Positions 1-64,000 of a stretch of DNA of 64,000 bases are shown one piece after another (position 1 is the first letter of the stretch; each line of letters opens with the position of its first letter). The DNA lies in the IMG/VR virus record IMGVR_UViG_3300032020_000845, positions 1 through 64,000 of that record; one strand, 5' to 3'. The DNA comes from a virus. The notes under the pieces are model-generated. The model saw nothing but the letters and a program-made list of their open reading frames with translations, had not been told where the DNA came from and made no database searches. Position numbers and translations under genes: made by a program.

Positions 1-2
1 TA

Positions 3-1067
3 TTACAGCAATTTGTTACATTACAAACTGTTGTAATATCTGATCCAGGAAGTTTTATGCCAGATAGAGGACAATGGGAAACCACAGCTCCTATAAGAGC
101 GTTGGCAGGAGGATCTCAAGCAAATGTTGATGCTGAAGCTATATGTGTTATGGTTACTCCTATTGGAAACGTTGCTGGGTGTTTTAACCCAAATACAGTA
201 ACAACGGGAGAAGATCAAGAAACAATTTCTTCATTAAAATTACGTGTAAAAAGCATCCTTAAAGGAAATAACGTTGGAACAAAAGCCGGTTATTATTCGT
301 TAGTAATGAATGATGTAAATGTTACTGATGCCTTAGTTATTGAAGCAGGTAGCGCATATGCTGAAAGGTCTTCTTTTGGAGCTGTTGATGTTTTAGTGAG
401 AGGTGGAGTACCTTCTCAAGCAATTGATGAAGTTATATATCATACTGGGTCTGAATATCATATATTTACTTATCAACCGGTTCATCTTTTTACTGAAAGT
501 GGAAGTTTTAATGCTATTGGAAGTGTTACTGGCAATTTAATTGAAGGGACTCATTATGTTATTTTAAAAGATGAGAGTATTTATAAAGGATCTGTTCGAG
601 GAAGAGATGAATTTTATTATATTGGAGTACTTACTGATGGAGAAATTATTACTATAACATATACATATAATTCATTGATCCCTACATTACAAGCATCTGT
701 TGAGGGAGATAGTGCAAAAATTGTAAGTTCGGATGTTTTGATTAAAGAGGCAAAAATAAGGTTAATAGATGTTACTGCTACTATTGAATTGTTTGCGGGA
801 TATGATATTACTGATGTAATTACAAATGTTCAAACTGCTATAGCAAATGCTTTGAATGATTATTTAATAGGGCAAGAAGTACAACAATCAGATATTATAA
901 CAGTAATTGCTACAGTAGAAGGAGTAGATGATGTTTTAGTTCCTCTTACAAAGTTTCAAGAAAGTTCTTCTACTGGAAATATTGTACAAGACTCAGATGG
1001 TAATTTGGTAATTCCTTGGGATTCATATGCTCAAAGTGGAACTATTACTGTTATCGTAAAAAGTTAA
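3..1067 (+). CDS. Baseplate J-like (wedge) protein, 5'-truncated by window edge
   Basis: Frame is open from nt 3. Contains the baseplate-J pattern (AGGSQANV...NP...TTGEDQETISSLKLR...GTKAGY...GAVDV) and C-terminal IGQEVQQSDIITVIATVEGVDDV. Confidence 0.85.
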   Translation, partial: LQQFVTLQTVVISDPGSFMPDRGQWETTAPIRALAGGSQANVDAEAICVMVTPIGNVAGCFNPNTVTTGEDQETISSLKLRVKSILKGNNVGTKAGYYSLVMNDVNVTDALVIEAGSAYAERSSFGAVDVLVRGGVPSQAIDEVIYHTGSEYHIFTYQPVHLFTESGSFNAIGSVTGNLIEGTHYVILKDESIYKGSVRGRDEFYYIGVLTDGEIITITYTYNSLIPTLQASVEGDSAKIVSSDVLIKEAKIRLIDVTATIELFAGYDITDVITNVQTAIANALNDYLIGQEVQQSDIITVIATVEGVDDVLVPLTKFQESSSTGNIVQDSDGNLVIPWDSYAQSGTITVIVKS

Positions 1068-1084
1068 AAAGAAGGAGAAAATAA

Positions 1085-2497
1085 TTGTCTACATCGTTTA
1101 ATACTTTTATTGAAAAATTACGTAGATCTTTAACAAGGTATTATTCTGTTTCTTATTCAAATGATACTCATCTATATTATATTTTACAAATATATGCTGC
1201 AGAATTTGCCTCTGGAAGCAGTGATCTTGAAGAAGCTCATAAAAATTTGAGTATTGATACTGCTAATACTCAAAAACTTTATGATAATTTTGGAACTTAT
1301 TTTGAACAACTTAAATATTTTTATCAAAATGCTAATGAAGATGTATATACTCCTATTTATTCATTAGTATCGGGTTCTGGTGGTTTCGCCGCTGTAACTG
1401 GATCTGGTTCTATTTCTAGTTATCGTAAAACAATTGATTTTTTAATGCAAGCGGCTATGAATGGAAGTACTGTGTATGCAATAAAAAGAGTTGGACATGC
1501 TTTTACTTTAGTGACTCCGGATATTAGAGAACCTTATAGAATATCAAGATGGAAATTAAAAACAGATGATGGTTCTATTTCGAGTGCAAGTTCTGGTTAT
1601 CCATATATAATTGGGGATGAAGATAAAAGTTGGAAAGACGGTGAATGGGATGGGGCATTACTTTTAGAATCTGGATCAAGTGATTTATGTCAAGTCCTTG
1701 AAAATTATTTAGATAATAAAATAAAATATTATCCAATAACACGTCCTGAACATATATTTTCTGTTGGAAATGAATATACAATTACCTTTAGTAAACTAGG
1801 CTCAAATACTAGACTATATGATAAATTAGAAAAGTGTTTTGCTGCAATTATTATTATTTGGTTACCTCAAGGGCAATCAGGACGAAAACCTGCAATTGAG
1901 AAAGCTTTAAATGATATGAAACCTGCCCATGTTAACTTAAACGTTGATTATGAAAATTATTATACAGCGCAAACAACAACTGAACAACTTAGTTCTGGCT
2001 CAAGTAGCTCTTTCCCTTATTCAAGTTATGACCATAATGTATTTTTGGTAGAATATGGGGCAGTAAAAAGTTTGGTTCCAACTATTAATGCTTCTTTTAG
2101 TGGTTCAACTACTAATATAACAGTTCCTGGAACTTATGGTTTTGTGAAATCGAGTGGATCTATTGTTAATAACATTTATACAAGTCCTATATTAGATTTA
2201 TCTGAGGTTGGCCCATTATATGCAAATTACGATTGGGCTTATGATTGGGTTGTTAATTTAGGATATGATTGCCGAATTTTAGTTGAAGCAAAATTATTCA
2301 ATAGTTTACCTCCATCTGGAAATTGGATTATAGTAAATGCGGGAGATGTTGTTTACTATTCAGATATAAAAAGATATTGTCAATATCGAGCGCATGTTTT
2401 TACTTTATTTACTGGAAGTTTTTCATTGCATCAATTTTCGATGAAACAATATTTAAGTAGTTCTTCTGATCCGTATTATACATCTGTGATTATATAA
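1085..2497 (+). CDS. Baseplate/tail-associated structural protein
   Basis: Directly follows baseplate J; has the NDMKPAHV motif typical of baseplate wedge proteins; Ser/Gly-rich; TTG start with AAGGAG RBS. Confidence 0.65.
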   Translation: MSTSFNTFIEKLRRSLTRYYSVSYSNDTHLYYILQIYAAEFASGSSDLEEAHKNLSIDTANTQKLYDNFGTYFEQLKYFYQNANEDVYTPIYSLVSGSGGFAAVTGSGSISSYRKTIDFLMQAAMNGSTVYAIKRVGHAFTLVTPDIREPYRISRWKLKTDDGSISSASSGYPYIIGDEDKSWKDGEWDGALLLESGSSDLCQVLENYLDNKIKYYPITRPEHIFSVGNEYTITFSKLGSNTRLYDKLEKCFAAIIIIWLPQGQSGRKPAIEKALNDMKPAHVNLNVDYENYYTAQTTTEQLSSGSSSSFPYSSYDHNVFLVEYGAVKSLVPTINASFSGSTTNITVPGTYGFVKSSGSIVNNIYTSPILDLSEVGPLYANYDWAYDWVVNLGYDCRILVEAKLFNSLPPSGNWIIVNAGDVVYYSDIKRYCQYRAHVFTLFTGSFSLHQFSMKQYLSSSSDPYYTSVII

Positions 2498-2513
2498 TTA
2501 AGGAGGAGGAATA

Positions 2514-3545
2514 ATGACTTCAGATCCGTTATATAGTGGTCAAGGAAGTATATTTTTTGATGATCAATATGTTTATAAAGAAGATCTCAATAATATTGAA
2601 TATACTAAATTAAAAACAATTCGAAAATCCATAGCAGGTTGTTTAAGGCAAGCTGGAGTTGCTATTGATTCATTAACTGATTCAGCTTTAAAAGTTGCAT
2701 ATGTTGATGCTAAACATTTTACAGTCAATCCTGGAGTTGCTATTGATGCCCTTGGAAGATTGATCTATGTGCCTGAAAATACATCTGCGGATGGAAATAT
2801 TATTGATGATCCAGATTATCACCCAGTTTGGCCTAATAGGGAAACAATTGCGCATGGTAAAAGTCCAAGTGTGTTTACAAGATATTATGTTAACATTTAT
2901 TATAATACTCAATTAGATATTATAGAAACAGATGATAGTGGTGTTTCCCATTACACTCGTATATATGACAGTTACGAAATTAGTTGTGAGGATTTTCCAG
3001 CAGAGTCGGGAAGTTCTAAAGTAGGTCTATGTTTAGGCAGTTTTGAGGTTAATACTGAGGGAAATATTCGTTATGGAGAAATTACTGATTTACGTCCTTT
3101 TTTGCAAGTATTGTCTGAAATTGTAATTAATCCTTATGTGCCAAGTTCTCGAAGAATTTTTGCGCAATCAAATGTTGCAAGTTATTTATCAAATGCTGTA
3201 GCTGGAAACAATTATTGGGCAGTAACTGCAGGAAGTTATGCTCACCCAAAAGCGAATATTGGATATAAACATCGTACTGGTTCTACTGCAATGAATATAC
3301 GATTCTGTATTCCAGATTATTCTCAGGTTTCAACAAATGCATATGTTTATGCATATATTTATCAAGGGGCAGCTTTGGTTGTTTCTGGATCTATTAATAT
3401 AACTTCTAATTCTGAAATACATGATCTTTCTTTGAATATTTCTGGATTATCGACAAGTGCTATATATGACGTTAGAATTACTATGAGAACTTTTGTTGGT
3501 ACTGGTACTTTTTATATAAGAGATCTTGTTATTGATGTTAGTTAA
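2514..3545 (+). CDS. Putative tail fibre / receptor-binding protein, paralog 1
   Basis: N-terminal FFDDQ..EDLN and VNPGVAIDALGRLIYV fibre-attachment-like motifs; beta-rich variable C-terminus; located after baseplate genes. Confidence 0.6.
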   Translation: MTSDPLYSGQGSIFFDDQYVYKEDLNNIEYTKLKTIRKSIAGCLRQAGVAIDSLTDSALKVAYVDAKHFTVNPGVAIDALGRLIYVPENTSADGNIIDDPDYHPVWPNRETIAHGKSPSVFTRYYVNIYYNTQLDIIETDDSGVSHYTRIYDSYEISCEDFPAESGSSKVGLCLGSFEVNTEGNIRYGEITDLRPFLQVLSEIVINPYVPSSRRIFAQSNVASYLSNAVAGNNYWAVTAGSYAHPKANIGYKHRTGSTAMNIRFCIPDYSQVSTNAYVYAYIYQGAALVVSGSINITSNSEIHDLSLNISGLSTSAIYDVRITMRTFVGTGTFYIRDLVIDVS

Positions 3546-3554
3546 GGAGGAATA

Positions 3555-4577
3555 ATGACTTTAGATCCCATTTATAGTGGTCACGGAAGTATATTTTTTG
3601 AAGATCAACAAATTTTTTCTCAAGATTTAAATAATATTGAACATTCAAAACTTCGAATAATTCGAGAGTCTTTAGTAGCAATGATGTATCAGCCTGGAGT
3701 AGCTATTGATTCCCTTAGTGACACTGCTTTGAAAGTAATATATATTGATACTGAGCATTTTACAATTAATCCTGGAGTAGCTATTGATTCTTTTGGTAGA
3801 CTAATTTATGTTCCATCTGATACATCTGCAAGTGGAAGTACTACTACTGATCCTTACTATCACCCAGTTTGGCCTAGTCGTCAAAATATTGTTCATAATC
3901 AATTACCAGAAGCAGTTACTACATATTATGTTAACATTTACTATACTATGCAACAAGATATTGCAGAAACAGATGATAAAAAAGGGGCACATTATACTCG
4001 AGAATATGATAGTTATAGAATTGCTTGTGAAAATAGTATTCCAAGTGATGATAGTGATGGAATATGTTTAGCAAGTTTTCAAGTAGACACTGATGGAGAT
4101 ATTGTAGGAGGGAGTGGTAGTATTAATGATATACGTCCTCTTTTATTATTTGGTCTTCAAACAGCTGCTTTTAGTGCTCGAGAAGTTTTTAGACAAGCAA
4201 GTGTTGCAAGTAATGTAGTAAATAATGATGCTGGAAGTAATTCTTGGCAAGAAAGCTTATGTTTGGGGCCAGATCCTGTAAGTGTTCCAAAAGCAAGAGT
4301 ATCATTTATGTATTATGGAGAAACAACAATGAATGTTCATTTTTTAAAACTTGCTTTATCTGATTCTGGTTCTCTTTTAGTTAGTGTAGATAATAATACT
4401 GGTGGATCTGGGTCTTATGATTTTAATAATACTGGAAGTAATGATTATTATTCTTTTTCTTTTAGTTTGAACGCTGCTATGAATAAAGATATTTTTCATT
4501 ATATAACTATATATCTTGAAACATCTGTATGTAGTTCTGCTGCAATTGTTGGTGATACAGTTATTGATGTTATTTAG
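3555..4577 (+). CDS. Putative tail fibre / receptor-binding protein, paralog 2
   Basis: Shares about 195 N-terminal aa with 2514..3545; divergent C-terminus. Confidence 0.6.
   Translation: MTLDPIYSGHGSIFFEDQQIFSQDLNNIEHSKLRIIRESLVAMMYQPGVAIDSLSDTALKVIYIDTEHFTINPGVAIDSFGRLIYVPSDTSASGSTTTDPYYHPVWPSRQNIVHNQLPEAVTTYYVNIYYTMQQDIAETDDKKGAHYTREYDSYRIACENSIPSDDSDGICLASFQVDTDGDIVGGSGSINDIRPLLLFGLQTAAFSAREVFRQASVASNVVNNDAGSNSWQESLCLGPDPVSVPKARVSFMYYGETTMNVHFLKLALSDSGSLLVSVDNNTGGSGSYDFNNTGSNDYYSFSFSLNAAMNKDIFHYITIYLETSVCSSAAIVGDTVIDVI
3768..3878 (+). repeat. 111-bp exact direct repeat, copy 1 (copy 2 at 4777..4887)
   Basis: aatcctggagtagctattgattcttttgg...cacccagtttggcctagt is identical in paralogs 2 and 3. 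Confidence 0.95.
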
Positions 4578-4587
4578 GAGGTTTTAA

Positions 4588-5505
4588 ATGGCAATTAATG
4601 AAGGGTTAAAAAGTATATTTTTTGGGGATCAAGATGTTTATGAAGAAGACCTCAATAATATTGAATATACTAAAATTAGAACGTTCCGAAAATCTTTAGC
4701 TGCTTGTTTACAACAACCAGGGGTAGCTATTGAATCTCTTAGTGATCTTGCTTTAAAAGTTGTTAGTGGTTCAGTAAATCCTGGAGTAGCTATTGATTCT
4801 TTTGGTAGACTAATTTATGTTCCATCTGATACATCTGCAAGTGGAAGTACTACTACTGATCCTTACTATCACCCAGTTTGGCCTAGTTGTACATACGGTG
4901 GAGGAGGAGATTATGTTAACATTTATTATAATACTCAACAAGACATTATAGAAACAGACGATAGTGGCGTTTCTCACTATACTCGTATATATGATAGTTA
5001 TATAATTATTGCAGAAGGCTCTCTTCCAAGTAGTGATAGTGGAGGGATATGTTTGTCAAGTGGTGGAATTGATTGTCGCCCCCTTTTGAAATTAAAAGCA
5101 TCTGTTGTACCTTTATCTGTTGTGGATGAGGCTTGGATTAAAGCAGTTCAGGCTAGTTCTACTTTAAATCAAATATCTCCTGCTATATATTGGATAGATA
5201 CTCTTAGCGGTACGCGTAAAAAAGCAGAAGTAGCTTATAAACATATTGGTGGTTCTTCTATGGATATAACTTTTTCTGTTTATAATGCAAGTTCTCCAGG
5301 AACTTTTCAGGTTGATATATATGATTCATTGACAGAAGCTGTTGTTATTACAAATTCTGTGAATTTTTCGGCAGGAGCTGGACAATATACTTTATCTCTT
5401 CCAATATCTTCATTATCTACAACATCTTTATATTTTATACGTATTACTATAATTGCTGGAACTGGCACTACTTATATAAACTATGTTATTGTAAATATAA
5501 CATAA
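4588..5505 (+). CDS. Putative tail fibre / receptor-binding protein, paralog 3
   Basis: Same N-terminal module with internal deletions; divergent C-terminus. Confidence 0.6.
   Translation: MAINEGLKSIFFGDQDVYEEDLNNIEYTKIRTFRKSLAACLQQPGVAIESLSDLALKVVSGSVNPGVAIDSFGRLIYVPSDTSASGSTTTDPYYHPVWPSCTYGGGGDYVNIYYNTQQDIIETDDSGVSHYTRIYDSYIIIAEGSLPSSDSGGICLSSGGIDCRPLLKLKASVVPLSVVDEAWIKAVQASSTLNQISPAIYWIDTLSGTRKKAEVAYKHIGGSSMDITFSVYNASSPGTFQVDIYDSLTEAVVITNSVNFSAGAGQYTLSLPISSLSTTSLYFIRITIIAGTGTTYINYVIVNIT
4777..4887 (+). repeat. 111-bp exact direct repeat, copy 2
   Basis: Identical to 3768..3878. Confidence 0.95.
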
Positions 5506-5526
5506 AAAAAGTTTAATTTTTGAAAG

Positions 5527-5550
5527 TTTTAGTGTATTTAATATTAAATG
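5527..5550 (+). promoter_or_regulatory. Phage promoter-like motif (variant) upstream of glycan operon
   Basis: ttttagtgtatttaatattaaatg resembles the motif at 28072, 30073, 48141, 53921 and 55068. Confidence 0.55.
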
Positions 5551-5595
5551 TTGGAGTGAGGTAATGTATAGTTATAAAATTTTAAATTACAATAT

Positions 5596-5630
5596 AAGCG
5601 TTAGTTGTTAAGGCTAATGCTTTTATTTTT
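5596..5630 (+). terminator. Intrinsic terminator-like hairpin
   Basis: aagcgttag/ctaatgctt stem (one G-U pair) followed by a T-rich tract. Confidence 0.6.
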
Positions 5631-5649
5631 ATAAAATTAGGAGGGTTTT

Positions 5650-6900
5650 GTGAAAATTGTTTATTTGTCGGATTCTCCTCAAATATCAAGTGGGTATGGC
5701 AAGATAGGAAAAGATTTACTTACAAGATTAAGAGCAAAGGGACACCAAATTATTATATTAGGAGGATCATTAAATCCTGGTCCTTTTCAACCTCAACCTT
5801 GGAATGGAATGGTTTTTTATCCAATTCATGGGTATGGAAATATTGAACATATTCGTCATATTTTGAAAGAACACAAACCGGACGTGATGCTTATAAATTC
5901 AGATCCACGACATTTACGTCATATTTTTGAAATTGATAATGAAATTAGGGGTATATGTCCTTTAGCTTTTTATCATTTATGGGACGATGCTCCTTTTCCT
6001 AAATTTAATACTATGTATTATCGTTCTACAGATACTATTATTGCTGGGTCTAAGTTTATTTATGATTTGCTAAAAGCTAATTATACTGACACTCCTGTTT
6101 TTTATGCTCCTATGGGAATAGATACAAAAGTATACGATATTCTTCCGAAGGAAAAGGTTCAAGAATTTAAAGCAAGTATTTTTAAAAATCAACCACAATT
6201 TGTAAATAAATTTATTGTTGGTTATGTTGGTAGAAATATATTTCGCAAAAGATTGTTAGATCTTTATCGTATATTTGCGAAATTTGCAAAAGATAAAGAA
6301 GATGTTTTATTGTTTTTACACTCAAGTCCATTTGACCCTGAAGGAAGTAATCTATTGTATCTCCAAAGCACTTTATATCCAAACCTTCCAGTTGTTATAA
6401 GTGATCCTCGAGGTCAAGATGATTCTTATTTAACACATTTATATAATATGTTTGATGTGAGTATTAATATTGCTTTTGCAGAAGGTTTTGGATTACCTTT
6501 AGCAGAATCAATGGCTTGTGGAACTCCTTGTATTTCAGCAAAGACTGTTGGCCCAAGTGGATTAATTACAGAAGAAAATGGGTGGCTTGTAGAACCTAAA
6601 TGTATTGCGCAATTTGGAAGTAATCTTGTTCCATTTATTGATCAACGTTTTGTGTTGGATGAAGATGTACTTTCTGCATTAACAGAAGCGTATATGAAAC
6701 ATGTTTTTTCAGATTCAAATAAAACATTATTAGAAGAAAAAGCTTCTAAATGTAGACAATATATTGTTGAAAATTATTCTGCAGATGCAATGACGGAGAA
6801 AGTTGAAGAAGCTTTAAAAGAAACAGTTATAAATTGGAAAAAATATCCAAAATATACAGTTACAACATTTCCACAAGAAATAAGTGAAGGAGGTAAGTAA
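5650..6900 (+). CDS. Glycosyltransferase, GT-B fold (GT4-like)
   Basis: SGYG N-terminal motif, VGRNIFRK, EGFGLPLAESMACGTP. Confidence 0.9.
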   Translation: MKIVYLSDSPQISSGYGKIGKDLLTRLRAKGHQIIILGGSLNPGPFQPQPWNGMVFYPIHGYGNIEHIRHILKEHKPDVMLINSDPRHLRHIFEIDNEIRGICPLAFYHLWDDAPFPKFNTMYYRSTDTIIAGSKFIYDLLKANYTDTPVFYAPMGIDTKVYDILPKEKVQEFKASIFKNQPQFVNKFIVGYVGRNIFRKRLLDLYRIFAKFAKDKEDVLLFLHSSPFDPEGSNLLYLQSTLYPNLPVVISDPRGQDDSYLTHLYNMFDVSINIAFAEGFGLPLAESMACGTPCISAKTVGPSGLITEENGWLVEPKCIAQFGSNLVPFIDQRFVLDEDVLSALTEAYMKHVFSDSNKTLLEEKASKCRQYIVENYSADAMTEKVEEALKETVINWKKYPKYTVTTFPQEISEGGK

Positions 6901-7071
6901 AGATGAAAATTCAGGATTGTTTGATTATTTCCAGAAAAAAAGAAGAGATGAACCAATGCTTGAAATTGGTAAAAATGAGAATGCTTTAATTGAAAGAAAC
7001 ATATTTATATCAGAGCCTTTGACTTTTTGGCAAAGGGTGAAATATCTTCTTTTTAATGACTCTATTTGGAA
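6821..7071 (+). repeat. About 250-bp imperfect direct repeat, copy 1 (copy 2 at 7336..7590)
   Basis: Covers the 3' end of GT 5650, the RBS and the 5' part of the following small gene; diverged copy downstream. Confidence 0.9.
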
Positions 7072-7150
7072 GAACCCGCTAATACATAGGTATGCGGTTG
7101 TGATTAAACTGAAAAACTTTATCTACTCCTGGAGGCGTTTATGCTTATAG
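6903..7150 (+). pseudogene. Frameshifted paralog of 7418..7660
   Basis: RBS-led ATG 6903 reads MKIQDCLIISRKK; homology to 7418 continues in the -1 frame after the A7 run at 6935..6941. Confidence 0.7.
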
Positions 7151-7326
7151 CAAAAAATGCTTTATGCCCAAAGTGTAAAGTCTCAGTTGTTGAATCTTCA
7201 AAATTAATTGGAGAACTTTGGGAATTTCCCTGCTGGGAATGTCCGAAGTGTGGAGATATTTGGGATTCATTAAGTGATATAAAAGGGTGTAAAGTATTGA
7301 TAGGAACTAAAGGAGGTAAAAAATGA
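7141..7326 (+). CDS. Small zinc-ribbon protein
   Basis: Two CPKC motifs; GGAGG RBS. Confidence 0.65.
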   Translation: MLIAKNALCPKCKVSVVESSKLIGELWEFPCWECPKCGDIWDSLSDIKGCKVLIGTKGGKK

Positions 7327-7415
7327 ACAATAAAAAAACAGTTGTAAGTTGGAAAAAATATCCAAAATATACAATTACAACCTTTCCACAAGAAGTAAGT
7401 GAAGGAGGAAAGTAA
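7323..7415 (+). CDS. 30-aa chimeric junction ORF (GT 7657 N-terminus fused to GT 5650 C-terminus)
   Basis: MNNKKTVV-SWKKYPKYTITTFPQEVSEGGK; 35 bp at 7312..7346 identical to 7646..7680. Confidence 0.6.
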   Translation: MNNKKTVVSWKKYPKYTITTFPQEVSEGGK

Positions 7416-7590
7416 AAATGAAAATTCGAGATTGCTTGATTATTTCTCGAAAGAAAAGAGGGATAGATGAACCAATGCTTGAAATTGGTAAAAATGAGAA
7501 TGCTGTAATTGAAAGGAATATATCTATATCGAAACCTTTAACTTTTTGTCAAAGGTTGAAATATTTGCTTTTTAATGATCCTCTTTGGAA
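7336..7590 (+). repeat. Imperfect direct repeat, copy 2
   Basis: Homologous to 6821..7071. Confidence 0.9.
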
Positions 7591-7660
7591 AATTCGTAAA
7601 GCACCAGCAGTAATAATGAGTAACTTTAGACTTGCTCTCCCCATCGGAGGTAAAAAATGA
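7418..7660 (+). CDS. Hypothetical protein
   Basis: AAGGAGG RBS; intact paralog of 6903..7150. Confidence 0.6.
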   Translation: MKIRDCLIISRKKRGIDEPMLEIGKNENAVIERNISISKPLTFCQRLKYLLFNDPLWKIRKAPAVIMSNFRLALPIGGKK

Positions 7661-8817
7661 ACAATAAAAAAACAGTTGTATTCAGAGCAACAGTAGATAA
7701 TTTTTCAGGATATGGTACTGTAAGTAGAAATTTAATTCTTGCTTTTTATAAAAAGTATAAAGATTGTTTTAATATCGCTTTACAACCTCTTCAATGGTTA
7801 ACTGCTGGTGATATAGAAATTCCTCCAGAAGATTGTGAAATTCTTGATACTTTAAAAAGAAAACAATTTCCTCCAGAAGAGTCTATTCTTATTCATATGT
7901 CTATTCCTATTGAATTTCAATGGCCTCACAATTATAAAAAGTATTATGGATTTACAATGCTCGAAACTGATAAAATTACTCCTACATGGACTTATATTCT
8001 TAATCGTCTTGATGGTTGTTTGGTTCCAACTCCGTTTAACGTTAAGACTTTTATGGAAAGTGGTGTCAAAGTTCCTCTCACTATAATTCCATTTGGAGTT
8101 GATTTTAATATGTTTGCTTTGGACAAAGAACCTTTACTTTCAAAAGAAGACATTCCAACAAAGTTTAATTTCTTATGTTCTGGACAATGGACTTATGGAG
8201 ATCGTAAGAATATTGCTCAGACAATCTTGTCTTTCCTCAAGACATTTAGAACTAACAAGGAAGTTGGATTAATTGTGAAAGTATATAGTGTTGGAGCGGG
8301 AACCATGGACAAAATAAGTTGTACTGAAAAAATTAATAGTATTCGAAAACATTTAAAACTTAACCCAGACGAGGGTCCTAAAGTTTATTTAGTGCATGGA
8401 GCTTTGACAACAGAAGAAATGTCAAGATTGTATCATAATGCTCAAGTGTTTGTATTACCCAGTTCTGGAGAAGCTTTTGGAATGCCTTTAGTTGAAGCTC
8501 TTGCAAGCGGATTGCCTGTAATTACAACTGGTGGCACTGCTCCAAGTACCTTTTTGAACCCTGAGAAAACTACTCTTTTAAACTATAAATGGGTACAGTT
8601 AAGACCGGAGATGTATTGGCAACACGTATATGACCCAGGAATAATGGGTATGACGGAGCCTGATTGGAAGGATTTTGAGAAGCTAATGATAAGAGCTTAT
8701 GAAAAATATTCTATTGCAAAAAGTTTAGCCCTTGAACAGCGCCAGGAATTAATTGATCGACATTTAACATGGAATGAAAGTGCTGAGAGATTAGCATTGT
8801 TTTTGGATAATATATAA
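7657..8817 (+). CDS. Glycosyltransferase, GT-B fold (GT4-like)
   Basis: FSGYG, TMLETD, DRKN, SSGEAFGMPLVEALASGLPVI. Confidence 0.9.
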   Translation: MNNKKTVVFRATVDNFSGYGTVSRNLILAFYKKYKDCFNIALQPLQWLTAGDIEIPPEDCEILDTLKRKQFPPEESILIHMSIPIEFQWPHNYKKYYGFTMLETDKITPTWTYILNRLDGCLVPTPFNVKTFMESGVKVPLTIIPFGVDFNMFALDKEPLLSKEDIPTKFNFLCSGQWTYGDRKNIAQTILSFLKTFRTNKEVGLIVKVYSVGAGTMDKISCTEKINSIRKHLKLNPDEGPKVYLVHGALTTEEMSRLYHNAQVFVLPSSGEAFGMPLVEALASGLPVITTGGTAPSTFLNPEKTTLLNYKWVQLRPEMYWQHVYDPGIMGMTEPDWKDFEKLMIRAYEKYSIAKSLALEQRQELIDRHLTWNESAERLALFLDNI

Positions 8818-8827
8818 AAAAAATAAA

Positions 8828-9100
8828 ATGATAAAAAAATTTGTAAGAAAAATTTTATGTTGGATTGATTTTTGGTTTTATGCTCATTATGGTAAATCGT
8901 TGACTAAAATAAAGTATTTCAAAGAAGATGTACCAAATAAATATTGGGGTAAATGTTTACTTAATAATATAGAGATTGTCCCCTACCCTCTTATATTTGT
9001 TAGAGATCCTAAGACAATTGAAGTAACAGAACAAGACATAAAATGGGCAGAAGAGTTACTTCAGAAAAATGATTTTTTTAAAGAAGAAGAGGAAGGATAA
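8828..9100 (+). CDS. Hypothetical protein
   Basis: ORF fills the gap in the operon. Confidence 0.55.
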   Translation: MIKKFVRKILCWIDFWFYAHYGKSLTKIKYFKEDVPNKYWGKCLLNNIEIVPYPLIFVRDPKTIEVTEQDIKWAEELLQKNDFFKEEEEG

Positions 9101-9101
9101 A

Positions 9102-9326
9102 ATGAGTAAGACAATAGATGTGTGTGAGAACGTTTCTTTAACTAAGTTTTGGGGAGGCGATGAAGAAGGACAAATGGTTCAAATAACAGCTCCTGGAGAA
9201 TGTAGCCTTTCTTATGTTCAATTAACTCCAGAAGAAATGGATAGGTTATTAAATTGCTGGTTAAAATTTAAAAAAGAGTTTGGAAGAAATAAAAATAAAG
9301 ATAAAAATGACTATGTCAAAACTTAA
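9102..9326 (+). CDS. Hypothetical protein
   Basis: ATG 9102 after GGAAGGA RBS. Confidence 0.55.
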   Translation: MSKTIDVCENVSLTKFWGGDEEGQMVQITAPGECSLSYVQLTPEEMDRLLNCWLKFKKEFGRNKNKDKNDYVKT

Positions 9327-9498
9327 ATTAATTCACGTCTATTTTGATGATGGAATTTTCTGGATTCGTCTCTTTGGGAAAGGTATATCAGTTGTTGATA
9401 AGAAAAAGTACCCTCCTCTTTTTAGTGAAAGATTTGGATATCGTAAGGTAGTTAGAATTGGTAAGTGGGGTATTGAGTGGCTAAAACAAATATATTAA
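9307..9498 (+). CDS. Hypothetical protein
   Basis: ORF in operon; start uncertain. Confidence 0.5.
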   Translation: MTMSKLKLIHVYFDDGIFWIRLFGKGISVVDKKKYPPLFSERFGYRKVVRIGKWGIEWLKQIY

Positions 9499-9517
9499 GA
9501 AAAATAAAAAAAATTAA

Positions 9518-10459
9518 ATGATTAAAATCCTTTCAAAACTTTTTCATAGTTCATATCAAAAAAATTTATCTAAGATTCCCAACACTTCATATTATCATAT
9601 TGTTGATAAAGATAATAAAGTTTGGGATAATCAAACTTTACAACCTTCGAATGTTTTTGCTATCTCTTCCGAAGAAGCATTAGCTAAACAGGAAAACTTT
9701 GATTTATTGCTTGTTGGGAGACATCCAGAAATTTTATCTTCCTATGAAGAAGGTTTTCGAAATCTTCCACGAATATTCGTAGAACAAACTCATCCATATA
9801 ACGAATGGAACATTTCTCATTGGAAAGAAAATCGTGCGAAATTTGTAGATTATACTGTTTTCATTACTAAATCAAATCTCAATGCTTGGGGCATGAAAGA
9901 GGACGATAAAAATTCAGTAATTTATCATGCTATTGATGTAAATGAATTTCCATCTTATGCAGGAGGAGAAAAATTCATCATGACTACTTGTAACGAATTT
10001 CCGAATCGCGATTGGTGTTGTGGTTATTTACTTTGGGTTAATTCGGTATGGGGTTTAAAAGATGTGAGGGTTTATGGTTATGGTAATAGGAATATTGGAG
10101 AAGCTGACAAAGGAACAATGCCCAATAATGAAATAAAAAAATTGTTGTCTAAATGTGGGGTTTATTTTAATCCTGCGACAGCTTCTCCAATACCAGTATC
10201 TACACTAGAGGCGATGGCTGTAGGTACTCCTGTCGTTTCTACTTATAATTGTGGAATGAAAGATATTTTACAAGATGGAGTGAATTCTTTAACTGCAAAT
10301 GATGCTCCTACTTTAAGAAAGAAGATTATTGAAATGTTAGAGAATCCTGGAAGGGCTAAGAAGATAGGAGAGAAAGGAAAAGAACTTGTAAGAGATATAT
10401 TCCCCCCAGAAAGATTCATCTATAAATGGGCAAAAGTTTTTGAAAGAGTAGTAAGATGA
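9518..10459 (+). CDS. Glycosyltransferase, GT-B fold
   Basis: YFNP..SPIPVSTLEAMAVGTPVVS, IQDGVN-like motif, IGEKGKE..F.PERF. Confidence 0.85.
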   Translation: MIKILSKLFHSSYQKNLSKIPNTSYYHIVDKDNKVWDNQTLQPSNVFAISSEEALAKQENFDLLLVGRHPEILSSYEEGFRNLPRIFVEQTHPYNEWNISHWKENRAKFVDYTVFITKSNLNAWGMKEDDKNSVIYHAIDVNEFPSYAGGEKFIMTTCNEFPNRDWCCGYLLWVNSVWGLKDVRVYGYGNRNIGEADKGTMPNNEIKKLLSKCGVYFNPATASPIPVSTLEAMAVGTPVVSTYNCGMKDILQDGVNSLTANDAPTLRKKIIEMLENPGRAKKIGEKGKELVRDIFPPERFIYKWAKVFERVVR

Positions 10460-10665
10460 TAAACATTGATGTGATTAAATTTATTAAACATAATGCAATT
10501 AAAGATTATAATATTGGAAAGTTTCGAATTAAGAAAGGGGATAATATATTAAAAATTTGTTTTTCCGAAAATGACATACATAAAAGTAGAAAAGGAGTAT
10601 TACATTTAGATATATGGGGGTTAAAGTTAAGGCAATTAAAAAAGATTTTAGAGGAGGTAAAGTGA
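10456..10665 (+). CDS. Hypothetical protein
   Basis: ATGA-coupled to upstream gene. Confidence 0.5.
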   Translation: MINIDVIKFIKHNAIKDYNIGKFRIKKGDNILKICFSENDIHKSRKGVLHLDIWGLKLRQLKKILEEVK

Positions 10666-10874
10666 AATTTAAATTGAAAATCGAATTAGAGGCAGAAGCA
10701 GAAAGCGAAGAGAAACTTCGGCAGAATATAATGGAGCCTATGTTAGTTTTTGGGCAGGGAAAAATGACGAAAGAAGAGTTTTGGAATCGCTGGAAAAGGG
10801 AAAGGATTTGCGATTACGAATGGTATGGTTTATTTTTGACTGGTGATGATATACAAATAGAAGAAATTATATGA
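10662..10874 (+). CDS. Hypothetical protein
   Basis: GTG start after GAGGAGG. Confidence 0.55.
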   Translation: MKFKLKIELEAEAESEEKLRQNIMEPMLVFGQGKMTKEEFWNRWKRERICDYEWYGLFLTGDDIQIEEII

Positions 10875-10897
10875 GAAAAGTAAAATGAGGAGATAAG

Positions 10898-11419
10898 ATG
10901 AGTGAAGAAAAGATTAAAAAAGTTAATTTGACGTTTGAGGATTTACTTGACGATTATACAAATGTAAGTGTAAGAGCAGCACCAGGTGCAGATGTTGTGG
11001 TTGGTTCCTTTTACGATCTTCGTGTTTTCGAAGATGAAAGCATCGAAGAAATATGTTCAAATTATATAATTAATTGTTTGCCTGTGAATTTACATATGGT
11101 TGCAATAAAAGAATGGTGGCGTATTTTAAAACCAGGAGGTAAACTTTTTGTATTTTGTCCTGATGGAAATTTGATTTCAAAAAATTATGTAGATGGTTTA
11201 ATTAATATTATTGAATTTAATAAATTGTTATTTCAAAACAATAATCAAAACAGTATATACGCTGAATATGTACCTCGCTGTGCTTTTGATTTGCCAAGAT
11301 TAGTATTTTTATGTACATTTTATGGATTTGAGTTTGAGCAGACGGCTAAAAGACCTAATGCATATAAATATGAATTAGGGATAGAGTGTAAGAAAATCGA
11401 AACAAAATATCCTTATTAA
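10898..11419 (+). CDS. Class I SAM methyltransferase-like protein with degenerate motif I
   Basis: EWWRILKPGGKL; paralog of 12466 (shared RPNAY.Y.LG) but NLGCG is replaced by NLTFE. Confidence 0.7.
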   Translation: MSEEKIKKVNLTFEDLLDDYTNVSVRAAPGADVVVGSFYDLRVFEDESIEEICSNYIINCLPVNLHMVAIKEWWRILKPGGKLFVFCPDGNLISKNYVDGLINIIEFNKLLFQNNNQNSIYAEYVPRCAFDLPRLVFLCTFYGFEFEQTAKRPNAYKYELGIECKKIETKYPY

Positions 11420-11420
11420 A

Positions 11421-11486
11421 ATAGCAGAAGAGATTGTGGGAGAAAGAGCCGAAGGTAAATTGAGAGTCTCGGTTCTCTTCTGCTAT
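11421..11486 (+). other. Intergenic structured RNA / hairpin
   Basis: 13-bp perfect inverted repeat atagcagaagaga/tctcttctgctat with inner stem agagccga/tcggttct. Confidence 0.6.
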
Positions 11487-11503
11487 AAATGTTATAAATC
11501 TTT

Positions 11504-12469
11504 ATGAAAATTATTACCACTTGCCCATTAGAATGGGCAGATACTGGTGTTTACTGGTATCTTAAAAATTTGGAATTTGTTAGTAATACTAAACATATTC
11601 CTTGGAATCAATTTCAGATTCAAGATGCTGATTTGGTTATTTCTTGTGGTATAGGAGAAGTAGATTTACTAAAGTTGAAAAGACAAAAAGTAAAAGTTGG
11701 AGTACTTTTTTGCTCTCCTTTAGCTCAAGCGCATATTGTTCCTTCTAGTCCCAATGGGGATTTGGATTCATTATTAAGATATGTAAATATGTTAAAAAGT
11801 GGAGATATTGATTATGTATTTTTAGCATCTAAACAATTAGCAGAACTTTTTAAAAATGACAAAATTATTTATTTACCTCCTCCTTTGCATTGGGAAGGAT
11901 TTCCTATTACAAAAATAGAAGACAGAAAAGGAATTGGATATTTTGGCACAATGGATAGACATAAAAATTTGGCTACAATGTTTGGAGCAGTTAAACATTC
12001 TGGAATTGAAGATCCTTTTATTATAACAGGTTCGGAAAAGATATCTATGTGTTCTTTTTTCTCACATTTATTTGATATGAAGAATATTTTTGTGTATCCG
12101 AGATTTTCAAGACCTGCTCTTTTTGAAATAATGAGTAAGGTGAAACTGGGTATCCAAATAGGTTTTTCGGAGTCTTTTTCTTATACTGTGTGGGAATCAG
12201 CAATGTTGGGAGTTCCAAGTATTGTTAGTCCAAGTATATGGTGGTATTGTGATGATCCTTTTCTTAAAAGTTATTGTATGGTTCAAAATCTTGATGACCC
12301 AATTTTGATTGGAGAAAAAATTAAAAACCTTTATCTTCTTGCTTCTATGAATAAAGATTGTGATGGTTCTGCCATATATGTTGAATTATGTAAAGTAGCT
12401 AAAAAAGTTGCTATTGAAACGATGAATAAAAATAATCAAATGATTCAAGAAATTTTTGAAAAGTTATGA
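11504..12469 (+). CDS. Divergent GT-B glycosyltransferase
   Basis: HKN, SESFSYTVWESAMLGVPSIVS (E-x7-E motif); paralog of 13868. Confidence 0.75.
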   Translation: MKIITTCPLEWADTGVYWYLKNLEFVSNTKHIPWNQFQIQDADLVISCGIGEVDLLKLKRQKVKVGVLFCSPLAQAHIVPSSPNGDLDSLLRYVNMLKSGDIDYVFLASKQLAELFKNDKIIYLPPPLHWEGFPITKIEDRKGIGYFGTMDRHKNLATMFGAVKHSGIEDPFIITGSEKISMCSFFSHLFDMKNIFVYPRFSRPALFEIMSKVKLGIQIGFSESFSYTVWESAMLGVPSIVSPSIWWYCDDPFLKSYCMVQNLDDPILIGEKIKNLYLLASMNKDCDGSAIYVELCKVAKKVAIETMNKNNQMIQEIFEKL

Positions 12470-12945
12470 AACTAAATTTAGGTTGTGGTAGTGAAATTTT
12501 ACCAGGATTTATAAATGTTGACGGTAGAAATCTTCCAGGAATAGATAAAGTTTCAGATATTAGGGATTTATCCTGGGTAAAAAATGATTCTTGCGAAGTA
12601 GTTAGAATGTCTCATATAATAGAGCATTTTAAAGAAAGTGAAATAATTAATATTTTAAAAGAATGTTTTAGGATTTTAGAAAATCAGGGAATACTTGAAA
12701 TTTATTGTCCTGATGCTAAGAAAATTGCTGCAGATTACGTAGAGGAAAAAATAGATTGTGGGGAATTTTCTAGATTGTTATTTGGCAATCAGGATTATAT
12801 AGAAAATCTTCATAAAGAGGCGATTGATAGGCTCCGGTTAGATAATATGGTAAAAGAAGTTGGGTTCGAGATTGTTGGAAGAAATCCTAGACCGAATGCT
12901 TACCTTTATGATTTGGGAAGCCAAGTAAAGAAGATTATAAAATGA
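12466..12945 (+). CDS. Class I SAM methyltransferase
   Basis: KLNLGCG...INVD...SHIIEH...FRIL. Confidence 0.85.
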   Translation: MKLNLGCGSEILPGFINVDGRNLPGIDKVSDIRDLSWVKNDSCEVVRMSHIIEHFKESEIINILKECFRILENQGILEIYCPDAKKIAADYVEEKIDCGEFSRLLFGNQDYIENLHKEAIDRLRLDNMVKEVGFEIVGRNPRPNAYLYDLGSQVKKIIK

Positions 12946-13871
12946 AAATTTTTATTTCAGGGCCTTTGCATTCGCCAAATCAGAATGGTTTACTTATTGC
13001 AAGAGCTTTTCGAGAAATAGGGCATGAAGTTTTGACATATCCTATTGGAGCTCCTTCAGTAGATATTGTTGAAATGGTTAAACAATATAATCCGGCTTTT
13101 GTTTTACAGTGTGGAGGAAGAACTGTTTCTCCTTTACATTTATTGCCTTTAAGACAACTAGGATATAAGTTGGTTTTGTGGTATCCGGATGCGTATGGGC
13201 CAACCGCTCCTCCTGATATTGAATTTTTTAAACAGGTAAAAGGAAAATTTGATCTAATTTTGGTTGCAGTAAAAGGAATAGTTCCTCAACTTGAAGGTTT
13301 TGCTACAAAAGTTGTATGGGGACCTCAATATTATGATCAAACTTACTATAAACCAACTATTGAAAGATTGGATCCAAGATGTGAAATATATAATGTCTGT
13401 TTTATCGGACATAATAATGGAGGCATTTCTCCAGATCGAAATATTTACATTCCTAAATTGTATGAAAAGCATAGAATAAAAGTTATTGGGAGAGGTTTTG
13501 ATGTTCCTAGTATTGTTATAGAAACTAAAGAAATTGCAAATATATATAGAAATTCGAAAATTGCATTGAACTTTATTACCAAAATTAATAAATGTTCTTT
13601 ACAAATGTCTGATCGTATTTATAAGATTTTGGGTTGCTGTTCGTTTTGTTTGACCCAACCAATTCCTGGATTAGAACAATTGTTTCAAGATGGAAAACAT
13701 TTAGTAGTTTTTGATGGCTACGAAGATCTTTGTAGTAAAATCGAATATTATTTAAAACATGAAGAAGAAAGAGAAAAAATTGCAAAACAAGGACAACAAG
13801 AAGTTTTAGAGAAACATACTATTAGTACTAGAGTTCGCGAGTATTTAAAAGAAATTGAGAAAATATTATGA
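12942..13871 (+). CDS. CgeB-like glycosyltransferase (Glyco_trans_1_2)
   Basis: CFIG, YRNSKIALN, SDRIYKILGC, F.DGKHL, KIEYYLKHEEEREKIA..GQ. Confidence 0.85.
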   Translation: MKIFISGPLHSPNQNGLLIARAFREIGHEVLTYPIGAPSVDIVEMVKQYNPAFVLQCGGRTVSPLHLLPLRQLGYKLVLWYPDAYGPTAPPDIEFFKQVKGKFDLILVAVKGIVPQLEGFATKVVWGPQYYDQTYYKPTIERLDPRCEIYNVCFIGHNNGGISPDRNIYIPKLYEKHRIKVIGRGFDVPSIVIETKEIANIYRNSKIALNFITKINKCSLQMSDRIYKILGCCSFCLTQPIPGLEQLFQDGKHLVVFDGYEDLCSKIEYYLKHEEEREKIAKQGQQEVLEKHTISTRVREYLKEIEKIL

Positions 13872-14803
13872 ATAAAATTATTGCTATCATTCCTCAAAAG
13901 TGTTTAGGGTTTGGTGGAGCTTTTTCGGTTTATGAGGGGTTAAGTCTTTTATCAGAAGTGGAATTACAAACGTTTGAAACCTTTAATCCAACAGTTGATA
14001 CAAAATTAGTTATTGGATTTGGATGGTCTCCTCCAAGAAAAGAAGGATTTAATTACAAAACAAGTTTTCTTTTTTGCTCTCCAATTCTTCAATGCGAATT
14101 TAGTAATGAATTAAATTTATTAAATGGGAAAATTCAGGAAGTAAATAAAGGTATTTTAGATTATTTATTTTTACTTCATAAACCAGATGCGGATGCTTTA
14201 AGCTCTATTTGGGGAGAAAAAATTATACATCTTCTTCCGTTATTTAACAAAAAATTACCAGAACCTCAATTTGAAAGTCGAAGAGGAATATGTTGTGTGG
14301 GCATGGCCCGCGGTAATAAAAATTATTATAATCAGGCTTTAGCAGTTGCTATTTCAGCATATGAAGATCAAGAATTATATACATTTGGGGATAAACCCGA
14401 ATTGTTTCATTTAAGTAAATCTCTTTTTAAACAAGATTGGAATTGGTTTGATTGGAAATCTAATGATGAATATTATAATATACTTAGAAGAATGAAATTA
14501 GGACTTCAGGTTTCTCTTGCAGAAAGTTTTTGTTATTTTGTACTGGAACTTGCAATGCTTAAAATACCTTCGATTGTTAGTAAAACAGTTAGTTGGTATG
14601 CTGATGATCTTGATTTAAATGATAATTGTGTTGTTGAAAATTCTAATGATCCTATTGAAATAAGAGATAGAATAAATAATATTTTAGACCATCCAGATAC
14701 TTATAGTGCTATTTGTGAAAGAAGTTATTTTGTTGCTCAAAGGATATTAAAAGATAATTTAGAAAAAACACAAAAAATTTTAGAGGATTTGATTAATGAT
14801 TAA
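13868..14803 (+). CDS. Divergent GT-B glycosyltransferase
   Basis: NKN, AESFCYFVLELAMLKIPSIVS; paralog of 11504. Confidence 0.75.
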   Translation: MNKIIAIIPQKCLGFGGAFSVYEGLSLLSEVELQTFETFNPTVDTKLVIGFGWSPPRKEGFNYKTSFLFCSPILQCEFSNELNLLNGKIQEVNKGILDYLFLLHKPDADALSSIWGEKIIHLLPLFNKKLPEPQFESRRGICCVGMARGNKNYYNQALAVAISAYEDQELYTFGDKPELFHLSKSLFKQDWNWFDWKSNDEYYNILRRMKLGLQVSLAESFCYFVLELAMLKIPSIVSKTVSWYADDLDLNDNCVVENSNDPIEIRDRINNILDHPDTYSAICERSYFVAQRILKDNLEKTQKILEDLIND

Positions 14804-15800
14804 TATAGTTATCCTTTCCCAGGCTGACTTTGCCGGTAGTGCTTATCAAGCAGCTTGTGCAATAAATTCTGTAAAAAAATTTAATGTGAGATGTGTTTCA
14901 ATGTCTAAGCATCCATTTGATTTTCCTCACGATATTATAATTCCTTGCCATCAAGATTCTCATAAAGGAACTTTTGCTAAAGAGTGCGAAAACTACGAAG
15001 AAGTAATGCAATTACTTAATGATGCAGATTTGATTCATCTGTGGAATGATATAGATCAGGATCCAAAATATATGGATTTTGAAAAAGGGGGAATAAATAT
15101 TCCATTAGGAAAACCAATAGTAGTAACTATGACGGGCTCTTTATATCGAAATGAACACGTTCGTTTAAATACAATTATAAAAGAAAGAGGGTATAAACTT
15201 GTAGTTCAAAATCCGATGTTACGATTTTTAGATGAGATAGAATCAGTTTTTATACCACATGCTGTAGATACTGAATTTTTACAGCCACTACAAAGAAATA
15301 ATGAAAAAATAACTTTAGGTGTTTATTTTGGTCATTATTATGCAACTGTGGGAGAAGATAGGAATTTTTTAATGTCTTGTATAAAAGATAAAAACATTAA
15401 TGTAATAGACCATTTATCAAGAAAAATTCTTTGGAAAGAACATATTGAGTTTATAAAAAATTGCGATATTCTTTATCACGGAATTAAGATAAGTGAAATT
15501 GTGAAATATATAGGAAGGTCATCATTGGAGGCAATGGCAATGGGCATTCCTGTAATAACGTTTGTTAATGAACAAAAAGCTATTGAATTATCTGAAGGAA
15601 AAATAGGAAGTTATATTCCTATTTATAATACAAAACTTGAACAATTAAAAAATCATTTAGATGAACTAATTAAAAATTTAGATTTAAGAATTGGGTTAGG
15701 TATTGACGGTAGAAAATGGGTTGAAAGACATTTCTCCTACAAAACAGTTGGAGAACAATATTCTAAAATATATGAAGAGGTATTGAATGGAATTGTTTGA
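14796..15800 (+). CDS. Glycosyltransferase, GT-B fold
   Basis: IPHAVDT, GRSSLEAMAMGIPVI, GRKWVERHFS. Confidence 0.8.
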   Translation: MINIVILSQADFAGSAYQAACAINSVKKFNVRCVSMSKHPFDFPHDIIIPCHQDSHKGTFAKECENYEEVMQLLNDADLIHLWNDIDQDPKYMDFEKGGINIPLGKPIVVTMTGSLYRNEHVRLNTIIKERGYKLVVQNPMLRFLDEIESVFIPHAVDTEFLQPLQRNNEKITLGVYFGHYYATVGEDRNFLMSCIKDKNINVIDHLSRKILWKEHIEFIKNCDILYHGIKISEIVKYIGRSSLEAMAMGIPVITFVNEQKAIELSEGKIGSYIPIYNTKLEQLKNHLDELIKNLDLRIGLGIDGRKWVERHFSYKTVGEQYSKIYEEVLNGIV

Positions 15801-16518
15801 TAGTTTTATAGGTAAGATGTGGGTTTTTGATAAAGAAGAGATTGCAAAAGCAAGTCTTGCTGTTAGATTAAGTATGGGAGATTATATAAGTAATAAAATT
15901 AAAGCGGGTGGTTATGAACAAGATAATCTTGAAATTGTAGGAAAGTATTTACAATTAGGGTCTACTTGTGTGATTGCAGGCGCTAATATAGGAATGTATT
16001 CTGTTTTTACATCTCAAAAAGCTAATAAGGGAATTGTTTATTCGTTCGAACCTAATTTTGAAATTTATAAAGTTCTTGCACAAAATTCGATATTGTATAA
16101 AAATATAAAACCTTTTAATTTTGGTTTACATAATAAAAATAGTATTATAAATTATAGAGGATTAAATTTTAAGGTTGTTGTTGGAGATGAATTTTTACAA
16201 CATTTAGACAAAGTAGATTTTATTAAGATAGATGTTGATGGGGCAGAAGTAGGAGTTATCCAAGGTTTACAAGAACTTATTAAAAGAAGTCCGAACTTGT
16301 TAATGCTTTGTGAATTTAGTAAAGTTCATTATGAACTTTCTGGTTTTACTATGGATCAATTCTTTGATTTAATTGAAAGTTTAAGATTTCAGTATGGTAG
16401 AATTTATAAAGGAACTATTGATTTGAAGAATGCTAAAAATCAATTAATGCTAGTTGCTGCAAACCAACATTGGAATTTACTTTTATGGAAAGGAATAGAA
16501 CCTTTTTGGGAAGTATAA
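15787..16518 (+). CDS. FkbM-family methyltransferase
   Basis: AGANIG, SFEPN, FIKIDVDGAE. Confidence 0.9.
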   Translation: MELFDSFIGKMWVFDKEEIAKASLAVRLSMGDYISNKIKAGGYEQDNLEIVGKYLQLGSTCVIAGANIGMYSVFTSQKANKGIVYSFEPNFEIYKVLAQNSILYKNIKPFNFGLHNKNSIINYRGLNFKVVVGDEFLQHLDKVDFIKIDVDGAEVGVIQGLQELIKRSPNLLMLCEFSKVHYELSGFTMDQFFDLIESLRFQYGRIYKGTIDLKNAKNQLMLVAANQHWNLLLWKGIEPFWEV

Positions 16519-16542
16519 AATAAAATTACAAAGGAGAATTAA

Positions 16543-17283
16543 GTGGAATTAGTTGATACTTTTGTAGGAAAAATGTGGCTTCTAGATAAAAACGATGAAG
16601 CTAAAAAAGATGAAAAGGTTAGAGTAGGCAGTGGTTATTTTGTAAGTCAGCGTATTAAACAAGGGGATTATGAAAATAAGGAACTTGAAATTGTTAAATC
16701 TTATTTAAAACCTGGAATGACTTGTATAGATGTAGGGGCAAATGTAGGTGTATATTCAGTTTTGGCTGCCCAAAAAGTAGGAGACGGAATTGTTTATGCG
16801 TTTGAACCTGTTTTTGGTATTTATGAAGTTCTTGCTAGAAATTCAACTCTTTATAAAAATATTCGTCCTTTTGATGTTGGATTAAATAATAAAGCAGGTA
16901 TTACTTATTTTAAAGGTATTAAAGAGTTAGATTTAAATGTAGTTGTTGGAGACGCTCTTTTGCAGGATGTTGAGAAAGTAGATTTTATTAAAGTTGATGT
17001 AGATGGAGCTGAGCCAGGGGTAGTTGAAGGTCTCCAGAATCTTATTAGTAGAAGTCCTAAATTGGTAATGATGTGTGAACTTAGCAAAGTGCATTACGAG
17101 TTAGCTGGTTTTACTGAACTACAGTTTTTTAATTTAGTTGAGAAATTAGGATTTCAATACGGTAGAATGTTTAATGGTCAAGTTGATTTAAGATCTTGTA
17201 AACAATTAATGAATGTATCTGCGGCAAGAGCATGTAATATACTTTTGTGGAAAAATGTTGATCCTTTTGTGAAAGGAATGTAA
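16543..17283 (+). CDS. FkbM-family methyltransferase (tandem paralog)
   Basis: DVGANVG, AFEP, FIKVDVDGAE. Confidence 0.9.
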   Translation: MELVDTFVGKMWLLDKNDEAKKDEKVRVGSGYFVSQRIKQGDYENKELEIVKSYLKPGMTCIDVGANVGVYSVLAAQKVGDGIVYAFEPVFGIYEVLARNSTLYKNIRPFDVGLNNKAGITYFKGIKELDLNVVVGDALLQDVEKVDFIKVDVDGAEPGVVEGLQNLISRSPKLVMMCELSKVHYELAGFTELQFFNLVEKLGFQYGRMFNGQVDLRSCKQLMNVSAARACNILLWKNVDPFVKGM

Positions 17284-17284
17284 A

Positions 17285-17776
17285 ATGGAAAAAAAGTTAA
17301 ATTTAAATTTGGGGTGTGGAGATCAAATACTCCCTGGATTTTTGAATGTAGATGCTAATTCTAATAAAGATGTTGTTTTTGATGATGTTGTTTTTCTTAT
17401 AAACTTTTCTGATAATGGCACGGATATGATTTATGCCGCTCATGTTCTTCAATGTATTTTTCCGCGAAGTAGGGTTTTGATTGCTTTGGAAAATTGGTAT
17501 AAGGTGTTAAAACCTGGTGGGCATATTATTATTGAAGTGCCTGATATAGTACCTGTGACTAAGGCTTATCTTGAAGGAAAAGTGCCTATTGAGACCTTTA
17601 TTCAGGGAATTTATGGCGTGGATAAAGATGGTATAAGACAAACAATATGTTTTAGTTTTGACTACCTAAAAAAATTATTAGAAGAAGTTGGCTTTAAGAA
17701 TATAAAAAGAATTGATCAGCCTTCATATAGTCGTCATTGTAAAGAGACTAATATTTGTGTTGAGGCTGAAAAATGA
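17285..17776 (+). CDS. Class I SAM methyltransferase
   Basis: LNLGCG, WYKVLKPGG.IIIEVPD. Confidence 0.85.
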   Translation: MEKKLNLNLGCGDQILPGFLNVDANSNKDVVFDDVVFLINFSDNGTDMIYAAHVLQCIFPRSRVLIALENWYKVLKPGGHIIIEVPDIVPVTKAYLEGKVPIETFIQGIYGVDKDGIRQTICFSFDYLKKLLEEVGFKNIKRIDQPSYSRHCKETNICVEAEK

Positions 17777-18834
17777 AAATTCTTGTAATATCGTCAGGTA
17801 ATATTACTCAATTAGCTAAATACCCGCAACACTTTGCTAAAATGGGTCACGAATGTGTTTTTATAAATCCAGCTTGGCAAAATGTTTTATGTGGGAAAAC
17901 TGCAGAAGAAGAGTTTGGAGGATTGCATATAAGGTTTTATACATGGAAAGATTTTGCTTTGAATAGGGTGTGGGAAAAAGAAAAGTTTGATGTAATTTTT
18001 GGTACTCAGCATGGAGCTTCAATAGAGACTTTGCATTATCAAGAAATGCTAAAAATACCAGCTTTATTGCAGATTTTGGATATTGCTGAAGGATCTGATC
18101 TTGCTCAAAATTTTCCTCAAGAGTATCAAAGATTATGTATGACTCAAAAATCTTATTTAGAAGCTTATAAAAGAATAAATTATTTGACAGGAATAAATCC
18201 TGCGATTCCAAAGCAAATTAAAAAGTTAATTGGAAGAGAAGATTGTTTTTGTGCTTTTTATCCTGTTGATACTGCTTTGTATGATTCTGTTCCTGAACAA
18301 AAAACTGAAGATTTTGTTTTTATAGTTAGTCGTTTAACACCTTTTAAATGTGTAGATTTAGCAATTAAAGCTTGTGCTTATGCTAAAAAGAAATTGGTTA
18401 TTGCTTCTGATGGAGGATTGAGAAAGGAGTTAGAAAAATTAGTAAAAGATTTAGGCTCGGATGTAGAATTTCTTGGATATATTCAGGATAAACAAAAAGC
18501 AGAACTAATGAAAAAATGCAAGCTCCATATATTCACGCAACAATGGGCGGAAGCACCTTGTGTTCCAAGCGCAGAAGCTTTGTATTGTGGAAAGCCTTCA
18601 ATTATTTTTGATTACCCAGATCAGAGAGCGATTGAAGGAAATTGTTCTTATTACGTAACTCCTGGAGATTGGGAAGAAATGGGAAGATATATAAATTGGA
18701 TATGGGCTCATTATGATGAAGCAAAAGAACAAGCTTTTAGAGGAAGCAAATGGGTAAAAGAAAATTTGTCTCCTAATATAGTTGCGCAACAAATTTTAAA
18801 TATTTTGGAAGAGGTTGCAAAAAAATGTTATTAA
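17773..18834 (+). CDS. Glycosyltransferase, GT-B fold (GT4-like)
   Basis: VSRLTPFK, VEFLG, EAPCVPSAEALYCGKP. Confidence 0.85.
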   Translation: MKILVISSGNITQLAKYPQHFAKMGHECVFINPAWQNVLCGKTAEEEFGGLHIRFYTWKDFALNRVWEKEKFDVIFGTQHGASIETLHYQEMLKIPALLQILDIAEGSDLAQNFPQEYQRLCMTQKSYLEAYKRINYLTGINPAIPKQIKKLIGREDCFCAFYPVDTALYDSVPEQKTEDFVFIVSRLTPFKCVDLAIKACAYAKKKLVIASDGGLRKELEKLVKDLGSDVEFLGYIQDKQKAELMKKCKLHIFTQQWAEAPCVPSAEALYCGKPSIIFDYPDQRAIEGNCSYYVTPGDWEEMGRYINWIWAHYDEAKEQAFRGSKWVKENLSPNIVAQQILNILEEVAKKCY

Positions 18835-19793
18835 CTACGACTGTAGGAAGCTTTCCTAAGCCAGATTATCTTGTTAGAGCAAGAAATCTTTTCAGTCAGA
18901 AAAAGATTTCTTTAGAGGAACTGGAAAAGTTAGAGAAGAAGGCGACTTTTGAGGTTATAAAACTTCAGGAAAGAATTGGATTAGATATTTTAGTTCACGG
19001 GGAGATGGAAAGAGGAGATATGGTTACTTATTTTGCTGAGAGATTGGAAGGATTTACCATTAGCGGTTTGGTTCGTTCTTATGGAAATAGATATTACAAA
19101 AAGCCGATTGTGTTATCAGAGATAAAAAGAAAAGCTCCCATAACCTTGGAGATGTTTGAATATGCTTCTAGTCTAACTGAAAAACCGGTTAAGGGGATGT
19201 TGACTGGCCCTTATACCATGTGCGATTGGTCTTTCAACGAATACTATCCTACTCGAAGGGATTTAGTTTTGAAATTAGCAGAGATTATTCACCAGGAGGT
19301 GGTAGATTTAGATAAAGTTGGAGCCCAATATATTCAAATAGATGAACCCGCAATTTCGACTAGACTGGATGAGATTGATTTAGCTATTGAAGGGATGAAG
19401 ATAGTTACTGATGGAATAAAGGCCAAGACCATATCTCATATCTGCTATGGAGATTTCCGAACCATTTATCCAAAAATTCTGGAATTTGCTGTTGACCAAT
19501 TGGATCTGGAATTTGCCAATAATAATTTTTCCAATTTAGATATTTTTAAAAATCCTCCCTTCACTAAAGAGATTGCAGTAGGAGTTATAGATGTACATAG
19601 CCATATAATTGAAAATAAAGAAGAGGTCAAAAAGAATATTAGAAAAGTGCTGGAAGTTTTTCCTAAAGAAAACGTTTATATTGATCCAGATTGTGGCCTC
19701 AAGACTAGAACATTAGAGGAAGCGGAAGAAAAGCTTAAAGTAATGGTTGAGGCGGTGAAAGAAATAAGGAAGGAGTTAGGAATAAAATGTTGA
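18825..19793 (+). CDS. metE: Cobalamin-independent methionine synthase, catalytic (C-terminal-type) subunit of split MetE
   Basis: TTTVGSFP, HGEMERGDMV.YF, KGMLTGPYT, IQIDEPA, Zn ligands HICYG..LEF..PDCGLKT. Confidence 0.9.
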   Translation: MLLTTTVGSFPKPDYLVRARNLFSQKKISLEELEKLEKKATFEVIKLQERIGLDILVHGEMERGDMVTYFAERLEGFTISGLVRSYGNRYYKKPIVLSEIKRKAPITLEMFEYASSLTEKPVKGMLTGPYTMCDWSFNEYYPTRRDLVLKLAEIIHQEVVDLDKVGAQYIQIDEPAISTRLDEIDLAIEGMKIVTDGIKAKTISHICYGDFRTIYPKILEFAVDQLDLEFANNNFSNLDIFKNPPFTKEIAVGVIDVHSHIIENKEEVKKNIRKVLEVFPKENVYIDPDCGLKTRTLEEAEEKLKVMVEAVKEIRKELGIKC

Positions 19794-20770
19794 TTACGAC
19801 AGTAGTAGGAAGTTATCCTAAAATTTCTTCTGATAAAACAGCTTTGAATTTGAGGAATTCTTTAAATAGGTTTGATAAGGGAGAATTATCAGAGGAAGAT
19901 TTGAAAGTGATCTATGATAGAGTTATTTTAAGGGTGGTTCAGGAACAAGAAGAAATCGGAATTGATGTAGTAACTGATGGTCAGATTCGATGGGAAGATC
20001 TTTTTGATGGGGTGAGCCAAAGTTCTTGCGGATGTAAAAGAGGATCTTTGGTAAGATTTTTTGATAATAATTTCTATTATAGAACTCCAATAGTAATGAG
20101 TTATATGGATCGTTTGCAGGCCAGGGATTTTGAAGGATATAATCGGATAGTGGATGATTTTATATTTTTAAGAAAATGTTCAGCTGTGAGAGTAAAGGCG
20201 GTGGTTCCAGGTCCTATGACTTTTGTGGCTTTGGTTGAGGATAAGATGTTTAACAATAGGTTGGAATTGATGAAGGATTATTCTCGATTTTTATGTAGAT
20301 TGTCGAGAAAGTTAGATAGGCTTGGAGCATTTTATATTCAATTGGATGAGCCTATTTTTGGGTTTGATTGTGAAATGGTTCCATATTTTGAATATTTGAA
20401 GAGTATTGAGGAAATAAGAGGTGGGATGAAAGCAAGATTGTTTGTGCATACATATTTTGGGAAGTTTCATCACTTGTGGTTGGGTAGTTTAGATATTGAC
20501 GGTTTGGGCGTGGATGTTGTTAGTGATCCCAAAAGTTTAGAAAATTTATTAGACTTAGACTTTAGGAAGATTATAGTTTTAGGCTGCATTGATGCCAGGA
20601 CAACCAAGATGGAAAATGAGAAAGAGGTGGTTAAAATTGTAGGTAAGGTGGTAGAGAAGTTTGGAAAAGAAAATGTTTGGTTAAGTCCTTCGTGTGGTCT
20701 TGAGTTTATTCCTCATGATATAGTAATAAAGAAGTTGGAGTTGTTGAAGAGAGTAGCAATGATATTTTAG
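19787..20770 (+). CDS. Split MetE N-terminal-type (non-catalytic) subunit
   Basis: VGSYPK, TDGQIRW, RFFDNNFYY, PGPMT, IQLDEP, HTYFG, IDARTT, SPSCGLE; lacks the HxC Zn motif. Confidence 0.8.
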   Translation: MLITTVVGSYPKISSDKTALNLRNSLNRFDKGELSEEDLKVIYDRVILRVVQEQEEIGIDVVTDGQIRWEDLFDGVSQSSCGCKRGSLVRFFDNNFYYRTPIVMSYMDRLQARDFEGYNRIVDDFIFLRKCSAVRVKAVVPGPMTFVALVEDKMFNNRLELMKDYSRFLCRLSRKLDRLGAFYIQLDEPIFGFDCEMVPYFEYLKSIEEIRGGMKARLFVHTYFGKFHHLWLGSLDIDGLGVDVVSDPKSLENLLDLDFRKIIVLGCIDARTTKMENEKEVVKIVGKVVEKFGKENVWLSPSCGLEFIPHDIVIKKLELLKRVAMIF

Positions 20771-20803
20771 AAGGAAATTGTGATTAACCAAAAAAAGAGG
20801 TAA

Positions 20804-21388
20804 ATGATATATTGTTCTGTTGAAGAATTTTTAAAAGCAATATTGGAAAAACCTTTTGAAGAAGGTTGGGATGAGAACGGAGAGCCTCCTTTTTGTAAGT
20901 TATGTCAAGAAGTTTTTGAGATAATAAAACCCTTTAATACTTTTTTAGAAATAGGTCTAGGTTTTGGAGATTTTTCATTATATTTATTAAGCCAGCACAA
21001 AAAAGTTGAAATGTTGGATGTTAAAGAAGATACTTTGATATCTATGAAAAAGATTTGTGAAGAAAGAAATTATAATTATGTTTTTCATCATCAAGATATA
21101 ACCAATCCAAAGATATCTAAAATCTATGATGTGGTAATTGCAATTGAGGTTATTGAACACATTAAGGATTACAAAAAAGCTATTTTTAATATGATGAAAT
21201 TAGCGAAGCATAAAGTTATTTTGACTACCCCAGTTTTAGGAAGTTTTTATAGTTTAGATCATAAACATGTTTTTTCAGAATCTGATTTTAAATTTATTAA
21301 TAAGGCCTATAAAATTAAACGTATTATAACAAAGAAGAAAGATATTTCAACTAGTAAAAGAGCTTTTTTAATTGAGATTAATATTTAA
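20804..21388 (+). CDS. Class I SAM methyltransferase
   Basis: LEIGLGFG, YDVVIAIEVIEH, ILTTP. Confidence 0.85.
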   Translation: MIYCSVEEFLKAILEKPFEEGWDENGEPPFCKLCQEVFEIIKPFNTFLEIGLGFGDFSLYLLSQHKKVEMLDVKEDTLISMKKICEERNYNYVFHHQDITNPKISKIYDVVIAIEVIEHIKDYKKAIFNMMKLAKHKVILTTPVLGSFYSLDHKHVFSESDFKFINKAYKIKRIITKKKDISTSKRAFLIEINI

Positions 21389-21397
21389 GGAGAAAAT

Positions 21398-22651
21398 ATG
21401 GGTAAGTTTAAGTTGCTTGAAAAAGCTTCGATGGAATTTGAAAAAAAGTTAGGTTTAGTTTTTCCTGAACCTGAACCTGAGATTAAAGAAATCCCTAAAA
21501 ATAAAAGACCTTCGGATAGAAAAAGAATACCTGTTTGTTGGCCCTCAATTACTGCTTTAGAAAAAGAATATGTTTTTAGAGTTGTTAATGATGGTTGGGT
21601 TTCTTCTTTAGGTCCTGAAGTTAAAAAATTTGAAAAAGAATATGCAGAAAAGTTTGGAGTTAAATATGCAATATCTTGTACTAATGGAACCGAAGCTCTT
21701 CATTTAGCAGTTGCTTCTTTAGGTATCGGTCCTGGAGATGAAGTTATTCTTCCAACATTTACAATGGTTGCCTCTATAAATTCTGTTCTTTATATGGGAG
21801 CAACTCCTATATTAGTAGATGCTGATGATCATTTAAATATAGATGTAAAACAAATTGAGCAAAAAATAACTAAAAATACTAAAGCCATTATGCCAGTACA
21901 TATTTATGGGTGCCCTTGTGATATGACTGAAATAATGAGATTGGCTAAAAAGTATAATTTGAGGGTGATTGAGGATGTTGCAGAAAGTCATGGCTCATTT
22001 TATAAAGGAAAAATTACAGGGAGTATCGGAGATGTTGGGTGTTATTCTTTTTATGCAAATAAAATCATCACTTGTGGAGAAGGTGGGATGTTAACTACTA
22101 ATAATGAGGAACTTGCAGAAAGAATTAGGACTTTAATGAACCACGCTTTTAGTCTCGAGCGTCATTTTTGCCATAGACTCGTGGGTTTTAATTGTAGAAT
22201 GACTGCTCTGCAAGCGGCTCTTGGCAGAGCTCAATTAAAAAGATTTGATAAGATATTGGCGAAAAAAGAACAATTACGCAATAGATATATTCAAAATTTA
22301 CGTATTTCCCCAAGAATTTATATTCCTAATAGGGATCCAGAAGAAGGAATAAAATCTGTTTGTTGGATGTTTGGAGTGCAAATAATTGAAGATTATTTTC
22401 CTGTTAAAGGGAATATAAAAAATAAAGTTAGAAATTTATTAGCTAAAAGAGGAATAGAAACAAGAAACTTTTTTGTTCCAATGCATTTACAACCCATTCA
22501 ATATAAAAGATTTGAAGGGCAAAGATATCCTATATCTGAATCATTAATGGAGTCTGGATTTTACTTGCCGTCTGCAGTGGATTTAAATGTGGATGAAATA
22601 GATTATGTTTGTGAGCATTTATTAGATATTGTGGAAGGAATAAAGATATGA
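21398..22651 (+). CDS. DegT/DnrJ/EryC1/StrS PLP sugar aminotransferase (perosamine synthetase-like)
   Basis: NGTEALHLA, GPGDEVI, PVHIYG, IEDVAES, SFYANKIITCGEGG. Confidence 0.92.
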   Translation: MGKFKLLEKASMEFEKKLGLVFPEPEPEIKEIPKNKRPSDRKRIPVCWPSITALEKEYVFRVVNDGWVSSLGPEVKKFEKEYAEKFGVKYAISCTNGTEALHLAVASLGIGPGDEVILPTFTMVASINSVLYMGATPILVDADDHLNIDVKQIEQKITKNTKAIMPVHIYGCPCDMTEIMRLAKKYNLRVIEDVAESHGSFYKGKITGSIGDVGCYSFYANKIITCGEGGMLTTNNEELAERIRTLMNHAFSLERHFCHRLVGFNCRMTALQAALGRAQLKRFDKILAKKEQLRNRYIQNLRISPRIYIPNRDPEEGIKSVCWMFGVQIIEDYFPVKGNIKNKVRNLLAKRGIETRNFFVPMHLQPIQYKRFEGQRYPISESLMESGFYLPSAVDLNVDEIDYVCEHLLDIVEGIKI

Positions 22652-23367
22652 TTGAATTATTAGATCCTTCTCTTAAAATAAATTTAGATTATATTGCTAT
22701 TGATTACTTATTAGTTGGTATTTGTGAAAAAAGTCATGGTTTGGAGGGGGCGGAGGGTCTTATGAAATCTCATTATATGCTAGATTACCCTTGGCTTTTT
22801 TTGCATACTCCAATAACGCCAAAAAGTAAAGTTCTTGATGCTGGGTGCGGCAGGGGAGTTTTTCAGATTTTTTTAGCTAATAAATGTGAATTATATACTG
22901 TAGATAGAAGGGGGTTTCATATCGAAGAATGGTCAAAAGAAAAAGAAAAACAATTCAATGTAAAATTAAATTTTTCTTGTCAAGATTTAAAAAATACAAA
23001 TTATGAAGATAATTTTTTCGATCATATAGTGTCTTGTAGTTCTTTGGAACATAATTCATTTGAGGATGCAAAACTTATATTTAAAGAATTAGAAAGAATT
23101 TTAAAGCCTGGAGGAAGAATTGTTTTTACCTTAGTTGCTTGGAGAGAATTTAAGGTTTTATATGGAAATGCGAAAGACCCTATTATTATGTGTTATACTG
23201 ATGAAAAAATAAAAGAATTGATTGAAGGAACAAATTTAAAGTTATTGAGTGATGAAAATAATTTTGACCAATTTGAAGATCTTATTAAGAAGTTTTGCAA
23301 AGAATATCCAATGTATGGGGCTGATTATATACCAGTTGGAGTAGTTTTTCAAAAGGATAATGTATGA
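22648..23367 (+). CDS. Class I SAM methyltransferase
   Basis: VLDAGCGRG, FDHIVSCSSLEH, RILKPGG. Confidence 0.9.
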   Translation: MIELLDPSLKINLDYIAIDYLLVGICEKSHGLEGAEGLMKSHYMLDYPWLFLHTPITPKSKVLDAGCGRGVFQIFLANKCELYTVDRRGFHIEEWSKEKEKQFNVKLNFSCQDLKNTNYEDNFFDHIVSCSSLEHNSFEDAKLIFKELERILKPGGRIVFTLVAWREFKVLYGNAKDPIIMCYTDEKIKELIEGTNLKLLSDENNFDQFEDLIKKFCKEYPMYGADYIPVGVVFQKDNV

Positions 23368-24308
23368 AAATACTATTAATTATAAAAACAGATAATTCTT
23401 TTTCTAATGGTATTCGCATATGGGAATCTTTAGTACGTTTAGGACATGAAGTACATGCCGTTTCTTTTGGAAAATCAATAGAGGAATATTGTTCAAAGTA
23501 TAAAAAATTTAATCCAGATTTTGTATTTCAAATAGGAATAGGCCCTCTAAAGGGTGATCTTAGTATGCAACAAGGATTGAAAGATTTGGAAGCAAAACTG
23601 GTATTGTGGTACCCAGATGCTTATTGGTTGTTTCAAGAGCCATCAAGATCTTATTTTTTAGATGCTTTTAATATATTTGATTTATTTCTTGTTACCATGA
23701 GAGGACATGTAGAAGTTGCTATTCCTTATACAAATAAAGTTGTTTGGGCTCCTCATTATTTTGATTCAACTTTTTTTAAAACAGATAAAGTTTTGGAACA
23801 AGAAAATGATGTTATTTTTGTAGGAGGTAAAACTGAAGCATCTCCTCAGAGAGAAGAATATTTAAAAGATGTTGAAAAGGAAGGCTATAAGTTAGAAGTT
23901 ATTGGGTATGGTTTTAATATTAATAACAAAAGAACTCATGCTGATTGGAATGGGGAGCATATTGCTTCCGTTTATAAAAATTCTAAAATAGGGTTGAATA
24001 TAATTTCAGGAGGTATACTAAATTGCGATTTGCAATTTTCTGCAAGAGTATATCAAACAATGGGATGTGGATGTTTTCTTTTAACTGAATATATTCCAAA
24101 TATTGAAGAACTTTTTACTCCAAAAAAGCACCTTGATGTATTTTATACTAAAGAAGAAATGTTAGAAAAGATTGATTATTATTTAAAACATCCTGAAATT
24201 AGAGAAGAAGTTGCAAAACAAGGACAAGAGGAAGTTTTGAAAAATCATGATATTGACATTCGCATAAACCAATATTTAGAAATAATTAGAAAGGAATTAC
24301 ACATATGA
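23364..24308 (+). CDS. CgeB-like glycosyltransferase
   Basis: DVIFVG, YKNSKIGLN, SARVYQTMGCGCFLLT. Confidence 0.85.
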   Translation: MKILLIIKTDNSFSNGIRIWESLVRLGHEVHAVSFGKSIEEYCSKYKKFNPDFVFQIGIGPLKGDLSMQQGLKDLEAKLVLWYPDAYWLFQEPSRSYFLDAFNIFDLFLVTMRGHVEVAIPYTNKVVWAPHYFDSTFFKTDKVLEQENDVIFVGGKTEASPQREEYLKDVEKEGYKLEVIGYGFNINNKRTHADWNGEHIASVYKNSKIGLNIISGGILNCDLQFSARVYQTMGCGCFLLTEYIPNIEELFTPKKHLDVFYTKEEMLEKIDYYLKHPEIREEVAKQGQEEVLKNHDIDIRINQYLEIIRKELHI

Positions 24309-25258
24309 GAATCTTGGTAATAGCAAAAAGATTTAAAAGTACTAATGGAAGTTTAAATGCATATCAAAGTGGTATTCGGATTTCTGAAGAGTTAAAAAGA
24401 CAAAAACATGAAGTTGCTACTTTTTTCTATAATTCTAAAATAGCTGATATAAAGAAAAATTATTTGGAATTTCAACCGCATTTTGTTTTTCAGACTGGTG
24501 GAGTAAATAGAAGTTTTGATATTGCAAAATGTTTAAAAAGTTTAGGCGCAAAAATTGTGTTGTGGCATCCAGATGCTTATTTTCTTTTGCAAAAAGATTC
24601 TAAAAAGTTATTTTTAGAAGTATTTGACATAGTTGATTTGTTTATAACTACTATGAAAGGGCATGTAGAAATTGCAAAACCTTATACTGATAAAGTAGTT
24701 TGGAGTCCTCACTTTTTTGATCATACTTATTATAAATCTGATAAAAATTTATCAAAAGCGCATGACGTAATTTTTGTAGGAAATAAAACTCCTTGTTCTC
24801 TTCAACGTAAAGGATATTTTGAAAGTATAGTTAAAGACAATTATAAGTTAGCTATTGTAGGTTGGGGATTTGACCGGCTTGGAGGTGTTATTAACTATGG
24901 CGGGGAATTTATTGCAGATTATTACAAAAGTTCTAAAATTGGTTTAAATATTATTTCTGGAGAAGACCTGAATTATAATTTACAATTTTCAGTTCGTGTT
25001 TATCAAGTGATGGGTTGTGGGTGTTTTTTACTTACAGAATATATTCCAGGAATTGAGGAACTTTTTATTCTTAAAAAACATCTTGATGTGTTTCATACTA
25101 AAGAGGAAATGTTAGAGAAAATTAAGTATTATTTGGAACATGAAGAAGAAAGAAATAAAATTGCAGCGCAGGGACAAAAAGAAGTTTTTGATAAATACAC
25201 AATTGACAAAAGTGTTCATAGATACCTTTCTATTATTCAGGAGAGATTGGAGTTATGA
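24305..25258 (+). CDS. CgeB-like glycosyltransferase (tandem paralog of 23364)
   Basis: Same motifs; high similarity to the preceding gene. Confidence 0.85.
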   Translation: MRILVIAKRFKSTNGSLNAYQSGIRISEELKRQKHEVATFFYNSKIADIKKNYLEFQPHFVFQTGGVNRSFDIAKCLKSLGAKIVLWHPDAYFLLQKDSKKLFLEVFDIVDLFITTMKGHVEIAKPYTDKVVWSPHFFDHTYYKSDKNLSKAHDVIFVGNKTPCSLQRKGYFESIVKDNYKLAIVGWGFDRLGGVINYGGEFIADYYKSSKIGLNIISGEDLNYNLQFSVRVYQVMGCGCFLLTEYIPGIEELFILKKHLDVFHTKEEMLEKIKYYLEHEEERNKIAAQGQKEVFDKYTIDKSVHRYLSIIQERLEL

Positions 25259-26289
25259 AAATTGGAACAATAGGATATTCTAATGCTTCTGGATTAGGGG
25301 TAATGTTGAAATTTTTTAGGAAACATCTCGAGATGGATAGTCAACTTGTTATAGATTGGGAAGCAAAAGGAATGAATTTAGAAGACTTAGGTTGTAAGTA
25401 TGTTGTGACTTCTAAGGAATATCCGAGTATAGAAACTCTTGAGGAGTTTATAAGTTTTAAACCCGATGTAGCTTTGATAATAGAGTATCCATTTTGTTGG
25501 GACTATTTAAAAATTTTAAAAGAAAAAGGAATTAAGATTGTTTATATTCCTATGTTGGATAGTGTGGGATTAAATGTTCTTGAACTATGTAAAGATTTTG
25601 TAGATTTGTGGCTTTGTGTTACTAAACATAGTTATAAACTAATTCAATTAAAAGGATGGAAATGTTGTTATTTACCATATCCTGTTGATACAAATTATTT
25701 CAAATTTGAAAATAGAAAATTATGTGAAAAGAATTTAACATTTCTTCATAATGCTGGATATTGTAATCCAAGAAAGGGTACAGATTTAGTTTTTGCTGCT
25801 TACTTAAAATTGAAAGAAAAAATTCCTAATATATCCTTGATTGTGAATTCTCAAGTACCTATGCCTTTTGTGGAAGGCCCCGATATTAGAATACATAATA
25901 CTAAAGAGTTATCTGATTTATATAGGGGAGGTAATATTTATTTAGCTCCTTCAAGAAAAGAAGGATTAGGACTTCCTATTTATGAAGCAATGGCATATGG
26001 TTTTCCTGTGATTACAACAAATGCTCCTCCAATGAATGAAGTGGTAACTGATGAAAGGCTGTTAGTAAAAGTTGAAAATTTTGGGGAAGGTTTGTTTAGT
26101 ATAATAGGAGGAATTGCTTTTGAACCAAGTTTAGATAATTTGGTTTTAAAAATGGAACATATAGTAAATGCTGATTTAGATGCTATATCGAAAGCAAGTA
26201 GAAAAGTTATTGAAGAAAAATTTTCCTGGAATATTTTGAAATCAGAATATTTGAATGTTTTTCAAAAAGTAGTTGATGGGAAATTATGA
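25255..26289 (+). CDS. Glycosyltransferase, GT-B fold (GT4-like)
   Basis: RKGTD, PSRKEGLGLPIYEAMAYGFPVITTNAPPMNE. Confidence 0.9.
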   Translation: MKIGTIGYSNASGLGVMLKFFRKHLEMDSQLVIDWEAKGMNLEDLGCKYVVTSKEYPSIETLEEFISFKPDVALIIEYPFCWDYLKILKEKGIKIVYIPMLDSVGLNVLELCKDFVDLWLCVTKHSYKLIQLKGWKCCYLPYPVDTNYFKFENRKLCEKNLTFLHNAGYCNPRKGTDLVFAAYLKLKEKIPNISLIVNSQVPMPFVEGPDIRIHNTKELSDLYRGGNIYLAPSRKEGLGLPIYEAMAYGFPVITTNAPPMNEVVTDERLLVKVENFGEGLFSIIGGIAFEPSLDNLVLKMEHIVNADLDAISKASRKVIEEKFSWNILKSEYLNVFQKVVDGKL

Positions 26290-27275
26290 AAATATTAGTA
26301 TTTGCTTATTGTAATAAACCTTATCAAAATGGTCTTTTAATTGCTAGAGAAATGAAAACTCTTGGGCATGAAGTTTTAGTTAAATGTTTGGTTGAAAAAG
26401 AAAGGTGTCTACCATATTCTCATCCTTTAAAACCTGGATCTGCTAAATATGTATATGAACAGCAGATGTTTGAATTTGCGAAACAGTTTAACCCCGATTA
26501 TTTATTTGTGACTGGTACAGGGGTAGAGCCTAAAGAGTTTTTTGAAGGAATCTCTAAATTAGGAATAAAGTTAGTATTGTGGAATGCGGACGCTTATGTT
26601 CCAGATAAAGATAAAGGGTATTGGGATAGATATAAAGGGGTGTTTGATTTGATTATAACTTCTGTGGAAGGTATGGCAAAAGTTTTAGAGGATTATGCGA
26701 AGAGTGTTACATTTTTACCTCAGTATTATGATAATGTTTATTATAAGCCAACTATTAAAAGGTTAGATGCAGAACATGAAATTTATGACATATGTTTTAT
26801 TGGAAATACTCAAAGGGGACGGGGAATTTTTGCAAGAGAGAATTGTATTAAAGCTCTAAACAAGTTTTGTAAAGTAACAGTTTTTGGGAATGTATCTGGG
26901 GTTTCTTCTAAGGCAGAACTTTATGGTACAGAGATGGCTAATGTTTATAGGCAGTCTAAAATTACATTTGATACCCTGCACGTAATAAAAAAGGATTTAG
27001 GTTGGAAAATTTCGGATAGAATTTTTAAAGCTATGGGTTGTGGCTGTTTTTTCATTTGTCCTCCAATGCAGGGACTTGAACAATTTTTTACTCCGGGAAA
27101 ACATTTAGTAATTTATGATGGAAGTGTTGAAGATTTAGAATTAAAAGTTAAATATTATTTAGAATATGAAGATGAAAGAGAAAAAATAGCAAAACGTGGT
27201 TATGAAGAAATTATGAAAAATCATACTATTGGTGTTAGAGTAAATCAATATTTGGATGTGATGGGAAGAATATGA
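26286..27275 (+). CDS. CgeB-like glycosyltransferase (paralog of 12942)
   Basis: QYYD..YYKPTI.RLD..EIY..CFIG, SDRIFKAMGCG. Confidence 0.85.
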   Translation: MKILVFAYCNKPYQNGLLIAREMKTLGHEVLVKCLVEKERCLPYSHPLKPGSAKYVYEQQMFEFAKQFNPDYLFVTGTGVEPKEFFEGISKLGIKLVLWNADAYVPDKDKGYWDRYKGVFDLIITSVEGMAKVLEDYAKSVTFLPQYYDNVYYKPTIKRLDAEHEIYDICFIGNTQRGRGIFARENCIKALNKFCKVTVFGNVSGVSSKAELYGTEMANVYRQSKITFDTLHVIKKDLGWKISDRIFKAMGCGCFFICPPMQGLEQFFTPGKHLVIYDGSVEDLELKVKYYLEYEDEREKIAKRGYEEIMKNHTIGVRVNQYLDVMGRI

Positions 27276-28045
27276 AATTATTTTCGAGTTTTACGAAAGT
27301 TATAGAAATTATTCCTCCTTCGGGTAAAGATATGAACTCGTTTTTTAAGAGTATTAAGGTATTGAAAGAAACAGGTGTTAAGGTGGTTAGTGTTGTATCT
27401 AATCCTATGGCACAACCAAAATTGCCCGCTTTGTATATTGCTCAATATTTGATATCAGAAGGATTTAAAACAATTGTTCATTATCCTCTTTCTGGAAGGT
27501 CTGAAGTTATAGTGAAATCTGATATGCTTCAGGCAGTATCAATGGGAGTAGATGTTATGCTTATTTTATCTGGAGATCCTCATGGAATAACGTTTGAATC
27601 TGGTATGAATATATTAGATGCTATTAAATTTGTAAGATCGCATAATATTTTAGTTGGGGTCGCCGCAAACCCTAATAAAATAAACCATGAGCATTTAAAA
27701 GCCAAAGTAGATGCTGGTGCAAATTATTTTCAAACTCAACCAGTGTTTACAATAGATTGTGCATTAAAGTTTTTGAAAGAAATAGAACAATACAATTTAC
27801 CTGTGTTAATAGGTATAGTGGTTCCAAAATCTAAAAAACATCTAGAAAGATTATTACAAATTCCTGGAGTGGTTATACCAAAAGAATATTTGAAAAGTTT
27901 TGAACAAATAAATACAGAAGAAGATTTTATGACAAATGCTTTTGCGCGCGCGAATAAAATTATTGAAACGATTAAAGAAATGACAGCTGGAGTTTATTTG
28001 TCTATGCCTCAGTCTATGTTTAGATATATAGGAGAGAAAATATAA
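27272..28045 (+). CDS. metF: Methylenetetrahydrofolate reductase family protein
   Basis: EIIPP, NPMA.P, LSGDP, GVAANPN, KVDAGANYFQTQPVF, PGVVIP. Confidence 0.8.
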   Translation: MKLFSSFTKVIEIIPPSGKDMNSFFKSIKVLKETGVKVVSVVSNPMAQPKLPALYIAQYLISEGFKTIVHYPLSGRSEVIVKSDMLQAVSMGVDVMLILSGDPHGITFESGMNILDAIKFVRSHNILVGVAANPNKINHEHLKAKVDAGANYFQTQPVFTIDCALKFLKEIEQYNLPVLIGIVVPKSKKHLERLLQIPGVVIPKEYLKSFEQINTEEDFMTNAFARANKIIETIKEMTAGVYLSMPQSMFRYIGEKI

Positions 28046-28071
28046 AAATAAAACAAAAGAGTTGGGGTTTA

Positions 28072-28095
28072 TTTGTGTATAATATATAAATGATA
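28072..28095 (+). promoter_or_regulatory. Conserved phage promoter motif
   Basis: tttgtgtataatatataaatgata, identical at 30074..30097; RBS follows. Confidence 0.75.
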
Positions 28096-28114
28096 AGAAA
28101 AAGGAGGAAGAAAT

Positions 28115-28258
28115 ATGAATAAGTTAATTTTGTTATTTGTTGGACTTTTGACTATTTGTCCCAACCTTTACTTCTTCTTCTTTCTTTTCCTTCTTTTCCT
28201 TTTCTTGTCTTTTTCTTTGTTGTGCAATAGACCTAGAAAAGGGCTAGGAACAAGATAA
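28115..28258 (+). CDS. 47-aa hydrophobic peptide / lipoprotein-gene remnant
   Basis: AAGGAGG RBS; MNKLILLFVGLL matches the start of the 48185 gene; continues into a pyrimidine-rich tract. Confidence 0.45.
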   Translation: MNKLILLFVGLLTICPNLYFFFFLFLLFLFLSFSLLCNRPRKGLGTR

Positions 28259-28288
28259 TAAATGTATTTTAAAAATAGGAGTTTTGAA

Positions 28289-28585
28289 ATGGATGGTAGA
28301 GAGTTTTTAGATTCTATTATAAAAAGTGGTGAAGAAGTTTTTATTACCCTTAAGCCAACATCAATAGGAGAGATTAGAGTTGTAAGGGGGACAATTATTT
28401 GGAGTGATGAAGATACAATAGGTATTAAATTTGTTATAGAAGAAAAAGATGGGACTTATGATAGTTCTCTTTCTGCCTTACCTGTTGTAAACATTAGGAA
28501 AAAAATTGTTTTATGTTATAAATCTGCTATTGAAAATATTGATGGTGGATGGGAAAAAGTAGTAAAAGAAGAAGAGTTATTTTAA
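28289..28585 (+). CDS. Putative Hfq/Sm-fold RNA-binding protein
   Basis: FLDSII...VFITL...RGTI.W.D (Sm1-like) and VLCYKSAI (cf. Hfq YKHAI, Sm2). Confidence 0.5.
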   Translation: MDGREFLDSIIKSGEEVFITLKPTSIGEIRVVRGTIIWSDEDTIGIKFVIEEKDGTYDSSLSALPVVNIRKKIVLCYKSAIENIDGGWEKVVKEEELF

Positions 28586-28588
28586 AGT

Positions 28589-30070
28589 ATGGAAAAGTAT
28601 AAAGTAAAGATAAGTCCAGTATACTCTCAACTTATCCCTCTCAGTCCTTCTAAGGAAATTTTTGATTACCTTTATGACCTCCTTGCTTATGAGGTTCAAA
28701 ATAGTTTTTTTATAAAAGCGTCTTCAAAAAATCGTTATATTTCAAAAGAATGGGATGGAAAACAGCATTTGTTTTCTAGATTAACTGGAACATTTTTAAC
28801 GGGACATTTACCATTAGTATTAGAAGCTTTGGATTCAAATTCTATTTCTTATGAAATAGAAGATTTGAGACCTGTTTATGAAAAGGGAAAACCTCTCGAG
28901 TTAGTTGGAGTTGAAAAAAGAGGTTATCAAGAAAAAGCGGTTGAAGTTATTTTAAAACACAAAAGAGGACGTATTTGGGCAAGAGTTAGAAGCGGCAAAA
29001 CTATAATAATGATAATGACTTATGCTCGTTTAAATATTGCCCCCTTTGTTATTATTTGTCAAAGTATTGATATTGCTTATCAAACAAAAGAAAAGTTTCA
29101 AAAGTTTCTTCCTCAAGTTCCTGTTGGAATAGTAGGGGATGGTCAATGTGATATTAAGTTAGATGGAGTGACTATTATAACAATACAATCTGCGGTTGCA
29201 TCTTATGATAAAAAGTATAAACTTAATTCTGGGGAAAGAAAAGAAAAGTCTTTCGAAAAACTTATTGAAAAAAAGTATGTAAGAGAATTAATTACAAATG
29301 CAAAGTTTGTTTGGGTAGATGAGTGTCATCATACGGCGAGCAGTAGTCATCGATTTGTTTTAGTTCAGATCCAAAACGCTGAATATATTGTGGGTGGAAG
29401 CGGCACCTTGTTTCGAGAAGATAACACAGATCTTCTTATAGAAGGATTAATAGGGCCTTTAATTTATGAAATTAATTATTCCGATTTAATTGAGGGCGGT
29501 TATTTAGTTGCTCCTACTATTCATATGATTAAACTGCCCCGAAATATTGAACCATCAAACGATAGTTATTCAACAATTTATAAAGAATGTGTTGTAGAAA
29601 ATAAATATCGTAATACTATTATAAGTAATGTTGTAAAGAATTTGATAGAACGAAATAAATCATCTATGGTCTTGGTATCAAAGATAAAGCATGGAGAAAT
29701 TCTTCAAGAGTTAATTCCTGGAGCTTTATTTTTAAAAGGAAATGATGCTTCCGATTTTCGAACAAAGACATTTAAAGATTTACAAAATAAGAGGCTATTA
29801 TGTCTAATTACCACTTTGGGAGACGAGGGGGTTGATATTCCTAATTTGGATGCTGTGGTAATTGCTGCTGGCGGAAAATCAGCAATAAAGGTATTCCAAA
29901 GGCTTCGATGTATGACTCCATACAAAACAGCGGCTGAAGAGAAGAAAAGTGCTATAGTAGTGGATTTCATTGATAATTACAAGTATTTACGAGCACATAG
30001 TTTTAAACGAAGACGTTTATACAAATCAGAACCTTCTTTCAAAATAGTAGAAAAAGATGCTCTACCCTAA
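28589..30070 (+). CDS. SF2 DExH helicase (UvsW-like)
   Basis: RGYQ Q-motif, SGKT, DECHH, SGT, DEGVDIP, QRLR. Confidence 0.9.
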   Translation: MEKYKVKISPVYSQLIPLSPSKEIFDYLYDLLAYEVQNSFFIKASSKNRYISKEWDGKQHLFSRLTGTFLTGHLPLVLEALDSNSISYEIEDLRPVYEKGKPLELVGVEKRGYQEKAVEVILKHKRGRIWARVRSGKTIIMIMTYARLNIAPFVIICQSIDIAYQTKEKFQKFLPQVPVGIVGDGQCDIKLDGVTIITIQSAVASYDKKYKLNSGERKEKSFEKLIEKKYVRELITNAKFVWVDECHHTASSSHRFVLVQIQNAEYIVGGSGTLFREDNTDLLIEGLIGPLIYEINYSDLIEGGYLVAPTIHMIKLPRNIEPSNDSYSTIYKECVVENKYRNTIISNVVKNLIERNKSSMVLVSKIKHGEILQELIPGALFLKGNDASDFRTKTFKDLQNKRLLCLITTLGDEGVDIPNLDAVVIAAGGKSAIKVFQRLRCMTPYKTAAEEKKSAIVVDFIDNYKYLRAHSFKRRRLYKSEPSFKIVEKDALP

Positions 30071-30072
30071 GA

Positions 30073-30097
30073 TTTTGTGTATAATATATAAATGATA
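30073..30097 (+). promoter_or_regulatory. Conserved phage promoter motif
   Basis: ttttgtgtataatatataaatgata followed by AAGGAGGT. Confidence 0.75.
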
Positions 30098-30113
30098 TAA
30101 AGGAGGTAGTAAA

Positions 30114-30230
30114 ATGAAAAACTATGATACGTGGTATAAAAAATTTTTAATAGTTGTTGGGATAATTATAATAGTTGTGTGGGGAGGATATATAGTAGGT
30201 TTATTAATCGGACCAATAATATTGAAATAA
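30114..30230 (+). CDS. 38-aa single-TM peptide
   Basis: Perfect RBS; MKNYDTWYKKFLIVVGIIIIVVWGGYIVGLLIGPIILK. Confidence 0.55.
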   Translation: MKNYDTWYKKFLIVVGIIIIVVWGGYIVGLLIGPIILK

Positions 30231-30249
30231 TAAACAAAGGAGACAAAAA

Positions 30250-30942
30250 ATGAAAAGAGTTTTTTTAATGTTGGTAGCAATTATTTTTGTATGTATTTTT
30301 TTCCAATTTTTTAACTCAGAATCGGTTGCTGATACTCGTGATAAATATTGTGTTGGAGATACTCTTTATCATTTAGCTGGAAACCCTGCTGCTTTATTAT
30401 ATAGTAACGTTCTTGGTAAAGGGGGCAAGAAAATTTACTTAGTTGGGGGAGATGACAAAATAATAATTAGGGAGTTTTACAACTATGACTCAAGTTCAAT
30501 AGTAGGTGACTTTCATATAACAAATCTTGGCTCTCTTGGAGGATTTTATGTAAAAATTATTTCTTCTGGGGATGATTCTGTTTTGTATGGTTTTATATAT
30601 ATTGACGATTTCCTCGGACTTAAATTAACGAAAGACTCACCTGAACAAAAAGAAGAGCAACAAAAACAAAAAGAAGAGCAACAAATACTAGTTGATGCTA
30701 AAAGACTCAAAGAAAGACTCAAAGAGTTGCAGGTGAAATATGGAACAAAGTTTGGAAAACTTATTTTTGAAAATCAGATTGTGTTGAATATGAATAAGGA
30801 AATGGTTAGAGAAAGTTGGGGAAGTCCAGAGAGAATTAATAAAACTGTTAATAGATATGGGGCACATGAACAATGGGTTTATACTAATTATTATCTCTAT
30901 TTCGATGATGGTATTTTAACAACTTGGCAATCGTTCCGTTAA
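30250..30942 (+). CDS. Secreted protein with C-terminal SmpA/BamE-like domain
   Basis: Signal peptide; MNKEMVRESWGSPERIN...EQWVY...YLYFDDGIL. Confidence 0.65.
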   Translation: MKRVFLMLVAIIFVCIFFQFFNSESVADTRDKYCVGDTLYHLAGNPAALLYSNVLGKGGKKIYLVGGDDKIIIREFYNYDSSSIVGDFHITNLGSLGGFYVKIISSGDDSVLYGFIYIDDFLGLKLTKDSPEQKEEQQKQKEEQQILVDAKRLKERLKELQVKYGTKFGKLIFENQIVLNMNKEMVRESWGSPERINKTVNRYGAHEQWVYTNYYLYFDDGILTTWQSFR

Positions 30943-30997
30943 GGAGGAAAAATAAAGAAAATCATTAGACAAATAAAAAGTAAAGAGGAGTGAAAAA

Positions 30998-31147
30998 ATG
31001 ATTTTAGGGGTTATAGAAGTAATAGTAATAGGAGTGTTGATAATAGGTAGTGTGGGAACATCAATACTAGGAATTATAAGTTATTTTTATTGGAAAGAAA
31101 AGGAGAATTTTATTGTAGAATATATTGCTCAAAATGTAAACGATTGA
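30998..31147 (+). CDS. 49-aa membrane peptide
   Basis: GAGGAG RBS; hydrophobic N-terminal 30 aa. Confidence 0.5.
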   Translation: MILGVIEVIVIGVLIIGSVGTSILGIISYFYWKEKENFIVEYIAQNVND

Positions 31148-31593
31148 CTATACATCGTCAACTTTTATCGATTAAACAAGAAGAAAAATCACATAATCGT
31201 GAGTCCTTACCTTTTTGGCTTGTGAAAAAGGTTAGAAAAATATATAACGACAAAGATGCATTTGATGATTCTGTCCCCGCATATGTTAAAAGCAAAATTG
31301 AAGTAGATCATCGAGAACCAACTATTAGAAATCCTGCTCCAGGCTACCCTTCTAAAAATGCCTCAAATAAAGAATTTGAAAATCGTTATATGTTATTAAC
31401 TCGACAAAATAATCTACGCAAATCTCGTGCTTGTGAACATTGTAAAAGAACTGGAAAACGGGCAGCTTCAAGAGACGGTGTTAAACACTGGTATGAAGGG
31501 GTAGAAAAGTATGATTCAAAAATAGGATGTATTGGTTGTTTTTGGGCATATCCTGAAAAATGGAGAGAATCGGTGAATGATAAAAAGAGGTAA
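31090..31593 (+). CDS. HNH/beta-beta-alpha-Me endonuclease-like protein, possibly 5'-truncated
   Basis: CSKC, EVDHREP, LLTRQNN.RK, CEHC, GCIGC; weak TTG start inside the upstream ORF. Confidence 0.6.
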   Translation: MERKGEFYCRIYCSKCKRLTIHRQLLSIKQEEKSHNRESLPFWLVKKVRKIYNDKDAFDDSVPAYVKSKIEVDHREPTIRNPAPGYPSKNASNKEFENRYMLLTRQNNLRKSRACEHCKRTGKRAASRDGVKHWYEGVEKYDSKIGCIGCFWAYPEKWRESVNDKKR

Positions 31594-31597
31594 ATTT

Positions 31598-32512
31598 ATG
31601 TCGTGTACTATTTTAAATGGTTGTATATTAGAACAATCAACAAAAATAGAAAATGATTCAATAGATTTTATCCTTACAGATCCCCCATATAGTATAAGCA
31701 AAGATTTTAAGCCTGTTTGGAGAGATAAAGATGGAAATGATCTTAACACAATTCATGATCACCAATTTGATAGAAATTTTATTGATAAGTGGGATACTAC
31801 GGAAGATTTTGCACATCAATTAGATATGTGGGCTGAAATATGGGGAAAGAAATTACGTAGAAATGGGAGTATAGTAGTTTTTACAGGAGATAGACATATA
31901 TCTCATCTTTGGGAAGCATTAGAGAAACATAATATTACTCCTAAAAGAGTAATTACTTGGCGTAAACCTGCGGCAGTGCCTTTTAACCGAAAGGTTTTAA
32001 TGCTTAGTGGGTGTGAATTTTTAGTCTATGGAATTAAAGAAGAAGGTGTAGGGAAGAAAAAGAAAATTTTTAACGCTGATTTAAAAGTAGGAAGTATACA
32101 AGAAATATTTATTGCTGCAGATAAGGCAGGAACTATTCTTAACAAATATATGCAAAGATTTTATGGGAAAAAATCTCTTTCGGAAATTATACAAATAGCT
32201 GAAATAGAAATAAAAGAAAAATTAGATGCTATATTACAAAATGAGATTGTGAGATTGTGCGTCCCAAATATTATTACATATTCTGGAGGTCTTGGTAAAA
32301 ATCGAATTCATCCTACTGAAAAGCCTGTAAAAATATTAAAATATTTAATAAGTATTTTTTCTAATGAAGGAGATATAATTTTAGATACATTTGCAGGAAG
32401 TGGGAGCACCGGGGAAGCGGCTCTGTCTCTTAATCGTAATATAATTCTTATAGAACGTGATAGAAATCTTTGTGGAAAAATAGAAAATCGTTTGGAAAAA
32501 TATAAAAAATAA
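31598..32512 (+). CDS. DNA N6-adenine/N4-cytosine methyltransferase (beta class)
   Basis: TDPPY ... HPTEKP ... LDTFAGSGST. Confidence 0.92.
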   Translation: MSCTILNGCILEQSTKIENDSIDFILTDPPYSISKDFKPVWRDKDGNDLNTIHDHQFDRNFIDKWDTTEDFAHQLDMWAEIWGKKLRRNGSIVVFTGDRHISHLWEALEKHNITPKRVITWRKPAAVPFNRKVLMLSGCEFLVYGIKEEGVGKKKKIFNADLKVGSIQEIFIAADKAGTILNKYMQRFYGKKSLSEIIQIAEIEIKEKLDAILQNEIVRLCVPNIITYSGGLGKNRIHPTEKPVKILKYLISIFSNEGDIILDTFAGSGSTGEAALSLNRNIILIERDRNLCGKIENRLEKYKK

Positions 32513-32533
32513 ACTAAAAGGAGGTGATAAGAC

Positions 32534-32722
32534 ATGACAAATAATCAAGATCGTGAAATAAAGATAGTGGATTATTCTAATGGTAAAAGTGTAGTTGAGC
32601 GTGTTAAAGGGGTGTCCCATGTAAGAAGCGGACAAGAAGTTTCAGAAGAACAAATTGCGAAATGGATAAATGAGGGAATAACTGTAATTCGTCGCAAAGC
32701 GTCTGAAACAAGAGTATATTAA
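32534..32722 (+). CDS. Hypothetical protein
   Basis: GGAGGTG RBS. Confidence 0.55.
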   Translation: MTNNQDREIKIVDYSNGKSVVERVKGVSHVRSGQEVSEEQIAKWINEGITVIRRKASETRVY

Positions 32723-32816
32723 CATTAGAAATTATAATTTTAAGTTAAGTACTATAACGAAGAAAAGTCAAGTAAAGTGATTAATGTTCAAATCTTTGAG
32801 AAGAACTCAAAGAATG

Positions 32817-32852
32817 AGCGGATAACTTTTTTGCGTTATCCGCTTTTTATTT
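32817..32852 (+). terminator. Intrinsic terminator
   Basis: Perfect 10-bp stem agcggataac/gttatccgct plus T tract. Confidence 0.8.
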
Positions 32853-32893
32853 ATAAATAAGTATTGAAGATGTAAATAAAATAAGGGCTAAAA

Positions 32894-33439
32894 ATGCAAA
32901 TTGATCCAATAGAATACGATTTACTTCTTTACACCTTAGAAAAGCAGCAGAAGGAAATTAAACGCCTTAGAAACCGAGCTGACTTTGAGGAACCTAAGGT
33001 GTTTACTACAAAGAACCAGAAGCATATAGAGCTGTCTATTCCTACGGACAACTGGACTTGCCAGCACTTCATTCGTTATTTTCTACAGCGATACAGAGCA
33101 GCATATGGTAAAAATTATTCTATGCAACCTTCAGCCTTTAAATTGGAGGCGTTTAAGATCACTCATTTTTGGCAAAGGCATAAAGATTTAACTAAAACAC
33201 AATTTAAAGACATGATTGATTGGTTGTTTGAAACCGTAAACGAGAATTATGAACTTAAAATGGGATTAATGACAAATGACAAACAATTAGAAAATTTTAA
33301 AAAATCTGCAACCAAAAATAAAAAAGATGAGTATAATATAAATGAAGAAGAGTTGAGAGAGGCTATTAAGAAACAGCCAAAGGTAGATATGACCACAAAG
33401 GAAGTAATGGAAAAGTTAAGAAAAGCAATAGACAAATAA
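32894..33439 (+). CDS. Hypothetical protein (possible replication initiator/helicase-loader partner)
   Basis: Helical protein upstream of the DnaC-like gene; function inferred from position only. Confidence 0.45.
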   Translation: MQIDPIEYDLLLYTLEKQQKEIKRLRNRADFEEPKVFTTKNQKHIELSIPTDNWTCQHFIRYFLQRYRAAYGKNYSMQPSAFKLEAFKITHFWQRHKDLTKTQFKDMIDWLFETVNENYELKMGLMTNDKQLENFKKSATKNKKDEYNINEEELREAIKKQPKVDMTTKEVMEKLRKAIDK

Positions 33440-33460
33440 AAAGTAAAGGAAGGAAAAAAA

Positions 33461-33764
33461 ATGGAAAGACTTAAAGCTAAAAAAGGTTTAAAAGGGGGGC
33501 CCTGCGGTAATAATTCCTCTATCAGAAAGTGAGCCGGATAGATTGTTTTTTAATGATGTTGTTGACAAGCTTTATGGTCGTGATGTAAGAACTGAAAAAG
33601 AACTTAGTAAGGCATTTAACATTATGTGTAATTTACAAGACCATATGTTACTAGATGCCAAGTTAAACAAGGCTAAACTTGACCCCAACAATTCTAAAGA
33701 ACTACACACATTTCATGCAAAAGTTATTGCGAAGTATTGGCGTTCAAAAGATAAGGAAAGTTAA
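33461..33764 (+). pseudogene. Frameshifted hypothetical gene
   Basis: RBS-led ATG 33461; a +1 shift at GGGGGGCCCT (33494..33503) joins it to the 33543..33764 frame. Confidence 0.5.
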
Positions 33765-33778
33765 AAGGAGGTGAAATA

Positions 33779-34009
33779 ATGAAAAAGCGAAAAGATAATT
33801 TTCAAGCGATAGGAAAAGCGATTGAAGCTCTTATAAAACAATACAAAGGAGAAGTTTGTTTTGTAGGATCCTTCTTCGTTTTTGATAAGGATGGAGAAGT
33901 TGTGGACGATAGAATGTTTGCTCATGGTACAAAGGATGGTATAAAAATATCTTTAGATTCTCTTAACGAAGAAGTTGCAAAAGAGAAAGATGATTTCATT
34001 AACTGGTAA
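33779..34009 (+). CDS. Hypothetical protein
   Basis: AAGGAGGTG RBS. Confidence 0.6.
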   Translation: MKKRKDNFQAIGKAIEALIKQYKGEVCFVGSFFVFDKDGEVVDDRMFAHGTKDGIKISLDSLNEEVAKEKDDFINW

Positions 34010-34022
34010 ATAAAGGAGGAAT

Positions 34023-34397
34023 ATGCCCTCTCAATTTAAAAATCTTGACCAAATTGCTCGAATTACATTTATACACACAACAGATTTTGAATCTGCTTTT
34101 AGTAAAGAAGATTTGCAAAGTGAAGAGTTTTTGGAAGAACAACGGAAAGAATTTCTTGAAGAAGGAAAGGTTTTAACTCTTGATGAAGTTAAGAAACATT
34201 ATGAAGGTCCTTTACGAACAGGTTGGATACTTATTTTATGGGTAGATAGAGAAAGGATAGAAACTTTATTGGATCGGAATTATATAAAACACATTCAAGA
34301 AATGAAACATTTGAATGAACAAGAAAAAAATGCTTTAATTAAAGAAGTGCAGAAAGTACTTGGACTTAATGGAATAAATCCAGATCCAGAAAGTTAA
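34023..34397 (+). CDS. Hypothetical protein
   Basis: AAGGAGG RBS. Confidence 0.6.
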   Translation: MPSQFKNLDQIARITFIHTTDFESAFSKEDLQSEEFLEEQRKEFLEEGKVLTLDEVKKHYEGPLRTGWILILWVDRERIETLLDRNYIKHIQEMKHLNEQEKNALIKEVQKVLGLNGINPDPES

Positions 34398-34419
34398 AAA
34401 TAATGAATAGAAGGAATTT

Positions 34420-35169
34420 ATGTATTCAATTCAAGACATAGAAAAATTAAAAACAAAAATTTTAGACAACTGCCCAGAGTGTAAAGGTAAAGGCCGTTAT
34501 ATGACTCCAACTGGTTTTGTTTTATGTAAATGTATTGATGAATTCAGACGTTATATCGATATGGTTAACGCGAATATTCCTAAAAGTTTTTGGGATCTTG
34601 AGTTAGATTTCAAATATTTTACGCAGAAATTTAGGGATGAAAATAAACCTTCTTTAAATACTATCTCTGACTATTTAAGTCATTTACCTGATGCAATTAA
34701 AACTGGTGCTGGATTATATATTTATGGTTCTTATGGCGTAGGAAAGAGTTTTATTGGATGCTCCATTTTGAAAAAAGCATTAGAACAAAAGTTTAAAGCA
34801 TATTTTATTTTGCTTTCTGAATTAATTAATTTAGCTCATAGGGCTTTGAGGGATGATGAAATAAGGGCATTTCTTGATTATATGATAATGGAAGTAGATT
34901 TTTTATTAGTTGACGAAATAGATAAAAAATACAAGACGGATCTGATTGATGCTCTTTTAGATGAGGCGTTCAAAAAAAGGTATTATTCGGGCAAGCCTTT
35001 TATTGTTACTTCAAATGATAGTCCTACAAAGGTTTTAGACGGCTTTGGAAGAAGTGTTTGTGAAATTTTTTCAGAAAGAATAATTGAAGTTCCATTAGTT
35101 GGTGAAAGTTTTCGCCCTGAGATTTTAGAAGAAATCAAGAAAGGTTTATTAGGAGGTAAAGATGAATAG
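34420..35169 (+). CDS. DnaC/IstB-like AAA+ helicase loader
   Basis: CPECKGKG...CKC Zn site, GSYGVGKS, LLVDEI, IVTSN, SFR. Confidence 0.85.
   Translation: MYSIQDIEKLKTKILDNCPECKGKGRYMTPTGFVLCKCIDEFRRYIDMVNANIPKSFWDLELDFKYFTQKFRDENKPSLNTISDYLSHLPDAIKTGAGLYIYGSYGVGKSFIGCSILKKALEQKFKAYFILLSELINLAHRALRDDEIRAFLDYMIMEVDFLLVDEIDKKYKTDLIDALLDEAFKKRYYSGKPFIVTSNDSPTKVLDGFGRSVCEIFSERIIEVPLVGESFRPEILEEIKKGLLGGKDE
35119..35160 (+). repeat. 42-bp direct repeat (copy 2 at 35420..35461, one mismatch)
   Basis: gagattttagaagaaat(c/t)aagaaaggtttattaggaggtaaa flanks gene 35162..35389. Confidence 0.9.
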
Positions 35170-35389
35170 CCTTGTAATAAAACCAGAAGGTTGGGAATGT
35201 AATATTGAAGAATGTCCCCCAGGATTTTTTGTGTATAAGGGGGAGTTATGTCTTAAAACGGAATATGGAGATTGTGAGGCATATTGTTGTAGTGGAGAAA
35301 AGTTTGTGGGTGAAGGTGGAGGAAGAGAGACAACAAGAAATAAGTTAATAGTTCAGCCTTGTATTGCAGTTTGGGAAGAAAATAATTAA
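35162..35389 (+). CDS. Hypothetical protein
   Basis: AGGAGGT RBS. Confidence 0.6.
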   Translation: MNSLVIKPEGWECNIEECPPGFFVYKGELCLKTEYGDCEAYCCSGEKFVGEGGGRETTRNKLIVQPCIAVWEENN

Positions 35390-35463
35390 ACAAGGATATG
35401 CAATGAAAGCCATTTCATAGAGATTTTAGAAGAAATTAAGAAAGGTTTATTAGGAGGTAAAGA

Positions 35464-35898
35464 ATGAATATTTCAATAAAGGATTTTGGAAAAGATCATT
35501 GGTCTACATTTGCTTATATTGAAACTCTTTGCGTTGATAGCCCAAATTCGGAGGGTGTTGGAGTCATTAATGGGAGGAGAATGCGTTGCGATACAGATCG
35601 ACATCCGTTACTTGTTGGAGGACTGTATTCGTTTGCTGATGAGAAATATCCCACTAGACTTCGAGAAGGTAAAGAGTTATCAAATCATGATGATTGGGAT
35701 TGTCTTGAAGATTTAGAAAGAGAAGGTTTACTTGAAATTATTTCCTTAATAAACGGTTTTGTAAAGCTCACTGAAAAGGGCATAAAGATCGCCGGAGAAC
35801 TTAGAGGGCACAAGGCTAGAGGAGGAACATTTTCAACTTTTGTTCCTTCATGTATAGGAGAAAAGAAAGATGATGAAACCTCTGAAGGAAAAGTTTAG
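35464..35898 (+). CDS. Hypothetical protein
   Basis: AGGAGGT RBS supplied by the repeat copy. Confidence 0.65.
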   Translation: MNISIKDFGKDHWSTFAYIETLCVDSPNSEGVGVINGRRMRCDTDRHPLLVGGLYSFADEKYPTRLREGKELSNHDDWDCLEDLEREGLLEIISLINGFVKLTEKGIKIAGELRGHKARGGTFSTFVPSCIGEKKDDETSEGKV

Positions 35899-36109
35899 GA
35901 CATATTACATCATACATGTTAATTGTGAACATGGTGGATGTGGATGTCACGAAGAAGCAAGGACAAACCTTCCCCATAGTATATTTGGTGGTTTGAGATG
36001 TAGTTATTGTCATAAAATCTTAGGGATATTTGATTGGAGAATATTGGATAAAGTTAAAGCTCGAGGAGATGTAGAAGCTCTTGGTATTTTTTATCGAAAG
36101 GAGAAGTGA
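35870..36109 (+). CDS. Cys/His-rich hypothetical protein
   Basis: AGGAG RBS; CEHGGCGC and CSYC. Confidence 0.55.
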   Translation: MMKPLKEKFRTYYIIHVNCEHGGCGCHEEARTNLPHSIFGGLRCSYCHKILGIFDWRILDKVKARGDVEALGIFYRKEK

Positions 36110-36547
36110 TTGGAAGATAAATTTAAAAAAGAATTTGTGGAAAAGTTAGTGGCTGAAGCATTACTTCCTCTTACTAAGGCTAACAATTGGTTAATGAAAG
36201 CAGAAAGTATAATGTTTAAGCATAGGTGGAACATGGTTGATGGTAAAAGTGATATAAGGAGAACTTTGGAAGAGTTTGAGGATAATTTGGAAAAAGCTTG
36301 GAAAGAGCAATATGAAAAATATGGAGTAGATCATGTTTTTAAATTGCCATTAAATGTTTACAAGGAAGTATGTGAGAAATTTATAAATGAACCTGGACTG
36401 AAAATTATTAAAGATTTTGTTCATAAAGCTACTAAAAACCCGTGGATGTATATTACGGATCCTCGGGATAACCCTTATATTTTAGCTGTTGGGGCATTGA
36501 TTAAAACATATAATATTAAAAATGTGGAATTAGAAAAAAATGTTTGA
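36110..36547 (+). CDS. Hypothetical protein
   Basis: TTG start after AAGGAG. Confidence 0.55.
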   Translation: MEDKFKKEFVEKLVAEALLPLTKANNWLMKAESIMFKHRWNMVDGKSDIRRTLEEFEDNLEKAWKEQYEKYGVDHVFKLPLNVYKEVCEKFINEPGLKIIKDFVHKATKNPWMYITDPRDNPYILAVGALIKTYNIKNVELEKNV

Positions 36548-37094
36548 AAAATTATATTCAAAAAAATTTGATGTTATATTAGCAGATCCGCCTTGGGAAT
36601 ATAGTGCTTGGCAAGATGCTCCTAAGAAATGGAGAGGTATTGCAGCGTCAACACATTATGAAACAATGAAATTAGAAGATATTAAAAATCTTCCAGTTCA
36701 AACTCTTTGTAAAGAAGATTGCACTTTATTTTTATGGGCTACTTGTCCCAACATCCCATTTGCTTTAGAAGTAATTAAGGCTTGGGGATTTACTTATAAA
36801 ACTGTTGCTTTTGTATGGATTAAAGAAAATAGGAAGTCTAAAGGGTTATTTTTGGGATGTGGACATTATACAAGAGCAAATGCAGAGTTATGTTTATTAG
36901 CAACAAAAGGACATCCTAAAAAAATGTCTTCGAGTGTTCGTCAAGTAATTATGTCTCCGGTAAGGGAGCATTCTCGGAAACCTGATGAACAATATGACAG
37001 AATTGGTCAATTGTTTAGTGGAGATAAATTAGAATTATTTGCAAGGTATCAACGTGGGGATTGGTTTTCTTGGGGAAAAGAAGTAAAAGGTTAG
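36540..37094 (+). CDS. MT-A70-family adenine methyltransferase
   Basis: ADPPW, HYETM, LFLWAT, HSRKP, LELFAR. Confidence 0.92.
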   Translation: MFEKLYSKKFDVILADPPWEYSAWQDAPKKWRGIAASTHYETMKLEDIKNLPVQTLCKEDCTLFLWATCPNIPFALEVIKAWGFTYKTVAFVWIKENRKSKGLFLGCGHYTRANAELCLLATKGHPKKMSSSVRQVIMSPVREHSRKPDEQYDRIGQLFSGDKLELFARYQRGDWFSWGKEVKG

Positions 37095-37095
37095 T

Positions 37096-38487
37096 ATGAC
37101 AAAATTTAATGATGTTGAAACTGAAAGGATTATTCTTGGTTATTTGTTTAAAGATACTGTTTATATAGAAGAGGCCGTTACTAAAATAGCTGTTTCAACA
37201 TTTTATGACGAAAATCATAAAAAGTTGTTTGATTTAATAAGCAGGTATTTTAGAAAGCACCATAAAGTATTATCTCGAGATATTTTAGAAAGATTTTTAA
37301 AGAAAAATGAAAAAGAGTTTCCTGTAGATTTTCAAATATCTTTGTTGTTATTATATGATGATATTTCAAAAATTCAAATAGATGATTCTGGATTTAGGTT
37401 TTATCTTAATGAATTAAAAGAATTAGAAATTAAACGTGAATTATATAAAACTGCTTCTGATGTTATTGATGACTTGGGTAGTGATAAAGAAGTAGAAGAA
37501 TCATTAGCAAATGTTACAGAAAGAATTTTACATATTAAAACACTTGATTCTTCGGAAGGGGTTACACGTAAATTACTTTATGGAAATACTGATGAACGTT
37601 GGGAAGCATATTTAGATAGAAAAAATCATCCTGAAAAGTATAGAGGAATTCCTTATGGAATGAAAGACCTTGATGAAGTAACTGGAGGTCTTTTTCCTTC
37701 AAAGCTTGGAATGGTCTTCGGGAGAATGAAGCGGGGCAAGTCGCGTTGGTTATTTAATGTTGGATGTAATGTTTCTGATTTAGGATATCGAGTTATGTAT
37801 GTTACCATTGAAATGGAATTGGCAATTCTTCAATTAATGTGGGAAAGTAGATACACAGGGATTACTCTTAATGATTTAAGAGATGCTAAATTAACTGAGT
37901 ATGAAGAAAAAATTTATCAAGATGCTTTAAATCAACTTAAAGAAAAAAAGTGTCCTTTTTCTGTTGTTGATATAGCTCGTGGAACAACTCCGTCGATGGT
38001 TGATTATGAAGTTATGTTGCATCAAAAAGTATTTGGAATCAAACCTGATGTTGTTATAATTGATTATGCGAACTTAATGAGACCAGATGAACGATTTGTT
38101 AAAGATCGATCAGAAAAGTATGATAATGTGTTTCGTGGATTGAAAGAAGTTGCGAGGGCTCATAATGTGTCTATTTTGACAGCAGCTCAACAAAATCGGA
38201 AATCAATAGATGTTCGAAGGGAAGAAGTAGATACTGAACATGTTGCTCTGTCAGATATGGCTGCAGCGCATTGTGATGTTGTGTTTAACATATGGCATGG
38301 AATGACTCCTGCAGAGGAATTTGCAATGCAACTAGCAAAACGAGTATATCTGAAGATTGTTGCAAGTCGTTATAGTGAATCAAAGACTATTGAATTGTTT
38401 GCTGATTTTAGTGTAAATTTTATAGGAGATTTAGAGAAATTGCAAGAAATTTGGAAAAAAGTAAGAAGAAATGATCAAGAATTTTAA
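37096..38487 (+). CDS. dnaB: DnaB-like replicative helicase
   Basis: LDEVTGG, GRMKRGKS, TIEM, IIDYANL, TAAQQNR. Confidence 0.88.
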   Translation: MTKFNDVETERIILGYLFKDTVYIEEAVTKIAVSTFYDENHKKLFDLISRYFRKHHKVLSRDILERFLKKNEKEFPVDFQISLLLLYDDISKIQIDDSGFRFYLNELKELEIKRELYKTASDVIDDLGSDKEVEESLANVTERILHIKTLDSSEGVTRKLLYGNTDERWEAYLDRKNHPEKYRGIPYGMKDLDEVTGGLFPSKLGMVFGRMKRGKSRWLFNVGCNVSDLGYRVMYVTIEMELAILQLMWESRYTGITLNDLRDAKLTEYEEKIYQDALNQLKEKKCPFSVVDIARGTTPSMVDYEVMLHQKVFGIKPDVVIIDYANLMRPDERFVKDRSEKYDNVFRGLKEVARAHNVSILTAAQQNRKSIDVRREEVDTEHVALSDMAAAHCDVVFNIWHGMTPAEEFAMQLAKRVYLKIVASRYSESKTIELFADFSVNFIGDLEKLQEIWKKVRRNDQEF

Positions 38488-38499
38488 AAGGAGGTAGAA

Positions 38500-38838
38500 A
38501 TGAAATTGAAAATTTCTTATGCTACAACGGGTCCTTGGAAGGACGGTTTAGAAAAGAAAGCTTATCCAGAAGGATATAGGTTTTATATTTCTGTAGAAGA
38601 CAAGGGAAATGCTCCTACAAATCTCATTTTTGTTTATGAATATGATAGGGAAATGTTTTTTGGTGGAAATGATTATACGGGAGAATCTTCAATATATAAG
38701 TCTGGGGTTTTTTCAAATTTTGAAGAGTTAGAAATTGCAGAAAAAAGGTTATTGAAAAAAATTGCTTTGTGGTATGAGCAATTTAAGGTTGAAGATTCAA
38801 ATGGAACAGTATTACTTCCAAAATGTGTGCAATTATGA
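38500..38838 (+). CDS. Hypothetical protein
   Basis: AAGGAGGT RBS. Confidence 0.6.
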   Translation: MKLKISYATTGPWKDGLEKKAYPEGYRFYISVEDKGNAPTNLIFVYEYDREMFFGGNDYTGESSIYKSGVFSNFEELEIAEKRLLKKIALWYEQFKVEDSNGTVLLPKCVQL

Positions 38839-38883
38839 ATATTTTAATAAAAAGATGACCAAGAATTTTAAGAAGGAAATAAA

Positions 38884-39108
38884 ATGAAAGCAGTTTGTGA
38901 AGCACATATAGCAATTATATATGAATATAATGATGATAGAATTTTATATAGAGAATTAAATGCTTATTGTCCAAAATTTTTAGATGAAATTAAAAGGAGT
39001 GAAAAAATAGAAATGCTAATAAGACTTCCTACTAAAGAAGAGGAGACGAGGTATAAAGACATATATTTAAAAAGAGAAATAAAAAAGGAGAATAAAGATG
39101 TTGTATAG
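38884..39108 (+). CDS. Hypothetical protein
   Basis: ORF with RBS. Confidence 0.55.
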   Translation: MKAVCEAHIAIIYEYNDDRILYRELNAYCPKFLDEIKRSEKIEMLIRLPTKEEETRYKDIYLKREIKKENKDVV

Positions 39109-39298
39109 AGCAACAGATTATGAAGCTGCGAACAGGGGAGAAGCGGATGTTGAACATTATTATTGTAGTATGGTATGTGCCGAAGCGGCAGGATTTAAGG
39201 ATGAAGATTGCGAAGAATTATTTACGGAAGATGTAGAACCCGTGGAAATTTATTCGTGTGAAGAATGCGGAGAAGAGGTAGAAGTAGAGGATAAATAA
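39098..39298 (+). CDS. Acidic zinc-finger-like protein
   Basis: CSMVC ... CEEC. Confidence 0.55.
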   Translation: MLYRATDYEAANRGEADVEHYYCSMVCAEAAGFKDEDCEELFTEDVEPVEIYSCEECGEEVEVEDK

Positions 39299-39309
39299 AA
39301 GGAGGAAGA

Positions 39310-39444
39310 ATGTGTAAAGAAAAAATAATCGATAAATTACTTATAGATCATGATGTCTGGGAATGTGGATATACACGCAGCCAACTGGAAGGTTGTTCTA
39401 AAGATTATCTAAAAAAATGGTTAGAGGATTTAGAGGAGGAGTAA
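39310..39444 (+). CDS. 44-aa hypothetical protein
   Basis: AAGGAGG RBS; below ORF-track cutoff. Confidence 0.5.
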   Translation: MCKEKIIDKLLIDHDVWECGYTRSQLEGCSKDYLKKWLEDLEEE

Positions 39445-39530
39445 GAATGTTGGAGATTCTTATATTTTGTGTGCTTGTATTTTTAATAATGCGGTGGGGC
39501 AGTCCATCAAGTAAATTATAAGGAGTAAGA

Positions 39531-39992
39531 ATGTTGAGAGTGATTTTAGACGTCAACGGCGACAGGATCGGTGAATTCCACATACTAAACGTTGGCATTC
39601 ACGGTGATGGCAAAAGACAGAAGAGAAAATATAGGGTTCAATACTTCAGAGAACTATTACCTCATGTCAGAGAAGCACTCTCGATAAAAGAGGGAGAGGA
39701 GTTTCAAATTTTAGACTCGAAGTTTTCGGTTATTCATTATAGAGAGGATGGAGCATTAGTTCTAGTTAAAAAAGTGTTAGATGAGTTTTTTAATCCTAAC
39801 AGGTTGATTAAGAAGAGGAACAGTGAAGGGAGTAAGAATGAAAAGAATAAGGGAGTAGAAAATAGAATTTGTGGGAATTGTAATGATTATTATGTTTGTA
39901 AATCAGATAGTAAAGTAAGAGAAGAAAAGTATTTGCCCAAAAATAAGAAAGGTTGTAAAGAGTGGATAAGAAAGGAGGCGCGAAGTGAGTAA
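39531..39992 (+). CDS. Hypothetical protein
   Basis: AGGAG RBS. Confidence 0.55.
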   Translation: MLRVILDVNGDRIGEFHILNVGIHGDGKRQKRKYRVQYFRELLPHVREALSIKEGEEFQILDSKFSVIHYREDGALVLVKKVLDEFFNPNRLIKKRNSEGSKNEKNKGVENRICGNCNDYYVCKSDSKVREEKYLPKNKKGCKEWIRKEARSE

Positions 39993-40150
39993 GAGTATGG
40001 GAGATAGAAAGGTAATGAGTTTTACCGATCTACGAAATCTTTTGTCAAGTATTGCTTTTCTCGATATGTCAGTACTCGACATAGTTGTAGAGGCGGAGAG
40101 AAGATTTGGAAAAAGGGATAAGATCGGAAAACCAGGAAGGAGATAATGAG

Positions 40151-40444
40151 ATGGAAATAAAGGTTGGAACAAAGATAAAATTTCCAGAAGAAAAACAAAG
40201 ATATACTGTTCAATGTTATAATGAAAGGTATGTTATATGCACTAAACCACTTAATTGTTTAAAAACAGTTTTATATACAATAATAGATTTTAAAGAAAAT
40301 ATAAGGGGAGCAGAAGATTTAGTTCTTTGTATGGGTTTTGAAACTAAAGAAGGATGTCAAGAAGCATTGGAAAGATTGATAACAGGAGTATCTGAAGTTT
40401 CTTATAGGAATAGAATACCATTATCTATTGAATCTTTATCGTGA
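40151..40444 (+). CDS. Hypothetical phage protein
   Basis: ATG 40151 after AAGGAG. Confidence 0.6.
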   Translation: MEIKVGTKIKFPEEKQRYTVQCYNERYVICTKPLNCLKTVLYTIIDFKENIRGAEDLVLCMGFETKEGCQEALERLITGVSEVSYRNRIPLSIESLS

Positions 40445-40456
40445 GATAAAACAAAA

Positions 40457-41095
40457 ATGAAAGATTTTTCTAAAAAAATAAATTTAGCAGACCTTATATC
40501 TCAAATTGATATAGTGACTTTGATAGAAGAATATGGAGTGGGTTTAGAGTCTTCGGGAGATAATTTTATAGCTTTATGTCCTTTTCATCCAGATAATAAG
40601 ACAAAAAGTTTCTTTGTCTGTCCTTCTACAAATACTTGGCATTGTTTTGGATGTAAAAAAGGCTCGAGTGTTTTTGATTTTGTGATGGAAATGGAACATA
40701 AACCTTTTTGGGAAGCTGTGCATTTTTTAGCTGAGAAAATAGGATATGTAAATGTTTTTTCTTTAGATACTTTGAAACAAAGATTAGAAAGATTACACTC
40801 TGAAAAAAATAAAAACGGAATATCTGAATTTCGTAAAATTCGTGAGCATATTGAGAACTTAATATATACAAAAATTAAAGAAAATTATACTTTTACAAAG
40901 AATTTGTCTTTTCAAGATTATGATAAAAAGTTAAGAGATTTATGGAAGTGGTATGATGAGGGACAACGTTGGTTTGATTTACAAATATGTCATTATAAAA
41001 GTGGAGAAAATATTGATTTGAGTTTTTTGACTAAAAAATTACAATCTTTTTATTCGAAATTTTTAGAAAAATTTGAATGTCTTCCTTCAAATTAG
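40457..41095 (+). CDS. CHC2 zinc-finger protein (primase Zn-binding domain without TOPRIM)
   Basis: LCPFHPD.KT.SF...WHCFGC..G.SVFDFVM...F.EAV..LA. Confidence 0.85.
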   Translation: MKDFSKKINLADLISQIDIVTLIEEYGVGLESSGDNFIALCPFHPDNKTKSFFVCPSTNTWHCFGCKKGSSVFDFVMEMEHKPFWEAVHFLAEKIGYVNVFSLDTLKQRLERLHSEKNKNGISEFRKIREHIENLIYTKIKENYTFTKNLSFQDYDKKLRDLWKWYDEGQRWFDLQICHYKSGENIDLSFLTKKLQSFYSKFLEKFECLPSN

Positions 41096-41562
41096 TGTAT
41101 TATAAGAATAGGAGATGTTATGAAAAAAGAAGTAACGGCTTTTTAGTAGATGGGTACAAATTTGTTGTGGATAATAAATGTTCCTCTTTAGGATGTTATT
41201 ATGGGGAAGATGATTGGACTGTTGAAGTTATTGCTGAAGATTTAGAAACTCTTCAAAAGTTAGCGATAGAAGAGATTGTAAAAAGTCGAGTTTGGGAAGA
41301 CGGAAAAAGACTTTATAAAATAACTTATTTAGAGTATAATGGAAGCAAGTATGTTGTAACTGAAGATGCATGTTCTCGAGAAGAAACTCAAAAAGTGTTT
41401 GGAGAAATTATTAAGTCGCAATATTATAAAGGGTTAATGAAATTACGCAAAGAAAACGATAAAGAGGAAGAAAGTAGAAAACAGAAACAATTGGATAAAG
41501 AAAAAGAATTGCAAGAAAAGAAACTTTATAAGGATTTAAAAAAGAAGTATGAAAAAGACTAA
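41077..41562 (+). CDS. Hypothetical protein
   Basis: ORF in operon; charged C-terminus. Confidence 0.55.
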   Translation: MSSFKLVYYKNRRCYEKRSNGFLVDGYKFVVDNKCSSLGCYYGEDDWTVEVIAEDLETLQKLAIEEIVKSRVWEDGKRLYKITYLEYNGSKYVVTEDACSREETQKVFGEIIKSQYYKGLMKLRKENDKEEESRKQKQLDKEKELQEKKLYKDLKKKYEKD

Positions 41563-41598
41563 TTTTGAAAGTATTATTAAATTTTGGGGTGAAAAGTT

Positions 41599-42066
41599 AT
41601 GAAATGTTGTTTTGGAGGACTGTGTAGAGAATCTGAATATGTTAGTGTTGGAAAGGGCGTGTGCAGTTTTTTAATATTAGATTTAGGAGTATTACATCGT
41701 ACTGTTAGTATGGAGAAAGATGAATTGGTGTTAGATTTTACATCTCTTCTTTTGTTGTTGGAATTTATATTGTTAAATCCTTATTTATTTAAACATTTTT
41801 ATTCTCTTGAAGTATATGGATCTAATAATGATGTTTTAAAATATCTTAAACAAAATAAAGTTCCTGCGAAAATTAGATCTTTGAAGGAAATGGTGATGTC
41901 TTTTATTAAACAAAACCCATATGTAAAAGTTAGTTTTTTGAAAATTTCTAAAGAAACGAATCCGATATTTTTTAAAGTTGCTAGTTTGCCAATTGATATG
42001 AAAATGTCAGAATATGTTAAAAGTTTGATGGAGGTTATTAGTGATCCAAATAAAAATCAGGAATAA
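41599..42066 (+). CDS. Degenerate RNase HI-fold protein
   Basis: Pattern CFGG..G.G..SFLI / LEVYGS / V.F..I.KE.N aligns by eye with RNase HI, but the acidic catalytic residues are missing. Confidence 0.4.
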   Translation: MKCCFGGLCRESEYVSVGKGVCSFLILDLGVLHRTVSMEKDELVLDFTSLLLLLEFILLNPYLFKHFYSLEVYGSNNDVLKYLKQNKVPAKIRSLKEMVMSFIKQNPYVKVSFLKISKETNPIFFKVASLPIDMKMSEYVKSLMEVISDPNKNQE

Positions 42067-42652
42067 TTTTTTTGAAATTCCAAAGATACCTCTCCAAAAT
42101 GATTCATTAACTAAGATTGATTGGCTTGCCAATCAATTTTACAAAACAGAAGATAGCTACTATATAAATACACTAATTTGTATTGCTATTCCATATATGC
42201 GAAAGGTTGCAAGTTCTTTTTGTAGAAATACTGAAGATGCTAAAGAGTTATGCCAAGAATTAAAAATAGATTTATTAAGATTACTTCGTAAATGGAAACC
42301 AAAAGAGAAAATGCGTTTTAATTATATAATGCGGCGGCAATTTTATAATTTTTCTTGTAATTTTATTAGAAAATTAAAGAAAGTTTCATTTGTTGATGTT
42401 GAATTATTTCAACAGGAATTGCTAGACACAAATGATTTTATGAAAGATTATGAAATAACAGATTTAGTTAAAAAATTGCTGAGTTTAGTGGATGATAAAA
42501 CAAAACAAATTCTTACTTTATTTTTAAGTGGTGTTACCACTTATGAGCAAATAGGAAAAGAACTTAGTGTCACTGGTGTAACGGTACGTAATAGAATATT
42601 AGGATGTAAACCTTTGATATTAAAAATATTAAGAGAGGGAAAAAATGTATAA
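42041..42652 (+). CDS. Phage sigma-70/ECF-like RNA polymerase sigma factor
   Basis: Region 2 (VASSF..DAKELCQE...KW.P) and region 4 HTH (TYEQIGKELSVTGVTVRNR). Confidence 0.75.
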   Translation: MIQIKIRNNFFEIPKIPLQNDSLTKIDWLANQFYKTEDSYYINTLICIAIPYMRKVASSFCRNTEDAKELCQELKIDLLRLLRKWKPKEKMRFNYIMRRQFYNFSCNFIRKLKKVSFVDVELFQQELLDTNDFMKDYEITDLVKKLLSLVDDKTKQILTLFLSGVTTYEQIGKELSVTGVTVRNRILGCKPLILKILREGKNV

Positions 42653-43055
42653 AGTCGTTAAAGAAGTTAAATGGGACGCCGCTCATAGATTATTAAATTA
42701 TGATGGTCTCTGTTCACATATTCATGGTCATTCTTTCAGAGCTCTTTTTACATATGAGTGTAGTATTCTTAATAAAGATGGGATGGCTATTGATTTTAAT
42801 ACCATAAAAAATAAAATTCAAAAATGGGTTGATGAGTATTGGGATCATGCTTTTATGTTAAATAGTAAAGATCCTCTTGTAAAGATTTTAAGTAAATATG
42901 AGGATAGAATTTGGATTATGCAAGGAAATCCAACGGCTGAAAATATGGCTAATTTTTTATTTATGAAATTTAAGTATACATTTCTAGAAGTTAATTTAAG
43001 GAGTGTTGAAGTTTTTGAAGGGCCGAAATCAAGTGCTATATATGAAGAAGGATAA
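42645..43055 (+). CDS. queD: 6-carboxytetrahydropterin synthase
   Basis: DAAHRL..Y.G.C..IHGHS, GMAIDF, WDH, NPTAENMA, VFE. Confidence 0.93.
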   Translation: MYKVVKEVKWDAAHRLLNYDGLCSHIHGHSFRALFTYECSILNKDGMAIDFNTIKNKIQKWVDEYWDHAFMLNSKDPLVKILSKYEDRIWIMQGNPTAENMANFLFMKFKYTFLEVNLRSVEVFEGPKSSAIYEEG

Positions 43056-43065
43056 GGAGAAAATA

Positions 43066-43866
43066 ATGATCGAAGAACAATTACCTGATATTCAAGCGTC
43101 AAAAGATATTCGTGAAGTGCATTTACATCGAGTTGGAGTTGAAAATGTTAGTTTTCCTATATTAGTAACAAAAAAAGAAAAAAGACAGTATCAAACAACT
43201 CAAGCAACTATTTCAATGTATGGAGATCTTGAAAAAGAAATAAAGGGAATTGATATGAGTCGTTTTCTTGAGGTTCTAATGCAATATCGTTATAAAGTAA
43301 TGAATTCAAAGAAATTAAAAAAGTTTTTAAAAGAATTAAAAAGCAGACTTAAAACAAGAGATGCTTATGTTGTTGTTAGTTTTAAATATTTCATTCCCAA
43401 AGAATCTCCTATAAAAAAAGTGAAAGGAATTCAAGGGTATGATTGTTCTTTTGTTGCTCGTTTGACTTCCGACAAATATGATTTTTATCTTGAGGTAGCT
43501 GTTCCAATAACTACTTTATGCCCTTGTAGTAAAGAAATAAGTAAGTATGGGGCTCATAATCAAAGAGCGGTTGTAATAGCTCGTATAACATTTTCAGAAA
43601 AGCCTTTGTGGATTGAAGATATTGTTTCTTTATTAGGATCAATGGGCAGTTGTGATATTTATCCTGTGTTAAAAAGACCGGATGAAAAATTTGTTACAGA
43701 AAAAGCATTTAAAAATCCAAAGTTTGTGGAGGACGTTGCTCGAGATACTGCTCTTGCGTTGAATAAAATATCTAGTGTTGAAGGATACAGCATTAAGGTA
43801 ATGTCATTTGAAAGTATCCATACACACAATGCTGTTGCATATTTTAAAAAAAATTGGAGTTTTTAG
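43066..43866 (+). CDS. folE2: GTP cyclohydrolase I, type IB
   Basis: PDIQ, KGIDMSRF, TLCPCSKEIS.YGAHNQR, LKRPDEKFVT, NPKFVED, ESIHTHNA. Confidence 0.93.
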   Translation: MIEEQLPDIQASKDIREVHLHRVGVENVSFPILVTKKEKRQYQTTQATISMYGDLEKEIKGIDMSRFLEVLMQYRYKVMNSKKLKKFLKELKSRLKTRDAYVVVSFKYFIPKESPIKKVKGIQGYDCSFVARLTSDKYDFYLEVAVPITTLCPCSKEISKYGAHNQRAVVIARITFSEKPLWIEDIVSLLGSMGSCDIYPVLKRPDEKFVTEKAFKNPKFVEDVARDTALALNKISSVEGYSIKVMSFESIHTHNAVAYFKKNWSF

Positions 43867-44492
43867 TGGAAGTACCTTCTATTTTTTTTGGAGTGGATGA
43901 AGTAGGTGTAGGTTGTTTAGCTGGTCCTGTTGTTGCGGGAGCTGTTGTATGGCAGAATTCTTATGCTTGGAATATAGTGGGTTTAAATGATTCTAAAAAA
44001 TTAACTTTGAAACAGCGCGAAAAAGTTTTTCAGCAATGTAAGGAATTAAATATTGTATTTGCAACAGGATCTGCTGATGTTAATGAAATAGAAAAATTGA
44101 ACATTTATCATGCAACTAGATTAGCAATGAAAAGGGCAATCGATTTAGTGATTCCTCGAAGGCCAACAATTCCAAGTATTGGTTTGATTGATGGCAAGGG
44201 ATATATAGAAGGTTTAGAGATAGAACAAAAATGGATAGTAAAAGGAGATGAAAAAGAGCCCGCGATTATGATGGCCTCTATTGTTGCTAAAGTATTGAGA
44301 GATAGATATATAAAAAGTTTGGTTGATCAGTTTCCTGAATATGAAGTATATGGTTGGAGAACTAATATTGGTTATGGAACAAAAAAACATCTTGAAGCAA
44401 TTAAAAAATATGGTTTAACGCCTTTTCATAGGAAAACTTTTCAACCAATTAAGCAATGGTTGGAGGAGGGAATAATAAATGCCGCAAACTAA
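43866..44492 (+). CDS. rnhB: Ribonuclease HII
   Basis: GVDEVG.G.LAGPV, DSKKL, IDG, KGD, ASIVAKV.RD, GYGT..H, HRKTF; likely GTG start at 43866. Confidence 0.93.
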   Translation: MEVPSIFFGVDEVGVGCLAGPVVAGAVVWQNSYAWNIVGLNDSKKLTLKQREKVFQQCKELNIVFATGSADVNEIEKLNIYHATRLAMKRAIDLVIPRRPTIPSIGLIDGKGYIEGLEIEQKWIVKGDEKEPAIMMASIVAKVLRDRYIKSLVDQFPEYEVYGWRTNIGYGTKKHLEAIKKYGLTPFHRKTFQPIKQWLEEGIINAAN

Positions 44493-45210
44493 AACATTAG
44501 ATATTAGTGAGATTTTTTGTTCGATACAAGGAGAAGGAATTTATACTGGAGTTCCCTCAATTTTTATAAGACTTCAGGGATGTTCTAGTCATTGTATTTG
44601 GTGTGATACTAATTTTGGGCAAAATAAAAACTTAGGGAAAAGAATGACAAATGAAGAAATTTTGAACAAAATTTCTGAATATAAATATATAAATCATATT
44701 GTAATCACAGGAGGAGAACCGACTGAACAAATGGAAGGTTTAAGAGCTTTTTTATCCTTCCTTTCGGCTCATTTTTTTGTAACCGTTGAAACAAATGGAA
44801 CAATAAATCCTTTTGATTTTGACCCTTATGCTTACGTAGATAAATGGGTTAGTTTATGGTCTGTAAGTCCAAAACTTCAATCAGCAAAAGCAAAACGTAA
44901 GTATAATTTTTGTGCTATAGAGGCTATGCTTTTGCATAAAGCTCAGTTGAAGTTTGTAATTAGTGATGAGAAAGATATTGAAGAAATGTTTGAGTTATTA
45001 CAAAGGTTTATGAAGGTTCCCCCTGTAATTATTGTTCAACCAAACGGACAGGAAGAAGGAAAGACATGTTCTCCTGAGGAATATTCAAAACGAGCTGATT
45101 GGTTAGTTAATATTTTGTTGGATAAATATATTGATTATTTTGATAAATATGATATTAGGATAATGCTTCAAACACATAAAGTAATTTGGGGCAATAAAAG
45201 AGGAATGTAA
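44479..45210 (+). CDS. queE: 7-carboxy-7-deazaguanine synthase (radical SAM)
   Basis: SIQGEG, FIRLQGC...C.WCDT, TGGEP, ETNG, SVSPK, QTHK. Confidence 0.93.
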   Translation: MPQTKTLDISEIFCSIQGEGIYTGVPSIFIRLQGCSSHCIWCDTNFGQNKNLGKRMTNEEILNKISEYKYINHIVITGGEPTEQMEGLRAFLSFLSAHFFVTVETNGTINPFDFDPYAYVDKWVSLWSVSPKLQSAKAKRKYNFCAIEAMLLHKAQLKFVISDEKDIEEMFELLQRFMKVPPVIIVQPNGQEEGKTCSPEEYSKRADWLVNILLDKYIDYFDKYDIRIMLQTHKVIWGNKRGM

Positions 45211-45689
45211 TGAAAACAGAAAAAATATCTTGGAACTATTATTTTCAATTAATTAATAAGCTTATAGAAATAATATCGGTTCATGTGGAAGAAAAGTTTG
45301 ATCTTGTTGTGGGTATTTCGCGTGGAGGTCTTATTCCTGCTATGCTGATGTCTCAAGATTGGAATGTTCCTTTAGATGTAATAGTAACAAGATTTTATGA
45401 CAAAAAGAACCAGCGCTCTATGTTGAAAGTTGGAAATCCTTCATACTTATGTTTTAAAGATATTAATTTTGATAGTAAAATATTAATTGTTGATGACCTT
45501 GTTGATAGTGGAAAGACTATGAAGGCTGTTGTTGATTTATACAAAAAAAAGGGTTTCAAGAACATTAGGACAGCTGTATTGATTTATAAACGAAGTTCTG
45601 AATTTGACCCAAGATATTTTGCCGCTGGTGCAGATGAAGATACTTGGATTGAGTTTCCATATGAACGATTTGAAGGAGATATAAAATGA
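45210..45689 (+). CDS. Type I phosphoribosyltransferase (Gpt-like)
   Basis: GISRGGLIPA, LIVDDLVDSGKT, WIEFPYE. Confidence 0.9.
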   Translation: MKTEKISWNYYFQLINKLIEIISVHVEEKFDLVVGISRGGLIPAMLMSQDWNVPLDVIVTRFYDKKNQRSMLKVGNPSYLCFKDINFDSKILIVDDLVDSGKTMKAVVDLYKKKGFKNIRTAVLIYKRSSEFDPRYFAAGADEDTWIEFPYERFEGDIK

Positions 45690-46372
45690 GTGAGGCAATT
45701 TTTCTTTTAAGTGGTGGTTTAGATTCTACTACATTGTTTGTTTTTATATTAGAAAAAGGTTGGGCGCTTTATCCTTTAAGTATTAATTATGGTCAAAAAC
45801 ATTCTGTTGCAGAAATAGCTTCAGCAACGCGCCTTTGGGCAAGATATCAACATAAATATGGAGAAAAGAAAGTAGGAGACTTAAAAATTTTAAATTTTAA
45901 TTTATCTCAAATAGGACATAGTGCATTAACTGATAAAAATTGGAAAGTTCCAAACAATATGAAAGATCAAATTAAAACTGTAGTTCCTTTTCGAAATACT
46001 ATGTTAATGACATTAGCTGCTGCTTATGGAGAGTCTTTAGGTTTAAGTCCTATAAATATTTTTATGACTCCTGTAAAAGAAGATTTTGCGTCATATAGAG
46101 ATTGTCGTAAACCTTTCTTTACTTGTTTAGAAAAAACATTAAGTTTAGGATCTACTTATGGCGTAGATGTTCACATTTATACACCGTTTGTTGAAAACAC
46201 AAAAGCAGAAATTATTGATATAGGTACTAAATTGGATGTTCCATATCATTTAACTTATTCTTGTTATGAAGGAACTCAACCCTCTTGTGGTAAATGTCCT
46301 GCGTGTATTGAAAGATTAGAAGCATTTAAAGCAAATGGTTTATCTGATCCTTTAGAATATAGAAAGGAGTAA
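45686..46372 (+). CDS. queC: 7-cyano-7-deazaguanine synthase
   Basis: LSGGLDS, YGQKH, VPFRN, YRDCR, TYSCY...CGKCPAC. Confidence 0.93.
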   Translation: MSEAIFLLSGGLDSTTLFVFILEKGWALYPLSINYGQKHSVAEIASATRLWARYQHKYGEKKVGDLKILNFNLSQIGHSALTDKNWKVPNNMKDQIKTVVPFRNTMLMTLAAAYGESLGLSPINIFMTPVKEDFASYRDCRKPFFTCLEKTLSLGSTYGVDVHIYTPFVENTKAEIIDIGTKLDVPYHLTYSCYEGTQPSCGKCPACIERLEAFKANGLSDPLEYRKE

Positions 46373-46376
46373 AGTT

Positions 46377-46940
46377 ATGAAATTTAAATTTTTGGATAAA
46401 GAAATAAAATATGATGGATCTCAATTGCATTCTCATTTTAATTATGAGAATGGTCTTGAAGGGAATAGCATTTCTTGTTTTTTTGGGCCTGCGGAAGTTA
46501 AAGAACATTTGGTAGATTGCGAAGATAAATTAAAAAATGATTTTATTAATAGTGCATATATGATGCATTTTATAATTGAAATTTTTGAGGCTTCTTTGAG
46601 AGAAGCAGTTGTATGGCAAAGATTATTTATTGCTCAAATTGCCGCTTTTTTAAAGAAATGTTGTTTGGTGTCTCATGTTGCTTATCGAGGAGATGATATT
46701 TTTATTGATAATAAAAAATTGTCTGTTTCGATTGCAACAAAATCTCCAGTTTCATGTCTTATTCACGTTGGATTAAATATTGAGGTAGGAGATGAATGTC
46801 CTGTTCTTGCTGTTGGATTTAATGATTTTGATGATTATGGGTATGCTTTAAGAGACGTTGCTCATATGTTGATGGCTGCCTTTGTGGAAGAATTTGAGGA
46901 TATTCAGAAAGCTTGTTATAAGGTGAAAGGAGTACAATGA
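46377..46940 (+). CDS. DUF366 family protein (biotin/lipoate ligase-like fold)
   Basis: YDGSQL, F.GPAEV.EHLVD.ED, MHFIIE, QRL, R.GDD...KKLSVSIAT, H.GLN. Confidence 0.75.
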   Translation: MKFKFLDKEIKYDGSQLHSHFNYENGLEGNSISCFFGPAEVKEHLVDCEDKLKNDFINSAYMMHFIIEIFEASLREAVVWQRLFIAQIAAFLKKCCLVSHVAYRGDDIFIDNKKLSVSIATKSPVSCLIHVGLNIEVGDECPVLAVGFNDFDDYGYALRDVAHMLMAAFVEEFEDIQKACYKVKGVQ

Positions 46941-47299
46941 AGCCTTTTATAGTTGCAATAGATTTTGATGGAACAATCGTTGAAGATAAATATCCTAATA
47001 TTGGTCCTTTAAAGGAAAATGCTGTTTCTTGTATTAAATTATTGAAAGAATTGGGGTGTTATATTATAGTAACATCTTGTCGCACAAGTCCAAATAGAAC
47101 TTCAAGTGTAACTGAGAGAAGTTTACAAAGACAAATTATGCAAAAATTTTTAAGAGAAAATGATATTCCTTATGATTGGGTTGATGATGGTACTCAAGGT
47201 AAAGTAGTTGCTGACATTTATGTTGACGATCGTGCTATTAGATTTGAAAATAATTGGGATGAAATTGTTAGAATAATAAATTTAATGTTAGGAGAGTAA
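46937..47299 (+). CDS. Small HAD-superfamily phosphatase
   Basis: AIDFDGT ... K..ADIYVDDRA. Confidence 0.85.
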   Translation: MKPFIVAIDFDGTIVEDKYPNIGPLKENAVSCIKLLKELGCYIIVTSCRTSPNRTSSVTERSLQRQIMQKFLRENDIPYDWVDDGTQGKVVADIYVDDRAIRFENNWDEIVRIINLMLGE

Positions 47300-47300
47300 A

Positions 47301-47780
47301 ATGTTAAATTGGTTTTTAAATTTTCTTTATAAATTTACATTTCCAAGAAATATAAAATGCTCATTGATTCGTTCAGACGCTAAAATTCCAACTCAAGCGT
47401 ATGAATATGACGCTGGGTGGGATTTATATGCAGTTGAAGATATTATAATTCCTTTTGGTTGGTGTAAAGAAGTACATACTGGGGTATGTTTTGAAATTCC
47501 TCCTGGGTGGGTAGGTATAGTTTCTACTCGTAGTAGTTATGGAAAAAAGGGCAGAGCTGCACACCATGGAATTATTGACCCTGGATATAGGAATGAGGTG
47601 TCTATTTTTATTCGAAATAGTGTTCAGTATACACATAAAGTGGAATCTATTAACATTTTAAAAGGGGATAAGGTTGCCCAAATTCTTTTTTTTAAATTAC
47701 CGAAAGTCAATTTAATTCAAGTTGGGCGGCTTTCGGAAAGTGAAAGAGGAAAGAAAGGACACGGCAGTAGTGGTAGATAA
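47301..47780 (+). CDS. dut: Trimeric dUTPase
   Basis: DAGWDL, RSS, GIIDPGYR, GDKVAQ, RGKKGHGSSG. Confidence 0.92.
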   Translation: MLNWFLNFLYKFTFPRNIKCSLIRSDAKIPTQAYEYDAGWDLYAVEDIIIPFGWCKEVHTGVCFEIPPGWVGIVSTRSSYGKKGRAAHHGIIDPGYRNEVSIFIRNSVQYTHKVESINILKGDKVAQILFFKLPKVNLIQVGRLSESERGKKGHGSSGR

Positions 47781-47813
47781 AACAACTACATTTATTTGTT
47801 TAAAGGAGGGAAT

Positions 47814-48029
47814 ATGGTTTTAGATGATCTTATTCCAGAATTAGAATTGGATATTATTCCAGCAGAAGATGGAGAGCTTCAAGTTGAGTTAATGCATAAA
47901 GAATTTTTTAAATATTTGAAGGAAAACGAAATTCTGGATTTAGATATAAATTTTATTACATCGCGAGAGTTGAAGGGGTTTGTTGAAAACCTTTATGAGA
48001 AATATAAACTTTATAAAGTCAATAATTAG
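47814..48029 (+). CDS. Hypothetical protein
   Basis: AAGGAGG RBS. Confidence 0.55.
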   Translation: MVLDDLIPELELDIIPAEDGELQVELMHKEFFKYLKENEILDLDINFITSRELKGFVENLYEKYKLYKVNN

Positions 48030-48050
48030 ATAAGACATTGAGGAGAAACA

Positions 48051-48137
48051 ATGTTAAAAGGTTTTATAGATTATTTGCTTATTGTATTGTGGATTAGTTT
48101 TATTCTTTATTTTTGGTATGAATGGCTTCGAGAGTAA
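48051..48137 (+). CDS. 28-aa membrane peptide
   Basis: GAGGAG RBS; hydrophobic. Confidence 0.45.
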   Translation: MLKGFIDYLLIVLWISFILYFWYEWLRE

Positions 48138-48140
48138 ATA

Positions 48141-48165
48141 TTTGTGTATAATATATTAAAATGAA
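48141..48165 (+). promoter_or_regulatory. Conserved phage promoter motif
   Basis: tttgtgtataatatattaaaatgaa upstream of the lipoprotein island. Confidence 0.75.
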
Positions 48166-48184
48166 TGGGAAAAGAGGTGAAGAA

Positions 48185-48481
48185 ATGAAGAAGTTAATTT
48201 TGTTATTCGTTGGTCTTTTGATTGTATTATTCAGTTTTAGTTGTTCCAAATGTTCCACCTGTCCTGGAGGAGATATGTGTGGAGATGTTAATGGTGATGG
48301 TCAAGTAAACCGGAAGGATTGGATTTCTTTGTCGAATTATCTATTTAATGGCGGTTCTATGGTTTGCCTAACCTGCGCAGATGTCAATTCTGATCATAAG
48401 ATAGACATGGAGGACGCTACTATTTTGTCACATTATTTGCTTGATGGAGAACCCGTACTTAATTGCTCGTTAGAAGAATAA
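48185..48481 (+). CDS. Lipoprotein with a dockerin type I domain
   Basis: Signal plus FSFSC lipobox; CGDVNGDGQVN..D...L.NYLF.GG ... ADVNSDHKID..DA..L..YL. Confidence 0.85.
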   Translation: MKKLILLFVGLLIVLFSFSCSKCSTCPGGDMCGDVNGDGQVNRKDWISLSNYLFNGGSMVCLTCADVNSDHKIDMEDATILSHYLLDGEPVLNCSLEE

Positions 48482-48552
48482 GAAGCTAAAAAAGAAAGTT
48501 ATTAGGATTAGAACAAAGTAGTAATAGAAGAGATATAAAAGGAGGAAGTAAA

Positions 48553-49086
48553 ATGAAGTTCACAAAAATTTTGTTAGCAGTAGTTTTAGTTGGTTTTATG
48601 TGGTTATCAGCCTTTGGATTTGATCCTCCAAAGGGATTGAAATGGAATATGGCATTCGTTGAAGTTGATTCTGTTTTGCAATTAAAATTGAAACCTTTAG
48701 GTGAGTTCCGAGGGTATCATATTTTTTCTTGTGGAAATATGTTATTTGGGTTTTTAAATACAAACAAATTAGCAGTTGTCAGGGCAGATACTTTCTTTTA
48801 CGAAAATTCACTTGAAAATGCAAACAAGTTTATTGATAGTTTAGAAAATGTGTATGGAGATACCGTCCTTGTTTTTGGTGAAATTGGAATAGAAGAAGAT
48901 CTATATTTTAAATTTGATATTGTTAAAAGGTATTTTTTTGTGGATGCGGACACTTCACAACTTTTAGTAGTTAGGTCAGATAAATCTTCAAATACTCTTT
49001 CTTGGATAAGAGTACAATATGAATCTCCTCTTTTTGTACAATTAAAAGAAAAGGATAGAAAAAAAGAAATTAATTTTGGGAGATAA
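48553..49086 (+). CDS. Secreted protein
   Basis: Signal peptide ending SAFG; mature region starts FDPPKGLKWNM. Confidence 0.65.
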   Translation: MKFTKILLAVVLVGFMWLSAFGFDPPKGLKWNMAFVEVDSVLQLKLKPLGEFRGYHIFSCGNMLFGFLNTNKLAVVRADTFFYENSLENANKFIDSLENVYGDTVLVFGEIGIEEDLYFKFDIVKRYFFVDADTSQLLVVRSDKSSNTLSWIRVQYESPLFVQLKEKDRKKEINFGR

Positions 49087-49115
49087 ATATTAAAATGAAA
49101 GAAAAGGAGGATAAA

Positions 49116-50177
49116 ATGTTAAAGTTTAGTTCTCTGGTATTAGTGTTGTTATTGATGTTTATTCCTAATTGTTCTAAAAATCCGGTTATTTCTCAGGTTG
49201 AACCGAAAACAGATATAACAACTTACAGGTTGATTACTGATCCATACATGAGAATCGAAACTGATACTGTTTTTGTTATCGATACTATTTTCACTACAGA
49301 CACTGCTATCGTTGCTATTGATACAATTGCTACAATGAGAGGGGATCTAGATTTAGATGGAGATGTTGATTGGGACGATTGGGGTAGCTTAAGTGAGCTT
49401 TTAACGTATCCCAAAGTACCCTATGGAAAAAACATAGATGTGAATGGAGATGGTAGAATAGATAATGGCGACTTAGTGTATTTGGGAAATTACTTGCAAG
49501 GAACGGTCATGGTCTACATCTATGACACGACTATTATTTTCGACACGGCCTTTGTTCCAGATACTGTATTTCAGTCATACGTTGTTGTTATTGTTGATAC
49601 TATTTTTATAGCTGATACCGCTTTTGTTATTGATACTGTTATTAATACTACTTTGATTGCTACAATGCGTGGAGATTTAGATTTAGATGGAGATGTAGAT
49701 TGGGATGATTACAGTGATTTAAGTGAACTCTTATCTTATCCTAACGTACCTTATATAAAAAGTGCGGATGTAAATGGTGATAATAAAGTAAATAATAACG
49801 ATCTGGTATATCTAGGGAAATATTTACAAGGAACAGGACCAGCACCAATATCGGATACGTCCTTTGTTTATGATACTATTTTTATTCCAGATACGATATT
49901 TGTTTTTGATACTACTTTCATTTCAGATACGTCCTTTGTTTTAGACACTGTTTTTACGATTGACACTGTTATAGTTGTTGATACTGTTTTTAGTGTTATC
50001 GATACTATTATCGTAGAAGGGCAAGCCCCGATCTCTGATATGATTTTTATATACGATACTACCTTTACTCAGAACGTGAGGTTTGTTCTAGACACTCTTT
50101 TTGTCGCAGACACTATTTTTACATATGAGAAGAATGTTCATAGTATAAAGGATAAGAAAGAAAGACTCAGGAGATAA
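49116..50177 (+). CDS. Lipoprotein with two dockerin domains and Asp-Thr hexapeptide repeats
   Basis: Signal plus Cys (IPNC-SK); two copies of RGDLDLDGDVD..D...L...DVNGD..(I/V)...DLVYL..YL; 22 DT dipeptides. Confidence 0.85.
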   Translation: MLKFSSLVLVLLLMFIPNCSKNPVISQVEPKTDITTYRLITDPYMRIETDTVFVIDTIFTTDTAIVAIDTIATMRGDLDLDGDVDWDDWGSLSELLTYPKVPYGKNIDVNGDGRIDNGDLVYLGNYLQGTVMVYIYDTTIIFDTAFVPDTVFQSYVVVIVDTIFIADTAFVIDTVINTTLIATMRGDLDLDGDVDWDDYSDLSELLSYPNVPYIKSADVNGDNKVNNNDLVYLGKYLQGTGPAPISDTSFVYDTIFIPDTIFVFDTTFISDTSFVLDTVFTIDTVIVVDTVFSVIDTIIVEGQAPISDMIFIYDTTFTQNVRFVLDTLFVADTIFTYEKNVHSIKDKKERLRR

Positions 50178-50180
50178 AAA

Positions 50181-50363
50181 ATAAATAGAAAAGACGTAAT
50201 CGGATATATTATCCACATATTAAAAAAGATATTTTCGCGTAAATATCGTCGATATTTACAGTATGTTGACTTGCAAGCAAAGATTGCTAAAATGGAACAT
50301 ATGATAGAGTTGAAGTTAGATCCATTTAAAGCAGTTAAAAAAATTGATGAAAAGAATTGGTGA
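50181..50363 (+). CDS. 60-aa ORF with ATA start (non-canonical start or decayed gene)
   Basis: AGGAG 7 nt upstream of ATA; its stop overlaps the next ATG (TGATG). Confidence 0.4.
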   Translation: MNRKDVIGYIIHILKKIFSRKYRRYLQYVDLQAKIAKMEHMIELKLDPFKAVKKIDEKNW

Positions 50364-51091
50364 TGATAAAAGATAAGAATTTTATAAATACCATTGAAAC
50401 ATACGAATCTATTAAGAAAATTATTAAGCCTGGTGATGTAATAAATCAATCAAATAGTCCAGAATGGTGGCAATTTTGGTTAGCATTTACTCATTTAGCA
50501 ATTAAATGGTATCAAAGGGAATTATTTGGAAGCAATTCTATTTGGAAAGATACTCATAGTATGTTATATTTAGATGAGAATAATACTTTTTCTGTTGAAT
50601 TTCCAAAAGTTGTGATGAAACCTCTTCGAGATTATTATTTATCAGATTTTACTATTTATAGAATGGACCTGACCAATCTAAACGAAATATGTGTTGAGAT
50701 CTTAAGGGATACTGCTTTGCAAATGATTGGGGAGGATTACGATGTTGGACAACTATTAGATATTGGAATAAACGAGATATTAGGATATCATTTTCAACGG
50801 AAGTTAAGTCTTTTTGATTTTGGAAGAAAAAGAAAGGTCTGTAGTGTGGGGGTTAGAATTTGTTTTGAAAATCTCGGAAATCAAGTTAGGACACCATTTG
50901 GGAAATCAACAAAACCTGGTAAATGGCTGTTCCACGATTTGAATCCAAGCATGTGGACTAAAAGAGAAATTGAGGAATATAGAGGAACAGATGTGGAAGC
51001 AACATCTCCAGCACATTTTGCTAATTCTAATTATTTTTGTAATGAGTTTAGATTAATTGCTAAGTTTAGTAAAGGAAAACAAATACTTTAA
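50363..51091 (+). CDS. Permuted papain-like NlpC/P60 (YaeF/YiiX-like) protein
   Basis: KPGDVI ... THSMLY ... DYD ... VCS, with His before Cys. Confidence 0.6.
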   Translation: MIKDKNFINTIETYESIKKIIKPGDVINQSNSPEWWQFWLAFTHLAIKWYQRELFGSNSIWKDTHSMLYLDENNTFSVEFPKVVMKPLRDYYLSDFTIYRMDLTNLNEICVEILRDTALQMIGEDYDVGQLLDIGINEILGYHFQRKLSLFDFGRKRKVCSVGVRICFENLGNQVRTPFGKSTKPGKWLFHDLNPSMWTKREIEEYRGTDVEATSPAHFANSNYFCNEFRLIAKFSKGKQIL

Positions 51092-51096
51092 AAATT

Positions 51097-53613
51097 ATGA
51101 GTTGTAATAAGTGTTCTTTATTTAAAAATTGTAAACATCCTTGTGTTCAAGGCGTTGGTTCTATTCCTGCAAATATAATGTTAATTGGAGAGGCCCCGGG
51201 CGAAGAAGAAGACAAGAGAGGCACTCCTTTTATCGGACTTGCAGGTAAACGCCTTGATATTATTTTGAAGGAGGCTGGATTACATAGAAATGATTTATAC
51301 ATAAGTAATTTGGTAAAATGCAGACCTCCTAATAATAGAGACCCAGAACCTGAAGAAATAAAAGCTTGTTCTCCCTATCTCGAAAAAGAAATTAAAGAAG
51401 TAAAACCTAAAATTATTGTTCCTTTGGGAGACCCTGCTCTTCAATATATATTAGGTCTTGAATTAATTACAAAATATGCTGGAACAAGGTATTGGAGTGA
51501 AAAATATAATTGTTGGGTAATGCCTACTTTTCATCCCGCTTATATTTGTAGAATTTTGGGAATGCAGGGAGTAATGGTTGATCATTTAAAGAATGTTTTA
51601 GAATGGTTAAGAAATCCGGTAGAACCAGATCCTCCTAAATATGTTATTGTAAACACAATAGAAAAAGCTAAAACTCTTTTTGAGAGATTAAATAGTGTTG
51701 ATGCTTTTTCTTTTGATTTAGAAACAAGTGGTTTAAATTCTCGAAAGTATAAAATTTTATGTTGCAGTTTTTCTTGGAAGGAAGGAACCGGAGTTGTCCT
51801 TCCTATATTACAACAACATTGTGGAGAGTTTTGGGGATTAGAAGAAAAAAAATGGATAATGGAACAATTAAAAAAAGTATTAGAAAGCAACATTGGTAAA
51901 ATTGGACAGAATTTATCCTTTGATATTCAATTTTTAAAAACTTATGGAATTGAATTAAATAATTTTATGTCTGATACAATGCTCGCCCATCATCTTCTTG
52001 ATGAGAATGTGGGAAGGAAAGGACATGGATTAGACACTATGGTTCTTCGTTATTTTCCCCATATGGGAAAATATGATGAGAGACTATTAAAATATTTACC
52101 TACTAAAAATACTTCTTATGCAGTAATTCCAAATGATGTTCTTTGGAAATATTCTGCAACTGATGCTGACGCTACTTTTCGTTGTTATAAAAAGTTTAAC
52201 CCTGAACTTGAAAATCAAGGCCTTATGCCTTTGTTTACCAAAATTGTTATCCCTTTTCAAAAGGTTTTATTAGAAACTGAATATCATGGTGTAAAACTTG
52301 ATGTTAAACGTCTTAAAGAATTGGAAAAAGAATATTTAAAACGATTGAAAGAAATTGAAAAAGAATTTCGAACAACAAAAGTAGTTGGAATGGTAGAAAA
52401 AATATTATATAGTAAAGCAATAAATAAAATTGAAAAGCGGTATGATCTTTTGAAAACAAAGCCTAAAATGATAACTAAAGAAAAATATATACAAAAATAT
52501 ACAAAGCCTATTACATTTAATTTAAGATCGTCTCCGCATTTACAAATATTGTTATTTGATGTTCTTAAATTTAAACCTGTAAAAAAGACTAAAAAGGGGG
52601 GTCTTTCTACTGATAAAACTGTTTTGGATGAATTGTCAGAGATGTCTCCGGAATTAACTAAATTAAAAGAACATAGAGATTTAAGTAAACTTTATAGTAC
52701 TTATGTAGTAGGAATGCTTGAGAGGGTAGATGAAAATGAAAGAATTCATACGGATTATCATGTGGATGGTACTGTAACGGGTAGACTTTCAAGTACAAAT
52801 CCAAATCTTCAGAATATTCCGCGTGATAGTGATATTAAAGAATGTTTTATTGCTTCTCCTGGGTGTGTGTTAATAGAAATTGATTCAAAACAAGCTGAAT
52901 ATAGATGTTGGGCTCATTATTCTAATGATCCAAAAATGATTGCAACAATTAAGTCTGGAGTAGATGTTCATAACCAGATGGCTTCAGAGTGTTTTGGTAA
53001 GAAAATAGAAGAAGTTACAAAAGAAGAAAGACAAAAAGCGAAGGGGTCCGTTTTTGGGTTAATGTTTGGAAGAGGCTCTAAAAGTCTTGCAGCAGAACAC
53101 GAAATGACTGAAGAAGAAGCAGAACATATTAGGAGTGTGTTTTTTGATCGTTATCCTAAGGCAAAAGATTGGATATATGGAATTAAAAAAGTGGCCCAAA
53201 CCTATGGTAAAGTAACTAATGCTTTTGGACGAATTAGAAGACTTCCTGCAGCTCAAATTCCTTGGAGTGAGGATATGGAAAAACATGACAGAAAGGATAG
53301 AAGCGAAGCAATGCGCCAAGCTGTCAACTCTCCAATCCAATCGATGGCGTCTGATATTACTGCTTTAACTGCTTATCGTATATATAAAAAATTAAAACAA
53401 ATAAATAGTAAAACAAAATTAGTCCTTACTGTACATGATTCTTTAGTTTATGAAGTTCTGAAAGAAGAAAAAGATATTTTTATTCAAATAGTAAAGGAAG
53501 CCGTCTCTCGTAGTTATAATACATTAAGTGGCCCTATCAAAGTTCCAATAGAATTTGATATTACTATCGGAGAAAGATGGAGAAAATTGGTAGAATTAAG
53601 CAAATATGTATAA
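51097..53613 (+). CDS. Family A DNA polymerase with N-terminal family-4 uracil-DNA glycosylase domain (SPO1-type)
   Basis: UDG: CNKC, IGEAPG.EED..G.PF.G.AG, VKCRPPNNRDP, TFHP. Exo: FDLETSG. Pol: TGRLSS..PNLQNIP, D..Q.E.R, NSPIQS, VHDS. Confidence 0.95.
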   Translation: MSCNKCSLFKNCKHPCVQGVGSIPANIMLIGEAPGEEEDKRGTPFIGLAGKRLDIILKEAGLHRNDLYISNLVKCRPPNNRDPEPEEIKACSPYLEKEIKEVKPKIIVPLGDPALQYILGLELITKYAGTRYWSEKYNCWVMPTFHPAYICRILGMQGVMVDHLKNVLEWLRNPVEPDPPKYVIVNTIEKAKTLFERLNSVDAFSFDLETSGLNSRKYKILCCSFSWKEGTGVVLPILQQHCGEFWGLEEKKWIMEQLKKVLESNIGKIGQNLSFDIQFLKTYGIELNNFMSDTMLAHHLLDENVGRKGHGLDTMVLRYFPHMGKYDERLLKYLPTKNTSYAVIPNDVLWKYSATDADATFRCYKKFNPELENQGLMPLFTKIVIPFQKVLLETEYHGVKLDVKRLKELEKEYLKRLKEIEKEFRTTKVVGMVEKILYSKAINKIEKRYDLLKTKPKMITKEKYIQKYTKPITFNLRSSPHLQILLFDVLKFKPVKKTKKGGLSTDKTVLDELSEMSPELTKLKEHRDLSKLYSTYVVGMLERVDENERIHTDYHVDGTVTGRLSSTNPNLQNIPRDSDIKECFIASPGCVLIEIDSKQAEYRCWAHYSNDPKMIATIKSGVDVHNQMASECFGKKIEEVTKEERQKAKGSVFGLMFGRGSKSLAAEHEMTEEEAEHIRSVFFDRYPKAKDWIYGIKKVAQTYGKVTNAFGRIRRLPAAQIPWSEDMEKHDRKDRSEAMRQAVNSPIQSMASDITALTAYRIYKKLKQINSKTKLVLTVHDSLVYEVLKEEKDIFIQIVKEAVSRSYNTLSGPIKVPIEFDITIGERWRKLVELSKYV

Positions 53614-53647
53614 CTGGAAAATTTTTGTTTGAATTAATGGAGGTAAA

Positions 53648-53887
53648 GTGAAATATATACAACATAATCCACAATTTATTAATGGCTACCCAGCTCCTTG
53701 TGAGGTTAATGGCCAAGATGTTATCAGTTCTCCAGTTTCTGTTCCGGTATGGGAGACAGTTTACAGGGACGGGGGGATTATAGATTTACCATCTGATGAG
53801 GTTTTTAAAAATTATCCTCGCACACGAAAGAGGATTAAGGTTTTTGATGGTTATAGATGTTTAGGTTGTGGAATAATTATTAAATAA
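53648..53887 (+). CDS. Hypothetical protein
   Basis: GTG start, GGAGGT RBS. Confidence 0.55.
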   Translation: MKYIQHNPQFINGYPAPCEVNGQDVISSPVSVPVWETVYRDGGIIDLPSDEVFKNYPRTRKRIKVFDGYRCLGCGIIIK

Positions 53888-53920
53888 TGTTGGGAAAAAT
53901 TTATTAACATTTTTAAAATT

Positions 53921-53940
53921 TAAGTGTATATTATATTAAA
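53921..53940 (+). promoter_or_regulatory. Conserved phage promoter motif (variant)
   Basis: taagtgtatattatattaaa followed by AAGGAGGT. Confidence 0.6.
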
Positions 53941-53963
53941 CGTAAAGTTAAGGAGGTAAAGTT

Positions 53964-55052
53964 ATGTATAACGAGTTAAGTTTTGCCACAGAAAAGGAAC
54001 ATGTAGCTGTAAAAGACATGTCTGAGGCTTTTAAAGCAGTTGAAGAGTTCAAAGCATTCCCTCAAAAAACTTCCCTTTCCGATGTTCAAGTTTCATTAAA
54101 TGGCGGAGCTAATTTAACCGTCGGTAGTGATTCCAGAAAAATGACACAATGGAGTCTTCAGTCTCTTTGTAGGATTTTAGGAATTCCCGATCCCTTTGCT
54201 CGTAAGATTCCAGTTGATTTATTACAGGAAAATATTTCTCGGTTGCTTCGAGAAAAATCGGAGGGAGTTGTCTCTCTTCTTGTTGGAAAAGAAAATGAAG
54301 TTGTTAATATTGTTTGTGCAGCTTATAAACCTTTTTATAATGAAACCTTTTTGAGTAAGATTAGTGAGCTTTTTAAAGACAAGCCGGTTGAATGGGAATC
54401 GATGAGAATTGGTCCTCGTGGTTTTGACCTTAATGTAATTGATCCGTCAATGAAACCATTGGAACCGCAAGTTGGAGATATTACTAAAATTGGTTTTCAA
54501 ATTATGAATTCTGATACTGGATTTCGTGATGCTGTTGCTAATCTTTATCTTTTCAGACTTACTTGTGTAAATGGAGCTACTTTGACTGAGGATTGGGGAG
54601 TTGTGCGAAGGAGAGCAAATAGAAACATTTCTCTTGATAAAGATTTTGGTTATTTTATGGATGGTGTTAAGCATTTAAAAGCTAACTTTGGAAGATTAGG
54701 TAAAGTGTATAATAAGATGCCTGAAACTAATTTGACAGATTTTCAAGTAGAGAGTGTTTGGAAAGCAACCAATCGTATTGCGGGACCAGAACAAGCGGAC
54801 GCAGTTATTGAGAAAGATGAAAATGGAAGGAAAGCTATTATACATTCGGTTACTGCAAAAAGAGCTCATAATAGACAATTGTTTGTTGAAGAACTTAAAG
54901 AACCTTCTCCTACTGATGTAAATTCTTATGGCACTTATAACAGAATAACTGATGCTAGTAAACAATATAAGTGGCAGCAAGCTCTTCAATTACAAAGAAT
55001 TGGTGGTAGAATAATATCGATGCTTACTGAACAATTTATGAGTAATAATTAG
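53964..55052 (+). CDS. DUF932/DUF945-like protein
   Basis: GFQIMNSDTG ... FRLTCVNG; C-terminal YNRIT. Confidence 0.6.
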   Translation: MYNELSFATEKEHVAVKDMSEAFKAVEEFKAFPQKTSLSDVQVSLNGGANLTVGSDSRKMTQWSLQSLCRILGIPDPFARKIPVDLLQENISRLLREKSEGVVSLLVGKENEVVNIVCAAYKPFYNETFLSKISELFKDKPVEWESMRIGPRGFDLNVIDPSMKPLEPQVGDITKIGFQIMNSDTGFRDAVANLYLFRLTCVNGATLTEDWGVVRRRANRNISLDKDFGYFMDGVKHLKANFGRLGKVYNKMPETNLTDFQVESVWKATNRIAGPEQADAVIEKDENGRKAIIHSVTAKRAHNRQLFVEELKEPSPTDVNSYGTYNRITDASKQYKWQQALQLQRIGGRIISMLTEQFMSNN

Positions 55053-55067
55053 CACATACCTCCTAAA

Positions 55068-55090
55068 TTTTGTGTATAATATATTATAAA
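55068..55090 (+). promoter_or_regulatory. Conserved phage promoter motif flanked by anti-SD/SD inverted repeat
   Basis: ttttgtgtataatatattataaa between atacctcct (55056..55064) and aggaggtat (55092..55100). Confidence 0.75.
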
Positions 55091-55103
55091 GAGGAGGTAT
55101 AGT

Positions 55104-55646
55104 ATGGCAGAAAAGGTTTTAGCTAAAGATGCTGAGATAAATAGTGTCTATTTGACACGCGGAGGTAAACAGGTAGATGCTAAAGGGAAAGAGAGTTTAT
55201 GGGGATTTCATCCTGTGCGTGTCCTTCGCAAAGAATTTCAAAAGGATGAAATTATAAAAGTGGCAGTTCTTACTCCTTGGGATACTGAATTGCCATTAGA
55301 CCCTAATTATCCGTTAGAGGTAACAGATTTGCAAACGTTACCAGCTGAAAGTACTTCTATATTGACAGATCGTAAAGTTTCTTTTGATGATGAAGCTCCT
55401 CCAGAATATATTGAGAAGTTAAAAACTACAAAGAAGGAAGAACAGGTTCGTGAAGATCCACACAAAGACAATAAAAGTATAGTTGTTGAAGAATTGAAAA
55501 AGGGAACGCCTCTGAAACAGATTGTGGAAAAGGTAGAAGGAATGGATTATCACGCTGTTTATAGTTATGTTTCGCAATTGAAAAAGAACGGAGTATACAA
55601 AATTCAAAAAGTTGGAAAGGGAATATTTAAAATAGTGGAGGGATAA
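55104..55646 (+). CDS. Hypothetical protein with probable C-terminal winged HTH
   Basis: LKQIVEKV.GMDYHAVYSYVSQLKK.G...KVGKGIF. Confidence 0.55.
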   Translation: MAEKVLAKDAEINSVYLTRGGKQVDAKGKESLWGFHPVRVLRKEFQKDEIIKVAVLTPWDTELPLDPNYPLEVTDLQTLPAESTSILTDRKVSFDDEAPPEYIEKLKTTKKEEQVREDPHKDNKSIVVEELKKGTPLKQIVEKVEGMDYHAVYSYVSQLKKNGVYKIQKVGKGIFKIVEG

Positions 55647-55648
55647 AG

Positions 55649-55765
55649 ATGACGTGTCCAAAGTGTGGATCTAAAATGACTCAAGGTTCAAGTCACGCCG
55701 ATTATGGACATTCTCAATGGGAATGTCATAATTGTGGATATTGCGAAGTAATTACGGAGGAATAA
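55649..55765 (+). CDS. 38-aa zinc-ribbon peptide
   Basis: CPKCG ... CHNCG; RBS GGAGG. Confidence 0.55.
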   Translation: MTCPKCGSKMTQGSSHADYGHSQWECHNCGYCEVITEE

Positions 55766-55766
55766 A

Positions 55767-56078
55767 ATGAGCGTTCTTATTATGAGATATAAAAATCAAA
55801 AGGAAAAGGAATGTATAAAGATTTCTGGAGTAGACTTTGGTAGTTATTTGGAAATAGTGGAAGAAAATCGAAAATTTATTTTGTGTAAGAGATCTGGTTA
55901 CTTGGGTTGGATAGGTATAGGAATGCAACATTATTATCCGCCAAAGTTTTTATTATTTGAGAAAGAGATGGTGCAGGATACTGTGAAAGATTGTTTAGGA
56001 AGAAGTTTCAAATATAATCGAAAAACAAAAAAGCAAGTTATGAAAAAAGCTATGAAAGCTTTGAAAGAAGGAGAATAA
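55767..56078 (+). CDS. Hypothetical protein
   Basis: GGAGG RBS. Confidence 0.55.
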   Translation: MSVLIMRYKNQKEKECIKISGVDFGSYLEIVEENRKFILCKRSGYLGWIGIGMQHYYPPKFLLFEKEMVQDTVKDCLGRSFKYNRKTKKQVMKKAMKALKEGE

Positions 56079-56094
56079 ATTTAGGAGGAAATAC

Positions 56095-56625
56095 ATGAAA
56101 ATTCTATTAGTAGGATCTCACGGAACTGGAAAATCTACTTTAGCAAAAGAAATTCAAAGAGTTTTTCCACCTCCTTTTTATATTATTGATAATATTCATC
56201 GTGATGCAAAAGCGAATGGATTTGAAATAAACAAAACTGATGATGTAATTAGCCAAATAGAAACGGTTCGAAGATATCTGCGAGAAATAGGAGTAAAGGA
56301 TAATTTTGTTTCTGTAGATAGTATAATACGACAAACCGCATATGCAATATGTAATAATTTACCCGAACCTGTTATTGGTTTAATGAAAGAGTTATGCTAT
56401 GTTGAAAGAGCTTATTTTGCAAATATTATTTTCTATTTTCCAATAGATTTTTCTTTAGTGAAAGATGGTATTAGAGATGAAGATATTGAGTTTCAAAAAA
56501 AGATTGATGTTGAGATTGTAAATTTGTTGAACATTTATTATTGGAATATGTGTCATACAGTAACAGGAACAGTTTCACAACGAAGTGATAAAGTTGTTAA
56601 AATACTTGAACTTTGTAAGAGGTAG
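56095..56625 (+). CDS. P-loop nucleotide kinase-like protein (AAA_28/NadR-like)
   Basis: GSHGTGKSTL; IFYFP..F.L..DG.R..D.EFQ..ID. Confidence 0.75.
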   Translation: MKILLVGSHGTGKSTLAKEIQRVFPPPFYIIDNIHRDAKANGFEINKTDDVISQIETVRRYLREIGVKDNFVSVDSIIRQTAYAICNNLPEPVIGLMKELCYVERAYFANIIFYFPIDFSLVKDGIRDEDIEFQKKIDVEIVNLLNIYYWNMCHTVTGTVSQRSDKVVKILELCKR

Positions 56626-57444
56626 ATGCAAGTGAAAGTTTGTCATATTGTTCCAACAAGTTATATTGAAGTTTGTAATCGAAACTCCTTTATGCATCTT
56701 TTAATTGCTCAAGAAGTTTTGAACAACGAAAAATATAGAGAAGCATATTTGGATAGAAGTTTGAAAGGGGATTTTCTTATAATGGATAATGGGGCATTTG
56801 AATATGGAGATGCTGCTTCTCTTGGAGATATTATTAAAGCTACAGAATTAGTTCAAGCACGTGAATTAGTTTTACCTGATTGTTATCTTGATGGAGGAGT
56901 AACTACTGTAAGAGTTATCAACGCTTTGAAAGCATTAATGAAATATAAATTATTAGAAAAGTTTAAAGAACCAATTTATTTAATGGCTGTTCCTCAGGGA
57001 AAAACAGAAAAGGAATATATGAAATGTTTTTCGGAAATATTGTCTATTGATGAAATTGCCACTATTGGATTTTCATATGGAGCAATAGGTAAATCATTTG
57101 AAGGATATAATCTCCCTCAATGTCTTTTAAGACCAATGGCGATTAGTTACTTAAATCAACATTTTGATTTAAAAAATTCAGGCAAAGATTTTCATTGTTT
57201 AGGTATTGGAGGACATCCTATTGAGATTAACTTTTTGAAACGTTTTGGATTTATTAGAAGTGTTGATTCTTCAAAAGCATTTGTATGTGCTGTAAAAGGG
57301 ATTGATATTACTAAAGTTTTACCAGCTCATTATATCTCTCCTGAAAGACCTGCAGATTACTTTGATATTCAGGTTTCAGAAAATATTGTAACACTTGCTT
57401 TGAAAAATATAAAAACGATGGAAAAGTATAATAATGAGGAGTAA
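56626..57444 (+). CDS. TGT-fold (DpdA-like) deazaguanine transglycosylase
   Basis: MDNGAFE (cf. DSGGF), LPD, VPQG, HCLG and RSVDSS occur in TGT order. Confidence 0.65.
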   Translation: MQVKVCHIVPTSYIEVCNRNSFMHLLIAQEVLNNEKYREAYLDRSLKGDFLIMDNGAFEYGDAASLGDIIKATELVQARELVLPDCYLDGGVTTVRVINALKALMKYKLLEKFKEPIYLMAVPQGKTEKEYMKCFSEILSIDEIATIGFSYGAIGKSFEGYNLPQCLLRPMAISYLNQHFDLKNSGKDFHCLGIGGHPIEINFLKRFGFIRSVDSSKAFVCAVKGIDITKVLPAHYISPERPADYFDIQVSENIVTLALKNIKTMEKYNNEE

Positions 57445-57446
57445 AA

Positions 57447-57650
57447 ATGAGTAAAGTACAAATAGAAGCAAAACATAGACCAGCTTGTATTTATTGTGGT
57501 AAAAGAACAGATTTATTAATGTCAGCACATCGGAATGAAGTTGGTAATATGGTTGGGTGGATATTTGTGTGTGAAGAAGATTTCGAAAAGGTAGCTGGTC
57601 AAGATATAGTTATTGAATTTAATAAAGATAAGGGAACAAGAGTAGTGTAA
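57447..57650 (+). CDS. Small Cys-containing hypothetical protein
   Basis: CIYCG ... VCEED. Confidence 0.55.
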   Translation: MSKVQIEAKHRPACIYCGKRTDLLMSAHRNEVGNMVGWIFVCEEDFEKVAGQDIVIEFNKDKGTRVV

Positions 57651-57671
57651 AGTAAATATTAGGAGATAAAA

Positions 57672-58706
57672 ATGACAAAAAAAGGGAAAAGTGAAATTCC
57701 TACTGATCCAAATGAATTTAAGGAATATATCAGAAAAAAGTATAAAGATAAAATAAGAAACTTAGAATCTACTAGTAAAACGGAAAAAGCTTATTCTACT
57801 GGAATTATTACTGTTGACATTGCTTCTGGTATTGGAGGATTTCCTCGGGGTAATATGATTGAAATTTTTGGTCCTGAAAGTAGTGGTAAAAGTCTTTTAG
57901 TTTTACAAGCAATGGGACACGCCCAAAAGAAATATAATAAACCTTCAGTTTATTTTGACCTTGAATATGGAACTCCGAAAGAGTGGATGAAAATTTATGG
58001 TATAAATACAGATATGATTGAAGCAGTTGGTCAAGTAAGCGCTGAAGAAGCTTTTGATATGGCGTTAGACTTCGTTTGTAGCGGCTTGTATGCCTATGTA
58101 GTCATTGATTCTGTTGTAGGATTAGTTCCCCAAGCAGAAATTGAAGGGACAATGGAAGATCAACAAATGGCTGCTCTTGCTCGTATAATGGGTAAAGGGT
58201 TACGGAAAATTGCTCCAGAATTGAATAAGACAGAAACTTGTTTAATTTTTGTGAATCAAGTAAGAGATGCTGTTGGAGTTATGTGGGGAGATCCAGAAAA
58301 AACTCCTGGTGGCAGAGCTTTAAAATTTTATGCTGCTCAACGATATAAAGTCAAAAAGATTTTGAAGTCGGATGTGAAAACTGGAGATTTACTTATTGGA
58401 CATAGTATTGATGTATGTGTTGTTAAAAATAAATTAGCTCCTCCAAAAAGACGTGGACAGTTTCCTATTCTTTATGAAAAAGGAGTTGACTTTGAATTAT
58501 TGCTTTTCGAAGAGGGTATTGGTAAAGGAGTAATACGTAGAGCCGGAAATAAGTATTCTCTTGTTGCAGATGAAAAGGTTAATGCAAATAGTAAAGATGC
58601 TTTTATTGAATTATTAAAGGATCCGGTGATGTATGATTTGGTGTATAATAAGATCTGGGAAAAGAGAAACGATATATTACAACAAAAGGATGTGGAGGAT
58701 TTTTAA
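57672..58706 (+). CDS. recA: RecA recombinase
   Basis: GIGGFPRG, EIFGPESSGKS, VIDSV, ARIM, FVNQVR, TPGGRALKFYA, VKNKLAPP. Confidence 0.95.
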   Translation: MTKKGKSEIPTDPNEFKEYIRKKYKDKIRNLESTSKTEKAYSTGIITVDIASGIGGFPRGNMIEIFGPESSGKSLLVLQAMGHAQKKYNKPSVYFDLEYGTPKEWMKIYGINTDMIEAVGQVSAEEAFDMALDFVCSGLYAYVVIDSVVGLVPQAEIEGTMEDQQMAALARIMGKGLRKIAPELNKTETCLIFVNQVRDAVGVMWGDPEKTPGGRALKFYAAQRYKVKKILKSDVKTGDLLIGHSIDVCVVKNKLAPPKRRGQFPILYEKGVDFELLLFEEGIGKGVIRRAGNKYSLVADEKVNANSKDAFIELLKDPVMYDLVYNKIWEKRNDILQQKDVEDF

Positions 58707-58708
58707 AT

Positions 58709-58987
58709 ATGAATAATTCAGTTCCTAATACTCAGGAATTAGAAAAAATTAGTTTTAGTGGATTTGTTTTTGTGGTGAGTGTTAATATGTGGGTTGTTAG
58801 ATTTTCTTCTGAAGATGAATGGACAGCAATTCCTCGAGATGTTTTAGAACCTAACAAATACTTAGAACAAATTATATCTTTTGAGACATTGATTGGAAGA
58901 CTTTTTATATCAGGATATAGAGGAACGGCGGAAATACTTTTGAAACAAATAGAAGATAGTAAAGAAAGAGATCATTACAAAGGTTAA
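58709..58987 (+). CDS. Hypothetical protein
   Basis: GGAGG RBS. Confidence 0.55.
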   Translation: MNNSVPNTQELEKISFSGFVFVVSVNMWVVRFSSEDEWTAIPRDVLEPNKYLEQIISFETLIGRLFISGYRGTAEILLKQIEDSKERDHYKG

Positions 58988-59000
58988 AGGAGAAAGTAAA

Positions 59001-59120
59001 ATGAATTGGCCAAAAGCTTGTGCAAATATGGTTCTCATTGGTGGAGTAGTACTTGTTACTTTATTATTACATAATCCAAAATGTTTGTGGGCTCTTCTAT
59101 TTCTTATTATATGGAATTGA
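59001..59120 (+). CDS. 39-aa membrane peptide
   Basis: AAGGAG RBS; hydrophobic. Confidence 0.5.
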   Translation: MNWPKACANMVLIGGVVLVTLLLHNPKCLWALLFLIIWN

Positions 59121-59134
59121 TAAAGGAGGAACAA

Positions 59135-59524
59135 ATGTTTATTAAGAAGGATGTTACTCTTGAAAGATTAAAAGTAACTGTTCAAAAGGTGTTAACAGGA
59201 CACGTTTTAATGACTACAGAATTGGAATCATGTAGAAACGAAGTTATTAATGATTTGGTTTTTCGGTTAAAAGCAGAACTTATGGCAGAGAAATTAGAAG
59301 ATAGAAAGCAAACGGTTACTTTTGAGTTTCCGAAATCGTGGTGGCAACATTTTAAACAAGAATACTTTCCAAAATGGTTATTAAACAGATTTCCGGTTAA
59401 GCTCACATCTTGTGAGAAAACAGTTATATTTAAACGTTATGCAACTTATCCAGAACTTCCCGTAGTTTTTCCAGAGACTGGGAGAGTTGTTTTTAAAGAA
59501 TATGTAATTAAGAAGGAACAATAA
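59135..59524 (+). CDS. Hypothetical phage protein
   Basis: ATG 59135 after AAGGAGG; PKSWWQHFK..FP.W...FPV. Confidence 0.6.
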   Translation: MFIKKDVTLERLKVTVQKVLTGHVLMTTELESCRNEVINDLVFRLKAELMAEKLEDRKQTVTFEFPKSWWQHFKQEYFPKWLLNRFPVKLTSCEKTVIFKRYATYPELPVVFPETGRVVFKEYVIKKEQ

Positions 59525-59818
59525 ATGTCTTTAAAAATTGTTAAAATTACTAAAGGATATGGACGTAGAATTGGAAGTACTTTTGCTTACCAATGTTTTT
59601 GGGATTTTCTCCCAACTATATTAGAGGCGGAAATTGAAATTGATTTGGATAAAGAAGAAGATAAAGAGAAACTAAAAAAAATTAGTGCTCAATTATTTCA
59701 GGCGGCAAGAGCTCTCACAAACGCTGATATAAAAGCAACTAAAGAGAAAGATATTGAGTTTGCTAAATCTTTGGAAAAAATATTAGAAAAGGTGAATAAT
59801 GATCAAAGCACAAGTTGA
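59525..59818 (+). CDS. Hypothetical protein
   Basis: Coupled ORF. Confidence 0.55.
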   Translation: MSLKIVKITKGYGRRIGSTFAYQCFWDFLPTILEAEIEIDLDKEEDKEKLKKISAQLFQAARALTNADIKATKEKDIEFAKSLEKILEKVNNDQSTS

Positions 59819-60374
59819 AAATATTCCTTGGCTTGCAGAATTAGAAGAATTGCAAGAAAGATTTGAAAAGATATCTCCTTTAAACTATTCTGAAATAAAA
59901 GAAGAATTGGATGGTTATGTTGTTAAATTAGACCCTGATCCAAGTTCAAAAGGTTTAGACAGTTTAAATAAAAAAATAGCTGATGTTGATAGTTTTATAA
60001 GTAGGGTTGTTACTATTTTAACTAATGCAATAGCTAATGAAAATAAATTTGAATCTTTTTTTAGTGATGTAGTTGTATTTTATAATAAACATTTGAGAAT
60101 TCAGTTAAGACAAAAAGAAGTTGCAGATCTTTCGAATCAAAAGTTGCAACAAGCGGCTGCTGAAGAAAGAATAGAAGATATTGGAAGACTTAAATATGCT
60201 GTTGAGAAAACTTTAAATGATGCAAAAACACACACGAAGATATGTAAAGAGAAATTGGATAATTTAGATAAAACAAATAAAAATATTTCACGTCAAATAA
60301 CTGTGATACAAACGCAGTTAGAGGTGGGAGAAATTCAAAGAAAAGTAAGTGGAAGATTTAAAGATAGTTTTTAG
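59799..60374 (+). CDS. Coiled-coil protein (possible recombination mediator)
   Basis: All-helical pattern, located between recA and ssb; function is a guess. Confidence 0.45.
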   Translation: MIKAQVENIPWLAELEELQERFEKISPLNYSEIKEELDGYVVKLDPDPSSKGLDSLNKKIADVDSFISRVVTILTNAIANENKFESFFSDVVVFYNKHLRIQLRQKEVADLSNQKLQQAAAEERIEDIGRLKYAVEKTLNDAKTHTKICKEKLDNLDKTNKNISRQITVIQTQLEVGEIQRKVSGRFKDSF

Positions 60375-60387
60375 AAAGGAGAAAAAG

Positions 60388-60726
60388 ATGGCAGTGAAGA
60401 GTAAGAAAGAAATTAAGGAATGTATTAAGAAGTTGAAATTACTCAGAACGGGTATTCCTCATCATGATATCTTTGGAGGTGATAATTGGAAGGACATCGA
60501 TATTAAAATTGGTGTTCTTGAAAAATGTATAGAAGTCTGTTGTGATTACGATGGGATTGAAGATAAACTTCATGATAAATTAGATGAAATCGATATGGAA
60601 GGCGGAGATTGTTTTGATAGTCCGTATGTAAAAGCTTACGATTGGATCCTCGGGAATACAGATGACGAGTTAGTTTCTGATGATGATATAAAGATATTTT
60701 GTAAGAATAAGAAGAAAAAGAAATAA
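60388..60726 (+). CDS. Hypothetical protein
   Basis: AAGGAG RBS. Confidence 0.55.
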   Translation: MAVKSKKEIKECIKKLKLLRTGIPHHDIFGGDNWKDIDIKIGVLEKCIEVCCDYDGIEDKLHDKLDEIDMEGGDCFDSPYVKAYDWILGNTDDELVSDDDIKIFCKNKKKKK

Positions 60727-60738
60727 GGAGGTAATGAA

Positions 60739-60954
60739 GTGAGAAAACAAAATGGTATAGTTTATTTAATTACTTTTATAATGGGAATATTGGGACAAGT
60801 AGTATTAAGATTTGTTTCAATTTGGGTATTTTGGAATTTAGTAGTAACTAAATTGTTTAAAGTTCCCTCTTTAAACATTCTTAATATTATATTAATACTC
60901 TTTGCTTGGTTTTTAGTTTCAATAAAATTAAATATTAACTTTAAGAAAAATTAA
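60739..60954 (+). CDS. Two-TM membrane protein
   Basis: Hydrophobic segments; AAGGAGGT RBS. Confidence 0.6.
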   Translation: MRKQNGIVYLITFIMGILGQVVLRFVSIWVFWNLVVTKLFKVPSLNILNIILILFAWFLVSIKLNINFKKN

Positions 60955-60967
60955 AGGAGGTGTAATA

Positions 60968-61438
60968 ATGGTTATTAAGGGTGAAGTAGAGAAAAATGTC
61001 TGGTTAGATACCGACGGATCATTCACTGCTAAACTGATTAATGTAGAAGAAAAACAGTTTGCATTTGACCCTGCTCTTCAATTTACTTTTGAAATACTTG
61101 TTGATTCTACTAATGAAGGGAAACAAGTTACAGGGCTCACCAGTAAAAGAGTAACGCCAGACAATAAAACAGCAAAATGGATTAAGGCTCTTGATCCGAA
61201 CTTTGATCCTGAGATTGGAAGGACTTTTGATTTTGATTATCTTAAGGAAAAGGTTTGTCGCATTTTGGTTGAACAGAACAAAGAGTATTTCAATGTGGTA
61301 AAGTGTAGAGCTCTAAAGCCGGAAGAGTTAGTCATTTTAGAAAAAGTAAAGAAACCAACTCCAGCGCCTGTAGAAAAGAAAGAAGAGAAAAAGGAAAAGC
61401 CTAAAACTACTCCAGCTGATGCTGACATTGATTTTTAA
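60968..61438 (+). CDS. Putative single-stranded DNA-binding protein
   Basis: OB-like beta region, flexible P/K/E linker and acidic-aromatic tail ADADIDF. Confidence 0.65.
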   Translation: MVIKGEVEKNVWLDTDGSFTAKLINVEEKQFAFDPALQFTFEILVDSTNEGKQVTGLTSKRVTPDNKTAKWIKALDPNFDPEIGRTFDFDYLKEKVCRILVEQNKEYFNVVKCRALKPEELVILEKVKKPTPAPVEKKEEKKEKPKTTPADADIDF

Positions 61439-61448
61439 TAATGAATTT

Positions 61449-61482
61449 GGAGAGAGTAGTAATCCTACTCTCTCCTTGTTTT
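61449..61482 (+). terminator. Intrinsic terminator
   Basis: Perfect 11-bp stem ggagagagtag/ctactctctcc plus ttgtttt. Confidence 0.8.
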
Positions 61483-61486
61483 GATT

Positions 61487-62620
61487 ATGAAAATTAAAAA
61501 ATTACAAATTAAGAATTTTCAATCTCATAAAGACACAACTTTAGCATTTGATGAGGGATTGAATGTTATAGTTGGATCTACCAATACTGGAAAATCTGCT
61601 ATTTTAAGGGCTTTGAAAAAGGTGATAAGAGACACTCCAAGTGGAAATAATTTTGTGAATGTAGATGAGAAAGAATGTGTTATTAATGTTACAACCGAAA
61701 ATGATACTATAACACGTAGGATCGCCGTGTCTTCTAATGGAGATACTAAGACAAATGAGTATATTTTGAATGGTGTGCTGTTTGCTAAGTTTGGAAAAGA
61801 AGTTCCTATTGAGATTATAAATGCATTAAGAATGTCTGAAATTGATTTTGATACAATTAAATTGGATTTAAATTTTGCAGATCAACTCGAAGGTCCTTTT
61901 TTATTGACATCTCCTCCTTCTTTAAAAGCAAAAGTTTTAGGAAAGTTAACTGGCGTTGACGTTTTAGACCGTTCTATTATTCAGACAAATAAATATTTGA
62001 GACAATTGTCTGGAGAAATTAAAAATTATACTGGAGAAATACAAAAATTAGAAAAAGAGTTGTCTGAGTTTATTGATATACAAAAATGTGATGAAGAGTT
62101 AAATAATTTAAAACAGTTACTAAATAAAGTTGAACAAGATATTTTGTTGTTAGAAAAATTGCAAATTCTAAAGCTTAATTTAGATGCTGTAGTAACACAA
62201 GGTAAACGAGTTAAAAAAGATGTTGAAAAACTTGGAATAGTTGATACGATTACTTTTGATGATATTGAAAAGACTTTTGTTTTATTTCAAAAAACAAATG
62301 ATTTAAATGTTCAGATAAAGGATATTGATATTAAAGAAAAACGATTACAAATTGAGTTAGAACGTTTTCAGAGTATTCAAGAAATTGATTTTAGTGTTGT
62401 TGAATCTGTTGTGGTTCAGTTAGAAAGAACTGTTAGTTTAGAAAATGAGTTAGTAATTTTTGATGAAATAAAAACTTGTGAGAAGGGCATTGAAAATTTA
62501 AATATGCTTATCGGAACAAAAGTTAAAGAATTAAAAATGTTTTTAGAAATACTAAAAGTTTGTCCAACTTGTGGGCAAGAGTTATCCAATAATGTTATAA
62601 ATGAAATAGTAAAGGAGTAA
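61487..62620 (+). CDS. SbcC/Rad50-like ATPase, N-terminal half ending at zinc hook
   Basis: KNFQSH, GLNVIVGSTNTGKSAI, coiled coil, CPTCGQ near the C-terminus; no Walker B half. Confidence 0.8.
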   Translation: MKIKKLQIKNFQSHKDTTLAFDEGLNVIVGSTNTGKSAILRALKKVIRDTPSGNNFVNVDEKECVINVTTENDTITRRIAVSSNGDTKTNEYILNGVLFAKFGKEVPIEIINALRMSEIDFDTIKLDLNFADQLEGPFLLTSPPSLKAKVLGKLTGVDVLDRSIIQTNKYLRQLSGEIKNYTGEIQKLEKELSEFIDIQKCDEELNNLKQLLNKVEQDILLLEKLQILKLNLDAVVTQGKRVKKDVEKLGIVDTITFDDIEKTFVLFQKTNDLNVQIKDIDIKEKRLQIELERFQSIQEIDFSVVESVVVQLERTVSLENELVIFDEIKTCEKGIENLNMLIGTKVKELKMFLEILKVCPTCGQELSNNVINEIVKE

Positions 62621-62621
62621 A

Positions 62622-62993
62622 ATGAGATTCAAAAAATTATTAATTCATGAAGTTTATACTGTAGGTGCTTTGGAAAGTAGTAATTTTGAGGTGAGAACTA
62701 TTATAGGAAGAAAAAGTTTTGCAAAAAATCATTATGTTAAATATGTAAATATTATTGGAGAGTCTAAAATAATAAAATGGAAAAGTTTTCAAAAATGGAT
62801 TCATAGAAAATCAGTTAAGTGGCTAGGATTTTATAATTCTAAAAAGAAAATATTTATAACTTTAACAAAACTTGCTGAACTTATGGTAAAACCTATAACT
62901 AGATCCTTTGATTATTATAGTATGTGTAAAAATTTAGTAATAGTAATTCCTATGGAAAATCAAGAAAATGAGGTAAAAAATGAGAGAAGATAA
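62622..62993 (+). CDS. Hypothetical protein
   Basis: AAGGAG RBS. Confidence 0.5.
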   Translation: MRFKKLLIHEVYTVGALESSNFEVRTIIGRKSFAKNHYVKYVNIIGESKIIKWKSFQKWIHRKSVKWLGFYNSKKKIFITLTKLAELMVKPITRSFDYYSMCKNLVIVIPMENQENEVKNERR

Positions 62994-63204
62994 GAAAAGA
63001 AAACCAAAAAAGACTTTTACAAAGAAACGAGGATTACTTTGCATGGTTTGTAGAAGTGTAATTTGTTCTTGGGAACGTCATGATTTTCGTGCTTGTGTGT
63101 GCGGTGCAATTTTTGTTGATGGTGGCGATGACTATTTTCGGTGTGGAGGGACTGGAATAGAAAATCGTGAATATAAGGACGTAATTGTTCAATTTTTAAA
63201 GTAA
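62980..63204 (+). CDS. Small Zn-binding phage protein
   Basis: CMVC..I.S..RHDF..C.CGA..VDGG..Y.R. Confidence 0.65.
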   Translation: MREDKKRKPKKTFTKKRGLLCMVCRSVICSWERHDFRACVCGAIFVDGGDDYFRCGGTGIENREYKDVIVQFLK

Positions 63205-63222
63205 AATATAAAAGGAGTAAAA

Positions 63223-63549
63223 ATGAGAATTGAATTAAAAGAATCTGAAAAATTATATCCTTTAGGAACTGAGGATTTAGATACTACTCTTCACTTAACT
63301 ACTTGGATAGGAACCGGGACAATGAAATGGTTTTTTGCAGTTATGGTAGGAGATGCATTTTCTCGTCCTTATTGGGACGATTCTAAACGTTCAAATACAA
63401 CCCCTGTCCATAAGGTTTTAGCAATTTTTGATAATAAAGAAGAAGCAAGAAGTTTTATGTTGAATAATATACAACCAGATATTTATTTGAGTTTTGGATG
63501 GATAATAACAGACGAAAAAGAAAATGCAAATACTGTCGAAAAAAAGTAA
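63223..63549 (+). CDS. Hypothetical protein
   Basis: AAGGAG RBS. Confidence 0.5.
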   Translation: MRIELKESEKLYPLGTEDLDTTLHLTTWIGTGTMKWFFAVMVGDAFSRPYWDDSKRSNTTPVHKVLAIFDNKEEARSFMLNNIQPDIYLSFGWIITDEKENANTVEKK

Positions 63550-64000
63550 AGAAAACGTTTTTGAAAAAGCTTTGTCTTTAATTCAAGATAAAGAAAAACG
63601 AAATTGGGTTAAAAAGGTATTAACTACTTTTCCTGAGTATTTTTGGACTCAAGCAGCTAGTACTACTGGAAAATATCATCCCAATTGTGTTAATGTTAAA
63701 AGCGGTTTATTAATTCATACAAAAAGGGTAACGTGGTTTGCTCTTATATTTATTCGGGCATTTGGTCTTGAATCCTTAGATCAAGATGATATTATTGCTG
63801 CTTGCATTTTACACGATGGATGGAAAGGAGGAAAAGGATGTGGAGAAAGAACTACAAGTTATCAAAATTATTTAGATCATCCAATATTAGTTGAAAAATT
63901 TTATAGGCAATCTTTTCCGGAAGAAAAACTAGAAAATTGGCAACAAAGAATTTTTGATTTAATAAAATATCATATGGGACCTTGGACGCCAGATTTAGTA
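63524..64000 (+). CDS. HD-domain phosphohydrolase, 3'-truncated by window edge
   Basis: Translated by hand: AASTTGKYHP...GLLIHTK...ACILHDGWK...HP...HMGPW. Confidence 0.8.
   Translation, partial: MQILSKKSKENVFEKALSLIQDKEKRNWVKKVLTTFPEYFWTQAASTTGKYHPNCVNVKSGLLIHTKRVTWFALIFIRAFGLESLDQDDIIAACILHDGWKGGKGCGERTTSYQNYLDHPILVEKFYRQSFPEEKLENWQQRIFDLIKYHMGPWTPDLV

Follow-up and report, generated by a model that had tools for sequence, protein, structure and literature searches.

Dockerins on putative lipoproteins encoded in a promoter-led island of a large tailed phage

The pairing of cohesin with dockerin is known almost only as the principle by which cellulosomes are assembled. The window analyzed here, a stretch of 64,000 nucleotides (positions 1 to 64,000 of IMG/VR virus record IMGVR_UViG_3300032020_000845), contains a phage island of three genes, two of which encode dockerins behind lipobox-like leaders, and this raises the question of what use a phage might have for dockerins. 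The dockerin island had been described in an earlier note on this DNA, and that overall observation is confirmed. The best explanation for the island, whose likelihood as a whole is put slightly below even, is that a large tailed phage here has a module, led by a promoter, for three proteins bound for the host envelope.

Layout of the island and its place in the phage genome

The island consists of a promoter-like motif followed by ORF1, ORF2 and ORF3 (Table 1). Each gene is preceded by a strong ribosome-binding site (RBS), which is GAGGTG located 7 nt upstream of the start for ORF1 and AAGGAGG for both ORF2 and ORF3. That a copy of a phage promoter motif precedes the island, as the earlier note had claimed, is borne out by a scan of the 107-kb phage contig, in which the core 14-mer of the motif, TGTGTATAATATAT, has exactly five exact copies. 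All five are on the + strand, intergenic and 25-45 nt ahead of an RBS-led ATG. Allowing up to three mismatches to a 16-mer version of the motif gave 13 matches compared with 4.2 expected. The copies are located in the replication module, and three of the five head small membrane or secreted genes. The copy at position 28074, 20 kb upstream of the island, is part of a larger duplication that takes in the promoter, the RBS and ~13 initial codons (28074-28150), and alignment to this paralogous cassette, at position 28115, backs the start assigned to ORF1. Glycosyltransferase and aminotransferase genes are also present in the phage.

Table 1. Features of the dockerin island and its paralogous cassette
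Feature	Position	Strand	Description
Paralogous cassette	28072..28258	+	Same promoter motif, RBS and leader (MNKLILLFVGLL...); heads a 47-aa hydrophobic ORF
28-aa hydrophobic peptide gene (MLKGFIDYLLIVLWISFILYFWYEWLRE)	48051..48137	+	Ends at promoter motif; membership in the unit uncertain
Promoter-like motif TTTGTGTATAATATATT	48141..48157	+	Perfect TATAAT inside; holds 14-mer core
ORF1, 98 aa	48185..48481	+	Leader MKKLILLFVGLLIVLFSFS-C, Cys-rich linker, one dockerin; 7 Cys in total
ORF1 dockerin module	48281..48442	+	Two intact Ca-loop signatures, DVNGDGQVNRKD and DVNSDHKIDMED; Pfam 46.5-47.5 bits
ORF2, 177 aa	48553..49086	+	Sec signal, probable cleavage SAFG/FD; beta-rich orphan (low-confidence prediction); three D[ST][AILVMT] triplets
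ORF3, 353 aa	49116..50177	+	Leader ..LLLMFIPN-C, three D-T repeat runs with a dockerin between successive runs, C-terminal tail basic
First D-T repeat run, 4 hexapeptide units	49263..49337	+	Period 6; fits sequon
ORF3 dockerin A	49341..49496	+	24.2 bits; Ca loops DLDLDGDVDWDD and DVNGDGRIDNGD
Second D-T repeat run, 6 hexapeptide units	49524..49649	+	Period 6; fits sequon
ORF3 dockerin B	49671..49826	+	25.6 bits; old internal duplicate of A
Third D-T repeat run, 12 hexapeptide units	49854..50126	+	Period 6; fits sequon; weak PHROG 5070 match

The domains and the type of repeat found in the island are of bacterial origin, as would be expected if the island were recently captured or misassembled host DNA that has no function in the phage. 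Misassembly had been named in the earlier note as a finding that would overturn its reading, and it is contradicted by the contig itself. The GC content, GC skew, strand and RBS style of the island match those of the rest of the contig, and the phage's own promoter-RBS-leader cassette is duplicated elsewhere in it, which together indicate that the island is phage DNA rather than a misassembly. The island is flanked by the genes for dUTPase and DNA polymerase, a close bacterial homologue was not found (the best dockerin identity was 45%), and the dockerins of ORF3 have been under purifying selection since an old internal duplication (see below). Host DNA acquired by recent capture or misassembly is an extremely improbable source of the island.

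Dockerin modules, leaders and the repeat stalk

The modules in ORF1 and ORF3 all scored above the curated cut-off of 22.9 bits for the Dockerin_1 profile (PF00404), while the EF-hand_1, EF-hand_5, EF-hand_6 and EF-hand_7 models gave 12-18 bits, each under its own cut-off of 25-30 bits. The modules have the architecture of dockerins, which is two tandem segments of ~22 residues that each have a 12-residue Ca-binding loop and then a helix. All six Ca-loop signatures can be read from the sequence, five of them by pattern (two in ORF1 and, with a strict pattern, three in ORF3) and the fourth loop of ORF3, DVNGDNKVNNND, by eye. Residues 31-87 of ORF1 match the solved type I dockerins 3UL4_B (E 1e-8) and 1DAQ over both segments. 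Judged by these profile and structure matches, the modules are genuine dockerins rather than generic EF-hands, and the profile search proposed in the earlier note, for which EF-hands were the unfavorable outcome, supports its assignment.

The phage modules share with cellulosomal type I dockerins (PF00404; 3UL4_B, 1DAQ, 2MTE) a module of ~60 residues in which a segment made up of a D-x-N-x-D-G-type Ca loop and a helix occurs in duplicate. The phage dockerins differ from the cellulosomal ones in having no enzyme or carbohydrate-binding cargo. No Pfam or NCBIfam domain other than dockerin was found in ORF1 or ORF3, and neither protein has the attached CAZyme or CBM that characterizes a cellulosome component. 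They also differ in placement, being located directly behind a lipobox-like leader (ORF1) or within a repeat stalk (ORF3), and in their likely host, a diderm FCB-group bacterium as opposed to a cellulolytic clostridium. ORF1 in addition has extra Cys residues, suggesting disulfides.

Dockerins are found in other viral proteins as well. A survey of IMG/VR with a degenerate DNA pattern, and with a custom HMM on a sample, revealed at least ~25 dockerin ORFs among the matches listed for the sample, including endolysins, peptidases and small proteins, so the statement in the earlier note that dockerins are not known as phage accessory genes was too strong. Viral endolysins with GH25-dockerin-LysM and Amidase_3-dockerin arrangements likewise possess genuine Dockerin_1 modules, but these are attached to lytic enzymes. 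None of the IMG/VR dockerin proteins examined is lipid-anchored with dockerins as its only recognizable modules, and no lipid-anchored, dockerin-only phage protein was found in the papers and collections searched. None of the dockerin-bearing contigs among the IMG/VR matches listed is related to this phage, and peptide patterns of ORF3 and of the phage DNA polymerase were not found in IMG/VR. Searches of INPHARED with tblastn gave three weak matches for ORF1 and no match for ORF3. The only protein of near-equal length that ORF1 retrieved from 5.8 billion proteins was ORF1 itself. No PHROG or PADLOC family was matched by ORF1 or ORF2, and ORF3 matched only a PHROG of unknown function over its repeat.

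The leaders of ORF1 and ORF3 have a positively charged n-region and a hydrophobic h-region that end in a Cys residue. The earlier note had described ORF1 as a minimal lipoprotein, which holds for its composition of a leader plus one dockerin (the mature protein is 78 residues), but its lipobox-like sequence, F-S-F-S-C, is non-canonical, with only the -1 residue conforming to the lipobox pattern [LVI][ASTVI][GAS]-C. This Cys is followed by six others in the protein. The companion claim of a second lipoprotein with two dockerins stands with respect to the dockerins, both of which exceed the cut-off, while the leader end, F-I-P-N-C, is lipobox-like with a non-canonical -1 residue and contains the sole Cys of ORF3. 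In the homologous D-T lipoproteins of bacteria the position ahead of the Cys can be N, S, G or Q, so the N-C of ORF3 appears to occupy the place of the canonical S-C or G-C. Lipid anchoring of ORF1 and ORF3 is probable rather than proven.

Dockerins A and B of ORF3 share 73% amino acid and 71.5% nucleotide identity (pN 0.17, pS 0.71), with saturated synonymous sites and a dN/dS of about 0.09. As read from these substitution values, they are the products of an old duplication under purifying selection. In the repeat runs around them the D-T spacing is strictly six residues, and 20 of the 22 D-T-x triplets conform to D(S/T)(A/I/L/V/M/T), the sequon for O-glycosylation in Bacteroidota (PMC8550257). 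Sequon density in ORF3 is 5.56 sites per 100 aa versus 0.31 across the phage proteome, an 18-fold enrichment. With 20 sequons in ORF3 and three in ORF2, both of them probably exported, the two proteins are candidate substrates of Bacteroidota-type general O-glycosylation. An AlphaFold2 model of ORF3 made without an alignment was unusable (pLDDT 33).

ORF2 has a Sec signal and a plausible SPase I site, in agreement with the secreted protein that the earlier note had placed between the two lipoproteins. No relatives of ORF2 were found among 1.8 billion representatives, and a search of the ESM Atlas returned only unnamed look-alikes. Its AlphaFold2 model, also made without an alignment, was unusable (pLDDT 41). 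Two candidate identities for ORF2 were ruled out. It is not a cohesin, as PF00963 signal is absent throughout the contig at E <= 1, and it is unrelated to the OmpA-like protein encoded beside the D-T lipoproteins in bacteria (hhalign probability 0.2%).

Just downstream of the island, at 50357-51091, is a gene of a phage-typical family, whose members have a permuted fold like that of NlpC/P60 or Peptidase_C92. Given this neighbor, the island could be part of a lysis cassette in which, beside a peptidoglycan peptidase, ORF1 is the outer-membrane lipoprotein and ORF2 the inner-membrane partner of a spanin-like pair. ORF1 is small, Cys-rich and lipoprotein-like and has small hydrophobic peptides encoded nearby, as such a cassette might, but its body is a complete dockerin. 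The lipoprotein gene comes first, which is the reverse of the usual order of i-spanin then o-spanin, and ORF2 is predicted, with low confidence, to be beta-rich with a cleavable signal rather than a coiled-coil membrane anchor. The unit lies in the replication module under a promoter common to helicase-region genes, and there are no PHROG lysis matches. A two-component spanin was rejected on gene order, the ORF2 prediction and the replication-module setting, and a role in lysis is very unlikely.

A candidate host class with dockerins and cohesins

The only relatives of ORF3 are D-T repeat lipoproteins. This family was found at 7 loci among 185,579 species genomes, and within one GTDB class, whose MAGs are titled Zixibacteria, 94 of 285 genomes have it. 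The class lipoproteins and ORF3 have in common the leader end x-[NSG]-C-[SA] and six-residue D-T repeat runs that fit the O-glycosylation sequon. The bacterial proteins possess a conserved C-terminal domain of ~90 aa and adjoin an OmpA-like gene, whereas ORF3 lacks this domain, has two dockerins in its place and is preceded by the unrelated ORF2. The similarity of the D-T repeats in phage and bacteria could be convergent low complexity.

Five genomes of this Zixibacteria-like class had 12-127 dockerin and 3-8 cohesin matches each. Cohesin was above the cut-off in 86 of 101 sampled genomes, and some proteins of the class combine a single cohesin with a type IX sorting domain. The class also has tandem secreted dockerin-only proteins of 96-113 aa which, like ORF1, consist of a leader and one Cys-bearing dockerin. 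These are 37-43% identical to the dockerin module of ORF1 and share part of its Cys pattern, and the genomes that carry them also carry matching sockets in the form of single-cohesin proteins anchored through the type IX secretion system (T9SS). The small class proteins have SPase I-type leaders and occur in high-GC genomes, while ORF1 has a Cys at the cleavage site. Because the class that shares the leader and repeat of ORF3 is full of dockerins and has T9SS-anchored cohesins, partners for the phage dockerins plausibly exist. No paper linking the class to dockerins was found in the literature searched.

The host is probably a low-GC member of this FCB class, to judge from the shared sequence features. 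The GC content of the sampled class loci, 36-65% versus 31% for the phage, counts against the link. Comparison of 20 kb of the phage with the 285 class genomes gave chance-level matches only, with no CRISPR-like or near-identical DNA match, and no closer homologue of ORF3 was found in the low-GC genomes of the class. The best DNA match (30 of 32 nt) was rejected as a CRISPR spacer, as it falls in sequence that codes for a signal peptide.

For many dockerins outside cellulosomes no partner is known. The candidate host class has far more dockerins than cohesins, and it is conceivable that the phage modules are dockerin-fold Ca2+-binding domains that lack a cohesin partner, for example calcium-stabilized domains of periplasmic lipoproteins, in which case the island would be a set of unrelated envelope 'morons'. 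Typical Lol-sorted lipoproteins face the periplasm, and if ORF1 and ORF3 did so, cohesins on the cell surface would be out of reach of their dockerins. Cohesins are close to universal in the candidate class, however, and under purifying selection the phage modules have retained every Ca-loop signature as well as the two duplicated segments, which makes domains without a partner rather unlikely.

Possible functions at the host surface

The earlier note took the modules for decoy dockerins that occupy or remodel host cohesin scaffolds. This reading is supported in part, in that the modules are true dockerins on probably lipid-anchored proteins of the phage and the candidate class has possible partners, while decoy action, receptor masking and superinfection exclusion are speculative. 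The function proposed for the island, which is tentative and has a little less than an even chance of being correct, is that exported, lipid-anchored dockerins bind host surface cohesins and alter surface display, most likely blocking further adsorption. The repeated promoter would drive transcription of the island genes along with the replication module. ORF1 would be exported and lipidated at Cys20 and ORF3 at Cys18, with the repeat of ORF3 forming an extended, probably glycosylated stalk. The dockerins would then bind, with Ca2+, cohesin modules on type IX-anchored surface proteins of the host, and the lipid anchor would keep these dockerin 'plugs' at the infected cell. There they would occupy or cross-link the host cohesin sockets and so change surface display. 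The most likely pay-off, and the least secure step, would be that further phage are kept from adsorbing, or that progeny are not lost to cells already infected and to debris.

A bolder version of this proposal is unlikely. It holds that the plugs saturate or cross-link the type IX-anchored cohesins of a Zixibacteria-like host soon after infection, strip or mask dockerin-borne surface proteins, and exclude other phages, including any that adsorb to cohesins. If this is true, we know of no earlier case of a cohesin-dockerin system hijacked for phage exclusion. In the 107 kb of the phage, from which ~45% of the genome is missing, no cohesin and no dockerin in the virion genes was found. This counts against the main proposal, since nothing points to cohesins as the phage's own receptor.

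Alternatively, the dockerins could place phage proteins in host assemblies, or recruit host cohesin proteins to the membrane, for a purpose other than exclusion. Such purposes might include altered adhesion or aggregation, the capture of nutrients during infection, or display of phage-made glycans on the D-T stalk. The structural evidence for this alternative is the same as that for decoy dockerins, and ORF3 resembles a scaffold with its two plugs on a long stalk that has 20 O-glycosylation-type sequons. The phage's glycosyltransferase and aminotransferase genes would suit it, and the D-T lipoproteins of the candidate host class are conserved envelope components that are always found beside an OmpA-like gene. 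ORF1 and ORF3 have no catalytic or binding module besides the dockerins, though, and ORF1, which is nothing but a dockerin, is better suited to a competitor than to cargo. Placement or recruitment is a realistic but minority prospect.

Decoy dockerins would have a parallel in T5 Llp, a small lipoprotein with which the phage blocks FhuA (PMC9586334; bioRxiv 10.64898/2026.03.26.714494). Llp and the Cor proteins of phi80 and N15 are likewise small phage lipoproteins that are made soon after infection and act on a component of the host surface (PMC9586334). Llp, which resides in the outer membrane's inner leaflet, binds a beta-barrel receptor, whereas the proposed target here is a cohesin. The proteins are unrelated in sequence, and no homology of the Llp or Cor type was found for the island proteins.

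The island provides stand-alone dockerins in a phage, apparently membrane-tethered, and a bacterial class with proteins of like architecture is saturated with dockerins and surface cohesins. The D-T stalk of ORF3 hints that Bacteroidota-type O-glycosylation sequons may be used outside the Bacteroidota and by a phage. If the phage plugs do bind host sockets, an uncultured FCB phylum would have cohesin-dockerin display as a general surface system, and phage and host would contend over it, with decoy dockerins possibly serving for exclusion.

Dockerin modules and their phage setting

The earlier note had described a promoter-led island of phage-encoded dockerins, and this observation is confirmed by Dockerin_1 scores and by the island's own promoter cassette. 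Its three genes all have strong Shine-Dalgarno sites (see table). ORF1 scores 46.5 bits and the two ORF3 modules 24.2 and 25.6 bits against a Dockerin_1 cut-off of 22.9 bits, while all EF-hand families fall under their own cut-offs on the island proteins, which identifies the modules as true dockerins rather than the generic EF-hands that the note had named as a refuting outcome. The match of ORF1 to solved type I dockerins spans both duplicated segments (e.g., 3UL4_B, E 1e-8, and 1DAQ).

Protein identity between the two dockerin units of ORF3 is 73% and DNA identity 71.5%; pS is 0.71 (saturated), pN 0.17 and dN/dS ~0.09. These values indicate an old duplication, both products of which purifying selection has maintained. 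One rival explanation regards the island as inert captured DNA, against which these values may be set. The dockerins of ORF1 and ORF3 are only ~39% identical to each other. They differ, by eye and in textbook numbering, at helix positions which we take to be those giving specificity in clostridial dockerins, and they may address different cohesin sockets.

The IMG/VR virus record with the island is 106,979 bp long and ~55% complete (CheckV); the window covers its first 64 kb. The contig has a GC content of 31%, its GC skew is positive throughout, and + strand ORFs cover 96% of it. It encodes glycosyltransferases, an aminotransferase, helicases, DnaB, a UvsX-like recombinase, an SbcC-like nuclease and a family A DNA polymerase with at most 34% identity to that of any cultured phage. 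The island is flanked by queC-DUF366-HAD-dUTPase on one side and by a gene for a 244-aa protein followed by the polymerase gene on the other.

The contig contains five copies of the motif TGTGTATAATATAT, each intergenic on the + strand and placed 25-45 nt ahead of an RBS-led ATG. The copies at 28074 and 48143 agree in motif, RBS and ~13 initial codons (MNKLILLFVGLL versus MKKLILLFVGLL), which fixes the start of ORF1 and, since a second copy lies elsewhere in the contig, marks the promoter-RBS-leader cassette as the phage's own. The 47-aa ORF behind the upstream copy (MNKLILLFVGLLTICPNLYFFFF...) is very hydrophobic and may encode a membrane peptide, either decayed or minimal. Because the motif copies inside the window sit in the replication module and three of the five precede small hydrophobic or secreted genes, the island is probably expressed early or midway through infection. 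A weak sigma-70-like gene of the phage is located at 42041. Misassembly of host DNA into the contig, also raised in the note as a refutation, is excluded for practical purposes by composition, skew and strand, by the duplicated cassette and by purifying selection on the ORF3 dockerins. The 230-aa protein of a second promoter-led envelope island belongs to no Pfam or PADLOC family.

Features of the island and related sequences
Feature	Position or loci	Strand	Description
Promoter cassette	28072-28258 and 48141-48225		~80 nt; duplicated promoter motif, RBS and signal-peptide start; by sequence comparison
Second envelope island	30076-31147		38-aa TM peptide, 230-aa secreted protein, 49-aa TM peptide
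Hydrophobic peptide gene, 28 aa	48051-48137		good RBS; ends just 5' of the island's promoter-like motif
ORF1, 98 aa	48185-48481	+	leader ending ..LFSFS-C, short Cys-rich linker, one dockerin
ORF2, 177 aa	48553-49086	+	Sec signal, likely cleavage SAFG/FD
ORF3, 353 aa	49116-50177	+	leader ..FIPN-C, D-T repeats, two dockerins, basic tail
244-aa protein gene	50357-51091		directly downstream of island; permuted papain-like NlpC/P60 / Peptidase_C92 fold
OmpA-like + D-T lipoprotein unit	L005, L010, L157, L163, L166, L168, L169, L171, L178		nine bacterial loci
Viral dockerin fusions	L054, L041, L123, L152, L080, L070		GH25-dockerin-LysM, Amidase_3-dockerin, peptidase C10-dockerin, dockerin-FGE-sulfatase

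Leaders, probable anchors and the D-T repeat

The lipobox is non-canonical in both ORF1 and ORF3. The sole cysteine of ORF3 sits at the end of the h-region, and the bacterial proteins related to it have N, S, G or Q just ahead of the invariant cysteine, so that the N-C of ORF3 takes the place of the classical S-C and G-C lipoboxes. Lipidation of ORF1 would leave six of its seven cysteines for disulfides, the count found in the one bacterial dockerin-only protein counted. Together these features support both proteins being, apparently, lipid-anchored. A search of 1.8 billion representatives turned up no relative of ORF2, and nothing in Pfam, PHROG or NCBIfam matched it.

ORF3 contains 22 D-T motifs that recur strictly every six residues; the dockerins divide them into three runs, and the basic tail follows. 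Of the 22 D-T-x triplets, twenty conform to D(S/T)(A/I/L/V/M/T), the motif at which Bacteroidota O-glycosylate proteins (PMC8550257), by a glycosylation system that the host may lack. Sequon density is 5.56 per 100 aa in ORF3 versus 0.31 in the phage proteome, where ORF2, with three sites, ranks third; bacterial D-T lipoproteins, the relatives of ORF3, fit the sequon equally well. The AlphaFold model of ORF3 is unusable for the shape of the repeat, which we infer from its sequence to be an extended, probably glycosylated stalk.

Bacterial and viral relatives

Among 5.8 billion proteins, ORF3 matched short D-T lipoproteins and one T9SS-sorted protein with the same repeat, and nothing else. The lipoproteins have the leader style ..x-N-C-[SA]-x-P-L-[DE] and D-T hexapeptide repeats in common with ORF3, and they carry a conserved C-terminal domain that is missing from ORF3. 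A scan of 185,579 species, each represented by one genome, detected such lipoproteins in seven MAGs, of which four bear the title Zixibacteria, two Ignavibacterium/Ignavibacteriales and one Deferrimicrobium. One GTDB class, with 285 genomes, takes in five of the seven, and 94 of its genomes encode D-T lipoproteins. The MAGs of L005 and L006 (Ignavibacterium sp. and Ignavibacteriales at NCBI) fall in the same class as the Zixibacteria-titled MAGs, and the names given by NCBI are therefore probably mistaken. A gene for a secreted, OmpA-like protein of ~330 aa precedes the lipoprotein gene in all nine loci examined, often overlapping it. This partner has an OmpA-like peptidoglycan-binding domain (PDB 3TD3, E 3.5e-6), and neither protein has a Pfam family. 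ORF2 was considered as the partner's counterpart and rejected, the sequences being unrelated.

Cohesin-dockerin systems are pervasive in this class. Five genomes have 12-127 Dockerin_1 and 3-8 Cohesin matches each, and Cohesin exceeds the Pfam cut-off in 86 of 101 sampled class genomes versus 1 of 14 control genomes. Two cohesin proteins examined consist of a signal peptide, one cohesin and a type IX C-terminal sorting domain; by analogy with Bacteroidota, such proteins would be surface-anchored sockets. At one locus (L033, G003:C16:42000-49000), a tandem run of three or more genes encodes secreted proteins of 96-113 aa, each a leader plus a Cys-rich dockerin alone. These match ORF1 from residue 1, which makes ORF1 a phage form of a type of protein already present in bacteria. 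The opposite strand there encodes a protein of 404 aa that carries two dockerins at its N-terminal end. In the literature searched, no paper named both Zixibacteria and dockerin.

A Zixibacteria-like FCB bacterium is a likely but unproven host. GC content is 36-65% in the sampled loci of the class versus 31% in the phage, low-GC members of the class had no closer ORF3 homologue, and a search with 20 kb of phage DNA gave no spacer-like match.

Dockerins are not new in phages as such, contrary to the earlier note, which did not know them as phage accessory genes. A degenerate G-D-V-N-G-D-G pattern found more than 120 stretches among the IMG/VR matches listed, and a home-made HMM recognised full dockerins in roughly 25 ORFs from those listed; Pfam confirmed eight of ten tested, including the four fusions named in the table and a 95-aa protein. 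In the fusions the dockerin may be a cell-surface targeting module of viral endolysins; in L123 it follows an unassigned N-terminal region of ~180 aa. Two small leader-plus-dockerin viral ORFs (L151, L091) resemble ORF1 and lie under the Pfam threshold.

Possible roles of the island

In the best-supported reading, the phage would furnish the infected cell's envelope with tethered dockerin plugs, and these would bind host cohesins. The phage's available virion genes encode no dockerin, and no cohesin was found in its contig. Exclusion of other phages, a possible pay-off suggested in the note, is attractive by analogy with Llp, the receptor-blocking lipoprotein of T5 (PMC9586334). Topology is a real obstacle to the plug reading, since periplasm-facing lipoproteins could not reach surface cohesins. 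The dockerins could instead serve placement or scaffolding rather than blocking, or be Ca-binding domains without a partner, the latter rival to be weighed against the widespread cohesins of the candidate host class. A spanin-like lysis role is conceivable given the downstream 244-aa protein, which lacks a signal peptide, comes from a phage-typical family (Atlas clusters 67-100% viral) and may be a cysteine peptidase, lytic or otherwise; the order of the genes, their domain content and their position speak against this role.

The literature searched gave no account of any phage dockerin's function. Of the earlier interpretation, true dockerins on exported, apparently lipid-anchored phage proteins stand, and novelty of dockerins in phages does not. 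What does appear unusual is a protein that is exported, not part of the virion and apparently lipid-anchored, with dockerins as its only recognisable modules, and the island would represent dockerin modules put to phage use as stand-alone tethered proteins.
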